IMG/VR virus record: IMGVR_UViG_3300017719_000001
DNA: 58,559 nt
Source of the DNA: an uncultured virus (IMG/VR IMGVR_UViG_3300017719_000001)
Taxonomy: Duplodnaviria > Heunggongvirae > Uroviricota > Caudoviricetes
Direction: 5' to 3' (one strand)
The notes beneath the pieces are model-generated. The model saw only the letters and a list, made by a program, of their open reading frames with translations, was not told the DNA's origin and did not search any database. Position 1 is the first letter of the stretch, and each line of letters begins with the position of its first letter. A program made the translations under genes and the position numbers. Positions 1 to 58,559 of the stretch are shown here, in pieces.

Positions 1-439
1 CACCTGACATTGCTTTAGGATACATTTTAGCAATTAAGTCATTATAACCTACAAGGACATTTAATATGTCAGCTTGGATTTCTTTTGTTGAAATACCTTT
101 AATTACTTTTTTAACTGCACCGAGGTTACCTTGATTTAGTGCCCGAGCTACTGCTTGATAATCTTTCTGGTCTTGGCCTGATTCTTTCTTGGAAAGTCTT
201 GCTATATTCTTTTGTGCAAGGTCTAATTCTTGAGCATAGTCTTCATTAACAGATTCATTAGCTTGTCTTAACGCATCTTTAACAATAGGATCATCTGATA
301 AACCCCTTTTCATTGCTTCAATTTTCTTAACGGCCGGAGTCATTGCACCACCCATATCAATAGCAATCTTTACTGCCGCAGCAACAAGGGCCGCGGGATA
401 TTTACTTTTATACTTTTCTCTTAATTCTTTAAATTTCAT
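1..439 (-). CDS. Hypothetical protein (3'-truncated), candidate internal head protein
   Basis: Not in ORF track. ATG at 439 reads MKFKELREKYKSKYPAALVAAAVK... and stays open to the window edge; CTS-like N-terminus and possible gp21-type xxE sites (LRE, VNE). Confidence 0.75.
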   Translation of the reverse strand, partial: MKFKELREKYKSKYPAALVAAAVKIAIDMGGAMTPAVKKIEAMKRGLSDDPIVKDALRQANESVNEDYAQELDLAQKNIARLSKKESGQDQKDYQAVARALNQGNLGAVKKVIKGISTKEIQADILNVLVGYNDLIAKMYPKAMSG

Positions 440-442
440 TTT

Positions 443-1627
443 TTATCCCTTTACTTTAGCGGCTAGGTCTGCGTCAGCTTTACCCCATGTGCCAGATGAT
501 TTTGTTGCGAATGAATTAACTCTTGCTAATCCCCATTGAGTTGGATTTGTTCCTGGTCTGTGAGACGATTTCCATGCCTCAAAGCCTCTATCAAATACCT
601 TCTTTAAAATTGAATAAGGCATTCCTGATTTATCTGCCTTTTTCTGAAGAGCTTTTTTAACATCTGCTTCTTCTAATGCCTGGGCAAAACTTTTCATTTC
701 CCCAAATTTCTTTTTAAAATTCTTAGTGTGTTTGCTTTTTGGCATATCTTTTCTTGGCTTATCATGTGCTGCTTTTTGTTTAGCATTCATATCGCCGTAT
801 GCCTTTTCATCTAGCTTCTCTACACTATCTAGCCAGACTTTCTTTTTAGAACCTTCTGATAATGCTAGAGTTAAATAGTTAGCACCACAATTAATAATAG
901 TACCAATTTTTCCTGAATCATTAATCTTTACTTGTTCTCCAACTTTAAACAGATTGCCTTCTACAAACTTTTCTCTAGTTTCAGATACTTTAGGTAATTC
1001 AACGTGTGTTCTAAATGATTTTGATTCCTTTAAACCCATACCCTTTCTTACTGCATTGAATAACTCGATTGCACCTTTATAACCCTTAGGCATACCTTTT
1101 GAGAAAAGTTTTAAATCATTGGCTTGTGCAGCAGCTCTCATTTTAGAAGCAGACATACCTGAAACATCATCACTATCAGGATCTCTTTCACCAGCAGAAA
1201 CAACTCTAATGTTGCCCTCGAATTGGTAAAAACCGTGTCTTGCCTTAACACCGTTATATTTGTTAAGCAAGATTTCAAATTCTTTTATTCTATCTGATCC
1301 TGCAACCATTGATAATTTAGTAAATCCTTGGTCGTATAACTTAACTGCAACATCAATAACTGTTCTAGTATCAGAGTCAGCCATAATATTACGAGCATGC
1401 TTTGGAAACATCTTGCGTAGAAATTTTACTTTTTCTTTAAAATCTAGGGGATTCTTTTTAGGATCTTGTGATTTAGAAGCATATATTCTATATGTGCCGC
1501 CTCTTGATGCCTTTTTTAAGGCTTCAAACAGCTTCTCATGACCACTTGTAGGTGGGTTAAATCGACCAAATACGATTGTTACATCGCCTCTTGATTCTGT
1601 TACGTAATCACTAAAACTCTTAATCAT
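443..1627 (-). CDS. HIGH-superfamily (cytidylyltransferase-like) nucleotidyltransferase with C-terminal extension
   Basis: FGRFNPPTSGH and MSASKMR motifs; likely start MIKSFSDYVTE; C-terminal small domain YSILKKVFDRG..AW...HRPG....QWGLARVNSF (DUF5824-like). Confidence 0.8.
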   Translation of the reverse strand: MIKSFSDYVTESRGDVTIVFGRFNPPTSGHEKLFEALKKASRGGTYRIYASKSQDPKKNPLDFKEKVKFLRKMFPKHARNIMADSDTRTVIDVAVKLYDQGFTKLSMVAGSDRIKEFEILLNKYNGVKARHGFYQFEGNIRVVSAGERDPDSDDVSGMSASKMRAAAQANDLKLFSKGMPKGYKGAIELFNAVRKGMGLKESKSFRTHVELPKVSETREKFVEGNLFKVGEQVKINDSGKIGTIINCGANYLTLALSEGSKKKVWLDSVEKLDEKAYGDMNAKQKAAHDKPRKDMPKSKHTKNFKKKFGEMKSFAQALEEADVKKALQKKADKSGMPYSILKKVFDRGFEAWKSSHRPGTNPTQWGLARVNSFATKSSGTWGKADADLAAKVKG

Positions 1628-1982
1628 CTTTTCCCGCATCTCCACCTTTTTTCAATTTAGCTCTATCTTTTGCCTTAATAGATGGCAAGATTTTCTTTGC
1701 AATCTTCTTAATAGCTGCTTTCTTTTTATCGAGCTTCTTTTCTATATCTTGACGAGCGGAAAAGGATAAATCCTCTTTACCACGTTTCTTGAGTATCTTC
1801 TTCAAGAGCATGTTACGTGCTGTTTTTTCTGCTCGTTTTTTGAGTTGTTCGGGGGATGCGAGTTTTTTGGCTGCCTTCTTTCTTCCAAGAGCAATCTTCG
1901 CCTTGTTTTTCTTCATGGCGATTTTCATCTTCATTCTTGTTCGAGCAGAAGCAGCTTCTGTATGTTGCTGAAATGTTAGCAT
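1620..1982 (-). CDS. Highly basic Lys-rich protein, candidate DNA-associated internal head protein
   Basis: ORF track; very K/R-rich; N-terminus MLTFQQHTE. Confidence 0.7.
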   Translation of the reverse strand: MLTFQQHTEAASARTRMKMKIAMKKNKAKIALGRKKAAKKLASPEQLKKRAEKTARNMLLKKILKKRGKEDLSFSARQDIEKKLDKKKAAIKKIAKKILPSIKAKDRAKLKKGGDAGKDD

Positions 1983-2006
1983 ATTCTATCCTCGGTTACC
2001 CATATA

Positions 2007-3251
2007 TTAGTTAGGATTGTCCCAACCTTTTATAATATCTTTGCTGAAATTATTAGTAGAAAATTCCATACGGTCTACCAACTTAACAGCACCACCTTCC
2101 ATTCGATCTATGGCAACAAAACCTTCGGGGTTGGTTACCTTAAATCCGGACTTAGTTTTAACAAACGTTCCTATTTTAGAAAGTTTGTTTAGTTTATTTA
2201 TAATAATTAATTTACTATTTATAACAAAATTCTGTAATTCAAAGATTAATTGCAGATTTTTAAGGTTTTTCTTATCAAAAAACTTTAATAATTCATCTCT
2301 TTTCTTAATCTGTACGTCTTTACCTTTTTGTGATGAGCGTTTATCAATTTCTTTTGCGTATCGGTCTCTAACAAACATAATAAGACCCGTGGCGTGTTTC
2401 TTTGTATCTGCCACTCTTTGGCCATCACGAACCTTTCTGTTATTATATACATTAATAATCATATTCAGTTCTTTATTTGATTCTATTTCTTTTAAAGTTG
2501 TTGAAGCAATCTTTTTAAATATCTTTCCAGCATTAGAAAGATTACTGTTTAGCTCGTCAGTTTCTTTTGAAGTAAGTGTTGCTGTTCCAGATAAATCAGG
2601 AAGTGTAGCATCTTGCATCCAAACTGTTTTTGATTTCTTTAATTTTGGCACAATTTCTCTACCAAATTCTGCTTTCATTGTTTCAAATGTAGCACCACTA
2701 TAAATTGTATGCCATACAATACCGATCTTAGCAGAACTAATTTCTTTTTCTAAAGTTGTTCCTTTTGGTATTGCATATGCAATTGTATTTGGATGAAACA
2801 CAGTCATCTTTTGGCCGTCAATAGTTTCACTCTTTAAATCACTCTGATCATACATAAAGTCGCCTTGAATGACATTCGTGATACCCAATTTAGATAATTC
2901 ATCAAATGCCAAAATTAACTTCTTACTAAGATCACCCGAGGTATCTGCTTTAATATCTTCATGTGATTTATAAATTTTAGGATTGGCATTAAAAATACCT
3001 TTCTTTGCCACAAAGAATTTACCATCGCCTGGATCAACTCCTGCAAATACGGCAGGGGCGCCGTCCCATTTAACAGTAACGTCTACAGGTGATTTTGCGT
3101 TACCGGATAACATATCTCGCAGCGACCTGAGTGCAAGTATAGCCTGGCGCGCCCCCTTAACTCCACCATCAAGAATTAAATCTTCAATATGAGTCATGTG
3201 CGTATTTTTAGCAGCTTCATGTAATGGTGTATGATTTTTAAATTTTAACAT
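2007..3251 (-). CDS. DUF6267-like protein, putative ligase-fold nucleotidyltransferase
   Basis: KNTHMTHIED N-terminus; TVKWDG (motif I KxDG), QGDF, PEGFVA (motif IV), VKLVDR (motif V). Confidence 0.7.
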   Translation of the reverse strand: MLKFKNHTPLHEAAKNTHMTHIEDLILDGGVKGARQAILALRSLRDMLSGNAKSPVDVTVKWDGAPAVFAGVDPGDGKFFVAKKGIFNANPKIYKSHEDIKADTSGDLSKKLILAFDELSKLGITNVIQGDFMYDQSDLKSETIDGQKMTVFHPNTIAYAIPKGTTLEKEISSAKIGIVWHTIYSGATFETMKAEFGREIVPKLKKSKTVWMQDATLPDLSGTATLTSKETDELNSNLSNAGKIFKKIASTTLKEIESNKELNMIINVYNNRKVRDGQRVADTKKHATGLIMFVRDRYAKEIDKRSSQKGKDVQIKKRDELLKFFDKKNLKNLQLIFELQNFVINSKLIIINKLNKLSKIGTFVKTKSGFKVTNPEGFVAIDRMEGGAVKLVDRMEFSTNNFSKDIIKGWDNPN

Positions 3252-3849
3252 CTGTAATTTTCTTCCTATTTTTAGGATTTAACCAATTTTCGTATATTGA
3301 TTCAAAGTAACCGGGCAATTCAGGGCCGACTATTTTGCTCCATTCTTTTCTAGACACTTCCTTATCTTTATTATACAAATTTAAATATTGTAATATAGTA
3401 TATTTATTCTTCCATAGAGCATGTATAATAATGTTAGCTTTCATAAAATGATCTATATGAGGATTATGCCTAGGATCCTCTAAATTTATTTCTTGTTTTT
3501 CATATTTACCTTCCCACGTGCCGTATTGATGAGCATGTAGTACTGAAAATAATCTTTCTCCAAAATCATCTCTTACTAAAAGTATTTTTTTATCAAACTG
3601 TTCTGCAAACTCTGTAAAAAATTCTACAGCACCTTCAACACCTGTTTGATAATTATTTGGTATTGCCGCTTCACCCAAAATACATTTAACTAAAGTATTA
3701 TCACTTACATTCTTATGATCAAAATTTATTTCACCATGTAAATCATTATTAAATGGTTCACTTATATAATTTAATTTTAATTTATGACTTATAGCCTCTG
3801 CCAACATACTTGATCCGCAACGGCCTGGTGCCATAATTAAAATTTTCAT
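3238..3849 (-). CDS. Sulfotransferase-like P-loop protein
   Basis: N-terminal ILIMAPGRCGSSML (PRSGS/T-like PAPS loop), EPF, ILLVRDD..ERLFS. Confidence 0.55.
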   Translation of the reverse strand: MKILIMAPGRCGSSMLAEAISHKLKLNYISEPFNNDLHGEINFDHKNVSDNTLVKCILGEAAIPNNYQTGVEGAVEFFTEFAEQFDKKILLVRDDFGERLFSVLHAHQYGTWEGKYEKQEINLEDPRHNPHIDHFMKANIIIHALWKNKYTILQYLNLYNKDKEVSRKEWSKIVGPELPGYFESIYENWLNPKNRKKITDVKI

Positions 3850-5300
3850 GCTTTAAATAATTTCTTAAATTCTGGAGTCATCTCCGCATTAAAGTTTGGA
3901 GCACTTCTAAAGTCACCTTTATATCTTAATACAATATTAGCAATTGATTGTTTACCAATCATTAAAGTAAATTTAATGTTTGCTGCTTTAGCATTAGGGT
4001 CAAATGCTTGACTCGCACCAGGAGTGAGAATCATCTTTGCTTTACCTTTGCTAAATAATTCATCAATCATAGTTGTAGTAGTATCAATATCTTTATATTC
4101 GCCTTTCTCTACCACAACACCTTTTCTTGGACCATATTCACCAATACCAGTTACAAGAGCAAAGTCAAAATTGACTTTCTTTAATTCTTGCAAGTCTGCT
4201 TTAAATATAAGTGTAACTAATTGTTCTGCAATTAAGTCACTGTTCTTATCAATGGTTTGGGCCATTCTTTTAAATAGTGTTTGTTTACCCTTTAAAACTC
4301 TGTTTACCAAGTCATTAGGAATTCTTTGAATAAACTGTTTCCAATTCTTTCTACTTGGCCTAGTTTTCTTAATATCTTTTTCGAGTTCGGGTGAAAGTAA
4401 TTTGAGCTTCTGAGCAAGTTTAATTACATGAACATAAAATGCTCCAGCATCATCATCAATTTGATTTCTTACTTTATCAAATTTCTTTTCAGATAATAAA
4501 CTTGTGAATGCTTTATTAATTAGAGTTGGGTCAGTTTCTGTGGACCTTTTCTTTTTCTTTAAAGAGATACCAACATAATTTTTACCCTTTCTAATAATAA
4601 AATCGGATGAATTAAAATCCTTCATGCCGTGTTTAGACATTTGGAACGCTTTAACATCATCGTCCCATGCCTGACCAGTTAGGTAAACCATATCAGCACT
4701 ACCATATCCTGCTTCAATAATAGCATTGGCGGCCGATACTGCTTTACATAAGTTTGAATAATCACCTACAAGAGAATCAACTTGGCCTTGTTTGTATCCC
4801 TTAACTTTCTTTAATTGTCCTCTTACTAATTCAATAAGAGCATCCATTTCATCAGAATTTTCTATTTTATGGACTTTAGGGAATAAACATAATGCGGCTG
4901 TCATCAATTCATGTGGATCATCTCCGAGTGCGCCACGCCCACCTTGTGGACGACAGTTAACATAAACATACTTGTCCATTTCACTGTGATCGAATGCATA
5001 GTCCTTTTCTTTACGAGAACCAGGAACTTTATCCATTCTTAAAGTAAGTCCGTCTGTCTTGTCAATAATATCTCTAGCAAGACTAGCAAACTTTTCTCTA
5101 TCTTTATCAGGCATCATTTGACTGATACCTAATTTAGCCCCACTTTGTTTATTGGGTCTAACATCTATTTCAATTTCGGTTTTAACAGTACTAATTGCAT
5201 CATCAATATCAGATAAAACACCTAATACAAATGCATTGTCATTACCTGTATATTGAAGATTTTGTAAATCTTCTGGAATAAATGTTTTAAATCCGCGCAT
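3846..5300 (-). CDS. Putative PD-(D/E)xK restriction-endonuclease-like protein
   Basis: DPHELMTA helix and SSDFII...YVGISLKK core; N-terminus MRGFKTFIPE. Confidence 0.55.
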   Translation of the reverse strand: MRGFKTFIPEDLQNLQYTGNDNAFVLGVLSDIDDAISTVKTEIEIDVRPNKQSGAKLGISQMMPDKDREKFASLARDIIDKTDGLTLRMDKVPGSRKEKDYAFDHSEMDKYVYVNCRPQGGRGALGDDPHELMTAALCLFPKVHKIENSDEMDALIELVRGQLKKVKGYKQGQVDSLVGDYSNLCKAVSAANAIIEAGYGSADMVYLTGQAWDDDVKAFQMSKHGMKDFNSSDFIIRKGKNYVGISLKKKKRSTETDPTLINKAFTSLLSEKKFDKVRNQIDDDAGAFYVHVIKLAQKLKLLSPELEKDIKKTRPSRKNWKQFIQRIPNDLVNRVLKGKQTLFKRMAQTIDKNSDLIAEQLVTLIFKADLQELKKVNFDFALVTGIGEYGPRKGVVVEKGEYKDIDTTTTMIDELFSKGKAKMILTPGASQAFDPNAKAANIKFTLMIGKQSIANIVLRYKGDFRSAPNFNAEMTPEFKKLFKA

Positions 5301-5326
5301 TACTAAGTCCTGTTAATTAAAGTAGT

Positions 5327-5355
5327 ATTATACAACTATTTATAACATTTGTAAA
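5327..5355 (-). promoter_or_regulatory. Composite promoter: sigma70-type TTTACA-17-TATAAT with late TATAAATA (5337-5344) inside the spacer
   Basis: Plus strand attata 5327-32, tatttata 5337-44, tgtaaa 5350-55. Confidence 0.65.
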
Positions 5356-5362
5356 GTGAATC

Positions 5363-5512
5363 TTACACTTCAATGCGACTTAAAACTGATTCATAACCTT
5401 TACCTGTCATGTCTGAATGAAATTTGATTGCATCTTGCATCTTATCAAAAACATATTCAGCCACTATTTCTTCTGTGTATTTTACTTTAGCAATTACTTT
5501 ATAAGCAAACAT
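5363..5512 (-). CDS. Small hypothetical protein (49 aa)
   Basis: MFAYKVIAKVKYTEEIVAEYVFDKMQDAIKFHSDMTGKGYESVLSRIEV; TGATG coupling to the upstream stop. Confidence 0.65.
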   Translation of the reverse strand: MFAYKVIAKVKYTEEIVAEYVFDKMQDAIKFHSDMTGKGYESVLSRIEV

Positions 5513-5721
5513 CAGTAAGTCTCCGGAACACCAGCAATGAAATCTAGTCCTGATTTTCTAGTTCTAAATTCTTGCAACTTAGAATTCCACTGCATACTAA
5601 GTTTCATACCACCTAGATCCACATTCATATATTTACCTGTAACCATATTAACAACCTCACCTTTAACAACTTTTCCGTTGTCTTCGCATAAAACATCAAT
5701 TGGCTTATAGTATCCTAACAT
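5512..5721 (-). CDS. Hypothetical protein
   Basis: ORF track; TAATG coupling with ligase. Confidence 0.7.
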   Translation of the reverse strand: MLGYYKPIDVLCEDNGKVVKGEVVNMVTGKYMNVDLGGMKLSMQWNSKLQEFRTRKSGLDFIAGVPETY

Positions 5722-7073
5722 TATATTTTCTCCCCTGGTTTAAATCCTCTGAATCCCTTAAACCTAGGAAACCTAAGACTGTAGTAATCAGCATCTTCTG
5801 CTTGACTAATTGTATCAGCTTTTACCTCTACCATCAAGCCTAAATATTTTTCAGGAAGTGACCAAATAGCATCGCGATCATCGTCACTGAGGCCAGAACC
5901 AACATTAACTTTAATGTGTTTACCATTGTCTGTACCTTCACAAATGAGTGCACCAAGCTTTCCAGCGTTTCTTCCTGTTCCTTCTTCAACATCTTTTAAC
6001 TCCAATGTTACTTCAATAAAGGGCTTCAATTTCAACCATGCGTCTGATCTCTTTGTTTTGTATACACCATCAGCTGGTTTAACCATAACACCTTCGAACC
6101 CTTCAAGGGCTGCTTTGGCTATTTTCTCAGCAAATTGGCTAGAGTCCAGTTCATCGTCCATATCCAATACATCATAATTAACACTTTGAACAGCAAAATT
6201 CCAAAATAAATCTGCATCTCCACGGAATAATTTATCTAGTTTTTTCTTTCTTTGTGCTTGTGGTATATCACTACCACCTGCTTTAAATTCTTCAATGGTT
6301 AAAATATCAAAACAAGCAAAATATTCCTCCATTGATTCTTCTTTCCAACCATGTTTTGCATTTATTTTTTTCATAAGAAGTTGGAAATCTTTGCCCATTA
6401 ACTCGCCATCGAGAACATATCCATTATAATACTCTTTACTCAATGCCTTATTAATATGCGGAACATTCTCTATTACACGACCAGAGCGAGTATATAAAGT
6501 ACATTCGTTGTTTTCTATCATTGCCAGACATCTGACTCCGTCAAATTTATACTCGACAATATTAACACCTTGAATTTTATCTTCTTTACCAGCAATGTCT
6601 TTGGCCAACATACAGCCGAAAATGGGAATAAATCCCTTACCATAAACTTTATTAACTGTCTTTTCTGATATACCACATTTTAAATCTTTAAGTAAGATTC
6701 TACGGTACCAATAATTCCATTCATCTAATGATTCACATCTAGCAATCATGCCGGCGACAGCATCTTTAGCATTATTACCAGTTAATTCTCTTTTTGAGAA
6801 GTGATCACAACATGCCACAAAATCATGAATGGTTAATAGTGTATCACCAGTTTGTTGTACATCCCAGCCATCGACTTGATAATGAACCTCTGGCCAAGGC
6901 TCACCACCAACCTTTTCTGGAATTTGTTTAATACCAAAAGTAGTCATAGGATCAAGTGCAAGTTTCAAGCCAGTTTTAAATTCAACATTATGCCAATTTG
7001 ACTTTACTATTTCTTCTTTCTCAAGCCGAGAACTAGTTGCTTCTAGTTTCTGAATAATTTTCCAAGGCTTCAT
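5721..7073 (-). CDS. 30: ATP-dependent DNA ligase (gp30-like)
   Basis: EYKFDGVR, LDGEL, FDIL, EGVMVK, WLKLK, VGSG, LRFPRF. Confidence 0.95.
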   Translation of the reverse strand: MKPWKIIQKLEATSSRLEKEEIVKSNWHNVEFKTGLKLALDPMTTFGIKQIPEKVGGEPWPEVHYQVDGWDVQQTGDTLLTIHDFVACCDHFSKRELTGNNAKDAVAGMIARCESLDEWNYWYRRILLKDLKCGISEKTVNKVYGKGFIPIFGCMLAKDIAGKEDKIQGVNIVEYKFDGVRCLAMIENNECTLYTRSGRVIENVPHINKALSKEYYNGYVLDGELMGKDFQLLMKKINAKHGWKEESMEEYFACFDILTIEEFKAGGSDIPQAQRKKKLDKLFRGDADLFWNFAVQSVNYDVLDMDDELDSSQFAEKIAKAALEGFEGVMVKPADGVYKTKRSDAWLKLKPFIEVTLELKDVEEGTGRNAGKLGALICEGTDNGKHIKVNVGSGLSDDDRDAIWSLPEKYLGLMVEVKADTISQAEDADYYSLRFPRFKGFRGFKPGEKI

Positions 7074-7253
7074 TTATACTCCGTGGGTCATATGTTCATA
7101 AGAATCAGGACATGTGTTTACATTATCACCACAAGCACATGTATCGGCCTCAGAGACACTCGGTGCCCCTACCATAGACCTAACTTGATCCTCATTTAAT
7201 GTTTGTTTGCCATCAACAATTGATTGTTTGGCTAATAGTTCATAATAATTCAT
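7074..7253 (-). CDS. Small Cys/His-rich protein (59 aa), possible Zn-binding
   Basis: Not in track; AAGGAG SD; ends CACGDNVNTCPDSYEHMTHGV. Confidence 0.7.
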   Translation of the reverse strand: MNYYELLAKQSIVDGKQTLNEDQVRSMVGAPSVSEADTCACGDNVNTCPDSYEHMTHGV

Positions 7254-7272
7254 AATTTACTCCTTTAAAATT

Positions 7273-7355
7273 AGTAGGGGACTTTTTCATTTCCCCTGTG
7301 TATATTCGGTCATAACCCCCACGCACTTTTAATTCCGTCTGCAGGTGACGCACAA
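7273..7355 (-). ncRNA. Candidate structured intergenic RNA (copy A)
   Basis: GC-rich island; hairpins CGUC/GACG, GGU-UAUG-ACC, AGGGG-AAAUGAAAAAGU-CCCCU; resembles 28443-28511. Confidence 0.4.
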
Positions 7356-7358
7356 CCA

Positions 7359-7559
7359 CTACTGAACCCAGACGTGATTGTATTTTGTAGGCATATTCTC
7401 ACAAGAGTAAATATCGCCTTCCTTATAGTTGACTACCTTGACGCAGTCTCCAGTAGAATAGCTTGTTTGAACTTCAGGAATATTACCAATATAATTTAGT
7501 GTTAAACCAAATGCAATACCAGCAATTGTTCCGTATAAAAGACCTTTTAATTTATTCAT
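7359..7559 (-). CDS. Small membrane-anchored hypothetical protein
   Basis: Likely start MNKLKG after AGGAGA SD; N-terminal TM helix; two Cys. Confidence 0.7.
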   Translation of the reverse strand: MNKLKGLLYGTIAGIAFGLTLNYIGNIPEVQTSYSTGDCVKVVNYKEGDIYSCENMPTKYNHVWVQ

Positions 7560-7569
7560 AATATTCTCC

Positions 7570-7899
7570 TTAAATTCCTGTCCATCTGATTGATGATTCA
7601 TTATAGTCAAAGATGTTACCCCTTGCAAAGTTAGTGGCAGGTTTGTTCCATCCAGCTGCCATCAACATATCACCAATTTCAAATGGTTTATTTGTTTTGT
7701 TATCAATGTATTTTGGGGGATTTTTGACAATGAAACCACAAACTGATTCACGACCTTCATCAGATCTTACCAACTTGATATAATTTCTACCTTCTTCCAT
7801 GTGGTATTTAGTAGTTTCAATGGTATGTTCAAATTTACTGTGAAGTTGATTTTGCATAATCATAAGTAAATCTTGGATTTCTGTAATTAAGTCTTTCAT
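7570..7899 (-). CDS. Conserved phage early hypothetical protein
   Basis: GRNYIKLV...GDMLMAAGWNKPA..ARGNIF; first gene after an early promoter. Confidence 0.7.
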   Translation of the reverse strand: MKDLITEIQDLLMIMQNQLHSKFEHTIETTKYHMEEGRNYIKLVRSDEGRESVCGFIVKNPPKYIDNKTNKPFEIGDMLMAAGWNKPATNFARGNIFDYNESSIRWTGI

Positions 7900-7930
7900 A
7901 ATGTGGTTCCTTATCATTTAATATAGGTAT

Positions 7931-8005
7931 ATTATAACACATATAGAGCAAAAGTAAACACGCTTAGTGAAAATAATTGCACTTTTTTATATTATTTTGT
8001 TATAA
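7931..8005 (-). promoter_or_regulatory. Early promoter, extended conserved class (16-bp spacer)
   Basis: GTTTACT-16-TATAAT plus upstream AAAAGTGCAATTATTTTCACTAAGCGT shared with 31.0 and 33.3 kb. Confidence 0.75.
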
Positions 8006-8015
8006 AGGTACGCTT

Positions 8016-8675
8016 TTATATAACATCATCAACAGGAAACAACTTATAGATCACTTCTGCACAAGCTTTGGCGATTTCAGCATGCTCTTTCTGTGTACCG
8101 TTACCGCTTCTTAGATCCATATAATGAATCCATGATCTGAGTGTACCATTAACATACATACGAGACTTAGTTAAACCCTCGGGTAAGACTGCCCTGGCCT
8201 GTTCCTTTGCTATACCAGCATCTAAAGCCCATTGATATGCATGCCTACATCTTTCAATAATAACTTCTTGATATGACTCCCAAATATAATGAATAGAATC
8301 TTCATGGGGAATATCAACAGAATTTTGCCTATTCTTAGTATCTTGTAATCGAGCTTCTCTAGTTACGAATGACAAATCCTCAGTTGGATCAGCATATCTT
8401 TGAGAAAACTCTTGAAAAGTAAATGAACGATGCCTTAGAATTTGTCGTGCAATATCTCTTGTAGTATCAATTTCAAGGCATAGAGATACCATTTCTAATG
8501 GACTCCAATGTTTGTGTTTGATTAGATATTTTACGAGCTTTTCTGATGTGGCTTCGTTGTTTTGGTTGCTAGGGTTTGATACTCTAGCACAGTATGCAAC
8601 CAACTGGAGAAGGTCATTGTTTAACTCTGACCCCTCCGGCGGTTGACTATATGATATAAGTTTCACATTAAACAT
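8016..8675 (-). CDS. thyX: Flavin-dependent thymidylate synthase
   Basis: HWSPLE, RQILRHRSFTFQEFSQRY signature, ARAVLP, TQKEH. Confidence 0.96.
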   Translation of the reverse strand: MFNVKLISYSQPPEGSELNNDLLQLVAYCARVSNPSNQNNEATSEKLVKYLIKHKHWSPLEMVSLCLEIDTTRDIARQILRHRSFTFQEFSQRYADPTEDLSFVTREARLQDTKNRQNSVDIPHEDSIHYIWESYQEVIIERCRHAYQWALDAGIAKEQARAVLPEGLTKSRMYVNGTLRSWIHYMDLRSGNGTQKEHAEIAKACAEVIYKLFPVDDVI

Positions 8676-8684
8676 TGATTATTA

Positions 8685-8864
8685 TTAGCCCTTTTTCACT
8701 AGTGTATAAATGCCCCAGAGTAATCCGGCCCAGGCAAGTAGTTTTGCAATGCCGCCAAATAAAATGACTGAACCACAAACTACAATTAAACTGATACCAT
8801 CTAGTGATGTTCTTTCAAACACTCTTTCTGATACCCAGTCTTTTGCTTTTAATAACATATCCAT
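8685..8864 (-). CDS. Small two-TM membrane protein, possibly holin-like (59 aa)
   Basis: Not in track; MDMLLKAKDWVSERVFERTSLDGISLIVVCGSVILFGGIAKLLAWAGLLWGIYTLVKKG; AGGAGA SD. Confidence 0.65.
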   Translation of the reverse strand: MDMLLKAKDWVSERVFERTSLDGISLIVVCGSVILFGGIAKLLAWAGLLWGIYTLVKKG

Positions 8865-8873
8865 ATTTTTCTC

Positions 8874-10265
8874 CTATATTTTGAATTCAGCAAACGTGTC
8901 TTTGTTTTCTCGGTCTCCCCACGTTGCTATTGGTTTATCGGGAACAGAATCTGATACCAAATCCTGTTGCGCCGATTCTTCTACATCATATAATTTCATG
9001 CGGGAACGATCAATACCAACTACAAATCTCTTATATTTGGTAGGATCATTATACCTATTTTTCAATTGTTTTACCATTATCTGGCCTAATTCTTCTAGTT
9101 CCTCTGTTGAAATAAGAGCAAACATTAAATCAGCCGTGGCAGGCAAACCAAATGATTCCGACGTATCCTCAAGGCCGACATCAGTATTACTGAAACCAGA
9201 CCTAGTGGTCTGTGTTGCCGACACAATCGGTACATTAAACTCTACAGCAAGGCCACGAAGTTCTTCAGCAATGGCTTTAATGTAGGTGTAACTATTTATA
9301 CTTCCACCCATACCTTTCATACGCGAAGAGGCACAAATATTAAGGTAATCTATGTAAATTATGTCAGGTTTAAAGTTTTTCTTCATTTTCAGCTCATTTA
9401 GAAGAGCTCTAAAGTGTCCTGTATGCGCTGCACCAGTAGGATATTCCTTAATAATAAGTTTACCGATAGACGCTTTTGCAATATTAGCAATCTTGTCATT
9501 GAAAACATTCTCTGGTAATCTTTCAAGTTGCTCGATAGGCAAGTCCATTAAGTTAGCATCAATACGTTCAGCAATTCTTTCTTCTGCCATTTCCATAGTA
9601 ATATATAAAACATTTTTACCTTGTTGCAGAATAGAAGCAGCACAATGACACATAAATAATGATTTACCTACACCAGTTCCTGCAAGAGCAATGTTTAGTG
9701 TTTTATTAGGCAAACCACCCTTTGTAATTTTATTAAAGTAATCTAAATCAAATGGTGTTCTGTGTTCTTTAGTGTTATAAAATTCAAAACGCTCTTCGGA
9801 ATTATCAATATAATCATGTCCGATAGCTTGGTCAAATGATACACCCAGAGCATCTGATAGAATTTCTGGGATAGCACCATCTGTTTTTGAGCTGTCTTGA
9901 CCATCAATGATTTGAATAGAATCCATGATAGCATTATATACTGCTCTATCACGACACCACTTCTCAGATTCCTTAACAAGATATTCAGTATCAACGTCTG
10001 ACTTTACAGATATTTCACCAATCAGCTGATTTGCACTATTCAGAAGTTCCTCTGGCGCACTCAGCTTTCTTAGTTCAAGTTGCAATATTTTAGATGTGGG
10101 CAACTTGTTAGTCTGTTGAACAAACTGTACTATCATATCAAATACAGTTTTATGTGAACCTTCGAAATACTCTTTTTTGATGTAAGGTATTACCCTACGG
10201 CAATACTCCTCGTTATTGAGGAGATGATTCAGTATGTGCGTCGGTAGTTGATTTGATATTTCCAA
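8874..10265 (-). CDS. 41: Replicative DNA helicase gp41
   Basis: Walker A AGTGVGKS, YITMEMAE, IDYLNI, SESFGLPATAD, KQLKNRY. Confidence 0.97.
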   Translation of the reverse strand: MEISNQLPTHILNHLLNNEEYCRRVIPYIKKEYFEGSHKTVFDMIVQFVQQTNKLPTSKILQLELRKLSAPEELLNSANQLIGEISVKSDVDTEYLVKESEKWCRDRAVYNAIMDSIQIIDGQDSSKTDGAIPEILSDALGVSFDQAIGHDYIDNSEERFEFYNTKEHRTPFDLDYFNKITKGGLPNKTLNIALAGTGVGKSLFMCHCAASILQQGKNVLYITMEMAEERIAERIDANLMDLPIEQLERLPENVFNDKIANIAKASIGKLIIKEYPTGAAHTGHFRALLNELKMKKNFKPDIIYIDYLNICASSRMKGMGGSINSYTYIKAIAEELRGLAVEFNVPIVSATQTTRSGFSNTDVGLEDTSESFGLPATADLMFALISTEELEELGQIMVKQLKNRYNDPTKYKRFVVGIDRSRMKLYDVEESAQQDLVSDSVPDKPIATWGDRENKDTFAEFKI

Positions 10266-10569
10266 TTGTTGCCTCTTTATTTTCTAAGCTGTCTTGAATA
10301 AAATATTCCAAAACTGCGCCTAAATAATTATTAAAATCTTCATCACTTTGTAAAAACTCTAAGTCAAAATCTGCTGGATCCTGAATAGCATATGTAAACG
10401 ATAATTTAGCTTCATCCGTGTCTAGTTCTTGTACAGATACCTTGCCATAAATAACAATGATGTTTCTGTATTTACCACTTGTAAGTTTAACACCATAAAA
10501 TTCTGCAAAGTCACTATCGCCGTCGTTTTCTACAAGTTTAAAGTCTTTGTCCGTTATATTATAACCCAT
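10213..10569 (-). CDS. 40: gp40-like head vertex assembly chaperone
   Basis: Lies between uvsX and 41 as in T4; acidic, similar size. Confidence 0.6.
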   Translation of the reverse strand: MGYNITDKDFKLVENDGDSDFAEFYGVKLTSGKYRNIIVIYGKVSVQELDTDEAKLSFTYAIQDPADFDLEFLQSDEDFNNYLGAVLEYFIQDSLENKEATIGNIKSTTDAHTESSPQ

Positions 10570-10570
10570 T

Positions 10571-11626
10571 TTATCCCTCTTGTAAAGTGCTTTCTAAATC
10601 AATTTCTAACATTGGTTTATGGCCGATAGAATAGTGAGCTTTTAGGAATTCTGCAAAGTTAGTATCTGCAAAGATTGGTTCCCAAAATTCAGCAGTAAGT
10701 GTTTCCTTTTCTCTTACCTTACCTTCCATCTGCTCACCTGTAGTTTGGTCAACTTTTGAATACCAACCCATTGAAGGTTTGGTAACATAACCACCTGCAA
10801 GAGCAACTTCAAGAAGGCCTGAGTATTTCTCAATACCACCTTCCCAGCTGACTGTTACTGGAATCTTAGATTTTTCTTTTACAAACCTAGATTTTTCTAC
10901 ATTAATAACAAAGTCATATCCTTTAACTTCTGTGCCTTTCTTATTCTGTCTACGGCCTAGAATCCAGATATTATCGGCAGAATAATAAATGCCTGTGCCA
11001 CCTGATACGATTGCTTTAGGAAATAGACCCATTTCTTGGTACGTATGGTTAACAGCAAGTAAAGGGATATTCTTCATAGTTAAATAAGGAGTGACCATTC
11101 GGAATAGTCCCTTTAATGCTTTAGCTCTACTCATATCGGCAACTGATTTCTCATTCAAAGCATCTTCTAGTTCTTTCTTAGATGCAAGGTTACCAATAGA
11201 GTCAATGACTACAATAACTTTATCTTTGCGTTCGATGTTATCCAACTGACCAACTAGATCAAATTTTAGTTGTTCTACATCAGTAATAGGAGTGTGTAAT
11301 ACTCTAGATGTATCAATGCCAAATGATTCAAAATATGATTGGGGTGAACCAAACTCAGAATCATAGAAAAGCATAACAGCGTCTTTATGTTCTTTCATAT
11401 AGGCACCAGCCATAAGTAAAGCAAAACTTGTTTTAAAGTGTTTACTAGGCCCAGCCAAAACTGTAAGTCCAGCAGTTAAACCACCATTAACATCACCTGA
11501 TAAGGCAATATTAATCATAGGAACATCTGTCTTACACATATCTTTTTCTGTGAAGTAAATAGAATCTTCTAGAACATCTGTTCCTTTAATTTTACTATTC
11601 TTCTTTAATTTATCCATTACTGACAT
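10571..11626 (-). CDS. uvsX: RecA-like recombinase UvsX
   Basis: GPSKHFKT, YDSEFG, IDSIGNLASKKE, SGGTG. Confidence 0.97.
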   Translation of the reverse strand: MSVMDKLKKNSKIKGTDVLEDSIYFTEKDMCKTDVPMINIALSGDVNGGLTAGLTVLAGPSKHFKTSFALLMAGAYMKEHKDAVMLFYDSEFGSPQSYFESFGIDTSRVLHTPITDVEQLKFDLVGQLDNIERKDKVIVVIDSIGNLASKKELEDALNEKSVADMSRAKALKGLFRMVTPYLTMKNIPLLAVNHTYQEMGLFPKAIVSGGTGIYYSADNIWILGRRQNKKGTEVKGYDFVINVEKSRFVKEKSKIPVTVSWEGGIEKYSGLLEVALAGGYVTKPSMGWYSKVDQTTGEQMEGKVREKETLTAEFWEPIFADTNFAEFLKAHYSIGHKPMLEIDLESTLQEG

Positions 11627-11895
11627 TATTTTCTTCTCCTCGGTGATTTACCACCACCATTCATTTGCATTTGTCTTTCTTGCTTTCTCCATCTGGAAAT
11701 GGCCTCTGCTTTTTTACGTTTTCTTTTGGCAGTAGGCTTTTCATAAAATTCCTTCTCCCTTACTTTCTGTAGAGTTCCAGCTCTTTCTACAGCTTTCCTA
11801 AATTTTCTTAGAGCTATATCAAAAGGCATTTCCCTAGGCGGTCTCTTGTCCTTTTTATTTCTATTTGGCCTTGGCCTTAAATCTATACTTGGCAT
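11626..11895 (-). CDS. rpsU: Ribosomal protein bS21
   Basis: [17 protein letters not shown]...[20 protein letters not shown]. Confidence 0.92.
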
Positions 11896-11917
11896 ACTTT
11901 CTCCTAATTATTAGTAT

Positions 11918-11947
11918 ATTATATCACATTCCGTGTGAAATGTAAAC
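11918..11947 (-). promoter_or_regulatory. Early sigma70-type promoter for rpsU-uvsX
   Basis: GTTTACA-17-TATAAT with extended -10 TG. Confidence 0.75.
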
Positions 11948-11949
11948 CA

Positions 11950-12378
11950 TTATTTTCTTTCATTTTCAGAAATAACTACTCGTTTTCTTAGATCACTTGT
12001 AGAAAACCTATGGTCTCTTTTATTGAAATAGAACTCAATGTCTCTTTGTCGGCATAAATCTTTGCCTGTAAATTCTAGATCACGATATTCTTCTCCCATA
12101 ATCTTAACATCTATTTGATACATTCCAAGAATATCAAGAAGTTCCTTCTCTGTATTATATACTAAAATTTCATCAACATAGCTAATAGCAGCTAGTTGTG
12201 CCTGTCTTTCAACAATGTTTTGTACGGGTTGGTTCTTTTCAGGTCTATCAACTGATGGATCATTTTGTAAAGCACAAATAAGATAATCACACTGAGTCTT
12301 TGCTTCTCTTAACATAGCAACATGACCAGAATGAAGTAAATCAAATGTGCTACAGGTAATACCCACTCTATTAGACAT
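11950..12378 (-). CDS. Glycerol-3-phosphate cytidylyltransferase-like (TagD family)
   Basis: STFDLLHSGH, YVDEI, RDHRFSTSDLR. Confidence 0.85.
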   Translation of the reverse strand: MSNRVGITCSTFDLLHSGHVAMLREAKTQCDYLICALQNDPSVDRPEKNQPVQNIVERQAQLAAISYVDEILVYNTEKELLDILGMYQIDVKIMGEEYRDLEFTGKDLCRQRDIEFYFNKRDHRFSTSDLRKRVVISENERK

Positions 12379-12937
12379 TATCTAGCTTCTCCTGATATTC
12401 TTCAAGCGACTTGGCAAGAAAGAGTTCTTTCAGGTCTTTGATAATATCGAGCCCTTGTTTTGAGGTTAAATATTCTGCTTCGGCTAAGATGTTATCATAT
12501 TTACCATCAATTCCACCTGAAGCAGTTTTCCATGCAAACCTAAAACCAAATTGATTTTCAAATTCTTTATGCAATGAGTTTTCTAATTCGGTAGATGTGT
12601 CCTCATTCTCGGTAATTAAATACCTAATAACAACATCTTTTTCTCTACATAAATCATTACTGTCAATATAGCGTCTGACTCCATGTCTGCCCTTAGGTGC
12701 ACGAATACCACCAGTTCTACCTATAACATCCTTTGCTTTACCATTATATCCAATAGCTTCGTGGACAATATTGTCCCCAATATCTTCAATATCTTTTGTT
12801 AAAGCAGTCTGATAGCATCCTGGGATTTTACCACCGACGCCATGTTGCTTTACAAATTCCTTCCAAGTGGAACTGTTGGTACTTGGTATCCAAGAAATAG
12901 GGTACCATTCGCTTTTACTTTTAATCAATTCATTCAT
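12371..12937 (-). CDS. Divergent GIY-YIG-like protein
   Basis: PGCY...IGYNGKAKDVIGR...ELENSLH resembles the GIY-YIG-R-E arrangement. Confidence 0.45.
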   Translation of the reverse strand: MNELIKSKSEWYPISWIPSTNSSTWKEFVKQHGVGGKIPGCYQTALTKDIEDIGDNIVHEAIGYNGKAKDVIGRTGGIRAPKGRHGVRRYIDSNDLCREKDVVIRYLITENEDTSTELENSLHKEFENQFGFRFAWKTASGGIDGKYDNILAEAEYLTSKQGLDIIKDLKELFLAKSLEEYQEKLDNV

Positions 12938-12965
12938 AATAAACTCCAATTTTCAAATATAATAT

Positions 12966-12995
12966 ATTATAACACAATCTAACTGTATTGTAAAC
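12966..12995 (-). promoter_or_regulatory. Early sigma70-type promoter
   Basis: GTTTACA-17-TATAAT overlapping the end of the nuclease gene. Confidence 0.7.
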
Positions 12996-13392
12996 CGGTT
13001 TCTGCAAGTTTTTTACGGTTATTCATGTGATGTTCTTCTGTTAAATCCTTAGAGTCTCCATAGTATGGGACTGCATGGAACTCGTCAATCATTTGCTGAT
13101 TAACACTTACTGCATTATCTCCAATAAAAAGTTCACCTAGGATTCTCCCAAACTTACCTTTATCATGTGATACCAGTTTAACATCTTGACCTTCTAGTTT
13201 TTCTACTAAGTGAGCTTTACTCGCCTTACCATAAAACTTTTCTTCTAGGTCTCTAGTTCGTGATTCAGGTGTGTCAATACCCATCATTCTCACTCTTTGT
13301 TTTTTATAAATCATACCAAAGCCTAAATCAACGTCAACATCAATAGTGTCTCCGTCTACAACTCTGGTAACCTCTACTTTATAAGTATACAT
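12979..13392 (-). CDS. Thermonuclease (SNase-like)
   Basis: RVVDGDT, RVRMMGIDTPE, GKFGRILG. Confidence 0.92.
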   Translation of the reverse strand: MYTYKVEVTRVVDGDTIDVDVDLGFGMIYKKQRVRMMGIDTPESRTRDLEEKFYGKASKAHLVEKLEGQDVKLVSHDKGKFGRILGELFIGDNAVSVNQQMIDEFHAVPYYGDSKDLTEEHHMNNRKKLAETGLQYS

Positions 13393-13400
13393 TTTTTCTC

Positions 13401-13652
13401 CTATAATACTGCTTTAATAAATAGCATATCAACAATAACAGCAGGGTTGCCATCTACATCAACTGGCATAGACTTGGACCAATCCAAAAATACTCTATCG
13501 CCTTTCTGTATATGCTTAGCTTCTGGGCCAGTTGCTAAAACTAAACCAGGCTTAGCAGCCTTACTTGTTTCTCCTGTTAAAATAATACCACCAGCAGTTG
13601 TTTCTTCTTTTGATGTCTCTGCAATTAAGACATTCGTACCAATCATCTTCAT
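13401..13652 (-). CDS. groES: GroES-like co-chaperonin
   Basis: EETTAGGIIL mobile loop, GLVLATGP, KGDRV. Confidence 0.88.
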   Translation of the reverse strand: MKMIGTNVLIAETSKEETTAGGIILTGETSKAAKPGLVLATGPEAKHIQKGDRVFLDWSKSMPVDVDGNPAVIVDMLFIKAVL

Positions 13653-13660
13653 AAAAGTTC

Positions 13661-14203
13661 CTATTTGTAAAAAATATGTTCGTCTATAGTTGTAACATAT
13701 TCAAGTTCATCTGCCCAATAAGGCAGTATATAATCGGCATGATACCATAAAGCACCTTCCGTAATGTCAGGATAAGTACTTGTTAAAACCATTTCGGCAA
13801 TAATAAGTGATTTAGCCCATGTTTTTGAGTCCACAGGTTCATCTGATAACCCATCACAGTACCAACTAAATTGACATTTATTCCTGATAGGAACTTCATT
13901 GCCCTTCCAATTAATTTTCGTGTAGCCTTGATACACTACATCACAGATAGTATCTGGAAATTGTGTATCCATAACTCTATTTATAACTACATGAGATACT
14001 GCAAGTTTTCCTGCAAAGGATTGATTTGCTGCTTCAAAATAAATGTTTTTGGCCAGGCAGACTTTATCTTGATCTGCTGGTAAGGGGATATAGTGTCCGT
14101 GGAATGAATAAAATTCTTCGTCTCCTGTATCAGCTGCTACTGTTGCTACTAATACAAACCAAAAGAATAAAATTGCTTGTAGTGTTAAGATTAAATATTT
14201 CAT
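13661..14203 (-). CDS. Cell wall hydrolase (SleB/Hydrolase_2)
   Basis: CLAKNIYFEA, VVINRV...FPDTICDVVYQ, CQFSWYCDG, HIFY; signal peptide. Confidence 0.92.
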   Translation of the reverse strand: MKYLILTLQAILFFWFVLVATVAADTGDEEFYSFHGHYIPLPADQDKVCLAKNIYFEAANQSFAGKLAVSHVVINRVMDTQFPDTICDVVYQGYTKINWKGNEVPIRNKCQFSWYCDGLSDEPVDSKTWAKSLIIAEMVLTSTYPDITEGALWYHADYILPYWADELEYVTTIDEHIFYK

Positions 14204-15054
14204 ATCTGACTCCTAATATAATCTCTTAAATCTTTCTCAGCAGACCAGCCGAGAGCTTTTAATTTGTCTGTTTTTAATTCACCATCCATTCTGTTACCAG
14301 GCTTTTCAGGTTTCATTTCTGGTTCACAACCTAGCATATCAACTAGGTCCAGAATGGAATATTTATAATCATTACCAATTCCATAACCATCTCCGTTACC
14401 TCTAAAGCCTGCAAGCATTAAGCCAGAGACAATATCATCAACGTGAGTGAAATTTCTTAATTGAGTTCCAGGCGAAGTGACTGGAAGTGGATCGTCTGAA
14501 AACATAGCTTTATCTATGAATTTCTGAACCACTGTAGCATATTTACCAGTACCTTTCTCACCCTTACCATAAACATTATAAAAATACACAATACTATACT
14601 CAAGTCCATACCATTCAGCAAAGTTTTTAAGTAGTTCGGTATTTTGAGCTTTAGTAAAAGCATAAGGACTCTGTGCACTACCAACTTCACCTACTGCAAA
14701 TTTAGTAGATGAGCCAGAGTAAATAAATTTAGCATTCTTTTCTTTTGCAAATTTGAGCATTAGTGGAAATGTTGTTAAATTATAATCCATAACTATATCG
14801 AGATCTTCAAATGATTGCTCTACTCTAGCATATTCTCCTAAATGGAAAATATAATCAAATTCTTTCTCTGCCATATTAGATTGTCTAATGAATTTACAAT
14901 CTTGAATCCAATAATCAACTGCAGGATGTCTTGGATTATCACTACTATTAAAGTGATTATCAACCGAAGTTACTTTATGGCCAAGATCAGCCAAAGTATG
15001 AACTAAATGAGAACCAACTAAGCCCTCTCCTCCTGTTACTAAAATATTACTCAT
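14200..15054 (-). CDS. NAD-dependent nucleotide-sugar epimerase/dehydratase
   Basis: VTGGEGLVG, SPYAFTK (YxxxK), FYNVYG, RNFTHVDD. Confidence 0.9.
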   Translation of the reverse strand: MSNILVTGGEGLVGSHLVHTLADLGHKVTSVDNHFNSSDNPRHPAVDYWIQDCKFIRQSNMAEKEFDYIFHLGEYARVEQSFEDLDIVMDYNLTTFPLMLKFAKEKNAKFIYSGSSTKFAVGEVGSAQSPYAFTKAQNTELLKNFAEWYGLEYSIVYFYNVYGKGEKGTGKYATVVQKFIDKAMFSDDPLPVTSPGTQLRNFTHVDDIVSGLMLAGFRGNGDGYGIGNDYKYSILDLVDMLGCEPEMKPEKPGNRMDGELKTDKLKALGWSAEKDLRDYIRSQI

Positions 15055-16238
15055 TAATTATCTCCAAATACATCTCTTGTATACACTTTATCTTTAACAT
15101 CATTTAAGCATTTCTCCATTCTATTAGTTACAATCACATCACTTAACTTCTTAAACTTATTTAGATCACTTTCAACCACACAGTTCATAAATTCGCCGTC
15201 AAAACCAAATTCCGGCTCGTGAATAATTACTTTACAATGTGGAGTTAGACGCTCGATAATACCTTGAATTGCTGAACTTCTAAAGTTATCTGATCCACTT
15301 TTCATAATCAATCTATGAATACCTACAATTTTAGGATTATTATGTAGTATTTGATTTGCAATATGATCCATTCTTATATCATTTGAATACACCACAGAAC
15401 TAATAAGTCTATTAGGTATTCTGTTTTCTTTATAATTAGCTAGTAGCTGTTTAGTATCTTTAGGGAAACAATAGCCACCATAACCAAAACTAGGATTACA
15501 ATAGTGTTTACCAATCCTTGAATCACCAACAACACCTTCAATAATTTGTTTTGTATCTAGTTTATGAAATTCAGCAAAGGTATCTAGTTCATTAAAAAAT
15601 GCCACACGCATAGCAAGGTAGCCGTTAGCAAATAATTTAACTGATTCTGCTTCTCTATTGCCACAATAGGTAACTGGTGGCATTGGAAAGTTTTGAATGA
15701 TGGAATCATACATTAATTCTACCCAATCAACTCCTGCCTGGTCTTGATTACCTACTACAATTCTTTCAGGTCGTAAGCAATCCCTAAGTGCACTACCTTC
15801 TCTTAAAAATTCTGGAGAGAAAAACACTCTGTCATTATTAAGTGAATCTACAAAGCCGATTGGAATAGTTGATTTAATCACGATATTAGTTTCTGATTTG
15901 TCCCAATCCACGTGGTTCCACATTGCCTCAGCAATGCAATCCTCGACAGTTTTAGTATTAAAATAATTAGTTTCTGTACAGTAATCTGTAGGAGTAGCAA
16001 TAATAACCCAGTCAGGATTAGCATATGCCTTTCTCTTATCAGTAGTTGCAACTAGATTGAGTTTATCCTTTTCAAATGAATCAATAATATTAGCATCAAT
16101 AAGAGGTGAAATTCTGTTATTAATTTTTTCTACTCTATCTCCGTCAATATCTAAAATTGTAACTTCATTGTGTTTGGCCAGCATGGTAGCGTTGGCTAAA
16201 CCAACATAACCTGAACCTACTACAGTAATTTTTTTCAT
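15054..16238 (-). CDS. ugd: UDP-glucose 6-dehydrogenase
   Basis: GSGYVG, IKSTIP, SPEFLREG, GYGGYCFPKD, KVYTRD. Confidence 0.95.
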   Translation of the reverse strand: MKKITVVGSGYVGLANATMLAKHNEVTILDIDGDRVEKINNRISPLIDANIIDSFEKDKLNLVATTDKRKAYANPDWVIIATPTDYCTETNYFNTKTVEDCIAEAMWNHVDWDKSETNIVIKSTIPIGFVDSLNNDRVFFSPEFLREGSALRDCLRPERIVVGNQDQAGVDWVELMYDSIIQNFPMPPVTYCGNREAESVKLFANGYLAMRVAFFNELDTFAEFHKLDTKQIIEGVVGDSRIGKHYCNPSFGYGGYCFPKDTKQLLANYKENRIPNRLISSVVYSNDIRMDHIANQILHNNPKIVGIHRLIMKSGSDNFRSSAIQGIIERLTPHCKVIIHEPEFGFDGEFMNCVVESDLNKFKKLSDVIVTNRMEKCLNDVKDKVYTRDVFGDN

Positions 16239-16247
16239 AATAATTCC

Positions 16248-17159
16248 TTAAAAAGTATTCTTGTAAACATATTCCAGGGCTCTCTCTGCCTCTGTATCTA
16301 AATTTCTTTTTTCATACCAGTTGCCAGTTTCTAGGTCTAGTTCACGACACAGGTATGCAATTTCTTTTGCATTAATTGGATATTTAGCCTGTATAGCATT
16401 ACCAGCCAAAGCAACCATGATCTGATACATCTTGTGGTACCAACCAGTACCAGATATTGTTTTATATTCTTTTTCTAGCTTTCTAGGGAAGAATGGGCAA
16501 TCTCTGTAACCAGTCCACTTAACACTAGTATTATTTAGATTATTTTTTAAGTGGGACATCATAGCTTCTTGCATTTTCTTTGGAAGTTTATCAAACATCG
16601 TGTTACCACTTGGTTCTACATATTCCCATTTATTCATTAATTCAATAGGGTCAACTCTAGGTCCTTCATTTGTAAATATAAAATTATTAGCATCTTTATA
16701 TTTGCCTGGGATATAATACATACGAGATAAATCTTTTGTCTGAATATCTCCAACTTCACCCAACTCTTTATTTATAGCAAACCAGAAGTGTTTAATTTTA
16801 TCTTTACTAATTGATTTGGTAAGAGGAAATACAAGTCGGAATTTGGGTTGTTCATCAGTTGATGATGCTGTAGAGTAGCACACATAATAATAGTCGCTGA
16901 CTTTATAATCACTAATATCACCTTGATAATCGTCTACATCTACAGCACACCAGCCTCCCCAAGCAGTAACATTGTCGTTCTTTCGTGTTGTACCTGGTAG
17001 GTAAACAGCGGGCGACATTAGTTCTGCATCCTTCTTGCCTTTCCTTGGTTTCTTAGCCAGATTGTAAAGCACTTGTTCGAAATGCTCGAAATCCGGCAAA
17101 CTAATTTGTTTGTCGGTCTTAGTGTCAAATAATGACTCGAAAAGAGTACCTTTAATCAT
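16248..17159 (-). CDS. Primase-like protein (AEP/Prim-Pol-related)
   Basis: AVDVDD (DxD), YSTASS...PKFRLVFPL, DLSRMYYIP. Confidence 0.65.
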   Translation of the reverse strand: MIKGTLFESLFDTKTDKQISLPDFEHFEQVLYNLAKKPRKGKKDAELMSPAVYLPGTTRKNDNVTAWGGWCAVDVDDYQGDISDYKVSDYYYVCYSTASSTDEQPKFRLVFPLTKSISKDKIKHFWFAINKELGEVGDIQTKDLSRMYYIPGKYKDANNFIFTNEGPRVDPIELMNKWEYVEPSGNTMFDKLPKKMQEAMMSHLKNNLNNTSVKWTGYRDCPFFPRKLEKEYKTISGTGWYHKMYQIMVALAGNAIQAKYPINAKEIAYLCRELDLETGNWYEKRNLDTEAERALEYVYKNTF

Positions 17160-17168
17160 AATATAAGT

Positions 17169-17198
17169 ATTATATCACATATTGTCGGGATTGTAAAC
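17169..17198 (-). promoter_or_regulatory. Early sigma70-type promoter
   Basis: GTTTACA-17-TATAAT. Confidence 0.75.
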
Positions 17199-17205
17199 CC
17201 CTAAG

Positions 17206-18051
17206 TTAAAAAAAATCTGATAAATTATTTCCATTTAAATCTATCTTCTGGCCGATCGGCATATGAGTATATCGTTTCCATATACGAGATGGTTGTATCT
17301 TTACTCTGCCATATTGTTCTGTAATTTTAAAAGCACCTGGCCAATATTTCTGTAATCCTAATGAGCGTTTCATTCTCCACTCATTAGAGTTATCATTTCC
17401 ACCTGAATTGGTACTTGTAGTTTCCTTTCCTATACAGAATCTATTTAAGAGTAACGTGCAGTATTTTTGTTCTAAAACTTGTAAGCTATAGTCAGTATCT
17501 TCTACAACATCAGGTCTCCAATTAGCAAGTACTTGATTGTTTACTAATACACAGCTATAAACTTGTTTATTTACATCTACCTCATTGTCTCTAGCAAAGG
17601 CAAAACCAACATGACATAATCCTAGAATACCTATATTATCATATTCTCTTACATAAGTCTCTGACGCAGAGAGAATATTTTTAGCACTATATTTGACATT
17701 TTTATTATTAACTCTAATTCTAAAGTCTTTAATATTATCATCCATCTGCCAATGATATTCCCAATCGTTTTGAGCACTATGAATTTTGCAATAGTTTCTA
17801 ACATAATCAACCCCTTGGTTATCCATAGGAAGTTTAATCAATTGTTCTCTTGTAAAAACTTCTCTATAGCTGGTGTAATCCTGAGGTTCAACTACTATAA
17901 AGTACTTTAAACCAGCATCTTCTAGGGCTTGTGCAGTTGACTTTTTAGGTCTAGCTTTAGATGGAATGTAAATTGGATATTGAACCATATTATACGAATC
18001 AATATCGGCCAGTAACTTTTTTGCATTTTTCTCTAAAACTTCATGGGTCAT
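17206..18051 (-). CDS. GREB1/TAGT-like (TET-associated) glycosyltransferase 1
   Basis: YPIYIPSKAR, YHWQMDDNI, VYSCVL, EDTDYSLQVL, GG. Confidence 0.8.
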   Translation of the reverse strand: MTHEVLEKNAKKLLADIDSYNMVQYPIYIPSKARPKKSTAQALEDAGLKYFIVVEPQDYTSYREVFTREQLIKLPMDNQGVDYVRNYCKIHSAQNDWEYHWQMDDNIKDFRIRVNNKNVKYSAKNILSASETYVREYDNIGILGLCHVGFAFARDNEVDVNKQVYSCVLVNNQVLANWRPDVVEDTDYSLQVLEQKYCTLLLNRFCIGKETTSTNSGGNDNSNEWRMKRSLGLQKYWPGAFKITEQYGRVKIQPSRIWKRYTHMPIGQKIDLNGNNLSDFF

Positions 18052-18365
18052 TCTACAATCTCATCTACACTATCATCAATAGAATCTTCAGGCATATAAC
18101 GCAATAGACTATTTGCTTTCTTATCCAGCGGTGGATACCAAATTGCTTTAGTCTTTACAGTCATATTTAATTGCTCGATGACTTTGGCAAACTCCATAAG
18201 ATCTTCTTGGTTTCTAAATCTGACCTTTAATACCTTCCAAGCCTCAGCTTCTGGTTGATCGAATTCAGGCATACCATCCCAATCATAGGGTGTTGCTTCA
18301 TCTTCTTGACCTGTCATTACAAACAGATTTTCGGGTTGATAGTTTAGAGTTTTATTATTCCTCAT
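18048..18365 (-). CDS. Hypothetical protein between the TAGT genes
   Basis: WDGMPEFDQ...VRFRNQEDLMEF...TKAIWYP; overlaps both neighbours. Confidence 0.75.
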   Translation of the reverse strand: MRNNKTLNYQPENLFVMTGQEDEATPYDWDGMPEFDQPEAEAWKVLKVRFRNQEDLMEFAKVIEQLNMTVKTKAIWYPPLDKKANSLLRYMPEDSIDDSVDEIVE

Positions 18366-19323
18366 TTGCTTCCTCCATTTCATTTATTACATTATCTTCG
18401 GGTTTGATTCTTACGAGTTTTAACCCATAGTTATCTGGCCCTTTAGGTATATTTAGTCCTTCTTTCAGCGTAGGTTTAATGCCTTTCTGAAATACTCTAT
18501 AGTCAACATGATGGTGATACCTACCCCATTTCTGTGTAATGTGAACTACATCCGGATGTTGATCCTTAAGTGATTGAGCAAATACAAGTCGGTTATCATA
18601 ATTTTCTCCACCTGCATCTTGAGTACTTCCACCCATTTTATCGACACCATAGACTTCAGCAGTATTACCACCTTTCATAGTCATAGTTGCAACTTTACCA
18701 CATAAGAAAGCATTATACAAGAATGTATGATAACCTGCTTTCATCACTTTAAGTGATAAATCAGTATCCTCATTATACCTACCACGCCATGAGAGCTCGG
18801 GGTATATGTCATTAGATAAACAAATACAACTATAAACTCTAGTGTTATGATAATAAGGAGGTCGTTTGGTAGTAGCTGGTGCAAAGAATGCATAGTTCAT
18901 ACCGAACATTTTAACATCTTCATATCTATCAGCAAAGTCTTCACATACTCTAAAACCTGTAGCATCAGTAATTTTTACTTTTTTGTTTTGATGTAAACGA
19001 TAGAAGTGTAAGATGTTATCATCTAAAATCCAGTGACGTTTATCACCATTGCTTTTAGAATGTTCCCATACAAAGTTACGAACAGGAATAGAACCACCTA
19101 AATGTCCAGTCACTTCACAGCGGTGAGCCCATTTTGGATTATCTCTAAAGCCCTCGGGTAATACAAGAATATTTTTAGGATCAATTACAGCACTATAAGC
19201 TGGGTATTCTGATTCTTCAATAACAATTGTATAAGGACAGTTCATTGCCTCAAGAGTTTTAACAGTGAGACGAGAATCTGCACGGCCTTTAGAAATTATA
19301 TAAATTGGATATTTGGGTTGCAT
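18355..19323 (-). CDS. GREB1/TAGT-like glycosyltransferase 2
   Basis: YPIYIISKGR, RNFVWEHS, HWILDDNI, WRGRYNEDTDLSL, TMKGGNT. Confidence 0.82.
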   Translation of the reverse strand: MQPKYPIYIISKGRADSRLTVKTLEAMNCPYTIVIEESEYPAYSAVIDPKNILVLPEGFRDNPKWAHRCEVTGHLGGSIPVRNFVWEHSKSNGDKRHWILDDNILHFYRLHQNKKVKITDATGFRVCEDFADRYEDVKMFGMNYAFFAPATTKRPPYYHNTRVYSCICLSNDIYPELSWRGRYNEDTDLSLKVMKAGYHTFLYNAFLCGKVATMTMKGGNTAEVYGVDKMGGSTQDAGGENYDNRLVFAQSLKDQHPDVVHITQKWGRYHHHVDYRVFQKGIKPTLKEGLNIPKGPDNYGLKLVRIKPEDNVINEMEEANEE

Positions 19324-19619
19324 TATTCCTCCTTGATGAAGATTCCATCAACCATTTTGCCTTTACGATCCTTAATATCATTATAGGCAACATTTAAACA
19401 GCTCTCCAATGTTAAGTTATTACGTTTAGCGATGTTAATTAAAATCACTAAACAATCACCAATATCATCAGAAATATCTTGTTGCTTACAAACATTATCA
19501 GATAATTCTCCAACCTCTTGAATGAGCTTTAATACTTGATCTTTATCAGTAGCACCATCAATCAGGTTACGATCAATGTGCCACTGTTCTGTTTTTTCAA
19601 TTACTTCTTGTAAGTTCAT
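19323..19619 (-). CDS. MazG-like nucleotide pyrophosphohydrolase
   Basis: LKLIQEVGEL...DDIGD...AYNDIKDRKG. Confidence 0.85.
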   Translation of the reverse strand: MNLQEVIEKTEQWHIDRNLIDGATDKDQVLKLIQEVGELSDNVCKQQDISDDIGDCLVILINIAKRNNLTLESCLNVAYNDIKDRKGKMVDGIFIKEE

Positions 19620-19915
19620 TAAGTGATAATCCCTTGCTCTGGCACAATAATGCCTGATTCGACAACACCTAGCTGTGTTTTAATTTGTGCAGCTAGCTCT
19701 TCAACTGGTTCTGTAACAAACATTACATGAGTGTCTTTAACTGTAACTCCAGTATCAGAACCAGTAGTATAAGGCATGAATGGCATAAATGCAATTTTAC
19801 CTTCTCCTCCTGGGATTAATACAAATGCATTAGTTAATGTATAAGATGATTCTTGTTCAGTTAATTCGCAAATGATTTCTTCACCTGAGATGAGTCTGAT
19901 TAGTTTTAGGTTCAT
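19619..19915 (-). CDS. Conserved T4-like hypothetical protein (Sm-like fold)
   Basis: LIRLISGEEII...FMPFMPY...SGIIVP. Confidence 0.7.
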   Translation of the reverse strand: MNLKLIRLISGEEIICELTEQESSYTLTNAFVLIPGGEGKIAFMPFMPYTTGSDTGVTVKDTHVMFVTEPVEELAAQIKTQLGVVESGIIVPEQGIIT

Positions 19916-19938
19916 AGTTTTCTCCATTTAATTAGTAT

Positions 19939-19968
19939 ATTATAACATATTTAGACTTGTTTGTAAAC
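19939..19968 (-). promoter_or_regulatory. Early sigma70-type promoter for the TAGT cluster
   Basis: GTTTACA-17-TATAAT. Confidence 0.75.
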
Positions 19969-19972
19969 CCTT

Positions 19973-22474
19973 TTATGCAAAAAAGTCTTCCAATGATTGG
20001 ACTTCTTCTGAATTCCAACCGACTGCTTTGAATATAGGATCTACGGGGTCAAGAAAAGTTTTCTGAAATTGGAGTTCATAATCAATGTATTTGTCTAAAG
20101 CAAACTCCTTAGGCAAATATTGGTTAAAGCCAATAACATTTTCTTTAATTGAGTTAGGAATTTTGAGATATACAAATTTAATTTTCTCGCCATTCTTAAT
20201 AGGTTCATACCGTTTGGTTAAGGAATGTTCTTTCAGCAATCTATTGTGCAGCAGAGCAGCACGAACATGGATTGGAGTACCTTTACGATATGTTAAAGTT
20301 TTATCTGCATAATCCGTGACATTAGACACACCACGAGGAAATGCAACTTCATGTGCAGGAAGAGTAAAGAAATAGTTTTTAAACTGTTCTACAGCCTGTT
20401 GAGTTTCTTTTTCACTGCCGCGGATAATAACTTTGAATAATTCCTTGAGTGCATCACGACATGGTGCAGGAGTAGAAGATTTGATAGCCTCAATACCCAT
20501 GATTTTGAGTTTAGGTTCCTTGTATCGGACACCCTCGTTATCATGCACATTTAGAATATATCTTTTCTTTGCAGTCCAGATGCCTTTATCTGCAATGGCC
20601 TCACGTTTCATAACCATTCTGTTTTCAATGCCACCCATAAGCTGGTAAAGATCATTGTATGATTTGGCAAGTACCGGTTCTAGTTTTTCTGAAGCAACAG
20701 TATCCAAGAAGTCAATAGGATTCTTAGGATTGAATTTTTTAACAAGGTCGCCAAGATTAACATAGAGTGAATCTGTATCAATAGCAATGATGTAATCCTT
20801 GTCAGTACCCATCATATTGTTGAGGTACTTATTAAGTGCAACTTCTGCCCAACGAATTGTCAGCTGACCTGATAGTGTAATGGCCTCTGCAATTCTCTGG
20901 TCAAAGAATCTGAAATATTTATTACCAAGAGCACCATACAAACTGTTAAGTAGAATCTTGATGGCCATCTGTTGGTTTTCTGCAACTTGAATTCTGCGTT
21001 CAATGTCATAGATATTTTGTTTATTAGCAGGGTCAGCAGTTTGTAGTTCTTTTTCTGCATCAAGCATGGCCTTTTTAATAACCACACGTTCACTGTACAT
21101 ATTATCTACAAGAGTAGGAAATACACCTTTCTTGTCTACATTAAACAACTGGCCGTTGCCGCCTGTGGCCTTGCCTTGATTATCGAATGTATATCCGTCT
21201 AGTATTTTATCAACATTAATGCCCACAACTTCGCCGTCAGCAATTGTTTCTGTAGACATATTGTATTGCATAATCAATGATGGATATAGTGAGTTAAGGT
21301 CAAATGACACTACGTAATCGGATAAGCCTACGTGCGGAGTTTTTACATAACCACCTGGGTAGTCAGACTTGAATTTATCTGTATAAAAGGGGATGGCAAC
21401 TTTTTGAGTCCATAAGTGACGATAGATGATTGATTCCCAGATGCCTGTCACGCCGAAAGTATCTGAATAATTAACGCCACCCTTGTATGCCATAGTCATC
21501 ATAAGAGTAATGAGGCCCATCTTGTCCTCTAGGCGTTCTACCAACTCAACGTCTTTGATATTATAGTCAATAAACTTTTGGTGATCTTGTTGGTAGAGTG
21601 TATGGAGATTACCATATTCCTCATAAGACAATTTCTTCTCGCCGAGGATTACACTAGAAATATGATTAAGTGAATATGATTCTTGAGCCGTGTAAGTATA
21701 TTTTTGGAATAGTTCCATATAGTCAGCAGTGTTAATGCCTTTGAGTTCGAATGCCTCTTGAACACGGTTCATTTGACGAACATTCTGGCGTTCTACCATA
21801 CCCCAAGGACTGAGGCGTTTAGTGGGTTCTTCGCCGAGTAGTTTTACACAACGATTAACAATATATGGAATATCAAAGAAACGCACATTCCAGCCTGTAA
21901 CCACATCAGGAGTATGTGATGGGGTTGACCAATGAGCAATGAATGCATGCATTAGTTGTAATTCTGAATCACACTTCTGATATACAACTCGGTTGGTAGT
22001 CATATATGATTTTTCTACATCATAATCATCAAGACCCCATACGTAGTAAGTATTGTCAATATTGTTTTTCATACAGATTGATATAATAGGATAATCTGCA
22101 GCGCCTGGTTCAGGGAATCCTTCATCTGAAGCAACCTCAATATCAATTGAAGTTACATTAATTTGGCTACGATTGAATTCAATGTCGCCTGGAAATTCAT
22201 CATTAATAAAGGCAGGAATATATCGGTCATTACCAAAGATTTGGCGTCCTGCCGTGTCTTTGTTTGTGGCAATCCATTCTTTAGCATCGCGCATAGAGTC
22301 CATCATAACTGGAGCACACTTGATACCATCAATAGATTTCCAAGTGCCTTTGGGTGTAGCTACAAAAAGAGTGGGTTGATATTTGATTCGTTTCTGGATT
22401 TTCTGGCCATCTTCATAGCCACGGTAAAGTAAGTTGTTACCATACCGAGATACATTAGTATAAAATTTTGTCAT
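19973..22474 (-). CDS. 43: Family B DNA polymerase gp43
   Basis: DIEV exonuclease, SFDLNSLYPS, KILLNSLYG, IDTDS, KKRY. Confidence 0.98.
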   Translation of the reverse strand: MTKFYTNVSRYGNNLLYRGYEDGQKIQKRIKYQPTLFVATPKGTWKSIDGIKCAPVMMDSMRDAKEWIATNKDTAGRQIFGNDRYIPAFINDEFPGDIEFNRSQINVTSIDIEVASDEGFPEPGAADYPIISICMKNNIDNTYYVWGLDDYDVEKSYMTTNRVVYQKCDSELQLMHAFIAHWSTPSHTPDVVTGWNVRFFDIPYIVNRCVKLLGEEPTKRLSPWGMVERQNVRQMNRVQEAFELKGINTADYMELFQKYTYTAQESYSLNHISSVILGEKKLSYEEYGNLHTLYQQDHQKFIDYNIKDVELVERLEDKMGLITLMMTMAYKGGVNYSDTFGVTGIWESIIYRHLWTQKVAIPFYTDKFKSDYPGGYVKTPHVGLSDYVVSFDLNSLYPSLIMQYNMSTETIADGEVVGINVDKILDGYTFDNQGKATGGNGQLFNVDKKGVFPTLVDNMYSERVVIKKAMLDAEKELQTADPANKQNIYDIERRIQVAENQQMAIKILLNSLYGALGNKYFRFFDQRIAEAITLSGQLTIRWAEVALNKYLNNMMGTDKDYIIAIDTDSLYVNLGDLVKKFNPKNPIDFLDTVASEKLEPVLAKSYNDLYQLMGGIENRMVMKREAIADKGIWTAKKRYILNVHDNEGVRYKEPKLKIMGIEAIKSSTPAPCRDALKELFKVIIRGSEKETQQAVEQFKNYFFTLPAHEVAFPRGVSNVTDYADKTLTYRKGTPIHVRAALLHNRLLKEHSLTKRYEPIKNGEKIKFVYLKIPNSIKENVIGFNQYLPKEFALDKYIDYELQFQKTFLDPVDPIFKAVGWNSEEVQSLEDFFA

Positions 22475-22502
22475 AGATATTAGTCACCTTCATAATATGT
22501 AT

Positions 22503-22532
22503 ATTATATCACAAATAACAATAAATGTAAAC
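22503..22532 (-). promoter_or_regulatory. Early sigma70-type promoter for gene 43
   Basis: GTTTACA-17-TATAAT. Confidence 0.75.
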
Positions 22533-22579
22533 ACTTTTATGTACGAAAAAGTGTATTTTTTTGGCAGTTTTTTGTACGT

Positions 22580-22606
22580 AAAAGTGGGGCAATTTCTTAC
22601 CCCCGC
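22580..22606 (-). terminator. Intrinsic terminator after the hsp20 operon
   Basis: GCGGGGGUAAG-AAA-UUGCCCCAC hairpin followed by UUUU. Confidence 0.55.
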
Positions 22607-22625
22607 ATGATTTTCAAATAGAGAC

Positions 22626-22766
22626 CTAAAAATGAGAAGCTTGTAAATATATTACTAATGGTGCTAATCCGAGGATTACGGTACCAGTTAGTGTTAATAC
22701 AAGAATTCCATTTAGGGTCTCTGCTATATCTTCATATTTGTCCATAAAATGTACTATATGTTTCAT
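22626..22766 (-). CDS. Small single-TM protein (46 aa)
   Basis: Not in track; MKHIVHFMDKYEDIAETLNGILVLTLTGTVILGLAPLVIYLQASHF; GGAG SD. Confidence 0.65.
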   Translation of the reverse strand: MKHIVHFMDKYEDIAETLNGILVLTLTGTVILGLAPLVIYLQASHF

Positions 22767-22774
22767 AACATTTG

Positions 22775-22826
22775 CTCCAGTAAAAAAGTTAATTACTTAT
22801 CTACTGAGTTTCGCTGCTCACCGGAA
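22775..22826 (-). promoter_or_regulatory. Candidate three-way-junction RNA occluding an SD
   Basis: UUCCGG/CUGGAG closing stem with UGAG/CUCA and GUAGAUAAG/CUUUUUUAC arms. Confidence 0.4.
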
Positions 22827-22827
22827 T

Positions 22828-23286
22828 CTATTCTTGAATAAATTCCTTCTTCTTTGATGCCCCAGCAGACCCTATTTCGATCTTCCTAGGACGCCTCTCT
22901 TCGGGAACCTCAACTCTGGCATAAACCACGAGTATACCGTTCTCTAAATCGGCACCGTCAATTACAACAAATTCAGAGAGTCGGAAGCTCTTCTCAAACT
23001 TGCGGGACGAGATACCCTTGAATGCGTATTCCCTTTTTTCATCAGATTCTACTCTGCCCTTCACCTTTAAAATACCATCCTTGACTTCAAGACTAATATC
23101 TTTTTCTGTGAACCCAGCCACTGCTAATTCAATGTGGAATTTCTCCTCATCAATTTTTACAATGTTATGGGGTGGGTAATTATCGTTTCCTGATCTAGCA
23201 GAATTGTGAATTCCTTCTAGTTCATCAAACAAACTTTCGAAGCCTACGAACAAAGAACGCGGCACATTTAAAGTACTTCTAACCAT
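22828..23286 (-). CDS. Small heat shock protein Hsp20 (IbpA-like)
   Basis: NYPPHNI, IELAVAGF, GISSRKFEKSF, ADLENGIL. Confidence 0.95.
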   Translation of the reverse strand: MVRSTLNVPRSLFVGFESLFDELEGIHNSARSGNDNYPPHNIVKIDEEKFHIELAVAGFTEKDISLEVKDGILKVKGRVESDEKREYAFKGISSRKFEKSFRLSEFVVIDGADLENGILVVYARVEVPEERRPRKIEIGSAGASKKKEFIQE

Positions 23287-23352
23287 TGTTTCCTCCTATT
23301 AATTAAGCAAGGTTATTTACTAACGAGACCCGAACCATTCGGCATCTCGGTT
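23287..23352 (-). promoter_or_regulatory. ROSE-like RNA thermometer in the hsp20 leader
   Basis: 5' hairpin CGAGA.CCGAA/UUCGG.UCUCG, then CCUUGCU paired against AGGAGG SD with bulged G. Confidence 0.65.
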
Positions 23353-23353
23353 T

Positions 23354-23361
23354 TATTTATA
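23354..23361 (-). promoter_or_regulatory. T4-type late promoter (hsp20)
   Basis: TATAAATA. Confidence 0.75.
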
Positions 23362-23401
23362 CACTTTTTCTCATAGATTGTGATAAAATGTAAAAATAAT
23401 T

Positions 23402-24490
23402 TTAATATCCACAGTGTTTTTCTGATGCAGCGGCCGCAGGATAATTAACTAAACCTAAAGTATCAGGTACGTAATTAACGCCGTCGTGCTCGGCAAACAG
23501 TGTTGGAAATTCTAGGTAAGGTATTTCTAAATCTTCGTGGAGTTTACCAGCAGTTTCATACTCTTCGTATTTGTCTCCTGCATCCTCCATCCAATCTAGG
23601 TAACCTCTACCGTGATTCATATCATTTGCAATTTGTACAATACCACCAACTCGTTGATCATAAACATAAGTTGGATATACTTCATGCAAGGTTTTCATTG
23701 TCAGATTACCTTGTGCAAATTCATGTTTTAGATCGAAGTAATTCATTACATCTTCTCCGACTAAAATATCTTCTTTAAATCTTGTAAGGCCCGCAGCCTT
23801 CTTTGAATACCAAATAACTCTACAGTGTGTTTCCCACTTATTAATATACTTAAATTCATAAGTAATTAATCTTTTATGGGCTTCAGATAGTGCTCTTAAA
23901 TAAGGACTTCCCTTTTCAAAGTATTCCCCTCTCATTGCTCTATCCCACCATTCCCATGGTCTGTTAAAGCATCTATATCCCAAACCTTGAATACATTCAG
24001 CATTGTAAATATCTTCAGCAAATTGAGCTGCAGAATAGATATTTTCAGACTCGGATAATGGACCGTATCCCTCATTTGGAACAATGCCATATTGGTAATC
24101 TAGTACTACAACATCCGGCGGAGTTTCATCATCAAGACCATATACTGTTGGATTAGCAATCATCTTATGAACATGAATACCGTGTGGGGTAATCATATCA
24201 TCACCATCAACTTGAATACAATAATCATCATCTGATGCAAGGAAAGCATCTAGTACGGCGTTTTTACCTTTTGAAGGTCCACCGTTACTTTCTGATGTAT
24301 TATATTCAATACCTTCAGATTCAAGCCATGCAATTGCTTCGGCCTGGAAATCTTCGTCTCTAGTATTAATTACATAGTAAACATCATCTTTAGTAATTTG
24401 CTGACTATATGTTCCATCCCACATTCTAGCATGGCGCTTAACTTGAGCAATGCCTCTGGTAATCAGAATATAATATCGAAGTTTATTCAT
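23402..24490 (-). CDS. Putative GT-A fold glycosyltransferase
   Basis: ESNGGPSKGKNAVL, IQVDGDD (DxD), VGED. Confidence 0.55.
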   Translation of the reverse strand: MNKLRYYILITRGIAQVKRHARMWDGTYSQQITKDDVYYVINTRDEDFQAEAIAWLESEGIEYNTSESNGGPSKGKNAVLDAFLASDDDYCIQVDGDDMITPHGIHVHKMIANPTVYGLDDETPPDVVVLDYQYGIVPNEGYGPLSESENIYSAAQFAEDIYNAECIQGLGYRCFNRPWEWWDRAMRGEYFEKGSPYLRALSEAHKRLITYEFKYINKWETHCRVIWYSKKAAGLTRFKEDILVGEDVMNYFDLKHEFAQGNLTMKTLHEVYPTYVYDQRVGGIVQIANDMNHGRGYLDWMEDAGDKYEEYETAGKLHEDLEIPYLEFPTLFAEHDGVNYVPDTLGLVNYPAAAASEKHCGY

Positions 24491-24494
24491 TTAA

Positions 24495-25034
24495 TTAACC
24501 TATCGGCTTGATTGGCCAAATAACGCTATTGGGAAAGGTTTCTTGATCTGTAATATCTCTAAGTGCTTGTCTATAATTAATTATTTCTGTACTAGGTGAT
24601 CTATCAGATACCGCTTCCATATCGGTTATTGCTAGTTGCATATCTCGTCTGTGCCTGATATTTCTTGCTTTTTCTTCAGCAGTATAAGCAACTTTTACAT
24701 AGGTCTTATATTTGGTTGTTTCGTCTTCGGTCCAAGCTTCTTCAAGTCGTTCATAAAGTGCATTAAACTCTGGAGCATCTTCTACTTGGATATTTTTAAT
24801 AGTTCCACTAGATTCAGCTAATACAAAAGGGTCAACTGCAACAAAATTTTGCCAAAAGATTGCTGCGTTTTCAGCCATGTCTTCAGCAACTTCGTGTACT
24901 TGAGCTTCTGTAAAGTTTTCTGGAAGACTAGCCATTGTATACCAATTAGGTAGAGATTCGTCACTATGAATGTATTCTAAGTTTATTGATAATCCAAGTG
25001 GATCAAGTCTTCTTATATTATAAGTTATTGCCAT
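24495..25034 (-). CDS. Phage tail (fibre) assembly chaperone-like protein
   Basis: C-terminal RHRRD..LA.TD...YRQALRDIT.Q.TFP..V.WP.KP. Confidence 0.8.
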   Translation of the reverse strand: MAITYNIRRLDPLGLSINLEYIHSDESLPNWYTMASLPENFTEAQVHEVAEDMAENAAIFWQNFVAVDPFVLAESSGTIKNIQVEDAPEFNALYERLEEAWTEDETTKYKTYVKVAYTAEEKARNIRHRRDMQLAITDMEAVSDRSPSTEIINYRQALRDITDQETFPNSVIWPIKPIG

Positions 25035-25047
25035 TATTAATTTTCTC

Positions 25048-25728
25048 CTAAGTAAATTCTACGTATACGTAATAAGGTGTCACGGTAGCATTGGCTTTTA
25101 TTAACGACGCTACGTTTGCGGCATTGACCGCGGCCGTGGTGTTAACACCCGCAAATCCAAATCTATAACCATATACTGTAGGGCTCGTATTTGGTAGCGC
25201 AGTAAAATTAACAGCATCTGTTCTATTAATTGTAATACCACTGGTTAAGTCTGCTCTATATGGAGGAGAACTTTGATGATCATAAAATGTGGCCGAAGTC
25301 CAACCACCATTGGTCGAGCTGCTGCCGCCATAAAAACCTATTGTAAGATAATCATAGTACCCGTCATTCATTACGATACATGAAAGAGTCCTACTACCGG
25401 ATGCAAGTGCACTATTTCGAGTTGATGTTCCGAAAGCAGTACCAGACTGCCCACTCTCGGACATAAAATAAAAGTATCCGTTAGTTTTGGAATAACCATA
25501 TCTGAGATAGCTATCATTATTAGGTCGAACGGCAAGTCGAGTTGTTTTTATACTAGTGCCATAAAAATCAGCAAAATCAACTGCAGTACCAACTGCGTTT
25601 CCATAACTCGGTTGATTTACAGGATCGGCTGCCATGTAGTCATCTATTTCTACAGGCGGATAAGAATATCCACCAAATTCGTTTGAAATGTCAAACATGG
25701 ACATTGTGCCTGATGATTGTAGTGCCAT
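25048..25728 (-). CDS. Putative virion structural/fibre-associated protein
   Basis: MALQSSGTMS..DI.NEFGG...DFADFYG N-terminus typical of fibre-associated proteins; S/T/G/Y-rich; late promoter. Confidence 0.65.
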   Translation of the reverse strand: MALQSSGTMSMFDISNEFGGYSYPPVEIDDYMAADPVNQPSYGNAVGTAVDFADFYGTSIKTTRLAVRPNNDSYLRYGYSKTNGYFYFMSESGQSGTAFGTSTRNSALASGSRTLSCIVMNDGYYDYLTIGFYGGSSSTNGGWTSATFYDHQSSPPYRADLTSGITINRTDAVNFTALPNTSPTVYGYRFGFAGVNTTAAVNAANVASLIKANATVTPYYVYVEFT

Positions 25729-25756
25729 ATATAAATTCTCCTATTCTCTTATAATA

Positions 25757-25764
25757 TATTTATA
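25757..25764 (-). promoter_or_regulatory. T4-type late promoter
   Basis: TATAAATA just after the regA stop. Confidence 0.75.
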
Positions 25765-25769
25765 AGGCT

Positions 25770-26195
25770 TTATTCCTTATTTGAATTACCTATATTATAT
25801 TTTGGGCATAATTCCCATTGTGTCTTTTCTTTAAATGGAATAACTTTAATCTGTCTTAAAGGTGCACATGGAGTTGAGACTTTAGTATTAATAATACTTA
25901 CTAATCCCCAATCTGCTAGTAATGTAGCAATTGTGTTCCTACGTTCTAAGTCGTTTTCGATTAAATTACTTGGTTTACCATCTAACAGAAATAGCTCTTT
26001 AAAATGCACAATGAAATACCTGCCTTGTTTATGCAGAATATGACATGATTGGAATAGCTTTTGATCTTTCCTAGAGGCAACACCAATTCGTGTTAATGTT
26101 TCTCTAATTTTTAAAAAATCATCTGGTTCGTTGAGGGAGACTTCAAGCATTTCTGCTGGAGTCCAATTTTTGACTTCTTTATTTTCGTTTTCCAC
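25770..26195 (-). CDS. regA: Translational repressor RegA
   Basis: PDDFLKIRETLTRIG, SCHILHKQGRYFIVHFKELF, W.L.PKY.IG. Confidence 0.97.
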   Translation of the reverse strand: MENENKEVKNWTPAEMLEVSLNEPDDFLKIRETLTRIGVASRKDQKLFQSCHILHKQGRYFIVHFKELFLLDGKPSNLIENDLERRNTIATLLADWGLVSIINTKVSTPCAPLRQIKVIPFKEKTQWELCPKYNIGNSNKE

Positions 26196-26559
26196 CTTTA
26201 TAAATCCTATTTTTCAATTCGTTAATTTTTTCATCATTTAATAATTTTAATACGGACTTAGCCTTTTCATTACTATATCCATAATATTCTTTGATGAGAT
26301 CCAAATCAGAAACTTCCGATGGCTTCATCCATTTGGACCATCTTTTCTGTTTCCTGATTATATTTATAAAAAAATCATACTGAAGGCGGCTGTCTATAGT
26401 ATGATGTATATTCATCTCATTAGCAAATAGTACCGTATCATTGTGATAGGATAATGAACGATTTATAATAAAAGCATTGTAATTCTTTTCGGCAATATCA
26501 TCAACCATGATGCCTTTCTTGCCGTATGTTATATCGTTTACATAATCAAATGGGGACAT
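26179..26559 (-). CDS. 62: Clamp loader small subunit gp62
   Basis: FIINRSLS...FANEMN...QYDF..KEYYGYS; located between 44 and regA. Confidence 0.92.
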   Translation of the reverse strand: MSPFDYVNDITYGKKGIMVDDIAEKNYNAFIINRSLSYHNDTVLFANEMNIHHTIDSRLQYDFFINIIRKQKRWSKWMKPSEVSDLDLIKEYYGYSNEKAKSVLKLLNDEKINELKNRIYKGGKRK

Positions 26560-26956
26560 GGGTTACCTCAATATCACATTTATGCAGGAAATCAACTCCT
26601 GCTGTTGAACGCATGTGGTCGTTTGCATAATAAACTTTACTTATACCCGATTGATATATCAGTTTAGCACAATCAATGCAAGGAGCATAGGTTGTATAAA
26701 TGTCAGCACCTTCACATGATTCTGCTGATCGGGCCACTTTAGCAATAGCATTTGTTTCTGCATGCAAGACTTCTGGTTTAGTAACATTATCAACTTCGCA
26801 TGTGTTATCCCAGCCCGCTGGCATTCCATTATATCCAACAGATATAATTCTGTTATCTTTTACGATAGCAGCGCCGACTTGAGCACGTTGTGCATGGGAT
26901 AACTTGCCAAAAATATTAGCAGTTTCCATGAATGCACGTTTCCACTTATTTACCAT
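26546..26956 (-). CDS. cd: dCMP deaminase
   Basis: GYNG.P, HAE, PCIDC zinc motifs; likely start MVNKWK. Confidence 0.92.
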   Translation of the reverse strand: MVNKWKRAFMETANIFGKLSHAQRAQVGAAIVKDNRIISVGYNGMPAGWDNTCEVDNVTKPEVLHAETNAIAKVARSAESCEGADIYTTYAPCIDCAKLIYQSGISKVYYANDHMRSTAGVDFLHKCDIEVTHVPI

Positions 26957-27114
26957 TGATGTATCACTCCTGCTATAATAAAGAAACAAGTTAGAAAATT
27001 TACTAGGACAATCACACTTCGCATTAAAGCAATTACATCTGCTTCATGGTCAGTGGTACCAGACTTTTCGCCTAGGGATTTTGCCCACAATTTCCAATAC
27101 TTATTTCTTTTCAT
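26950..27114 (-). CDS. Small membrane protein (54 aa)
   Basis: Not in track; MKRNKYWKLWAKSLGEKSGTTDHEADVIALMRSVIVLVIFLTCFFIIAGVIHQW. Confidence 0.65.
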   Translation of the reverse strand: MKRNKYWKLWAKSLGEKSGTTDHEADVIALMRSVIVLVNFLTCFFIIAGVIHQW

Positions 27115-27226
27115 CTTCTAGTTCTTTTATCTTATCTTGCAACTCTACAATTCTGGCATATGCCTTATAGAGTTGTTCATTTAAATCAGCAATTGTCTTT
27201 TCTACTGCGTCTGTATGTTTATGCAT
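27101..27226 (-). CDS. Small coiled-coil protein (41 aa)
   Basis: Not in track; TAATG coupling to the gene 44 stop; MHKHTDAVEKTIADLNEQLYKAYARIVELQDK... Confidence 0.6.
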   Translation of the reverse strand: MHKHTDAVEKTIADLNEQLYKAYARIVELQDKIKELEDEKK

Positions 27227-28161
27227 TAATTAAACTCCACTGCTGCCATGATTTCTGTACAACATGCAACCATATTTAATTCGTGGTCAGCAACAAAACT
27301 ATTCTTGTACTGATAATCAGCAAGAATAAGCACTAGCTGTGGAATAGATTGTGGTTTAACATAGTCGGACATATTATCATAAATTTTACGAAACAATGAA
27401 GCCGGTTCTTGATCAATGTTATCCGTTACCCATTGTCGCATCTTTTTAAAGTTCTTGTCCTTCATAGCAGACATTAGGTTACCCATAGAGACTTCTGATA
27501 GTGATACAAGAATGCCTGTGTCGATTTTACCCGATACCGAGTATCGTTGCAATTCATTTAAAACACGACGCCAATCTGGCATATGCTTCATGATTAATTC
27601 AGCGATTACTGGTTCATCATACTCTATATTTTCATTAGATAAAATATTACCCACACGCTTCATGAATGAACCACATAGGTCTGGCATGTCTTTCTTAGCA
27701 ATATTAAATTCAACTACTGAACAACGAGAGTGTAGTGGTTCAATGATTCTGTTTTTAAAGTTACAGGTCATTATGAATCTACAGTTGTTACTGAACTCTT
27801 CAATGAATCCACGTAAAGCAGGTTGAGTTGACTGTGGGTTTAGATAATCTGCCTCATCAAGTATTACAACTTTATAACCACCTTGCAAGGATACTGTTGA
27901 TGCGAAATGTTTAATTTTATTACGCAGTGTATCAATGTTACCCTCTTCTGATCCGTTAATCAGTAGATAATCAAGTCCTAGCTGGTTACATAACGCCTTA
28001 GCAACAGTTGTTTTACCAACGCCAGCTGTTCCAGTAAACAATAAATTAGGTATTTCACCTGTATTTACAATTGTCTGAAATGTAGACTTTAATGGCTTTG
28101 GTAAGATAGTATCTGCAACTGTTTGGGGCCGATATTTTTCGACCCATAAAAATTCTTCCAT
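27226..28161 (-). CDS. 44: Clamp loader large subunit gp44
   Basis: LWVEKYRP, GTAGVGKTT, ILDEAD, PLHSRC. Confidence 0.97.
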   Translation of the reverse strand: MEEFLWVEKYRPQTVADTILPKPLKSTFQTIVNTGEIPNLLFTGTAGVGKTTVAKALCNQLGLDYLLINGSEEGNIDTLRNKIKHFASTVSLQGGYKVVILDEADYLNPQSTQPALRGFIEEFSNNCRFIMTCNFKNRIIEPLHSRCSVVEFNIAKKDMPDLCGSFMKRVGNILSNENIEYDEPVIAELIMKHMPDWRRVLNELQRYSVSGKIDTGILVSLSEVSMGNLMSAMKDKNFKKMRQWVTDNIDQEPASLFRKIYDNMSDYVKPQSIPQLVLILADYQYKNSFVADHELNMVACCTEIMAAVEFN

Positions 28162-28418
28162 TATGCTACCTCCCAACCTGTAACAGTTTCAACTCGAAAA
28201 GAACGCCATGCAGTCTTATCAAGACACCATACGGCAACATGATCAGATTCAGGACTGATTTTTTCTACTGTAGCAGCAATACCTGCTTCTTTTAGTATTT
28301 CGGGTTTGAGTGTGGACTCCATTCTGCGGACTTCGCCGGAGCCGATTTTGGTAAAGGTAACATATACGATACCTTCTTGTAGTGCCTTAATAAGGCTTTG
28401 TAATTCACTTTTTTGCAT
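28161..28418 (-). CDS. SH3/WYL-like small protein (DUF2693-like)
   Basis: VTFTK..GEVRRM..TL...VWCLDKTAWRSFR. Confidence 0.75.
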   Translation of the reverse strand: MQKSELQSLIKALQEGIVYVTFTKIGSGEVRRMESTLKPEILKEAGIAATVEKISPESDHVAVWCLDKTAWRSFRVETVTGWEVA

Positions 28419-28442
28419 AATAATTCCTGTAATAATAAATGT

Positions 28443-28511
28443 GACTAGGGGGCCTTTTCATACTGGCCTGTTTGTGGGGGTTCTGGTCGGCGAAACCTTG
28501 ACCCCCTAGTC
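28443..28511 (-). ncRNA. Candidate structured intergenic RNA (copy B)
   Basis: Perfect 10-bp GACUAGGGGG/CCCCCUAGUC stem with inner GGUC/GACC and GGCC-AGUAUGAAAA-GGCC hairpins. Confidence 0.5.
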
Positions 28512-28521
28512 GTCCCCAACT

Positions 28522-28782
28522 CTAGCCTTCTTCTTGAACGGAAGGCTCTTCTGCAACTGGGACTGTACCTTCAGGCTGTTCGCCATCTTTAGGTGCAGCT
28601 GCGTTTAAGAAAGCTACAATTCTGTTTCTCAAACCTCCAATTGCTTCGAGTTCTTGGCCTTCAAAACCACCTCTACGCGATACAATATCAATGACTTGTA
28701 CCATAGTAGCGATATCTTGTAGACCAAGTTGGACAGGCTCACCCACTGGGGCTTCCTGTGTTGCGTTTACATCTTCTGACAT
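28522..28782 (-). CDS. Acidic hypothetical protein, late-expressed
   Basis: LQDIATMVQVIDIVSRRGGF.G.EL..IG core; GGAG SD; late promoter upstream. Confidence 0.75.
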   Translation of the reverse strand: MSEDVNATQEAPVGEPVQLGLQDIATMVQVIDIVSRRGGFEGQELEAIGGLRNRIVAFLNAAAPKDGEQPEGTVPVAEEPSVQEEG

Positions 28783-28810
28783 AATATTCTCCATTAGCTA
28801 ATTAATATAT

Positions 28811-28818
28811 TATTTATA
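28811..28818 (-). promoter_or_regulatory. T4-type late promoter overlapping the gene 45 stop
   Basis: TATAAATA. Confidence 0.65.
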
Positions 28819-29482
28819 CACCAAACGTTGAACTTTTTTCCAAAGCAATAAAGTAACTTACCGGTTTAGTTTTGTTCACCCACTTTGAAATGAGTTTTGA
28901 TGAAATTTGTACTTCATAGTCGCCATCAATGATTTTCAGATTTGAAATGTTCATGATGAAACTAAAAGTTTGCCCAGTCGTATTTTCTCCGAGAGCTAGG
29001 TCAAATGTATTTGCACTAGCATCTTTAGGATCGAACACTTTAATAGAAATCCCTTCGTCGTTTCCAACGAAAGCAAGATCCAAGTGACCAAGCACTGACG
29101 CTGCCTTTTTAGCCTTCAGAAGTTTTTCTTCGGTTAGTTCAACAGTAACCTCGGCGTTTGGCATTGTGATGTCCCTTTCAGGAGCGGTTAAGATACTAGG
29201 TTCAGCAAGGTAATAATTTACCCCTGTTCCAGTACCACTTACTTTCACAGATTTCTCTGTAAAATTTAGAGTTGGATTATCAATCAGACTGAGTACACTT
29301 AAGAACTCATTAAGGTCATAAATACCTAGGTCTGATGGAAAGTCCTCGACAACCGAAGCTGTTGCAAGAATATTCTTGGCCTCGGAAATAGTTTTAATTT
29401 CTTGACCTGGTTTCAAAACAATGTTCGGATTAATCGAGGCAAAGTTTTGTAATAGGGCAAGTGTTTCTTCACTTAGTTGCAT
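28814..29482 (-). CDS. 45: Sliding clamp gp45
   Basis: MQLSEETL.LLQNFASIN, GIYDLNEFL, YFIALE. Confidence 0.95.
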   Translation of the reverse strand: MQLSEETLALLQNFASINPNIVLKPGQEIKTISEAKNILATASVVEDFPSDLGIYDLNEFLSVLSLIDNPTLNFTEKSVKVSGTGTGVNYYLAEPSILTAPERDITMPNAEVTVELTEEKLLKAKKAASVLGHLDLAFVGNDEGISIKVFDPKDASANTFDLALGENTTGQTFSFIMNISNLKIIDGDYEVQISSKLISKWVNKTKPVSYFIALEKSSTFGV

Positions 29483-29512
29483 AATGCGTTTCTCCATTTT
29501 TTTAATATGTAT

Positions 29513-29542
29513 ATTATATCATAAAAAGCAGTGTTTGTAAAC
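29513..29542 (-). promoter_or_regulatory. Early sigma70-type promoter for 45-44-62
   Basis: GTTTACA-17-TATAAT. Confidence 0.75.
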
Positions 29543-29554
29543 CACTTTTTGTAA

Positions 29555-29851
29555 TCATTCACCATTAGTTCTATCATGCTCATAGAGCGCAAGTAGTCCA
29601 TAATGTAAAACCTTCATCAGGTCTTTGCGCCACTCTGCTGGAGTATCGCCCTTCTTCCCATAACGAGCATTATACTTATCAACGTTGCCGAGAAAGAATC
29701 CCAGCCCGTGACCTCTATCAATAATGACCTCACTTGATTGGAGTCCACCTTGACCATAATGTGCATTATAGGTTGAATCTATGTACGAGTGGAGCTCTTT
29801 AATCAGAGCTCCCTCATTAAATTTGTAATCAGGATTAGAAGTTTGCTTCAT
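29555..29851 (-). CDS. DUF3310-like (T7 gp1.7-like) putative nucleotide kinase
   Basis: HY...GFFLGNVDKYNARYGKKG...DLMKVLHY. Confidence 0.75.
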   Translation of the reverse strand: MKQTSNPDYKFNEGALIKELHSYIDSTYNAHYGQGGLQSSEVIIDRGHGLGFFLGNVDKYNARYGKKGDTPAEWRKDLMKVLHYGLLALYEHDRTNGE

Positions 29852-30980
29852 TGTTTTCCTCAGTTGTTGTTTCATTAGTAATTACACCATCATCTACCTT
29901 AGTGTAAAGATCAAGGAAAGCCGCCTTAGTATCATCATCAAATCTTGCGATACATAGGTCAATAGACTTCATCTTGTCTCCAAAGATAGAATAAGTCTGG
30001 ACAATGTGACACAACCTTCTGGTTGAAATAACTTCATCTACGCCATCATCATAAAAAGTTTTTCTGATAATATCGGCCCAGGTAACAAGTTTATCTGCAA
30101 ATTCCTCGTCTGTTTTACCAAACTTGTCCATATGTTTCCCCACGATTTTCTTTTCAATAGAGACCGATGGGAATTTCTGGTCAATTGCCACTGTGAATCT
30201 TTCAAGGAAAGCGTCATCAATAATTGTGGCCGCGGTAAATCTGCCATCTTCTGAGCCCTTACCTTTGGTGTTGGCTGTGGCTATAACATTAAATCCAGTC
30301 GCTGGAGAAATTGTTTCACCTGTCTTTTTAACCACAACAGGTTTACCTTCAAGTATACCTTGCAAACACATAATTTTATTTGTAGCTCTATCAATTTCAT
30401 CGAGCAATAAGATTGCGCCGTTCTCCATTGCCTTAAGCACTGGGCCTTTAGAGAATACAGTTTCTCCATTAATAAGTCTGAATCCACCAAGTAAATCGTC
30501 CTCGTCTGTTTCTGGGTTAATCTGAACTCTAATAAACTCTCTATTGAGCTTAGCTGCCGCTTGTTCTACCATGAAGGTTTTACCGTTTCCTGATAGACCT
30601 GAAATGTATGTAGGATAAAACATTTCTGATTTAATAATTTTTACCAAATCAGAATATGAACCCCATGGTACAAAGGTTGAATCAACTTTTGCCATAGACC
30701 TTTCTTGGTTTACAATAGACTGCATTGATAGAGCCGTATTAGCCTGTGTGGTTGATGATTCAGTGATGGAATCCCTAAGTGGGATAATCATTGCACTGAG
30801 ATCGTATGTACCGATCTTGACCCTATTCTCTGCGTCGCAAAGAGGATACCAATCGGATCCTTTATAGCCAAGAGATTCGGCCGCGGAAACAATCAGGTTC
30901 TTCCTGAACTCTGTTTGATCCGGATATTGTTCTGCCAATTTCTTGACGATGTTTTGTGTTGAAATTTTCACGTTATTCAT
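29835..30980 (-). CDS. CobS/MoxR-like AAA+ ATPase
   Basis: GLSGNGKT, LLLDEID, ATANTKGKG, AFLERF, ISTRRL. Confidence 0.92.
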   Translation of the reverse strand: MNNVKISTQNIVKKLAEQYPDQTEFRKNLIVSAAESLGYKGSDWYPLCDAENRVKIGTYDLSAMIIPLRDSITESSTTQANTALSMQSIVNQERSMAKVDSTFVPWGSYSDLVKIIKSEMFYPTYISGLSGNGKTFMVEQAAAKLNREFIRVQINPETDEDDLLGGFRLINGETVFSKGPVLKAMENGAILLLDEIDRATNKIMCLQGILEGKPVVVKKTGETISPATGFNVIATANTKGKGSEDGRFTAATIIDDAFLERFTVAIDQKFPSVSIEKKIVGKHMDKFGKTDEEFADKLVTWADIIRKTFYDDGVDEVISTRRLCHIVQTYSIFGDKMKSIDLCIARFDDDTKAAFLDLYTKVDDGVITNETTTEENNEANF

Positions 30981-31014
30981 AATATAATTCACTCCTTCAT
31001 TAATTTATATGTAT

Positions 31015-31101
31015 ATTATATCACACTGAGCATATTTGTAAACACGCTTATGTAAAATAATTGCACTTTTTGTACGCTTTTCTTATATTTTGTTGTTATA
31101 A
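31015..31101 (-). promoter_or_regulatory. Early promoter, extended conserved class (16-bp spacer)
   Basis: GTTTACA-16-TATAAT plus upstream conserved block. Confidence 0.75.
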
Positions 31102-31128
31102 ACCACATATCCTTTATAACCATATTAA

Positions 31129-33273
31129 TTAAGCTACCGCCTTACCGAATTTAGTCATTAAGACTTTGTTTAATTTCTTGCCTTTGGCGTGTTTTCTAAA
31201 GGCAGTACCTATCTGATTATTTGATGCATCCTCAGCAATCTCAAAGTCTTCTGATTGAGCAGAAAGGCCCTTTCCAGCTTTAACCATGTAATAATCATTA
31301 TATCCGTAGATGTTTTCTATATGGACACACTTATTATTTCTGTATTCTTTTGCCCATTCCTTCGAAGCTTCATCCCAGTATTTGTTGGTAGAGTATGCAA
31401 TGTCTCTCAGTCTCCACTTCCAGTCTGAACCTTCAGCCATAAAGAATCCGATATTATTTGTATCGTGCAATTTAGAAATATGAGATAAGATTGCATCAGT
31501 AACTGTTTTAGAGTTTGAGCTCTCTGTTGTTACCCACTTACCACCAACATTAATTTTTAGGCCGCTGTTATAAGGTGTGTGAATGTCAGCTCTTGGGTCC
31601 TGATGGACTGAGATTCTGTTCGCGTCACCATCTGTAAAAGTAACAAAATTCATTTTCTGAACTTGATGTTTTCTTTTAAATTTCTTAATTAGATCTTCTG
31701 CAATAATAAGAGCTTGATTAAGAGGAGTGGAACCCCAATCTTCTTCTTTAGCCTTGATTGAATCTTCGTACCAACCCTCTGATGGGGCAACTCTCTGATA
31801 TAACCACTTCAAGGCTTCCATAAATTCAGCCTTCTTTAATTCAGAAGAGATTACAAGAGGCATTGATAATTCGTCCATATCAATGTGGCCGGGCATATTT
31901 CTCATTAGTTCCCAATGTAATTTAGGATTAGTTGAAGTAAATCCGTAAACCTCAAATGGAATGTTTACTGCCTTACAAAACATAACTGTGTGAATAACTT
32001 GATCCATAACATATTTCATGGAACCAGACATTGAACCAGAGTAATCAATGAGCATCATCATACCGTGAGACTTAGCATCTGCAAGTCTTGTCGCCTTAAG
32101 AAAAATATCATCATTGGTTTTATATGACCATAGTGCATTTACATTAATTTCACCCGTCTTGGCTGTAGTAGCTCTTTGATATTGGTAAGCAGCTTTTCTT
32201 TGTTCAAATTCCTTAACAGCAAAGTTAACTGATTTCTTGACTCCGCTGATATACGCATTAAAACCGTAATCAGGCAAACTCCATGTTGCATATTTCTGTT
32301 CACTATACAAACATTCATCGAGTCTTTTTTGTCTTGACTCTTTAAGTTCTTTATATGTTGATACAACTTTAGATGCAATTGATTTGTCGATTGGCTTGAT
32401 TACTGCTTTCTGTTTGCCTTGTACATCTCCGTCCAACAAAGAAGATTCTTTAGCCCTAAATGCCTCGTCTGTAATAGAAACATCGGCTTCTTGATGTTCA
32501 GGTTCTGCAGAATAAACTGGTTCTTCAGATTCTTCTGAATCACCTTCTATTTCTTCCACATCAGAAGATTGTGAATTTTCTTCCTCATTGGATTCTTTTT
32601 CTTCCTCTTCCTCTTGGTAATCATCATGCCCTTGGTCGGCATCTTCTTGATTGTTTTTGATTTCTGGCTCTTCAGTATCGTCAGTTTTTGGCTCAGGCTT
32701 TTTAATTAGTTCTTCTTGATTCTCTTGGGTCCAAGAAAGAATGTCTTTAACCAACTGAACAACCTCTTCAAAGGTCTCAGTTTTGTTAGCTCTATCCATG
32801 TAAACCCATTCCTCATCTGTAAAAGGAACGTCTATTAACTGACCTATTTTAGCTTTTAGATTAATTTTATCAATAAGTTTTACTTGGTCCCAATCAACTT
32901 TATTGATAGGTCCGAAGAACTCATTGTCATATAACTTTTTATAACCTCTTTGGAATGATGCAACTAAACCGGGGTAACTTGATTTTACCATTCTCTCGAT
33001 TCTTGCATCTTCAACAACATTAATATATGACCTAGGGCAACCTTTCAGTTTTTCAGGGCTGTCGTGCCAACCTTCATACGGTGTGTTTAGTGCATGACCG
33101 ACTTCATGGCCTATTAATAAATCATAGACATCTTTGCCCATGTCTTTCCAAAGAGGAAGACCTAGGACCCTGTCTTTGACATCAAACCATGCCGTCTTGT
33201 AGTTACCATGTTGAACCGTAATATTCTCTTTAGCGAGTAATTTCGGCAACATTGAATTTGAATAATTAATCAT
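31129..33273 (-). CDS. CobT-like protein: N-terminal HExxH metallopeptidase-like domain, acidic linker, VWA domain
   Basis: HEVGHAL, NVVEDARIE, DYSGSMS (MIDAS), GSTPL, FTDGD. Confidence 0.88.
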   Translation of the reverse strand: MINYSNSMLPKLLAKENITVQHGNYKTAWFDVKDRVLGLPLWKDMGKDVYDLLIGHEVGHALNTPYEGWHDSPEKLKGCPRSYINVVEDARIERMVKSSYPGLVASFQRGYKKLYDNEFFGPINKVDWDQVKLIDKINLKAKIGQLIDVPFTDEEWVYMDRANKTETFEEVVQLVKDILSWTQENQEELIKKPEPKTDDTEEPEIKNNQEDADQGHDDYQEEEEEKESNEEENSQSSDVEEIEGDSEESEEPVYSAEPEHQEADVSITDEAFRAKESSLLDGDVQGKQKAVIKPIDKSIASKVVSTYKELKESRQKRLDECLYSEQKYATWSLPDYGFNAYISGVKKSVNFAVKEFEQRKAAYQYQRATTAKTGEINVNALWSYKTNDDIFLKATRLADAKSHGMMMLIDYSGSMSGSMKYVMDQVIHTVMFCKAVNIPFEVYGFTSTNPKLHWELMRNMPGHIDMDELSMPLVISSELKKAEFMEALKWLYQRVAPSEGWYEDSIKAKEEDWGSTPLNQALIIAEDLIKKFKRKHQVQKMNFVTFTDGDANRISVHQDPRADIHTPYNSGLKINVGGKWVTTESSNSKTVTDAILSHISKLHDTNNIGFFMAEGSDWKWRLRDIAYSTNKYWDEASKEWAKEYRNNKCVHIENIYGYNDYYMVKAGKGLSAQSEDFEIAEDASNNQIGTAFRKHAKGKKLNKVLMTKFGKAVA

Positions 33274-33296
33274 ATACACTCCTTATTTATGGTACC

Positions 33297-33380
33297 ATTA
33301 TATCACACTGAGCATATTTGTAAACACGCTAAGTGAAAATAATTGCACTTTTTGCGTATTTTCTTATATTATTTTGGAAT
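33297..33380 (-). promoter_or_regulatory. Early promoter, extended conserved class (16-bp spacer)
   Basis: Near-identical to the 31015 copy over about 55 bp. Confidence 0.75.
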
Positions 33381-33416
33381 ATGTAACATATTTGTCACAC
33401 ATTTTGGTTATAAGGG

Positions 33417-33596
33417 CTATTCAGCCCAGAATACATCTCGGAGCGTACCATCTGATTGCTTTAAAACAACTGAAGCAGTCCTATCAATATTTTTCATCTT
33501 CTTATAGTAACCAATGTCACTTTCTGTAATAATAGCATTATCATAATCTGGCTTAAGTGTCCATACTACAAAATCGTCTGTCTTTTCTTTACTCAT
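33417..33596 (-). CDS. Small hypothetical protein (59 aa)
   Basis: Not in track; MSKEKTDDFVVWTLKPDYDNAII...DVFWAE, starts 19 nt after tRNA-Leu CCA. Confidence 0.55.
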   Translation of the reverse strand: MSKEKTDDFVVWTLKPDYDNAIITESDIGYYKKMKNIDRTASVVLKQSDGTLRDVFWAE

Positions 33597-33614
33597 TTTA
33601 CTCTCTTTCTATAT

Positions 33615-33700
33615 TGGTGCCTGGGGAGGGACTCGAACCCTCAAGCCGATATGGCGCAAGATTTTAAGTCTTGTGTGTATACCTATTCCACCACCCAGGC
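33615..33700 (-). tRNA. tRNA-Leu(UAA)
   Basis: GCCTGGG/CCCAGGC acceptor stem, CAAGA-CTTAAAA-TCTTG anticodon arm, long variable arm, GTTCGAG T-loop, encoded ACCA. Confidence 0.95.
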
Positions 33701-33706
33701 AATTTG

Positions 33707-33910
33707 TTAAATGTCTAGTTCTAATTGATGTGGTTCAAATTGCTCTTCTTTTTGATCAACTCGTTTTAACAAGAGTTGGCCAGATTCGGTCTCTGTTAAA
33801 ACAAATACATCCCATAAGTTAAGGGATTTTAAATGATCCAGTGGTAATTCCTTATCTAGTAGAATAGATCCATCTGGTAGTAATTCAAATACATAATCGC
33901 AGTATAACAT
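33707..33910 (-). CDS. Hypothetical protein
   Basis: ORF track; lies between the tRNAs. Confidence 0.65.
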   Translation of the reverse strand: MLYCDYVFELLPDGSILLDKELPLDHLKSLNLWDVFVLTETESGQLLLKRVDQKEEQFEPHQLELDI

Positions 33911-33924
33911 TTTCTTTCCTATAT

Positions 33925-34001
33925 TGGCGCGCCCTGGAGGATTCGAACCTCCGACCTACGGTTTAGAAGACCGTTGCTCTATCCTGCTGAGCTAAGGGCG
34001 C
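33925..34001 (-). tRNA. tRNA-Arg(UCU)
   Basis: GCGCCCT/AGGGCGC acceptor stem, ACGGT-CTTCTAA-ACCGT anticodon arm, GTTCGAAT, encoded GCCA. Confidence 0.96.
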
Positions 34002-34008
34002 ATAAACT

Positions 34009-34245
34009 TTAATCTTCTTTTGGGTCTAGTTTGCCCGATTCAACCATATATTCAAATATGCTCCATAACTTGTTAAATCGTAAGTCTGTGATATAACGTA
34101 AACCAAGTAATTGATTTTGTAAATTATCACAGTCTTTAGCATTTAATTCTAAATTATCTGTATTATGATAAATTAGATCAATATCTTCGCATGTGGTCCA
34201 AGCTTCCATAATGGCAGCTTCTAGGTCGAATCGGTTTTTGGCCAC
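34009..34245 (-). CDS. Conserved phage hypothetical protein
   Basis: GTG start after AAGGAG; NRFDLEAAIMEAW...LRFNKLW..FE. Confidence 0.7.
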   Translation of the reverse strand: MAKNRFDLEAAIMEAWTTCEDIDLIYHNTDNLELNAKDCDNLQNQLLGLRYITDLRFNKLWSIFEYMVESGKLDPKED

Positions 34246-34277
34246 GAATGTGACTCCTTCTTTTATTTAATATATGT

Positions 34278-34307
34278 ATTATATCACACTAAGCTCTAAA
34301 TGTAAAC
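34278..34307 (-). promoter_or_regulatory. Early sigma70-type promoter for the tRNA region
   Basis: GTTTACA-17-TATAAT. Confidence 0.75.
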
Positions 34308-34314
34308 AAATATT

Positions 34315-36030
34315 TTATGCGATTTTAGAAAAGTTTTTGGATTTAAAGAACTCAATCTTGCTTCTAAATTTGTTTTCAAGTATATCACCTTTATGGGAGA
34401 TAATAAAGACATTGGTACCATCTTCTAATGTCTGTAAGATCTTAGTTAGATTCTCAACACCATCTACATCTAAACTACTATCAAAGGTTTCATCGAGAAT
34501 TAGTAGATTGGTCGCTGCACTATTTTTGAGCTTGGCAATTTGTCTCCAAGTAAATAGTAGGGATAGATCAATCCTCTGTTTCTCACCTTCACTAAATGAT
34601 GCATAATTAAATGTATCCCTATGGCGAGACCTAATAGTTTCATTAAAGTTCTCGTCCAAATGGAATGCAACAAAGAAATCCAGAATCTGTAGATACTGAT
34701 TAATCAGTCTATTCATAACCGGCAAGTATTGCTTAATAACCTTGGTTTTAATGCCTGTATCTTTCAACATTTCGCCGATAACTTCATTATATGTGCGTTC
34801 TTCCACATACTCTAGCTTCTTCTCAGTAATAGCTTGTTTGGACTTTCTTAATCCAGATAGTTCCTTCTTAGCTTTACCCGTGTCTCCAGTCTGACTGGTA
34901 AGGTGATTAATCTCTTTTTGGACTTTATCAATTTCTTTTTGTAATACAGAAATCTTGTCGTTATTAGAGTTAATCTTCTGCTGCCTTTGCCTTAGAGTAT
35001 TCAAGTTGTTATGAATCTCTTGTCCTTCTTTCTCTGTTGTGTTCACCTCCTTTGACAAAGATACAAGGTTTTTCTGCACATCAGCAGCAGTTACTTTGAG
35101 ACCAGATAGTTTTCTTTCTTTTAACTGGTTATCAATAGGTTGTTCACAAGTAGGACAATTATCATTATCCTCATAGAATCTAGCTTCTTTTACGAGAGTT
35201 TTAATATCAGATGTTAAACCCTTTTCAACTGATTTAATCTCAGTCATTCTCTCCATAAAATGTTTATGATTCTTTTCTTCTTCTGAAATAAGTGTAGATA
35301 GATTCTTACCCAATGTTTGTGACTCCACAAAAGTTTCATCTATCTGTTCTTTATATACATCAATGGAATCTCTTTTCTTATCAATTTGGTCTTGATTAAG
35401 TGACTCCAAGCTCTTAATGTACTTTGATTGTGAATCTATTTTAGTATTGGTTATATCAATGTTATGATTAATATCAGTAAGATTTTCTCTTATTTTAGCG
35501 TTGCGTTCTTTTAATAATGTGTTCATCTTACTAAAGATATTAATATCAAGCAGGTCTTCGATTACAGCTCTTCTGGACCACGCCGGTAGTTGCATAAACG
35601 GAATAAATGAACTACTCCCTAATACAACTACTTGGTGGAAGCTTTTATGATTTAACTTTAGGATATTTGTTTCTAAATACTTCTGAAAATCTCTAGCATT
35701 AGATGCTTGATTAATTTGATTTCCGTTCTGCCAGATTTCAAATTTATTTGGCTTGATGCCTCTTACGATTTTAAATTCAGAATTACCAATGTTAAATTCA
35801 ACTTCAACAAGAGCTTTCTTCTGGTTAATAGAATTGATTAGCTGATATTTACCAATATCTCTATGTGGTTTACCAAACAGTCCGAAAGATAAAGCATCTA
35901 GTAAAGTAGATTTACCTGCCCCATTTTGGCCTACAATTAAAGTTGTTGGTGATTTATCTAATCTAATTTCAATCGGGTCACTACCCGTAGACAGAAAGTT
36001 CTGCCACTTACATGATTTAAAATGTATCAT
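34315..36030 (-). CDS. 46: Recombination endonuclease subunit gp46 (Rad50/SbcC-like)
   Basis: GQNGAGKS, CPTCEQ zinc hook, FSEGEKQRID, LILDE. Confidence 0.97.
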   Translation of the reverse strand: MIHFKSCKWQNFLSTGSDPIEIRLDKSPTTLIVGQNGAGKSTLLDALSFGLFGKPHRDIGKYQLINSINQKKALVEVEFNIGNSEFKIVRGIKPNKFEIWQNGNQINQASNARDFQKYLETNILKLNHKSFHQVVVLGSSSFIPFMQLPAWSRRAVIEDLLDINIFSKMNTLLKERNAKIRENLTDINHNIDITNTKIDSQSKYIKSLESLNQDQIDKKRDSIDVYKEQIDETFVESQTLGKNLSTLISEEEKNHKHFMERMTEIKSVEKGLTSDIKTLVKEARFYEDNDNCPTCEQPIDNQLKERKLSGLKVTAADVQKNLVSLSKEVNTTEKEGQEIHNNLNTLRQRQQKINSNNDKISVLQKEIDKVQKEINHLTSQTGDTGKAKKELSGLRKSKQAITEKKLEYVEERTYNEVIGEMLKDTGIKTKVIKQYLPVMNRLINQYLQILDFFVAFHLDENFNETIRSRHRDTFNYASFSEGEKQRIDLSLLFTWRQIAKLKNSAATNLLILDETFDSSLDVDGVENLTKILQTLEDGTNVFIISHKGDILENKFRSKIEFFKSKNFSKIA

Positions 36031-37088
36031 ACTACCTCTAGATTTTGAGCCTCTGTATATAGCTTTCTTAACTCAACCTTAATGTGTTCTTTATCGAGAT
36101 CTGTTTCAACAGCTTCAACATATGAATCAAGAAGGGTCGTAGTATCTTCTAGGGATATTTTCTCGTCCTCGACGCTTTCTCCCAAATACTCTTCAAAAGA
36201 TTCTGCAATCTTTAATTCATAAGTCTCAATACTTTGCAGTCTATCAACAAACTGATCAAACATATAAAGGTCATTTTTATTTATAACAATTAGTTTAATG
36301 AACTTTTTCTCAAATTGTTTCACATCTATTTTGCTATAATCCGTTGTTGTATCGTCATATACTACCTTTTTAAACATGGTAATAGGATTACGAACTGGTG
36401 TTAATTCTCTAGTTTCTGTATCTAAAATATGAAAGAATTTAGGATCATCTACATCGGCCCAGGTAAACTCCATCTGAGTACCTAGATAGTCCACATTACC
36501 TCTACTAGATTTAGTATGGAAATGACCTGATAATACAGATTCAAACCTAGAAAATACATCAGCACTCATACCGTGTGGATTAGGTACACCTGCCATCATA
36601 TCAAAACCCTTTAATTCTAAATGAGCAGCAAGAATAGGAGCATTACAAGACATAGCAAAGTCCATGTATTCTTTATAGTTAGCATTATTAATCCAAGGTA
36701 CTACAGCAACACCAAGTCCATCATAATCAATGACTTTTGGCTCCATGTGGATATTAACATGTTTAGTAAAATATCCGAGCAGCTCTTTGAGGCTACACAA
36801 CTCGTTAGTATTTTTGTAAAACACATCATGATTACCAGGGATAATATCCATAGTAATACCATTATCCCGCATAGGTTCAAGAAAATGTTTGCGATTTTGA
36901 TTAAGAGCTTTAAAATTAACGAATTTTCTGTGTTCATAATAATCACCTAAATGCAAAATATGTTTGATATTATGCTCTTTTAAATAAGGAAAAAATATTT
37001 CCGTATAAAATCTTTCTTGGTAGTGTAAAAATATATCACTACTGTTTCTGACACCACAATGCGTGTCGTTTAAAATTGCTACTTTCAT
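36027..37088 (-). CDS. 47: Recombination endonuclease subunit gp47 (Mre11/SbcD-like)
   Basis: DTHCG, HLGD, GNHD, SGHFH. Confidence 0.96.
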   Translation of the reverse strand: MKVAILNDTHCGVRNSSDIFLHYQERFYTEIFFPYLKEHNIKHILHLGDYYEHRKFVNFKALNQNRKHFLEPMRDNGITMDIIPGNHDVFYKNTNELCSLKELLGYFTKHVNIHMEPKVIDYDGLGVAVVPWINNANYKEYMDFAMSCNAPILAAHLELKGFDMMAGVPNPHGMSADVFSRFESVLSGHFHTKSSRGNVDYLGTQMEFTWADVDDPKFFHILDTETRELTPVRNPITMFKKVVYDDTTTDYSKIDVKQFEKKFIKLIVINKNDLYMFDQFVDRLQSIETYELKIAESFEEYLGESVEDEKISLEDTTTLLDSYVEAVETDLDKEHIKVELRKLYTEAQNLEVV

Positions 37089-37310
37089 TTAATTATATGC
37101 CTCAATACAAAGGGATTCTTTATCACTAAAACTATATCCCAATGCTTTCATAAATCCTTCTAATACTTCTACCATATCATCACGTGATAAATCTTTCTGC
37201 ATCACATCTATAGTGACACGAGTATTGACAGACGACTCGTGTTCATATGGATTACATATTAGTTGTATGTACGGTTTATCCGTAGGTTTATTATATCCCA
37301 TCAAATTCAT
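37089..37310 (-). CDS. Hypothetical protein
   Basis: ORF track; tightly packed between 55 and 47. Confidence 0.65.
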   Translation of the reverse strand: MNLMGYNKPTDKPYIQLICNPYEHESSVNTRVTIDVMQKDLSRDDMVEVLEGFMKALGYSFSDKESLCIEAYN

Positions 37311-37314
37311 ATTA

Positions 37315-37887
37315 TTATACCATAAACAATTCTAGTTTTTGTTTCTTAGCCTTTTCTTCTTTGGCAAAAACCTTAATTGCCTCATCTTTAGTTCTTACCT
37401 GAGAGATTCTTTGTCTTAATGTATCGACATATTGTGCGGTTACTGCTGCACCTTCACCATCCATACCCATTTGAACAAAGTCATCAATACCCATCTTCTC
37501 AATAAACTTAAATTTAATGTCTTGTTGTTTCTTTTCTTTAGTAATCCTACGAATAAATGCAAAGAAGCATATCTGAGTAAAATAAGAAAATGCATTAGGT
37601 TTGCCTGTCCGTGTGGCAGTTTCGATATTATAATTATTGATAGCTCTTAAACAGTTTTCAACCCCATCCATAACCATTTCTTCCCGATAGGTATACCGAA
37701 CAAAGTTCGGTCTGTGGGACAGGCCTTCGGAAATTTTCATAAAGCAAGTGGCAATATAATCTGTGACTTTAGGGACGTCTGTACCAGCTTCCTTTGCTTT
37801 GTTGCATTCTTCTACGTATTCCACTACGGATAGTGAAAATAATTTATTATCTACATAATGTGGTTTTTGTTTAGCTTTAGTTGACAT
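37315..37887 (-). CDS. 55: Late-transcription sigma factor gp55
   Basis: HYVDNK, LSHRPNF..YTYREEMVMDGVENC, NAFSYFTQI.FFAFIRRI.KEKKQ. Confidence 0.96.
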   Translation of the reverse strand: MSTKAKQKPHYVDNKLFSLSVVEYVEECNKAKEAGTDVPKVTDYIATCFMKISEGLSHRPNFVRYTYREEMVMDGVENCLRAINNYNIETATRTGKPNAFSYFTQICFFAFIRRITKEKKQQDIKFKFIEKMGIDDFVQMGMDGEGAAVTAQYVDTLRQRISQVRTKDEAIKVFAKEEKAKKQKLELFMV

Positions 37888-37910
37888 CAGTTTTCCTCCA
37901 TAATGTGTAT

Positions 37911-37940
37911 ATTATAACACATTCTCATTCATTTGTAAAC
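37911..37940 (-). promoter_or_regulatory. Early promoter for 55-47-46
   Basis: GTTTACA-17-TATAAT. Confidence 0.75.
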
Positions 37941-37984
37941 CGGTTTATAACATTTATTTATTTTAAAATTAATTGCAGAAACGT

Positions 37985-38014
37985 GTTTACAAGTAGCCAT
38001 TTTTATGATATAAT
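37985..38014 (+). promoter_or_regulatory. Divergent plus-strand early promoter with no downstream sense ORF
   Basis: GTTTACA (37985-91), 17 bp, TG-n-TATAAT (38009-14). Confidence 0.7.
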
Positions 38015-38054
38015 ATATAAGTCATCCGGGGGGATAGAGGTATACCATAGGTTC

Positions 38055-38471
38055 TTAGTGGATAGTGGGATCATCATCATCTTCTATATCACCTGGAACC
38101 GGCATGTAATCTTCATCCGAATAATATTCATCTGTTCTAGTGTTTATTTCTTGTTTAAGCATTTCAGAAAGCAGTTCTTTATATGTTTGTACTTTAGGCT
38201 CATCATTAGAGCCCGAAGCCATTAAATATTTGCAGTATGCATCTGATATATTGGCAAATACGGGTACGTGTTGCATTACCCTAGTTTTGTACAGTTTGAA
38301 AGTCTTTTGAGGGGATAGTGGAAACCATCGTGTGAAATTATAATTGCCCGTCATGTTTAGCACGAGTAATAATGGCTCTTCAATGATATAGTTATCTTCA
38401 TTATTATTTACAAGAAATGCAATAATATCATCACCATTAAGCAGTTTGAAATGTCTAATTTGTTTTTCCAT
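38055..38471 (-). CDS. Conserved T4-like hypothetical protein (Sm-like fold)
   Basis: RHFKLLNGDDIIA...IIEEPL...WFP; located between uvsW and 55. Confidence 0.75.
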   Translation of the reverse strand: MEKQIRHFKLLNGDDIIAFLVNNNEDNYIIEEPLLLVLNMTGNYNFTRWFPLSPQKTFKLYKTRVMQHVPVFANISDAYCKYLMASGSNDEPKVQTYKELLSEMLKQEINTRTDEYYSDEDYMPVPGDIEDDDDPTIH

Positions 38472-38476
38472 AATAT

Positions 38477-38484
38477 TATTTATA
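38477..38484 (-). promoter_or_regulatory. T4-type late promoter
   Basis: TATAAATA 5 nt before the ATG, implying a nearly leaderless mRNA. Confidence 0.6.
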
Positions 38485-38486
38485 CC

Positions 38487-39992
38487 TTAAATTTTAACAT
38501 CAAATACTTTATAAGTGAATTTTTCTTTAGCATATATTTTAATTCTTTCAGCAGCATGCTGAAGAGTATAATTCTTTTTAGACTTCCAATGTAAATCATC
38601 TGCTATATCAAATACCTTAGTTGGTCTACCATCTTCTGATTTTCTTAATCCACGACCTATACTTTGTAGCACCCTAATTTGGCTCTTACTTGGACTAGCA
38701 AAGATGATATTATGTAAATTCCTAATATTAATACCAGTAGAAAAAGTACCCATGGAAGCAACAATAATCGCATTACTAGACTGCTCTGTAATCTCCCTGA
38801 CTTTCTCCCTCGTGTCCACATCGGTTTCACCTGATACATAAAACAATCTCCTCGTATTTCTAGGTAACTTATCAAACTTTTCTTGTAATAAACTATGTAG
38901 TGGTTTACCGTGTTTATCTACATATTGAAATAATACCAGTGTGTTACCATCTAGATCCATCGCAAGATTAGTAATAAAATTATTTCTTGGCTCGTATTTA
39001 ACAATATAATCCATTTCTGCTTGATAGTCTTTCTTTACGACTTCTCTGCAAATTTCATCAGAATATTTGAGCAGTAATACATCAATTTGTAATTCAGACA
39101 ATGCTTTCTGGTCTATAAGCTTTTTAGTAGATGTTACTCTATGCACCGGCCCGAATAATCCCTCTAACACTAACTGATGAGTCTGTGTACCATCGAGAGT
39201 TCCTGTAGTACCCATTCTATACTCTGCATTAACACATTTCTCTAATATAGCCGTAAGTGATTTAGCTTTAAAATTATGTGCTTCATCACCTATTACCATA
39301 CCATAATTTTCAAACCATGGTGTCTGCATCTTATAAATTGACTGCCAAGTGGTTATAACAACTCTTTGGTTTATATTATATTTTTCTTTACCTGAATAGA
39401 TTTTATGACAATTATCTTCTGCACTCCAATCATCTTGGCTAGAGTAATCAGAAAAATCAGAATACATTTGTTCTACAAGAGATGTAGTAGGTACAATTAA
39501 AAGAACATTGCGATCAGAAGAATCAAGAAAGGCTCTAATGCCCATGTATATAATGAGCGATTTGCCAGAAGCAGTAGGTGATAGTAAAAGTGATTTTTTA
39601 TTTGATAAAGCATGTTCAAGGGCCTCTAGTTGATAATCTCTGGGTTCTATTTTATTACCTGCAGCTGTAAGTGTTAAGCCATCTGTTATATATGATGTGT
39701 TTATTTTTTGGATACTGTCAGGTCTACCATAGTTTGTACTTTCAATTTCAATTTCATAATCTCGAGCCGCGGCAAATTCTTCTACATACTTAAATAGTCC
39801 ACAGTATAGGGTCTTTTTTCTGCCATCGAATAAACGAATTTTACCATCCCACATTCTGTTACGATACGCAGGCATGAATTTATATCCCGGCACAAAGAAG
39901 CAGAAGTGATCTGATAATTCTCTTTCAATACTGGGTTCGGTATCAATATGCAAGAACGTTTCGTTCTTCTTAATTATTTTAAGCTTGTCCAT
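38487..39992 (-). CDS. uvsW: SF2 DNA/RNA helicase UvsW
   Basis: WDGKIRLF, SPTASGKS, DEAH, QSIGRGLR. Confidence 0.97.
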   Translation of the reverse strand: MDKLKIIKKNETFLHIDTEPSIERELSDHFCFFVPGYKFMPAYRNRMWDGKIRLFDGRKKTLYCGLFKYVEEFAAARDYEIEIESTNYGRPDSIQKINTSYITDGLTLTAAGNKIEPRDYQLEALEHALSNKKSLLLSPTASGKSLIIYMGIRAFLDSSDRNVLLIVPTTSLVEQMYSDFSDYSSQDDWSAEDNCHKIYSGKEKYNINQRVVITTWQSIYKMQTPWFENYGMVIGDEAHNFKAKSLTAILEKCVNAEYRMGTTGTLDGTQTHQLVLEGLFGPVHRVTSTKKLIDQKALSELQIDVLLLKYSDEICREVVKKDYQAEMDYIVKYEPRNNFITNLAMDLDGNTLVLFQYVDKHGKPLHSLLQEKFDKLPRNTRRLFYVSGETDVDTREKVREITEQSSNAIIVASMGTFSTGINIRNLHNIIFASPSKSQIRVLQSIGRGLRKSEDGRPTKVFDIADDLHWKSKKNYTLQHAAERIKIYAKEKFTYKVFDVKI

Positions 39993-40150
39993 CTAACCTT
40001 TCCAATTGCAAGTGTATATACATATTTATTACTTACTAAAGATATGCCATCAAAGCTTTTAATCTTCTCTTTAGTATTAGTCTCTAGCCATTCTTTTAAT
40101 TGGGTTAAAGAGTTCCACTTCTTATTGTCTATGTAATTTAATGAATCCAT
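39974..40150 (-). CDS. Small hypothetical protein
   Basis: Likely start MDSLNY, TAATG-coupled to the uvsY stop. Confidence 0.6.
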   Translation of the reverse strand: MDSLNYIDNKKWNSLTQLKEWLETNTKEKIKSFDGISLVSNKYVYTLAIGKVRWTSLK

Positions 40151-40596
40151 TATACACCACTGGTAAATTTGTGCCACTCAATTGCATTCTTAATTGATTG
40201 ATGTCTCCATTTAATGTTATCCATGATTTCTTTTAATGTGTCTACCATTTCCTTAGTGTATTCTATTTTTAATTGAGCTTCTTGAATAAGTGGGTCTGCA
40301 TCATACCATTTATCCATATCACTTTTTAGTACAGTAAGGCCATTCATTGGATCATAATCCCAGCCCTTTTCATCTATTTCTTCTTTGCTAAGCTTACCAT
40401 TATAGTGCGACCACTTATCTCTAAGTAGTACTTTGAAATCTAGTTGTTGTTTTTTGAGTTTGAGTTTATTAACTGAATATAACTCTAAGTATTTACTGTG
40501 AAGTTTTGCAGATTCCCTGGAGGCCTCACCGAGATTCATTTCATCAATCACGGCATCTTTTTTCCACATTTCTATAATATTTTCTAAATTGTTCAT
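40150..40596 (-). CDS. uvsY: Recombination mediator UvsY
   Basis: MWKKD..ID, LHSKYL, R...IKNAIEW.KF.SG; adjacent to uvsW. Confidence 0.92.
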   Translation of the reverse strand: MNNLENIIEMWKKDAVIDEMNLGEASRESAKLHSKYLELYSVNKLKLKKQQLDFKVLLRDKWSHYNGKLSKEEIDEKGWDYDPMNGLTVLKSDMDKWYDADPLIQEAQLKIEYTKEMVDTLKEIMDNIKWRHQSIKNAIEWHKFTSGV

Positions 40597-40615
40597 AATA
40601 ATCCTTTGCTAATAA

Positions 40616-40652
40616 TATTTATATTATAACATAAAACCGACTAAATGTAAAC
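40616..40652 (-). promoter_or_regulatory. Early promoter with overlapping late promoter upstream of uvsY
   Basis: GTTTACA-17-TATAAT (40623-52) and TATAAATA (40616-23). Confidence 0.7.
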
Positions 40653-40656
40653 CGGT

Positions 40657-41115
40657 TTATAACACTTCAAAGTTTGTATAAGCAAATGTCACAGTAGCTT
40701 GTAGGTATTCAATGGTTGTGTTCTGAGTATTAAAGTCCAGACTATCCAGTGAAGTCGGAAATAAACCATTAAATTTAATTCTTTTTGATACATTGTTATG
40801 ACTATTTAATATAAGAAGTTCAGCATCTTCTGATACATCTATATTAGAGTTAATGCAGTTATGTAACCATTCAAAGGTTTCAATATAATTTTCCATATCT
40901 TCTGTTACATTAAATGTAATGGATAAGTCTGCAAATTCTAGTCTGTCACCTGTTAAAGCATAATTTACTCCCTTATAAGGCAATGGAGCCTCTGATAAGG
41001 TTACAGATGGTAATGTTACTCCAGTACAAAAGTACTCAATATTGGAATATTTCTGCCTGTTGATTACAAGCTGAAATCCAACTGGAGATAAGAAATTTTT
41101 ATTTATTGTAGTCAT
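40657..41115 (-). CDS. 3: Tail tube terminator/completion protein gp3-like
   Basis: NFLSPVGF, EYFCTGVTLP, FNVTEDMENY, FPTSL, ATVTFAY. Confidence 0.85.
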   Translation of the reverse strand: MTTINKNFLSPVGFQLVINRQKYSNIEYFCTGVTLPSVTLSEAPLPYKGVNYALTGDRLEFADLSITFNVTEDMENYIETFEWLHNCINSNIDVSEDAELLILNSHNNVSKRIKFNGLFPTSLDSLDFNTQNTTIEYLQATVTFAYTNFEVL

Positions 41116-41120
41116 ATTAT

Positions 41121-41128
41121 TATTTATA
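41121..41128 (-). promoter_or_regulatory. T4-type late promoter (gene 3)
   Basis: TATAAATA 5 nt before the ATG. Confidence 0.65.
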
Positions 41129-41176
41129 CATCCTAATAAGTTAAACTTAAAAAGCCGTCCTTAGCCATGTTACTTC

Positions 41177-41371
41177 CTACTTTGCTTTTGGTTCTGTCTT
41201 TTCTGCAGTGTCTTTAATTACTCCACTTACAGTTTCAAGAGTACCTGTTGTAATACCAACTACATCGGCTTTAACGCCGCCAACAATACCTTGAGTCGCA
41301 TTATATACAGAATCAACTGTTGAACAACCTGCGACTAATGCAATTGTGAGTAATGCAAATAACTTATGCAT
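41177..41371 (-). CDS. Small lipoprotein
   Basis: Signal peptide with lipobox LVAG|C; amphipathic body. Confidence 0.8.
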   Translation of the reverse strand: MHKLFALLTIALVAGCSTVDSVYNATQGIVGGVKADVVGITTGTLETVSGVIKDTAEKTEPKAK

Positions 41372-41478
41372 AAAACTTCTCCTAATCTGTATTTCCGATT
41401 GTGGTTTCCTCTATTCTCCCTACACCACAGATGCCCTGAGTGCCACTTGACACTGTAAGCCAACTCCATCTTACTGTA
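41372..41478 (-). promoter_or_regulatory. Long structured, GGA-rich 5' leader of the lipoprotein gene
   Basis: Hairpins GUAAG/CUUAC, AGUGUC/GGCACU, UGUGGU/ACCACA; five GGA motifs. Confidence 0.4.
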
Positions 41479-41479
41479 A

Positions 41480-41487
41480 TATTTATA
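41480..41487 (-). promoter_or_regulatory. T4-type late promoter
   Basis: TATAAATA immediately after the gene 23 terminator. Confidence 0.75.
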
Positions 41488-41492
41488 CACAT

Positions 41493-41520
41493 AAAAAAAG
41501 GGACTCCGAAGAGTCCCTTT
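41493..41520 (-). terminator. Rho-independent terminator after gene 23
   Basis: GGGACUC-UUCG-GAGUCCC followed by U7. Confidence 0.92.
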
Positions 41521-41541
41521 AAGAATCGACTTAACTACCGT

Positions 41542-42852
41542 TTATAGGTTGTTAATAGCCATGATTCTGAAGTATGGGTTTGCACGGTTAGTACCAACAC
41601 CATCAGCAGCAACGTAAGGATTTGCAACCATACCGTAACGAGTTTTAAACCCGATTCTTGGTTGGAAGTCCTCTTCACCAACTGCTTTAACCATTGATAA
41701 TGGAACGTATGGGCAGTAGAATAAACCAGCGTCATACGGGTTAGTTCCTCTGTAGCCTACAGTTACATAGTCTCTAGTTGCATATGGATCAACATATACT
41801 TTAGTTCTGCCGTTAAGAACACCAGCAAAAGTATTGCCTGTGTCGTCAACATTTAAGTTAGCGGCAAGAGCAGGAGTATAGTCAAGCATACCAGCAGCTG
41901 CGATTGCAGAAGCAACATCAGAAGAACAGATGATAAAGTTACCTTTACCTCTTCTTGTTTCTCTTGCGATCACGTTAGCTTCTTTTTCGATTTGCATGAT
42001 TAAAGACTTGAATCTTTCAACCATCCAACGACCGTCTGCATCAGCGTTAGCAGCCATGTCAAAGACACCGTCTGCAGCAAAGCCTAATTTAGCTTTAACG
42101 TTGATAGTTCTAATAATTTCTCTGTTGATTTCAGCTAAGATTTCAGCAGAAAGAATATTAGCAAGTTCACCTTCAGCGTCTAAACCGTGGACTGCTTTAA
42201 GATCCTGAGCAAGTTCCATAGTGTATTCAGCTTTAAGAGCTCTTGATTTAGCAGTTACAGTGGATTTCTCGATTGAGAAGGCCATCTCGCCGAAGTCGTC
42301 ACCAGTGTTACCTAGTGCTTCACCAGCAGCTGTAGTCATACCGGTACCTACACCGAATACATCTTCAACACCGTCAGAACCACTATCAGCTGATGTTTCA
42401 CCTGATAATACGTCACCGACTAATGAAGTTGAACCACCACCTTGAGTACCAGCACCCGAGAAGTCAGTATCAGCTTCACCGAATAGTGCTTCGTTAGCAC
42501 TGCCCTGTGTGCTATACTTAGACTTCATTGCAAAGATAAGTCCAGTAGGACCATTCATTGGCTGAACACCAGCGATATCATATGCAATAAGGTTAGGCAT
42601 TGCTCTTCTTACCAAAGAAATCAATACTGGATCGAACCCTTTGACGTTAGCTGTGGGCGATGTTGCATTGGCAGCAGTTTCAGTGATGAAGTTTCCATCT
42701 CTTTCTGCAGCTTCTTGTCTCATTGCCACTTCTTGGTTTTCTAACAATCTAGCTGTAACAGCTTTCTTGTAATTGTCGGAAATAGCAGGAGCAGATTCGT
42801 GATTTAGAACCGGGCCCCACTTTTCCATTAAGTTTGCGTCTGCGTTAAACAT
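41542..42852 (-). CDS. 23: Major capsid protein gp23
   Basis: LISLVRRAMPNLIAYD..GVQPM.GPTGLIFAM, SRALKAEYT.ELAQDLKAVHG, FQPRIGFKTRYG. Confidence 0.98.
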   Translation of the reverse strand: MFNADANLMEKWGPVLNHESAPAISDNYKKAVTARLLENQEVAMRQEAAERDGNFITETAANATSPTANVKGFDPVLISLVRRAMPNLIAYDIAGVQPMNGPTGLIFAMKSKYSTQGSANEALFGEADTDFSGAGTQGGGSTSLVGDVLSGETSADSGSDGVEDVFGVGTGMTTAAGEALGNTGDDFGEMAFSIEKSTVTAKSRALKAEYTMELAQDLKAVHGLDAEGELANILSAEILAEINREIIRTINVKAKLGFAADGVFDMAANADADGRWMVERFKSLIMQIEKEANVIARETRRGKGNFIICSSDVASAIAAAGMLDYTPALAANLNVDDTGNTFAGVLNGRTKVYVDPYATRDYVTVGYRGTNPYDAGLFYCPYVPLSMVKAVGEEDFQPRIGFKTRYGMVANPYVAADGVGTNRANPYFRIMAINNL

Positions 42853-42877
42853 TTTTAGTTTCCCCTATATGTTTATA

Positions 42878-43999
42878 TTATTTATTAAATTTGGATATTG
42901 CTTGAGTGTATCTGCTCATGGCATCAGATAAGTCAACATCTTGACTGTCCTGACCAATTAAGCTATCAACTTCATCAACTGATTCATTAACTTCTTTTGT
43001 GAAGTATGATTCTTTGACAGTTTTTACTTTCATTTCGAAAGTATCTGCGTCATCAAAATCAATATCTTCAACTAAAGATGAAAGTTTTTCAGCTTCCGTC
43101 TCAGCAAGCCCTGAGGATTGTTCTCTTACAATTTCTGCTCTTTGAAAATCTTGAACAGAACCGTGTAATTTAATATTATCCTCGGTTGATTTATTAAGGC
43201 TTTCTTCTAGTTCAGTAACCTGTGCAGATAATTCATCTACTAGGTCAACTTTACCTTCAGGAACCTCAATGTAATGTTCAGTGAACACTTTTTGAAGCGA
43301 AGTCATGAACTCTTCAGCAATTTCGGTTCTAAGACCTTCTGTTACTGCGACTTCATTTTCTTGCATCCAAGTTTCAACTACATAGTTCATGTAGGAATCT
43401 ACTTTCTCTACGAGTGATGTTTGGATTTCAGAAACTTCTTCTTCTAGATTTTGCACATATTCGGCTTCTAATCTGTCAACTTCTTGAGTAAGCTTAGATG
43501 TTAACACTGCTTCAAAGATAGAACCTGCTTTTCCTCTGAAATCATCAGAAAGAGTAGCTTCTTCTTTAATTAGTGCATCTAAATCTTCATCAAAGTCAAC
43601 TGATTCAACTTTAGCCTTGGCCTTCTTCTTAGAATCATAAGACTCTTCCTTCTCGGAATCATCTTCTTCTTCTTCGTTGTCGTCCATTTCAGTCACTGCA
43701 ACCATTTTAGCAAAGAGTTTTTGTGCATCTTCTTTACGGGCTTTCTTTAAGATTTCTACTGCAGCCTGGATTACTCCAGCCTTAGTTTTAGGAGTAGTAG
43801 GGGCTGACTCAACTGCGACTTCTTCCTCGTCTTCGTCTTCGTCCTCACCTTCTTCTTCTTTAACTTTACCTTCTTCAAGCTCTGAGTCTGCCTCGTCTAA
43901 ATTCTCATTTTCAACGAGCTCTGCATTCTCTTCTTGAATCGGCTCTTCAGTAGCTACATCTTCGACTGCCATATCATTTTCTAAATTGTCGATTGACAT
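42878..43999 (-). CDS. 22: Prohead core scaffold gp22
   Basis: Acidic coiled coil, IFEAV, VDSYMNYVVETW; located between 21 and 23. Confidence 0.93.
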   Translation of the reverse strand: MSIDNLENDMAVEDVATEEPIQEENAELVENENLDEADSELEEGKVKEEEGEDEDEDEEEVAVESAPTTPKTKAGVIQAAVEILKKARKEDAQKLFAKMVAVTEMDDNEEEEDDSEKEESYDSKKKAKAKVESVDFDEDLDALIKEEATLSDDFRGKAGSIFEAVLTSKLTQEVDRLEAEYVQNLEEEVSEIQTSLVEKVDSYMNYVVETWMQENEVAVTEGLRTEIAEEFMTSLQKVFTEHYIEVPEGKVDLVDELSAQVTELEESLNKSTEDNIKLHGSVQDFQRAEIVREQSSGLAETEAEKLSSLVEDIDFDDADTFEMKVKTVKESYFTKEVNESVDEVDSLIGQDSQDVDLSDAMSRYTQAISKFNK

Positions 44000-44008
44000 A
44001 ACGTTCTC

Positions 44009-44665
44009 CTATAGTTTAGAGTTTAATTTAGAGAGGAAATTTTTGAAAGCTCTTATTTCAACATCGGATGATGCCATATTACGAGCTTCTTTTATCTCAG
44101 TCTCAATTGATTCAATTTCTTGTGCAACTAGGACACCATTATTCCAGACCCAATCTACCCCTTCCATAATCCCATTTACAAAGGCTTCTGGAGCGGATGG
44201 ATCTTGAACAATGTCAACAGTAGATAACATAAAGTCTTTTGCTACATGTTGTGTTCCATTACGTTGTACAAGGCTTCCCATACCACGACTTGATACACCA
44301 AGCTTAACTCCACCTTCAAGCAAACCGCTAACGATATTGCCCATAGGGGTATTTAAGATTGATGCTTTTCCTATAACATTACTTCCGTCCCATCGGAGTT
44401 CAGTAATCTTATGTGAAACTTTATCGAGATTAATAGTCGGTCCATCAGGGTGATTTAATTCACCAACCGCTCTACCAGTCTCTACTTGTTCTTTAATATA
44501 TTTGTTTACGGCGTTCTCAAGTACATCTTTTGCATAGACACGGCCATTTCTATTCTTCTGGTCCGCTTGCATGAAAACACCCTCAATGGTAAGTGATTTT
44601 TTACCACCAACCTTTTCTTCAATGACCTCTAAATCACTGTCGATATATTCTGCAATTAGCTTCAT
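44009..44665 (-). CDS. 21: Prohead protease gp21
   Basis: NRNGRVY, GELNHP, GVSSRGMGS, DIVQDPSAPEAFV. Confidence 0.97.
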   Translation of the reverse strand: MKLIAEYIDSDLEVIEEKVGGKKSLTIEGVFMQADQKNRNGRVYAKDVLENAVNKYIKEQVETGRAVGELNHPDGPTINLDKVSHKITELRWDGSNVIGKASILNTPMGNIVSGLLEGGVKLGVSSRGMGSLVQRNGTQHVAKDFMLSTVDIVQDPSAPEAFVNGIMEGVDWVWNNGVLVAQEIESIETEIKEARNMASSDVEIRAFKNFLSKLNSKL

Positions 44666-44901
44666 ACTTCTAGTTCCTCGCCCATCAGCTTAATAAAATC
44701 ATTAGCTGATTTTTCTGCGTCTTTTGCAGTCTTAAAGTTATCGTCCAACTTCTCGCCGTCGATATAAACAGAGAAAGCACGACCTTTCTGTACTACTTGT
44801 ACATCAATCTTCTTTCTCTTACCACCTTTATATGACTTGATTTCTTTTTCTCCAGAACCAAGTTTAGTGGTTTTTTCTCTAATCTCTACAAAAGAAAGCA
44901 T
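44662..44901 (-). CDS. Prohead core protein (gp68-position)
   Basis: Position before 21; N-terminus MLSFVEIRE. Confidence 0.6.
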   Translation of the reverse strand: MLSFVEIREKTTKLGSGEKEIKSYKGGKRKKIDVQVVQKGRAFSVYIDGEKLDDNFKTAKDAEKSANDFIKLMGEELEV

Positions 44902-45075
44902 TTATTTTTCTTCCTGTTTAGTCTCTGCTTTTCTATTCTGCAAATTTGAAGCAATTTCAATCTTCTTTGCGTCTAGAGCAGCACTTAATTTGTCAGCCAT
45001 CATGCTATTAAACTGTTTACCAGCATTAACATTATCGCCCTTTTTCAAATCACTAATTAAGTTTTCTATTGACAT
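44902..45075 (-). CDS. Prohead core protein (gp67-like, 57 aa)
   Basis: Not in track; MSIENLISDLKKGDNVNAGKQFNSMMADKLSAALDAKKIEIA...; GAGGA SD and late promoter. Confidence 0.7.
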   Translation of the reverse strand: MSIENLISDLKKGDNVNAGKQFNSMMADKLSAALDAKKIEIASNLQNRKAETKQEEK

Positions 45076-45095
45076 AATATTGTCCTCTCGTTATA

Positions 45096-45103
45096 TATTT
45101 ATA
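45096..45103 (-). promoter_or_regulatory. T4-type late promoter
   Basis: TATAAATA. Confidence 0.75.
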
Positions 45104-45119
45104 CAATCTTGTACTCTGG

Positions 45120-46619
45120 CTAGTCCCATCTAGGATCATCGGCATCCATAGGTTCGTTTTCACCATCTTTTTCTTCACTATCAATTTGCGACTGAATATC
45201 TTTAATATCATCATCGGTAAATCGTAATACTTTCTTTCTTACCCACTCATTAGAGATATACTTACCTACGTATTCATCTAATGTGGCTAACATTTCAAAC
45301 CTTTCTCTCCAGATTTCAGCTTCTTTTAATTCTGCAAAGTAGTTATCTTCAATAAAGTCAAATGTAATGGATTCTTTCCATGTGTCCCAATCAGAAGATA
45401 CAATAATACCTTTAATAATTAATTGAGTTCTCAATGTTTGCATGAATAGATCACTAAAACGCTTTCTTAATCTATCAATAAACTTCTTAAACTTAACTTC
45501 GTCCCTAGAAATTTCAGTACTTCTACCAAGAGAAAATTGTGACTCTTGATCAAGTCTATTAACTGGTACATTTAAACTTCTATATAATTTCTTTTGGAAG
45601 TAGATGATATCATCAATCTGGCCTAAGTTTTCACCACCAGGCAAAGTTGTAATTTCTGTACCCCTACCACCTTCTCTACGAGGTAAGAAGAAATCCTCAA
45701 GCATTGACATATGCTTTTTATCATCTTTAATATTACCAGTTTTAGCATCATAAACCATTTTATTTCTATACTGGCTCATGATGTTCTTTAAATACTCTTC
45801 AGCCTTACCTTTAGGTAAGTTACCAACATCAATATAAAATATTCTACGCTCTGGTGCTCTACTTATTCTGTAAATAACAAGTGAGTCTTCCATCATTCTT
45901 AATTGGTTGACTGGTTTTAATGCTTTTTGTAAATAACTTAAAATTCTTTTTCTACTCGGATCAAGAACACCCGATGTACAATATGCAATAGAATCTGGGT
46001 GGATTTTCAACCCTTGATTACTATCTCCCATTTTAGTGTCTTGGAAAATAAAGTATTCTTCTTGCTTTGTAATAATTTTTGCCCCAGTCTTAGGGTCTTG
46101 CTCTTCTTCGATCTCTTTTACTTTTCTTAATTTAGTAGGATCGATATATCTTAGCTCTCTGATACCTGCTTTAGGTTTATCTTTATCAATGATAATATGA
46201 TATGGTAATCTACCATCAACATACCATCTTCTAAAGATGTCATGAGCATATGCGTTAAAATTTAATAATCCAAGAATATGATTAAACTCTTGAGTTATAA
46301 CTTCTTTAATTTTATCAGATGTTTCTACTTCATCTAATACAATCCTTACAGGTGTATCATCATGATCACCCACAATTGCTTCATTTATAATATCTTCAAC
46401 TGCAGCATCGCACTCAGGTTGAGTAGCCACGTCTCTGTATTTTAAAATTAAGTCAATTTCATTTTTTGCTTTATCTCCGTCTAAATCAAGATAAGCGCCG
46501 AAGTGACCTCCAGCCTGAATTACACCAGAACCATCTTCATCTGTATCTGGAACAAATGACGGCCTGATGGGTGCTTCACCACCTTTTCTTTTGATTTCAA
46601 ATCCGAAAAAATCTGCCAT
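45120..46619 (-). CDS. 20: Portal protein gp20
   Basis: Start MADFFG; WYVDGR, YRISRAPERRIFYIDVGNLP, EITTLPGG, RDEVKF. Confidence 0.97.
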   Translation of the reverse strand: MADFFGFEIKRKGGEAPIRPSFVPDTDEDGSGVIQAGGHFGAYLDLDGDKAKNEIDLILKYRDVATQPECDAAVEDIINEAIVGDHDDTPVRIVLDEVETSDKIKEVITQEFNHILGLLNFNAYAHDIFRRWYVDGRLPYHIIIDKDKPKAGIRELRYIDPTKLRKVKEIEEEQDPKTGAKIITKQEEYFIFQDTKMGDSNQGLKIHPDSIAYCTSGVLDPSRKRILSYLQKALKPVNQLRMMEDSLVIYRISRAPERRIFYIDVGNLPKGKAEEYLKNIMSQYRNKMVYDAKTGNIKDDKKHMSMLEDFFLPRREGGRGTEITTLPGGENLGQIDDIIYFQKKLYRSLNVPVNRLDQESQFSLGRSTEISRDEVKFKKFIDRLRKRFSDLFMQTLRTQLIIKGIIVSSDWDTWKESITFDFIEDNYFAELKEAEIWRERFEMLATLDEYVGKYISNEWVRKKVLRFTDDDIKDIQSQIDSEEKDGENEPMDADDPRWD

Positions 46620-46670
46620 ATTTTTATACCTCAATAATATCAGGAGGGAAATTAATCCCTCCTTCAATTA

Positions 46671-46678
46671 TATTTATA
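46671..46678 (-). promoter_or_regulatory. T4-type late promoter (gene 20), followed by a leader hairpin at 46643-46662
   Basis: TATAAATA; GGAGGGA/UCCCUCC inverted repeat. Confidence 0.7.
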
Positions 46679-46684
46679 CCCCTT

Positions 46685-47212
46685 TTAGCTAGTGGTATCT
46701 GACTCCCAATATTGAACTTGTAGTTCAACTGTGAACTCTTCAATCTGATTCTCGTTGTCATAACTTAAATCAATTGCAGAAATATTAGTTGGGAAAGTCC
46801 CTCTAATATCATATTTCTTTACAGGTGTACCAGACTTGTCTAATTGTTCTACAATCATGTCAGCCATGTAATCTGTTGGGTTAGCCAAACCAGTACCATC
46901 AACGTGTTGATTAATACCGTTACTCCATCTTTCAAATGCATTTCTAACTGAGAAATCTACATCATTAATAATCGTTACAGTCCATGGTTCAAATGTTCTG
47001 TCACCAGCCATTTGTAATTTTCTGCCGCGGAAGTTAACTTCCACTGGATTAAGAATTGATGCAGGTAACTGAGCAGCCTTACATAGGAAAGAAGTCAGTT
47101 CAACATCACCTTGTGCATAACTTGGAAAGTTACACGTGACCTTAAACATGTTTGACCTAGCGCCACCTCCAACTAACTTGGATTTAAAATCGTCTACGCC
47201 TAAAATTGCCAT
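46685..47212 (-). CDS. 19: Tail tube protein gp19
   Basis: GGARSNMF, FRGRKLQMAGDRTFEPWTVT, FPTNISAIDL, IEEFTV. Confidence 0.96.
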   Translation of the reverse strand: MAILGVDDFKSKLVGGGARSNMFKVTCNFPSYAQGDVELTSFLCKAAQLPASILNPVEVNFRGRKLQMAGDRTFEPWTVTIINDVDFSVRNAFERWSNGINQHVDGTGLANPTDYMADMIVEQLDKSGTPVKKYDIRGTFPTNISAIDLSYDNENQIEEFTVELQVQYWESDTTS

Positions 47213-47224
47213 TGTTTCCTCCTA

Positions 47225-48943
47225 TTAACCGCCGGCGACTTCAGAGAAGTCAACCCCAGTTCTTGTTGCAATGAAGTTTAATGTAATAAAGTTGATTGAT
47301 CTTGAAGGCTTGATAAAGATATCAGCAACAAATCTATTAGAATCAATTACTTGACCTGTATTGTTAGATTCATCACAGATAACTAAAAAGTCTGTAACAC
47401 CACGTCTTCCTTTTACATCCCGTAAAAATGGTTCCAATAAATTTCTAAATTGGGCCCTTGTGAACTCGTCATTGAATTCAAATAGTTGTGCCTTAGCAGC
47501 AGTACTAATTGCTTTCTCCAACACAATAAACAATCTTCTTACATTGATTCTGTCAAATGCAGATGGTCTGGATAATAAAGTTTTATCTCCAAACAACATT
47601 GTACCCTGACCAGGGAATGAAACCAATGGATTCACTCTAGCCTTATACAATTCATCTCTTTGAGCTTTAGTTGGGTTATAAGCAAGTTTTGTGACGCCTA
47701 GAAGTTGTCCTCTATTCACACCAGCAGGTGAGAACCAAGAATCAGCAACATTGTCAGCATTAGCACATAAACCGGCACATAAACCAGCAGAACCAATCCA
47801 ACGATATACATCATTGTATTTGTCATAAACATATACTGCACCTGAATCAAGTGAAGCATAAGAAGTTGAGTTTAATGAATCTGCATATTCTTTTACATCA
47901 GTAGCAGGTGTGCTTGAATTTACAGAATCAGCAAGAGGAGGTGAAATGAATGCCATGCAATCTTTTCTTGTCTCTGCAATGCTAATTAAATCAGCTGCAA
48001 TAGTATTTACACCATTAGCATCTGGATGTGCAAATAATAAATTTACATCAATAGTTTCTGAATCTTCTAGTAAATCAAAACCTGTTGCAATATTACCTGC
48101 AGTAGGTGAGTTACCATCTACACCAGCAGTTAATGCTGTGACTCTGACTCCAGTGTGATTAGCAAAAGCACCATCACTGTCTGCAATTCTAGTTCCGCCA
48201 TCAGAAAGACCAGAACCCGCCACTTCACCCTCTGCAGCAATCACATCGTGATCACCAAACCAGATATAATTTGATTGGTTGTTTATTACATTTTTGTAGT
48301 AAATTGAAGTTCCTGAACTATCTTTAGCATCAGAACCCTGTGATAAGAAACCAAAAGTTTCTAAAACAGTTCCTGGTGTACCAGAGAATGCTCCATCCTC
48401 ATCAATTACTGCAATATGCAATTCGTCTGCAGCAGATGTTTTACCTAGACCCTTTGCAAAATCAGACGTGCCAGGAGCAGCATCAAACTGTCCTGCATGA
48501 GTCCATGCTGCAAATGAAGAGCCTAAAGAACAAACTTCTACTTTAAGACTGTTTCCGAGTTTTCCTGGGTATTTAGCAATCCATGCGCCTTGCGATGCAA
48601 GGGTTTTGGTTGTTGAATCATAGGAGTCCTCGTTTTTAATTAAAAGAGTTGTATCTCCAGCAACCGACGCGTTGTTGGCTGTTGAATCCACTACTCTCAC
48701 TATTTTTAATGCGTTACCATACTTTAAAAAAGATGCCGCAGTTAAAAAGTATTTGGCTGTATTGTCATCTGGAGTTGAAAAAACCGACGCCATGTTGTCT
48801 TCTGACGACACGAGTCGAACTTCTTCTACCGGACCCCAATTAAAAGCCCCCGCGAATCCACCAATACTGGTTGATACGGCAGGTACGACGCTCGTCGCGT
48901 CTATTTCCTTGACTTGAACGCCAGGAGATACTTGAAATGCCAT
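47225..48943 (-). CDS. 18: Tail sheath protein gp18
   Basis: SPGVQVKEID, WFSPAG.NRG, FDRINVRRLF, LFEFNDEFTR. Confidence 0.97.
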   Translation of the reverse strand: MAFQVSPGVQVKEIDATSVVPAVSTSIGGFAGAFNWGPVEEVRLVSSEDNMASVFSTPDDNTAKYFLTAASFLKYGNALKIVRVVDSTANNASVAGDTTLLIKNEDSYDSTTKTLASQGAWIAKYPGKLGNSLKVEVCSLGSSFAAWTHAGQFDAAPGTSDFAKGLGKTSAADELHIAVIDEDGAFSGTPGTVLETFGFLSQGSDAKDSSGTSIYYKNVINNQSNYIWFGDHDVIAAEGEVAGSGLSDGGTRIADSDGAFANHTGVRVTALTAGVDGNSPTAGNIATGFDLLEDSETIDVNLLFAHPDANGVNTIAADLISIAETRKDCMAFISPPLADSVNSSTPATDVKEYADSLNSTSYASLDSGAVYVYDKYNDVYRWIGSAGLCAGLCANADNVADSWFSPAGVNRGQLLGVTKLAYNPTKAQRDELYKARVNPLVSFPGQGTMLFGDKTLLSRPSAFDRINVRRLFIVLEKAISTAAKAQLFEFNDEFTRAQFRNLLEPFLRDVKGRRGVTDFLVICDESNNTGQVIDSNRFVADIFIKPSRSINFITLNFIATRTGVDFSEVAGG

Positions 48944-49009
48944 CGCTTTATCCTCTCAATTTGTGAGTTAGTTAATAAGTTTCCATAATAAGTTTATCTT
49001 CACTGATTA

Positions 49010-49017
49010 TATTTATA
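49010..49017 (-). promoter_or_regulatory. T4-type late promoter (gene 18)
   Basis: TATAAATA. Confidence 0.75.
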
Positions 49018-49032
49018 AATAACTGTACTCTA

Positions 49033-50640
49033 TCAACGCTTCCATTCAGTTTCAAACCAGACATTACCATCTTCTGGCATATCTTTACTTACTGAATTTT
49101 CTAAATTACTACCATTATCTATATAGCCGAAAGGTAACATATCATCTTGTATCTCTGCTAGTCTTTCTCTATAAAGTAAATTTTTCATATCAATATTTGT
49201 TAAGTTTTCAAAGACATCTGTAGATGAAAACCAACCAAAAAGAACTAAATTCATCATTAGATCATCATGGTTACCACTCGATGCTTCATAAGAATTACCT
49301 CTTGAAACAAAGGTGGACATTTCTATAATAGTTTCTGAATCATAGATTATTAACTTTTTCTGTTCGATTAAATCTTTTATAGTAGAACAACCAACTCTTT
49401 TTACTCTTCGGGTCATAGTAACACCAATAGCATTACTTTTAATTGATGATTCTACAAACAAGTTTTCATATTCCAAGTCGTAATATAATCCATTACATAC
49501 AACTGCTCCCTGATCATTACTTTCTACTACTACATATGCTTCATTATATGTTTTAGCATATTTGTAAATAATATCAGGAAATAACATAGGTGATAATGTA
49601 TTATCTCTAAATGTGGCAACTTGTTCAAACGGCTTTGTGGAACAGTCGATTATATTAAAGGTTGAATAGTCTTGGCCTCTACCCTTAGCAACATCAACTA
49701 GCATAACATATTGGTGATTAAGCTCTGGTTCCTTAAATAGATTAATATTCTCTTTATAGTAGAGAGGATTAGCAGCCTTTTGAGCAAGTAATGTCTCTGC
49801 AGAAATAAGTGTGTTACCTCTACCGTGAAATGTATTACCAAATTCTTGATCAAACTGTAGTTCTGATGTATTTGCTATTGTAGATTCTTTCCATGCTTCA
49901 TCCCTGCCTGGTACATCCCACCAATCAACTCTAAATGATTTAAATTCGTTTGTTCCTTGCGTTGCCCCTTCCCATATTTTATGATACACATTACCAATAC
50001 CGTTTGCTGTAGATGTAATAATAATCTTCGTATCTTTACCAGCAGAAACAACAGGATATGTTGAAGTGTAAAACTGTGCATCATTTTCAATAAATGCAAA
50101 CTCGTCTAGGAACAACAGGTTAATAGATAAACCACGAATGGAGCTACCTGATGTGGCAGCTGCAATAATCTTTGAATTGTTTGAGAACTCGATCGAGCCT
50201 TTATTGAGTGCCTTACAACCCGGCTGTAAAAAGAATGGCAAGTTTTCTAACATAAGAGTTACACGAGCCAACATTTCTCTAGCAGTAGCACCTTTGTTAG
50301 CAAGGATAGCAATAGTCTTTTCTGGGTGAAAACATGCAAACCACAATAGATATGCTACAGATGAAATAGATTTACCAGACTGTCTACATGCCAAAACTAT
50401 AGAGAATCTATTATCATTAAAGTGCTCGAACATCTTTTCTTGGTATGGATATAAGTCAAATGGTACTAATCCACTATCAAGCGAAATAACTTTTAAATAA
50501 GTACGAGCAAAGTATGCTGGTTCTTGCATACACTTTACGTATTCTAGTACTTCTGTTTTTGAAAATTGAGTTTCTACTCCGTCTCGTTTGACAGAGGGAT
50601 TACCTAAGTAACCAAACTCGCTATTCTTGATCCTCTGCAT
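49033..50640 (-). CDS. 17: Terminase large subunit gp17
   Basis: RQSGKS, FLDEFAF, STANG, DVAKGRGQDYS, HDDLMM. Confidence 0.97.
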   Translation of the reverse strand: MQRIKNSEFGYLGNPSVKRDGVETQFSKTEVLEYVKCMQEPAYFARTYLKVISLDSGLVPFDLYPYQEKMFEHFNDNRFSIVLACRQSGKSISSVAYLLWFACFHPEKTIAILANKGATAREMLARVTLMLENLPFFLQPGCKALNKGSIEFSNNSKIIAAATSGSSIRGLSINLLFLDEFAFIENDAQFYTSTYPVVSAGKDTKIIITSTANGIGNVYHKIWEGATQGTNEFKSFRVDWWDVPGRDEAWKESTIANTSELQFDQEFGNTFHGRGNTLISAETLLAQKAANPLYYKENINLFKEPELNHQYVMLVDVAKGRGQDYSTFNIIDCSTKPFEQVATFRDNTLSPMLFPDIIYKYAKTYNEAYVVVESNDQGAVVCNGLYYDLEYENLFVESSIKSNAIGVTMTRRVKRVGCSTIKDLIEQKKLIIYDSETIIEMSTFVSRGNSYEASSGNHDDLMMNLVLFGWFSSTDVFENLTNIDMKNLLYRERLAEIQDDMLPFGYIDNGSNLENSVSKDMPEDGNVWFETEWKR

Positions 50641-51046
50641 CGATTATTCTATCTCTATCTTGTTTTAACAATCTTTGTAAGTCCGAAGTGGATCCCACAA
50701 ATACATTGTTATTAGTAATCTGTCTTTTTGCCTCATCTTTTTCTTCATGCTCTTTAGCCAAATCTTGTTTTGACTTTTGAAGGGCCATTAATTTTTCTGT
50801 AGTATCGGCAATGTCTTTTATAGACTTAGATAAAACTTCGAATGCTCTTGGGTGTTCGGATTCACGAGCAAGTTCTGCTAGAGAATCTAGGGAATGTGTT
50901 CCTGTCTTAATCAAGTCACGATAAGTTTCCCTAGAGAATTCATAGTCATCTTTAATATCTTTTTTATCTTTATTAATAGGTGGCTCTGCTTTCTTCACGG
51001 GCAAGTTTTTTTCGAGGTTACTCCTCATTTTATCTAATTTATCCAT
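50621..51046 (-). CDS. 16: Terminase small subunit gp16
   Basis: DDYEFSR, SEHPRAFEV, NNVFVGSTSDLQ. Confidence 0.93.
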   Translation of the reverse strand: MDKLDKMRSNLEKNLPVKKAEPPINKDKKDIKDDYEFSRETYRDLIKTGTHSLDSLAELARESEHPRAFEVLSKSIKDIADTTEKLMALQKSKQDLAKEHEEKDEAKRQITNNNVFVGSTSDLQRLLKQDRDRIIDAEDQE

Positions 51047-51048
51047 AT

Positions 51049-51813
51049 TTAATCTACATCTGGATTATTATCAATAGTTACTGTTACCGTATGATTGCTC
51101 TTGGTATCAGTATTACCTACTGTAAAATCCATTTCTTCAAATCTATTTGAATCGTTATTAGTTCCAAATTTTTCAAAATCAATATTGATCTCTCTAATAA
51201 GACCAACATCACTAGTAGGTCCGTAAAACTTCATTTTCATAGTAAAGTCAAGCTGATATATAAGAACTCTTCTAGTTGCAAGGTCTCCTTCATAATCATC
51301 TTGTATAGTTACACCTTCAAGTATTACGGGCACATCTTGTTTAAAATCAAAACCTTCTACTGGCTTTATTGATACAGTATAATCAGGCTGAAAATATGGA
51401 ATAATTTGTTCCATAATTTGTAAACCATCATCTTGATTCTTGGCCATAATATATAGAGACATACCAATATCATAAGATGTAAAATGTTTGATTGTCTTTT
51501 TCTTTGTAATATCACTACCATGAGTTTCTACTATAGTATTGAGCTTACTTAATTTTTGATTAGGGTCCAGTGCTAAGGTAGTTATTTCAAATGCCATTCT
51601 AGGCAGTTTAAGAGCAACTGATTGATCAAAGCCTGTTTCTTGATCTAATCTAGCCAGAAATTTTTGTTTGGGCCCATATGCAAGTGGAACCTTTACTATA
51701 CCAGATGCAGAATTACTACCACTCTTTCTTACAATATTTAAATTATTAAAAAGTGTGCCGAAAACAGCAACTGACTTTCGCATTGTAGCATGATAGAAAT
51801 GATTACCAAACAT
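51049..51813 (-). CDS. 15: Tail sheath stabiliser/completion protein gp15
   Basis: FYH..MRK.VAVFGTLFN, VPLAYGPKQKF, LPRMAFE, EQIIPYFQP. Confidence 0.95.
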   Translation of the reverse strand: MFGNHFYHATMRKSVAVFGTLFNNLNIVRKSGSNSASGIVKVPLAYGPKQKFLARLDQETGFDQSVALKLPRMAFEITTLALDPNQKLSKLNTIVETHGSDITKKKTIKHFTSYDIGMSLYIMAKNQDDGLQIMEQIIPYFQPDYTVSIKPVEGFDFKQDVPVILEGVTIQDDYEGDLATRRVLIYQLDFTMKMKFYGPTSDVGLIREINIDFEKFGTNNDSNRFEEMDFTVGNTDTKSNHTVTVTIDNNPDVD

Positions 51814-52751
51814 TATGATGGGTCTCCAAATGGATTTGATTCAGTGAAATCAATAAAATTATCTGCTTCTACTTCAAATGCAACATTTTGTGCAGATGGA
51901 TCCTCAGGCATAAATGAATCATCACCATCATCAAGGCCGTATATTTTAATAATTTCATTAGTATTATTTGATTCAGAACCATATAGTGTTTTAGTACTAG
52001 ATACAATAAACTCTTTATAATCATCGCTACCTGATACACCAATATTTGATAATGATACCTGTCCAGCAATATTTGATGTTACATTTACATCTTGCACTCT
52101 GCCAAATATTTCAATGACTGTATCACCATCAGCTGATTCTTCAGCAGTCTGTAATACTTGAGTTACTATCTCGCCTTCCTTAAAGTGATTACCAGATGTA
52201 GTAGTATAATCCATAACTAATTGATATGCTTCATCACCAATTTTACTATCAATTTCATCAACGCCTGTGTCAAATGATTCATCATTATATTCAAAGAGTG
52301 AGCAAGTAAGTTTATAAACTGGTAGGTTAGATAACTGATAGAATGGTTTATCATCTTCTACAAATGTAATCTCAAAGAAAGAGTTTGTCATGGGTAAGAA
52401 TAGCAAGTCACCTTCTCTTGGTTTATCTAATGCTTCATATAAACCAATATTGCCATTCCAAACTTTACGAGAAATTACAAAGTTAGCCTCATCTCTAACT
52501 TCAATTCCAAACTTCTGATAGAGATCTCCAGCACCCTCAAAGCCATCAACATTTTCAATATATGCTTCCATTAAATAAGCATCATCAAATGTTCCTGCAG
52601 GGTCCTCTCCTAAAATATTGTCTCGGTTAACAAGAGTACGTGGTATATAATACACGTCTTGGCCGAATATTTTAAGTGATTCTATAACTAAGTCTTCGTA
52701 AAGGTTTTGTTCTGACCTTACTGCCTGACTAAAATATACATTTCTAGGCAT
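51813..52751 (-). CDS. 14: Neck protein gp14
   Basis: EQNLYEDLVIES..IFGQDVYYIPR, PREGDL, PFYQL, FTESNPFG. Confidence 0.95.
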   Translation of the reverse strand: MPRNVYFSQAVRSEQNLYEDLVIESLKIFGQDVYYIPRTLVNRDNILGEDPAGTFDDAYLMEAYIENVDGFEGAGDLYQKFGIEVRDEANFVISRKVWNGNIGLYEALDKPREGDLLFLPMTNSFFEITFVEDDKPFYQLSNLPVYKLTCSLFEYNDESFDTGVDEIDSKIGDEAYQLVMDYTTTSGNHFKEGEIVTQVLQTAEESADGDTVIEIFGRVQDVNVTSNIAGQVSLSNIGVSGSDDYKEFIVSSTKTLYGSESNNTNEIIKIYGLDDGDDSFMPEDPSAQNVAFEVEADNFIDFTESNPFGDPS

Positions 52752-52755
52752 TTAA

Positions 52756-53505
52756 TTACCCCATGTAGAAGTCAACTGGTTGTTCCCAATTCAGCCTAAC
52801 TTCTTCTTCTAATTTCTGTAGCTCTTCATTTGCATCATCAAACAACTGTCTGCCATTAAAAGTAACACCACCTGGCATTACCATTCCTTCAAATTTAATT
52901 AAATTTGCGCCCCATTGTCTTTTTAGTAATGCTGTGCAATATTTCTTTAAATAGTAATCATTATATACATCTGTATATGTTTCTGGATCTAAAATTCTAT
53001 AGGCTTCTACTAGAAGATAGTCATTAACTTTTACTTCATTTTGCCAATCCATATCTATACGAAGTTGATCTCTGTGTCTATCGAATGAAACAAATTTATC
53101 AGATGAATCAACTAACATATCTAGTGTAGAAAGATATTCTCTAGCCATAGAATATTCTAATAAAGAACCAAGATAACCTAATGAGAACATATCGTTCAAA
53201 TGCATCTGATATTTAATATCAAACATACCTGATGATGAGCCTGAAGCTCGAATAGGCATTAATCTAATAACATCTGTAACTAATTCTGGAATGGGAATAT
53301 AACCATTATCTATATCAGTTTGTGTTACTTGATGCTTTAAAAATACCTTTTCAATGGCATCTGCATGATAGTGCTGATAGAATTGCAGACCTTCGTCTAC
53401 TCTATCTTCAATTTGATCTTCATCAATATTAATTTCAATGACTGGTGCACCTAAAGACCTTAAACAATAGTCTATAAGTGTTTGTCTACTATTTGGTTTT
53501 GCCAT
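52756..53505 (-). CDS. 13: Neck protein gp13
   Basis: YCLRSLGAPVIEIN, KRQWGANLIKF.G..MPGGVT.NG. Confidence 0.95.
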   Translation of the reverse strand: MAKPNSRQTLIDYCLRSLGAPVIEINIDEDQIEDRVDEGLQFYQHYHADAIEKVFLKHQVTQTDIDNGYIPIPELVTDVIRLMPIRASGSSSGMFDIKYQMHLNDMFSLGYLGSLLEYSMAREYLSTLDMLVDSSDKFVSFDRHRDQLRIDMDWQNEVKVNDYLLVEAYRILDPETYTDVYNDYYLKKYCTALLKRQWGANLIKFEGMVMPGGVTFNGRQLFDDANEELQKLEEEVRLNWEQPVDFYMG

Positions 53506-53527
53506 TTTAATACCTCTATTATAATAG

Positions 53528-53544
53528 TATTTATACTATTTATA
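53528..53544 (-). promoter_or_regulatory. Tandem T4-type late promoters (gene 13)
   Basis: TATAAATA at 53528-35 and 53537-44. Confidence 0.75.
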
Positions 53545-53561
53545 ACCTATTCACGCCCAGT

Positions 53562-55589
53562 TTATAATATATCGCCAGGATATCTGCTACTCCACATGGT
53601 TAAACTATATTTAGTACCTTTAGTTAATTCAGTACACTCATGGCCGTGTGTAACCATACCCGGAAATAGAATCATCTTGCCTGGTGGAATATCTTTATTA
53701 CTAATCCCCTGCCTAGGAAACAATAAATCTCCGCCTTCAAAATTATTATTTAGTTTTACAGAGCCAGTAACCAAACTTGCATCATTGTGTAAATTTAATT
53801 TTCTTTGAGTATCCATGGAGTATTTCATTACAAATGCATCTCTCATGCCATACATCTCCATAGGATGCCAATATTTTTCAACAATGGGATAAATAGATTC
53901 TTCCCATGTTCTGCATAACATATTCCAAATGTTTAATTGTTTTAATCTAATTTCTTGTGCAGGAAATTTATCATCTTCTAAACTTTTAAACCCACCATTG
54001 GCTTCTGCCATTTTAATAAGTGTATTACATTGTTGTTCGTCCATAAAATCAACTATGATCATATCTTTTTCTAAAACATCAAATCTACCATATTGATTAA
54101 TTCTAAATAATGATGGAAGATCATTATGATAAGATCTATCTACGTGTTCGGTAAACAGCCTATCATAAGTAGCCCAATTAGAACTTAAATTATTACCATG
54201 GTAAACACACCCACAAGTATTTGTTATAGGATTCCACATCTGTCCATTTTCTAATTTAGCCATAGCAGACTCATTAGTCTGAAAGATGTAACAATCATAA
54301 TCAATTGTTTGGTCATGCATTCGCTCTTGTTGACGAGCAAATAGTCTTTGGCAAAATTCTTGATCATCTACAAACGAATTGTGGTCTTTAGCTTTACAAA
54401 AATCCTTAGCATTCTTATACTGTGAAAATAATTCCTTTATAATCCAGGCCCTTCCTATATAACCACCACTGTTTAAAAACAAATAAGGTGAACTGGGTTT
54501 ATCCGGCCCTGCATTCTTTTCCATTAATCTAAATTCATTATATTTTTCGCCAAAGGTCCTTGATAAATCTTCATCATCTTCGCACGGCCATAAGTGGGTT
54601 TCTCCAGCCCATACAATATCATAATTAAACTCTAAGAATCTATCTACTATTGTATCACCATCATCAACAAAGAATGTATCATAGCCATCAGTAAAAAATA
54701 CAATGTCCATATCATCAACTTCATCTGAGTGAACAAAATCGTGCATGATTTTTATTTTCGGTCCACCACCAAAACTTTCCATTGAATCTTCCCAATCATA
54801 ATCTTCTCCAATGTTTTTTAATGGTACTCCATATTTTTCAGCACTCTTAAATAAATTTTTAGTTTTATCAGAGTCTGTACCGATAGTACAAAAGTGAACT
54901 TTCGAGTAATCTTTAAATTTTTCCAATTCGTAAGTATTAACTTCTATAGAGCTTGGATTCTCTGCCCGAGGAATTTGATTACAAGAATCTTCTTTTAATG
55001 CCCATACATTTAAATTCTTTTTTCGATGCATATAAGGCAAATATTCATCAACTACTACAAGTTCTTTTTCAAAGCTGTCTATTAATATTTTAGCACCTTT
55101 GGGCGTTAAAACATATCCAGTCATATTATATGGATAATCAGGGGATACTAATTTATCATCTGTAGTATGTGGAACAACACCATCGGGCCCCATATGTAAC
55201 TGAGCATCATTATGCTGTAAATACAGAAAATCACAATCTTCTCTTTTTATTACTTCTTCGTAGTATTTTTCATCCCATAAATCCCAATTAATAATAACAT
55301 CATCTTCTAAGATAATCATAGTTTCATTAGAATTTAAAACTTCTTTCCAGCAATTTAAATGAGAAATTGAACACCCAAGTTCACCTTTCTTCATTCTTTG
55401 GACACCAGCTGCGGGTACACTTCTCCATGATTTATGAACATCATACCCCATATCTAAAACATCAGAATAAGAAGTAGTATCTCCATAAATTGCTTCTATG
55501 AAATTATAATCTTTTAAGGATTCATTGTTCTTTTCAAACAATTCTTTTCGATCGGTACGGTGTGTTAGGTTTATAACTAATTTTTTCAT
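53562..55589 (-). CDS. Tri-domain GT25 (COLGALT-like) + PLOD-type glycosyltransferase + 2OG-Fe(II) lysyl-hydroxylase-like protein
   Basis: GT25: INL..RTDR, GELGC.ISH..CW, ILEDD, VDEYLP. PLOD-GT: GGGPK, FTDGYD, FLNSGGYIG, DDQ, HGN. LH: FVMKY...HNDAS...FPG..TH.H....GTKY. Confidence 0.85.
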   Translation of the reverse strand: MKKLVINLTHRTDRKELFEKNNESLKDYNFIEAIYGDTTSYSDVLDMGYDVHKSWRSVPAAGVQRMKKGELGCSISHLNCWKEVLNSNETMIILEDDVIINWDLWDEKYYEEVIKREDCDFLYLQHNDAQLHMGPDGVVPHTTDDKLVSPDYPYNMTGYVLTPKGAKILIDSFEKELVVVDEYLPYMHRKKNLNVWALKEDSCNQIPRAENPSSIEVNTYELEKFKDYSKVHFCTIGTDSDKTKNLFKSAEKYGVPLKNIGEDYDWEDSMESFGGGPKIKIMHDFVHSDEVDDMDIVFFTDGYDTFFVDDGDTIVDRFLEFNYDIVWAGETHLWPCEDDEDLSRTFGEKYNEFRLMEKNAGPDKPSSPYLFLNSGGYIGRAWIIKELFSQYKNAKDFCKAKDHNSFVDDQEFCQRLFARQQERMHDQTIDYDCYIFQTNESAMAKLENGQMWNPITNTCGCVYHGNNLSSNWATYDRLFTEHVDRSYHNDLPSLFRINQYGRFDVLEKDMIIVDFMDEQQCNTLIKMAEANGGFKSLEDDKFPAQEIRLKQLNIWNMLCRTWEESIYPIVEKYWHPMEMYGMRDAFVMKYSMDTQRKLNLHNDASLVTGSVKLNNNFEGGDLLFPRQGISNKDIPPGKMILFPGMVTHGHECTELTKGTKYSLTMWSSRYPGDIL

Positions 55590-55625
55590 TACAAAATTCG
55601 CCTCTGCATTAATAACATATAGTAT

Positions 55626-55633
55626 TATTTATA
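55626..55633 (-). promoter_or_regulatory. T4-type late promoter for the GT25-PLOD gene
   Basis: TATAAATA 3 nt after the fibre stop codon. Confidence 0.75.
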
Positions 55634-55636
55634 CAG

Positions 55637-58558
55637 TTATTTTTTCTCTAGTTCTTCAATTCTTTTTATGAGAGCTGGATATGCCTCAAATTCGTGCATC
55701 TCTTTACATGGGTGGCTATTCTTTTTAAGTTCTTCGACTTCTGCTTTAAGTTCTTTAATTGCTTCAACTAATAGTGGTACAACCTTTTCATATCTAACTG
55801 TTAAGTAGTTCTCTCCACTTTTAGAAATTATATTATTATTATCTTCTGGGTCAACTTCTCTATCAAATGGTGCCTCGGCCACAGCTTGTGGTAAAACAGA
55901 TTGTATTTCTTGAGCCAAGAGTCCAGCATCATTTTTTCTATATTCTGGTTCAAAACCTAAGGCATCAACTTTATCGTCCCAATCGAAAGTATAACCACCA
56001 ATACTTTGTATTTTTTCTAAGGCATTAGGAATATTTAAAATATTATTTTTTAATCTAGCATCTGATGAATAAGCAGTAATATTACCAGTAGCAGTTATAG
56101 CACCGACAACTTCTAAAGCATCAGTGGCAGGAACAGAGGTATCACTAACACCGGCACCTACTGTAATACGGTTAGCAACACATAAGTATCCTCGAGTTGA
56201 TAGTGACATAGCGCCCTGAGATGCACTCATTGCATCATCTCGCCAGACAAACCCACGGTTATTATCATTATTCATCTGGAAAGTCATTGCATAATCACCC
56301 AAGTCTCCATGCCCTTGCCCAGAAACCATACCAATGCCGTAGGTTGCTGATGAACCCCATAATCTATACTTAGTATAAACATCACCTGAATTTACATAAT
56401 GGTATGTTCCACCATTAGGCCCGGCGGGCCCTGTTGCACCAGTACCACCTGTGCCTCCTGTTTGACCTTTTTGACCTTTAGCACCTGTTGCGCCAGTACC
56501 ACCTGTACCACCAGTTTGTCCTTTCTGACCTTTAGCACCGGTACCACCTGTACCACCTGTGCCTCCTGTTTGACCCTTTTGACCTTTGGCTCCTGTGCCG
56601 CCTGTTCCACCTGTGCCACCAGTTTGACCTTTCTGACCTTTTTGTCCCTTGGCACCATTGGATCCGTTACTACCATTTGTACCATTTGTTCCTGCTGCAC
56701 CTTTCTGACCTTTGGCTCCTGTTCCACCTGTACCACCTGTACCACCAGTATTACCTGTTTGACCTTTTTGACCTTTGGCACCAGTGGATCCTGTGGATCC
56801 TGTGGCACCAGACGAACCAATTAATTGGTGCATTGGATCTCTAATATATAAGTAATTAGTACCAAGACCGGACCAATTTAAAATAACAATTGAAGCCCAT
56901 TGAGCGCCAGATGTAGGGGTATATGTGTATTCCTTTGTTGCCCAAGATGTATTTACTGAACCATTCTCGAACCAGTTTGTCTTACCTGATGTATCTTCTT
57001 GGACTTGCCCATAAGATGAAGAATGAGATACTGCAGTTTTACCCGCGGGCAAAGCAGAATTATATTCATATACTCTAATATAAACACCAGAACTAGCAGT
57101 TGTATTTGACTTAATTTTTATCGAAAGCTTGTGTGTCTCACTTGATGCAAGATTAACACGGAAAGCAGGAAATGCTGCACCAATCTGGGTATCACTGCTA
57201 CTTCGTAATGACATTGCATCTTCAGTTGAATTCCAAGAAATTGTAGCAGGGTTTGAATTACTATAAGTGGGAAGTGCACCATAAGGATTATCAATTAATC
57301 CAGTTGCACCTGTACTACCTGTTGCACCTGTACCACCCGTCTGACCTTTTTGTCCCTTGGCACCAGTACCACCTGTACCACCTGTACCACCTTGTGGACC
57401 TGTCGCACCTGTTTGTCCCTTTTGTCCTTTACTTCCCGTAGCACCTGTTCCACCTGTTCCACCTGTACCACCAGTTTGTCCTTTCTGACCTTTGGCTCCT
57501 GTTCCACCTGTACCACCAGTATTACCAGTCTGTCCTTTCTGACCTTTGGCACCAGTACCACCTGTTGAACCTGTATTACCTTTAGCACCAGTACCACCTG
57601 TTGAACCAGTGTTACCTTTAGCACCAGTTGCTCCTGTTCCGCCCGTTGCACCTGTGCTACCAGTTGGTCCTTGAGCACCTGTATTACCTTTGGCACCAGT
57701 GGATCCTGTATTACCAGTCTGACCTTTTTGACCTTTGGAACCAGTAGAACCAGTTGAGCCGTTCGAACCGGGTTCACCTTTTAATCCACTATTTGAGCCT
57801 ACCCAAGCACCAGAACCATTAATAACCTGACTATTATCAACATAGTAGCCATCATTAAAGTTAGCACTTCTACCACTAGTTCTGCCGTCAGTTGAACCCC
57901 ATTCATGTGTTTCTAAAACAGCTGCAGTAGAAGTACCAGCAACTAAACTTGATGGAAATGATACACCAGATTGGTCTGCATTACTTACATTAATTTCTAC
58001 ATTTACATTAGGACCACTACTCCAAGTCAATTTAGCTTCAACAGATCCATCACCCTTTATTCTTAGTCCCGATACATTTGCATAAGTACTATTATTATTC
58101 CAGTTCGTAGTTAATACTGTTAATGAGCCAGAAGCAGATGGATTATAACCATTTGTAGCGGTAAATGATGCTCCACTATGAGCATATGTATTTAAAGAAG
58201 CAAATACCGGGCCGTGTGAGTCTTGTACAGTTAAAATATGAAACCAATTTCCTGATGAACCACTTAAACTTGACCAATTCTTTTTAGAACCACCCTCACC
58301 TTTTTGCCCTTTGGAACCTGTACCACCTGTTGAACCAGTTGACCCTGTATTACCTTGAATACCTTGAGAACCAGTTTGACCTTTCTGGCCTTTAGCACCT
58401 TGCGCGCCTGTATTACCTTGAGGGCCTGTAGAACCAGTATTACCTTTAGCACCTGTCGATCCTGTTGAACCACCAGGCCCCTGAGAACCAGTAGCACCAG
58501 TGTTACCAGTCTGACCCTTTTGACCCTTTGCGCCAGTAGAACCACCAGCACCTGTAGA
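55637..58558 (-). CDS. Collagen-like tail fibre with C-terminal S74 intramolecular chaperone (5'-truncated)
   Basis: Frame stays open from 58030 to the window end; three Gly-X-Y blocks separated by globular domains; SSDARLK...GLLAQE...[15 protein letters not shown]. Confidence 0.88.
56411..56818 (-). repeat. Collagen Gly-X-Y block ([12 protein letters not shown] units)
   Basis: Imperfect 9-nt-period coding repeat. Confidence 0.9.
57299..57787 (-). repeat. Collagen Gly-X-Y block
   Basis: Imperfect 9-nt-period coding repeat. Confidence 0.9.
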
Positions 58559-58559
58559 A
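58290..58559 (-). repeat. Collagen Gly-X-Y block (runs off the window)
   Basis: [15 protein letters not shown]... triplets. Confidence 0.9.

What the first reader, a model, noticed from the sequence alone, without database searches (positions are those of the whole stretch)
53562..58559. Candidate single-chain, animal-like collagen lysine hydroxylation/glycosylation system acting on a phage collagen fibre
Seen: the 675-aa gene has its own late promoter directly behind the fibre gene and fuses three modules. These are a GT25 domain with COLGALT-like motifs (GELGC.SH..W, LEDD, Y.LT..GA..L, VDEYLP), a PLOD/LH3-type GT domain (GGGPK, FTDGYD, FLNSGGYIG, DDQ, HGN) and a PLOD-type 2OG-Fe(II) dioxygenase (FVMKY, HxD in HNDAS, distal THGH, GTKY where PLODs have GTRY). 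In the two complete collagen blocks of the fibre I count 27 lysines, all in the Y position (G-A-K, G-Q-K, G-S-K, G-L-K), which is the X-Lys-Gly context used by lysyl hydroxylases. Established: in animals LH makes hydroxylysine, COLGALT (GT25) adds Gal and the LH3 GT domain adds Glc; mimivirus L230 combines LH and GT. Inference: this phage encodes the whole Lys to Hyl to Gal-Hyl to Glc-Gal-Hyl route in one protein and decorates its own fibre, for helix stability, protease shielding or host range. Similar genes may carry generic annotations in other marine phages, but I know of no functional description.
Basis: partly seen in the sequence, partly recalled or inferred. Interest (0 to 1): 0.93.

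Follow-up and report, generated by a model that had tools for sequence, protein, structure and literature searches.

The report
Phage collagen lysine hydroxylase-glycosyltransferase fusion
A marine T4-like bacteriophage encodes, right behind a collagen-like fibre gene, one protein that joins relatives of the three animal enzyme modules that hydroxylate collagen lysines and add two sugars, so this virus of bacteria probably sugar-coats its own fibre in the animal manner.

Summary
ORF 53562-55589 (-) encodes 675 aa with three domains: GT25 (closest solved relative COLGALT1), PLOD-type GT (LH3, mimivirus R699) and a PLOD-type 2OG-Fe(II) lysyl hydroxylase (LH3, mimivirus L230). All predicted catalytic residues are invariant in 37 aligned homologues.

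The enzyme-fibre link is supported in both directions. 27 of 32 IMG/VR enzyme loci with at least 5 kb upstream hold a collagen ORF. Those collagens have 27% Lys in Y, none in X and almost no Arg. Unselected viral collagens have 3% Lys in Y and do carry Lys in X and Arg. Contigs picked by a G-x-K-G-Q-K-G motif carry an enzyme relative in 23 of 62 cases, against 2 of 68 generic collagen contigs.

Best reading (about 0.7): the enzyme hydroxylates Y-position Lys of the phage's own fibre and glycosylates the hydroxylysine. Which sugars are added, and in what order, is inferred only. No chemistry has been measured.

The family is common in marine phages but annotated only generically. Eight literature searches found no description in phages. 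This scan has noted similar phage enzymes on other DNA before. I class it as a new variant of a known kind.

The parts
53562..55589 (-). Gene for the 675-aa three-domain enzyme (GT25 + PLOD-type GT + PLOD-type lysyl hydroxylase); the stop codon is 53562-53564
   Evidence: ORF. Pfam. PDB sequence hits. AlphaFold model with pLDDT 84.2 and pTM 0.71. Foldseek. Full-length match to phrog_61.
54915..55589 (-). GT25 domain, about residues 1-225, with the invariant E95-D96-D97 (LEDD)
   Evidence: PF01755 at 2-183. Aligns to the COLGALT1 catalytic domain, residues 5-192 against 305-493, E 3.6e-15. Foldseek 9evj 1.8e-14, rmsd 2.7 A. Invariant columns.
54186..54902 (-). PLOD-type GT domain, residues 230-468, with invariant G275-G276-x-K278, D301/D304 (TDGYD), N373-S374-G375, D408-D409-Q410 and H464-x-N466
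   Evidence: PF25342 86.9 bits. Alignment to the LH3 GT domain puts TDGYD on VDSYD and WP on WP. R699 2.6e-39. 6wfv TMt 0.79. Invariant columns.
53565..54077 (-). Lysyl-hydroxylase-type 2OG-Fe(II) dioxygenase domain, about residues 505-675, with invariant H601-x-D603, H648, H650 and K660
   Evidence: Alignment to the LH3 LH domain, 540-664 against 582-710. L230 LH domain 9.8e-12. Foldseek 6ax6 TMt 0.74, rmsd 2.0 A. Invariant columns.
55626..55633 (-). TATAAATA, a T4-type late-promoter-like motif 36 nt upstream of the enzyme ATG
   Evidence: Motif-level evidence only.
55637..58558 (-). Collagen-like fibre gene; 973 aa are visible and the 5' end runs off the window
   Evidence: ORF. Collagen PF01391 2.8e-30 and Peptidase_S74 2.5e-13. 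PHROG tail-fibre families.
58283..58552 (-). Collagen block 1 (residues 3-92, partial): 30 triplets, 8 Lys, all in Y
57293..57787 (-). Collagen block 2 (residues 258-422): 55 triplets, 14 Lys, all in Y
56405..56818 (-). Collagen block 3 (residues 581-718): 46 triplets, 13 Lys, all in Y
55880..56065 (-). C-terminal Peptidase_S74 (intramolecular chaperone of endosialidase) domain of the fibre, residues 832-893
52756..53505 (-). Context: the next gene downstream, a gp13-like head-tail adaptor. It is followed by a gp14-like neck protein, gp15, small and large terminase and the tail sheath.
   Evidence: PHROGs. Pfam.

Best explanation
The 675-aa protein is a single-chain collagen-lysine modification enzyme that acts on the phage's own collagen-like fibre in the infected cell. 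Its C-terminal 2OG-Fe(II) dioxygenase domain hydroxylates lysines in the Y position of Gly-X-Lys-Gly triplets to hydroxylysine. The two glycosyltransferase domains then build a sugar or a disaccharide on that hydroxyl group. By homology, the GT25 domain adds the first sugar, as COLGALT1 adds galactose. The PLOD-type GT adds the second, as LH3 and R699 add glucose to galactosyl-hydroxylysine. Shown here: the domain identities, the intact and conserved active-site residues, and the co-occurrence with collagens that carry Lys only in Y. Inferred: the substrate, the product, which sugars are added and in what order, and the benefit to the phage.
For: Domain identity. Pfam finds GT25 and GT_PLOD above cut-off. 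All 15 PDB hits of the family profile are collagen-lysine enzymes or GT25 proteins: LH3 3.5e-54, R699 2.6e-39, COLGALT1 3.6e-31, R655 4.6e-14, L230 9.8e-12 and bacterial GT25 5.5e-11. The AlphaFold model (pLDDT 84.2) gives the same ranking by fold.

Active sites. E95-D96-D97, D301/D304, D408-D409-Q410, H464, H601-x-D603, H650 and K660 are invariant in 37 sequences that are 43-71% identical to the query.

Link from enzyme to collagen. 27 of 32 IMG/VR loci with at least 5 kb upstream hold a collagen ORF, and 49 of 50 such ORFs lie upstream on the same strand. In 42 enzyme-linked collagen ORFs (6418 triplets) Lys is in Y 1756 times and in X 0 times, and Arg occurs once. In 89 collagen ORFs picked only by a (GGN7)x12 pattern (6490 triplets) the counts are K(Y) 214, K(X) 73 and Arg 176.

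Link from collagen to enzyme. 23 of 62 contigs picked by a G-x-K-G-Q-K-G motif hold an enzyme relative, against 2 partial matches in 68 generic collagen contigs (Fisher 6e-7). The figure is 12 of 15 for strict K(Y) collagens with at least 5 kb downstream.

Complete genomes. S-PRM1, S-CAM9 and CRP-6 each have one collagen ORF, and it is the one beside the enzyme. Pelagibacter phage Mosig has neither collagen nor enzyme.

Precedent. Passages of PMC9546862 describe mimivirus L230 as a lysyl hydroxylase plus hydroxylysyl glucosyltransferase and R699 as a galactosylhydroxylysyl glucosyltransferase.
Against: No chemistry was measured: no hydroxylysine or glycan has been shown on any phage fibre. The 2OG Pfam match is below its cut-off (23.6 against 27 bits), so the LH assignment rests on PDB and fold comparisons. 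The 2OG-binding Arg of LH3 (GTRY) is Lys here, invariantly. Five of 32 well-flanked loci have no collagen within 10 kb. Collagen was found elsewhere on the contig for 2 of 5 such fragmentary records searched; the other 3 remain open. The loci are related marine phages, so the counts are not independent events and the Fisher values overstate significance. Thr is the commonest Y residue (about 40%) and could be an alternative sugar acceptor. Lys in Y is also structurally favoured in collagen in general (recalled, not tested). Three strict K(Y) collagen loci with room downstream lack the enzyme.
Confidence: 0.7

Rival explanations
1. The substrate is the same (fibre Lys is hydroxylated) but the glycan is not the animal Glc-Gal-Hyl. 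For example, glucose or another sugar may go directly on hydroxylysine, as reported for L230. The two GTs may use other UDP-sugars, or one GT may act on the abundant Thr of G-x-T triplets.
For: L230 puts glucose directly on hydroxylysine (passages of PMC9546862). The window also encodes a UDP-glucose dehydrogenase and an NAD-dependent epimerase/dehydratase, so unusual nucleotide sugars may be available. Thr fills about 40% of Y positions. Relatives with other module sets exist: GT25 + LH forms of 739-820 aa with a different middle part, and forms with an added methyltransferase or a second GT25.
Against: The GT25 domain is much closer to COLGALT1 than to other GT25 proteins, and the second GT is closest to LH3 and R699, both of which act on Gal-Hyl. 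Sugar specificity cannot be read from these comparisons.
Confidence: 0.2
2. The protein is an auxiliary or host-takeover enzyme that remodels host surface glycans such as LPS. This is what the 'GT25 LPS biosynthesis' annotation implies, and it is what was proposed for glycosyltransferases of pelagimyophages. On this reading the neighbouring fibre is coincidental.
For: Sources name relatives 'GR25 family glycosyltransferase involved in LPS biosynthesis'. PHROGs files phrog_61 under 'moron, auxiliary metabolic gene and host takeover'. PMC7029224 (passages) suggests that pelagimyophage glycosyltransferases modify the host O-chain.
Against: The fused LH domain has no role in LPS synthesis. Bacterial GT25 scores far below COLGALT1 (45 against 111 bits). 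The tight, oriented linkage to K(Y) collagens across T4-like phages and a 45-kb roseophage is not expected for an LPS enzyme.
Confidence: 0.05
3. The hydroxylase acts on another protein of phage or host, not on the collagen fibre. Alternatively, one or more domains are catalytically dead scaffolds.
For: Five of 32 well-flanked loci lack a nearby collagen. COLGALT1 and LH3 themselves contain non-catalytic GT-like domains (recalled, not tested here).
Against: All metal- and substrate-binding residues are invariant. Collagens with Lys only in Y were found elsewhere on 2 of 5 contigs that lack an adjacent collagen. The exclusion of Lys from X and of Arg from the linked collagens points to selection on these very sequences.
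Confidence: 0.05

Closest known systems
Human LH3 (PLOD3) with COLGALT1 (GLT25D1), including their complex (PDB 8zgc, 6fxk, 9evj)
   Same: All three catalytic modules are homologous: the COLGALT1 catalytic GT25 domain, the LH3 N-terminal GT domain and the LH3 C-terminal LH domain. These are the best sequence and fold matches. The phage fusion joins in one chain two proteins that form a complex in humans (title of entry 8zgc).
   Different: The phage protein is one 675-aa chain. It lacks the middle accessory domain of LH3 (only about 40 residues lie between the GT and LH domains) and the first GT domain of COLGALT1 (the match covers chain residues 305-493 only). Lys replaces the GTRY Arg. The setting is cytoplasmic and bacterial, and the substrate is a Pro-poor collagen fibre of a virus.
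Acanthamoeba polyphaga mimivirus L230, R699 and R655
   Same: This is a viral collagen-lysine modification set. L230 is an LH plus hydroxylysyl glucosyltransferase, R699 is a PLOD-GT-type galactosylhydroxylysyl glucosyltransferase, and R655 is a GT25-type putative galactosyltransferase (passages of PMC9546862). All three are hit by the phage family profile.
   Different: The mimivirus activities sit on three proteins of a giant virus of amoebae. Here all three modules are in one chain of a bacteriophage. The phage domains score higher against the human enzymes than against the mimivirus ones: COLGALT1 111 against R655 55 bits, and the LH3 GT domain 141 against R699 138 bits.
Bacterial 2OG dioxygenases predicted to modify collagen-like proteins (Iyer et al. 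2010, PMC2938197)
   Same: The paper gives a comparative-genomics prediction that prokaryotic collagen-like or tail-collar proteins are hydroxylated by co-encoded dioxygenases (passages).
   Different: It concerns other dioxygenase families (beta-hydroxylase and PhyH types) with sulfotransferases. Cyanophage dioxygenase arrays were assigned there to secondary metabolism. The passages read do not mention a PLOD-type LH, GT25 or a PLOD GT.
Bacterial GT25 beta-1,4-galactosyltransferases (PDB 8xlz, 8xc8)
   Same: They share the GT25 fold and the DxD-type motif.
   Different: They are much weaker matches (45 bits; Foldseek 3e-8) than COLGALT1, and they are single-domain proteins.

Membership tests
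PLOD/LH-type collagen lysyl hydroxylase domain | Double-stranded beta-helix 2OG-Fe(II) fold with an HxD...H iron triad | tested here: met
   H601-x-D603 and H650 align to the HHD and THYH of LH3 and are invariant in 37 sequences. Fold match to L230 LH: TMt 0.74, rmsd 2.0 A.
PLOD/LH-type collagen lysyl hydroxylase domain | Basic residue that binds the 2OG C5 carboxylate (Arg in the GTRY of LH3; its role is recalled) | tested here: inconclusive
   The aligned residue is K660 (GTKY), invariant in the family. It is basic but is not Arg.
PLOD/LH-type collagen lysyl hydroxylase domain | Closer to lysyl hydroxylases than to prolyl or other hydroxylases | tested here: met
   The only 2OG oxygenases among the 15 PDB profile hits are LH3 and L230. 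Foldseek gives L230 1.7e-10, against PHD2 8.3e-7 and bacterial P4H 1.6e-6.
PLOD/LH-type collagen lysyl hydroxylase domain | 5-hydroxylation of Lys in X-Lys-Gly | not testable with these tools
   The evidence is indirect only: linked collagens have Lys solely in Y.
GT25 / COLGALT-type hydroxylysine galactosyltransferase | GT25 domain above the Pfam cut-off with an acidic DxD-type motif | tested here: met
   PF01755 80.8 bits against a cut-off of 24. E95-D96-D97 are invariant.
GT25 / COLGALT-type hydroxylysine galactosyltransferase | Closer to COLGALT than to LPS-type GT25 | tested here: met
   COLGALT1 111 bits, R655 55 and bacterial GT25 45. Foldseek 1.8e-14 against 3e-8.
GT25 / COLGALT-type hydroxylysine galactosyltransferase | Two-GT-domain architecture of COLGALT1 | tested here: not met
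   Only the second (catalytic) domain of COLGALT1, chain residues 305-493, is matched. The phage protein has a single GT25 domain.
GT25 / COLGALT-type hydroxylysine galactosyltransferase | Transfer of Gal from UDP-Gal to hydroxylysine | not testable with these tools
PLOD GT domain (LH3 / R699 galactosylhydroxylysyl glucosyltransferase) | GT_PLOD domain above the cut-off, with the metal-binding DxxD plus His and the acidic DDQ stretch (roles recalled from LH3 structures) | tested here: met
   PF25342 86.9 bits against a cut-off of 27. TDGYD aligns to the VDSYD of LH3, WP to WP and DDQ to DDQ. D301, D304, D408, D409, Q410 and H464 are invariant.
PLOD GT domain (LH3 / R699 galactosylhydroxylysyl glucosyltransferase) | Glucosylation of Gal-Hyl | not testable with these tools
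Full-length LH3 architecture (GT - accessory domain - LH) | Middle accessory domain between the GT and LH domains | tested here: not met
   GT_PLOD ends at residue 468 and the LH fold begins near 503. The intervening stretch is short and of low confidence. Longer relatives of 887-1159 aa have room for such a domain.

The most novel reading that the evidence does not exclude
Tailed phages of the surface ocean decorate their collagen-like fibres with the animal-type glucosyl-galactosyl-hydroxylysine. The decoration is made by a compact single-chain enzyme that corresponds to the metazoan LH3-COLGALT1 complex. Collagen lysine glycosylation would then be a widespread trait of bacterial viruses rather than one of animals and giant viruses. 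The phage enzymes, which score closer to the animal enzymes than the mimivirus ones do, would bear on where the metazoan collagen-modification toolkit came from.
Probability: 0.3. Interest if true: 0.9.

Novelty: new variant of a known kind. Interest (0 to 1): 0.8.

Why it matters
Hydroxylysine-linked collagen glycosylation is textbook animal biochemistry. The passages I read add one further case, mimivirus. I found nothing on it in bacteria or their viruses.

A compact, probably soluble, bacterial-cytoplasm-compatible enzyme that carries all three activities would do three things. It would extend this chemistry to bacteriophages, with relatives on 509 IMG/VR contigs. It would give a natural one-gene tool for making hydroxylated and glycosylated recombinant collagen in E. 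coli. It would also make it possible to test whether fibre glycosylation affects phage stability or host recognition in the ocean.

The fusion independently supports the functional coupling of LH3 and COLGALT1 seen in the human complex.

Tried and rejected
A single-protein scan of IMG/VR found only the window's own contig. The alignment-based scan was needed instead.

tblastn of collagen block 2 against the phage collection gave no match, probably because of the low-complexity filter. I replaced it with DNA-pattern scans.

The nearest held record, G001 (29 kb, 16% complete), has no enzyme match, so the missing 5' end of the fibre gene could not be recovered. L005, the IMG/VR contig identical to the window, also starts inside the fibre.

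Collagen was not found on 3 of 5 fragmentary contigs of the clade without an adjacent collagen. These records are 14-42% complete, so this says nothing about absence.

RNA-library contigs from metatranscriptome runs cover parts of both genes with 0-4 differences per listed piece. Such libraries can contain DNA, two of the runs look like one data set filed twice, and contigs cannot show transcript ends. I give this no weight beyond 'compatible with expression'.

I did not run a complex prediction of enzyme with fibre, because enzyme-substrate pairs are poorly served by that test.

I rejected the LPS-GT25 and prolyl-hydroxylase readings on the score and fold rankings.

Full report
WHAT IS THERE. 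The window is part of a T4-like marine myovirus. Almost all genes are on the minus strand. They include gp23-type capsid, gp20 portal, gp18 sheath, gp17 terminase, gp15 and neck proteins. The closest cultured relative by DNA is Pelagibacter phage Mosig, at 76% identity over the capsid gene.

At 53562-55589 (-) lies a 675-aa ORF. Directly upstream, at 55637-58558 (-), lies an ORF of at least 973 aa that runs off the window. Downstream follow a gp13-like adaptor, a gp14-like neck protein, gp15, the small and large terminase subunits and the sheath. From my recollection of the T4 map, not from a call, the fibre-enzyme pair therefore occupies the place that wac (fibritin) holds in T4. On that basis the fibre may be a neck or whisker fibre rather than a long tail fibre.

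THE ENZYME. Pfam finds GT25 at residues 2-183 (80.8 bits) and GT_PLOD at 230-468 (86.9 bits). It also finds a sub-threshold 2OG-FeII_Oxy_3 match at 596-666 (23.6 bits against a cut-off of 27).

Against the PDB, the single sequence hits LH3 in two stretches, the GT and LH domains (6e-16). It also hits the catalytic half of COLGALT1 (2e-14), mimivirus R655 (7e-8) and the L230 LH domain (4e-3).

A profile of 37 family members sharpens these scores:
- LH3: 3.5e-54
- R699: 2.6e-39
- COLGALT1: 3.6e-31
- R655: 4.6e-14
- L230: 9.8e-12
- bacterial GT25: 5.5e-11
Only 15 distinct PDB sequences are hit in all, and none is a prolyl hydroxylase.

An AlphaFold2 model (pLDDT 84.2, pTM 0.71) searched with Foldseek gives the same order:
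- LH3: 9e-23
- COLGALT1: 1.8e-14 (rmsd 2.7 A)
- LH3 GT domain 6wfv: TMt 0.79
- R699: 7e-13
- R655: 1e-11
- L230 LH: 1.7e-10 (TMt 0.74, rmsd 2.0 A)
- bacterial GT25 galactosyltransferases: 3e-8
- PHD2 and bacterial P4H: 8e-7 and weaker

In the 37-sequence alignment (43-71% identity to the query) the residues expected to bind metal, nucleotide sugar and 2OG are invariant. These are E95-D96-D97; G275-G276-x-K278; D301 and D304; N373-S374-G375; D408-D409-Q410; H464 and N466; H601, D603, H648 and H650; and K660.

The HMMER alignment to LH3 places TDGYD on VDSYD, WP on WP, DDQ on DDQ, HND on HHD and THGH on THYH. It also places GTKY on GTRY, so the 2OG-binding Arg of LH3 is an invariant Lys here.

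The protein lacks the accessory domain of LH3 and the first GT domain of COLGALT1.

THE FIBRE. The ORF has three collagen blocks, 131 Gly-X-Y triplets in all, separated by globular parts. It ends in a Peptidase_S74 intramolecular-chaperone domain. All 35 collagen lysines are in Y: 8, 14 and 13 per block. There is no Lys in X and no Arg in the blocks, although 24 Lys and 17 Arg lie in the non-collagen parts.

IS THE LINK MORE THAN ADJACENCY?

From enzyme to collagen. The family is large. A search of the 5.8-billion-protein set gave 635 clusters (90% identity) at E<=1e-3, and the best 120 all have near-full coverage (99-100%). The 50% representative library gave 102 hits at E<=1e-30. In IMG/VR, 509 of 552 candidate stretches encode a relative, and 80 loci were kept.

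Of the 32 loci with at least 5 kb upstream, 27 contain a collagen ORF with Lys in Y. The figure is 44 of all 80 loci. Most of the 36 loci without one are cut off close to the gene: 22 have less than 2 kb upstream and 9 have 2-5 kb. 49 of the 50 collagen ORFs lie upstream on the same strand.

The 5 well-flanked exceptions form a clade in which the enzyme keeps its place before the neck genes, but radical-SAM genes lie upstream of it. Five contigs that lack an adjacent collagen were searched (L047 and L069 and three others), and 2 of them carry collagens elsewhere, again with Lys only in Y (16-18 of 39 triplets).

Composition control. I picked viral collagens by a pattern blind to X and Y, (GGN7)x12. 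This gave 76 loci from 68 contigs. None holds the three-domain enzyme; two hold a weak single-domain match.

I then dropped duplicate loci and overlapping frames.
- 89 control ORFs, 6490 triplets: K(Y) 214 (3.3%), K(X) 73, Arg 176. The median K(Y) fraction is 0, and 14 of 89 ORFs reach 15%.
- 42 enzyme-linked ORFs, 6418 triplets: K(Y) 1756 (27%), K(X) 0, Arg 1. The median K(Y) fraction is 0.25, and 41 of 42 ORFs reach 15%.

From collagen to enzyme. Contigs picked by a G-x-K-G-Q-K-G-type DNA motif hold an enzyme relative in 23 of 62 cases. Generic collagen contigs do so in 2 of 68 (Fisher 6e-7). With at least 5 kb downstream the figures are 16 of 29 against 1 of 45. For strict K(Y) collagens with room downstream, 12 of 15 hold a relative; the 3 without are L261, L285 and L288. 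Some of these relatives are 739-820-aa forms with GT25 and LH but a different middle part.

Complete genomes. In the phage collection, 11 of 50,697 records have the gene. They are Synechococcus phages S-PRM1, S-CAM9 and S-8S53/55/56, Roseobacter phage CRP-6 and one uncultured marine virus. In the 4 records examined, the gene lies 1-4 genes downstream of a collagen fibre with 22-26 Lys in Y and none in X. In S-PRM1, S-CAM9 and CRP-6 that fibre is the only collagen ORF in the genome. Mosig has neither collagen nor enzyme.

Caveat. These phages and fibres are related, so the counts are not independent events and the P values are only descriptive. Still, the association spans T4-like cyanophages, the pelagiphage-like lineage of this window, and a 45-kb roseophage with a different structural module.

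MECHANISM. The most economical reading has three steps. The LH domain hydroxylates Y-position Lys of the nascent fibre chains. The GT25 domain adds the first sugar to hydroxylysine. The PLOD-type GT adds the second. All of this happens in the infected cell, before or during trimer folding.

The absence of Lys in X and of Arg from the linked collagens suggests that these collagens have evolved with the enzyme. Every basic residue in them is a potential modification site. The sugars, their order and the benefit (helix stabilisation in a Pro-poor collagen, protease shielding, receptor interactions) are inference.

The window also encodes a UDP-glucose dehydrogenase and an epimerase/dehydratase, so donors other than UDP-Gal and UDP-Glc cannot be excluded.

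A TATAAATA motif 36 nt upstream of the ATG suggests late expression with the structural genes. The motif is enriched (23 against 9.2 expected), strand-biased (22 of 23) and mostly intergenic (14 of 22). RNA-library contigs cover both genes, but this does not prove transcription.

WHAT IS KNOWN. Passages of PMC9546862 state the following. In animals LH1-3 make hydroxylysine, GLT25D1/2 add galactose and LH enzymes add glucose. Mimivirus L230 is a lysyl hydroxylase and hydroxylysyl glucosyltransferase. R699 is a galactosylhydroxylysyl glucosyltransferase. R655 is a GT25-type candidate galactosyltransferase.

The phage protein unites the three modules that mimivirus keeps apart and that humans assemble as an LH3/COLGALT1 complex (title of entry 8zgc).

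Iyer et al. 2010 (PMC2938197, passages) predicted hydroxylation and sulfation of bacterial collagen-like proteins by other dioxygenase families. They assigned cyanophage dioxygenase arrays to secondary metabolism.

The pelagimyophage survey PMC7029224 (passages) notes collagen repeats in structural proteins. It attributes the phages' glycosyltransferases to modification of the host O-chain.

Eight full-text searches returned no paper describing lysyl hydroxylation or hydroxylysine glycosylation in a bacteriophage. The library lacks most subscription journals, and I read no supplements.

Public annotations of the family are generic: 'hypothetical protein', '2OG-Fe(II) oxygenase' and 'GR25 family glycosyltransferase involved in LPS biosynthesis'. 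The ESM Atlas look-alikes are clusters of tailed-phage proteins with the same or reduced module sets, one Nucleocytoviricota cluster, and chordate PLODs.

EARLIER NOTES OF THIS SCAN. Notes on other genomes describe similar phage LH/GT fusions or split sets beside Lys-rich collagens. They are unchecked AI notes. One gave me the lead to R699 and to PDB entry 9dyt, which one search confirmed as a hit. One note on a different locus concluded against the lysine route there. I did not examine that locus.

VERDICT. The chemistry is unmeasured. The protein is not a member of the full-length LH3 or COLGALT1 architectures: the accessory domain and the first GT domain are absent. It does carry genuine members of all three catalytic domain families. 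I class it as a new variant of a known kind, with interest 0.8.

Noticed in passing
window 14200-19323 (-): There are two TET-associated glycosyltransferase (TAGT, PF20691) genes at 17206-18051 and 18355-19323. Next to them lie a UDP-glucose dehydrogenase (15054-16238) and an NAD-dependent epimerase/dehydratase (14200-15054). This suggests glycosylated DNA hypermodification and/or phage-made nucleotide sugars. No TET/JBP domain was seen among the ORFs scanned.
   Followed up: no
L001 6839-8004, L002 6839-8004, L004 6824-8004: In the cyanophages S-PRM1, S-CAM9 and S-8S55, two small 2OG-Fe(II) oxygenase genes lie between the collagen fibre and the three-domain enzyme. Their collagens are rich in Pro at X (21-31 per protein), unlike the window's fibre (6). 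They may be prolyl hydroxylases that act on X-position Pro.
   Followed up: no
L069 1087-8750: In the clade without an adjacent collagen, a block of radical-SAM/SPASM genes on both strands lies upstream of a small 2OG-FeII_Oxy_5 gene and the enzyme.
   Followed up: no
L228 15512-17773, L244 8460-10745, L255 5063-7522, L259 7220-9436, L295 5903-8149: Proteins of 739-820 aa beside K(Y)-rich collagens match only the GT25 and LH parts of the profile. Their middle part is different and unidentified, so another module appears to have replaced the PLOD-type GT.
   Followed up: no
P0170, P0175, P0183, P0187, P0199, P0213 (887-1159 aa); P0121; P0131: Longer relatives carry GT25 + GT_PLOD, a gap of about 250 aa and an OGFOD2-like/2OG domain. 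That is GT25 fused to an LH3-length protein. P0121 has a second GT25 stretch, and P0131 has an N-terminal methyltransferase. Their organisms are unknown. An Atlas cluster with GT2_4 + GT25 + GT_PLOD is mostly Nucleocytoviricota.
   Followed up: partly
L238-L240 and L270: Very large collagens have many Lys in Y (154-308) but also Arg (19-62) and a few Lys in X. They sit on 72-kb and 176-kb viral contigs with no enzyme relative in the fetched 20 kb.
   Followed up: no
window 56465-57658: Contigs from RNA libraries show joints inside the collagen repeats (skips of 780 and 881 nt, a 713-nt back-joint) and a 9-nt deletion at 57560 in one run. These are most likely repeat-induced assembly artefacts or length variants of the collagen blocks between strains.
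   Followed up: no
window 53528-53544 (-) and 21 other sites: TATAAATA is 2.5-fold enriched. 22 of 23 copies are on the coding strand and 14 of those 22 are intergenic, including a tandem pair before the gp13-like gene. This is consistent with T4-type late promoters throughout the structural region.
   Followed up: partly
window 55637-58558 (-): The fibre-enzyme pair sits immediately before gp13/gp14/gp15. In T4 (recalled) that position is held by wac (fibritin). The collagen fibre may therefore be a neck whisker rather than a receptor-binding tail fibre.
   Followed up: no
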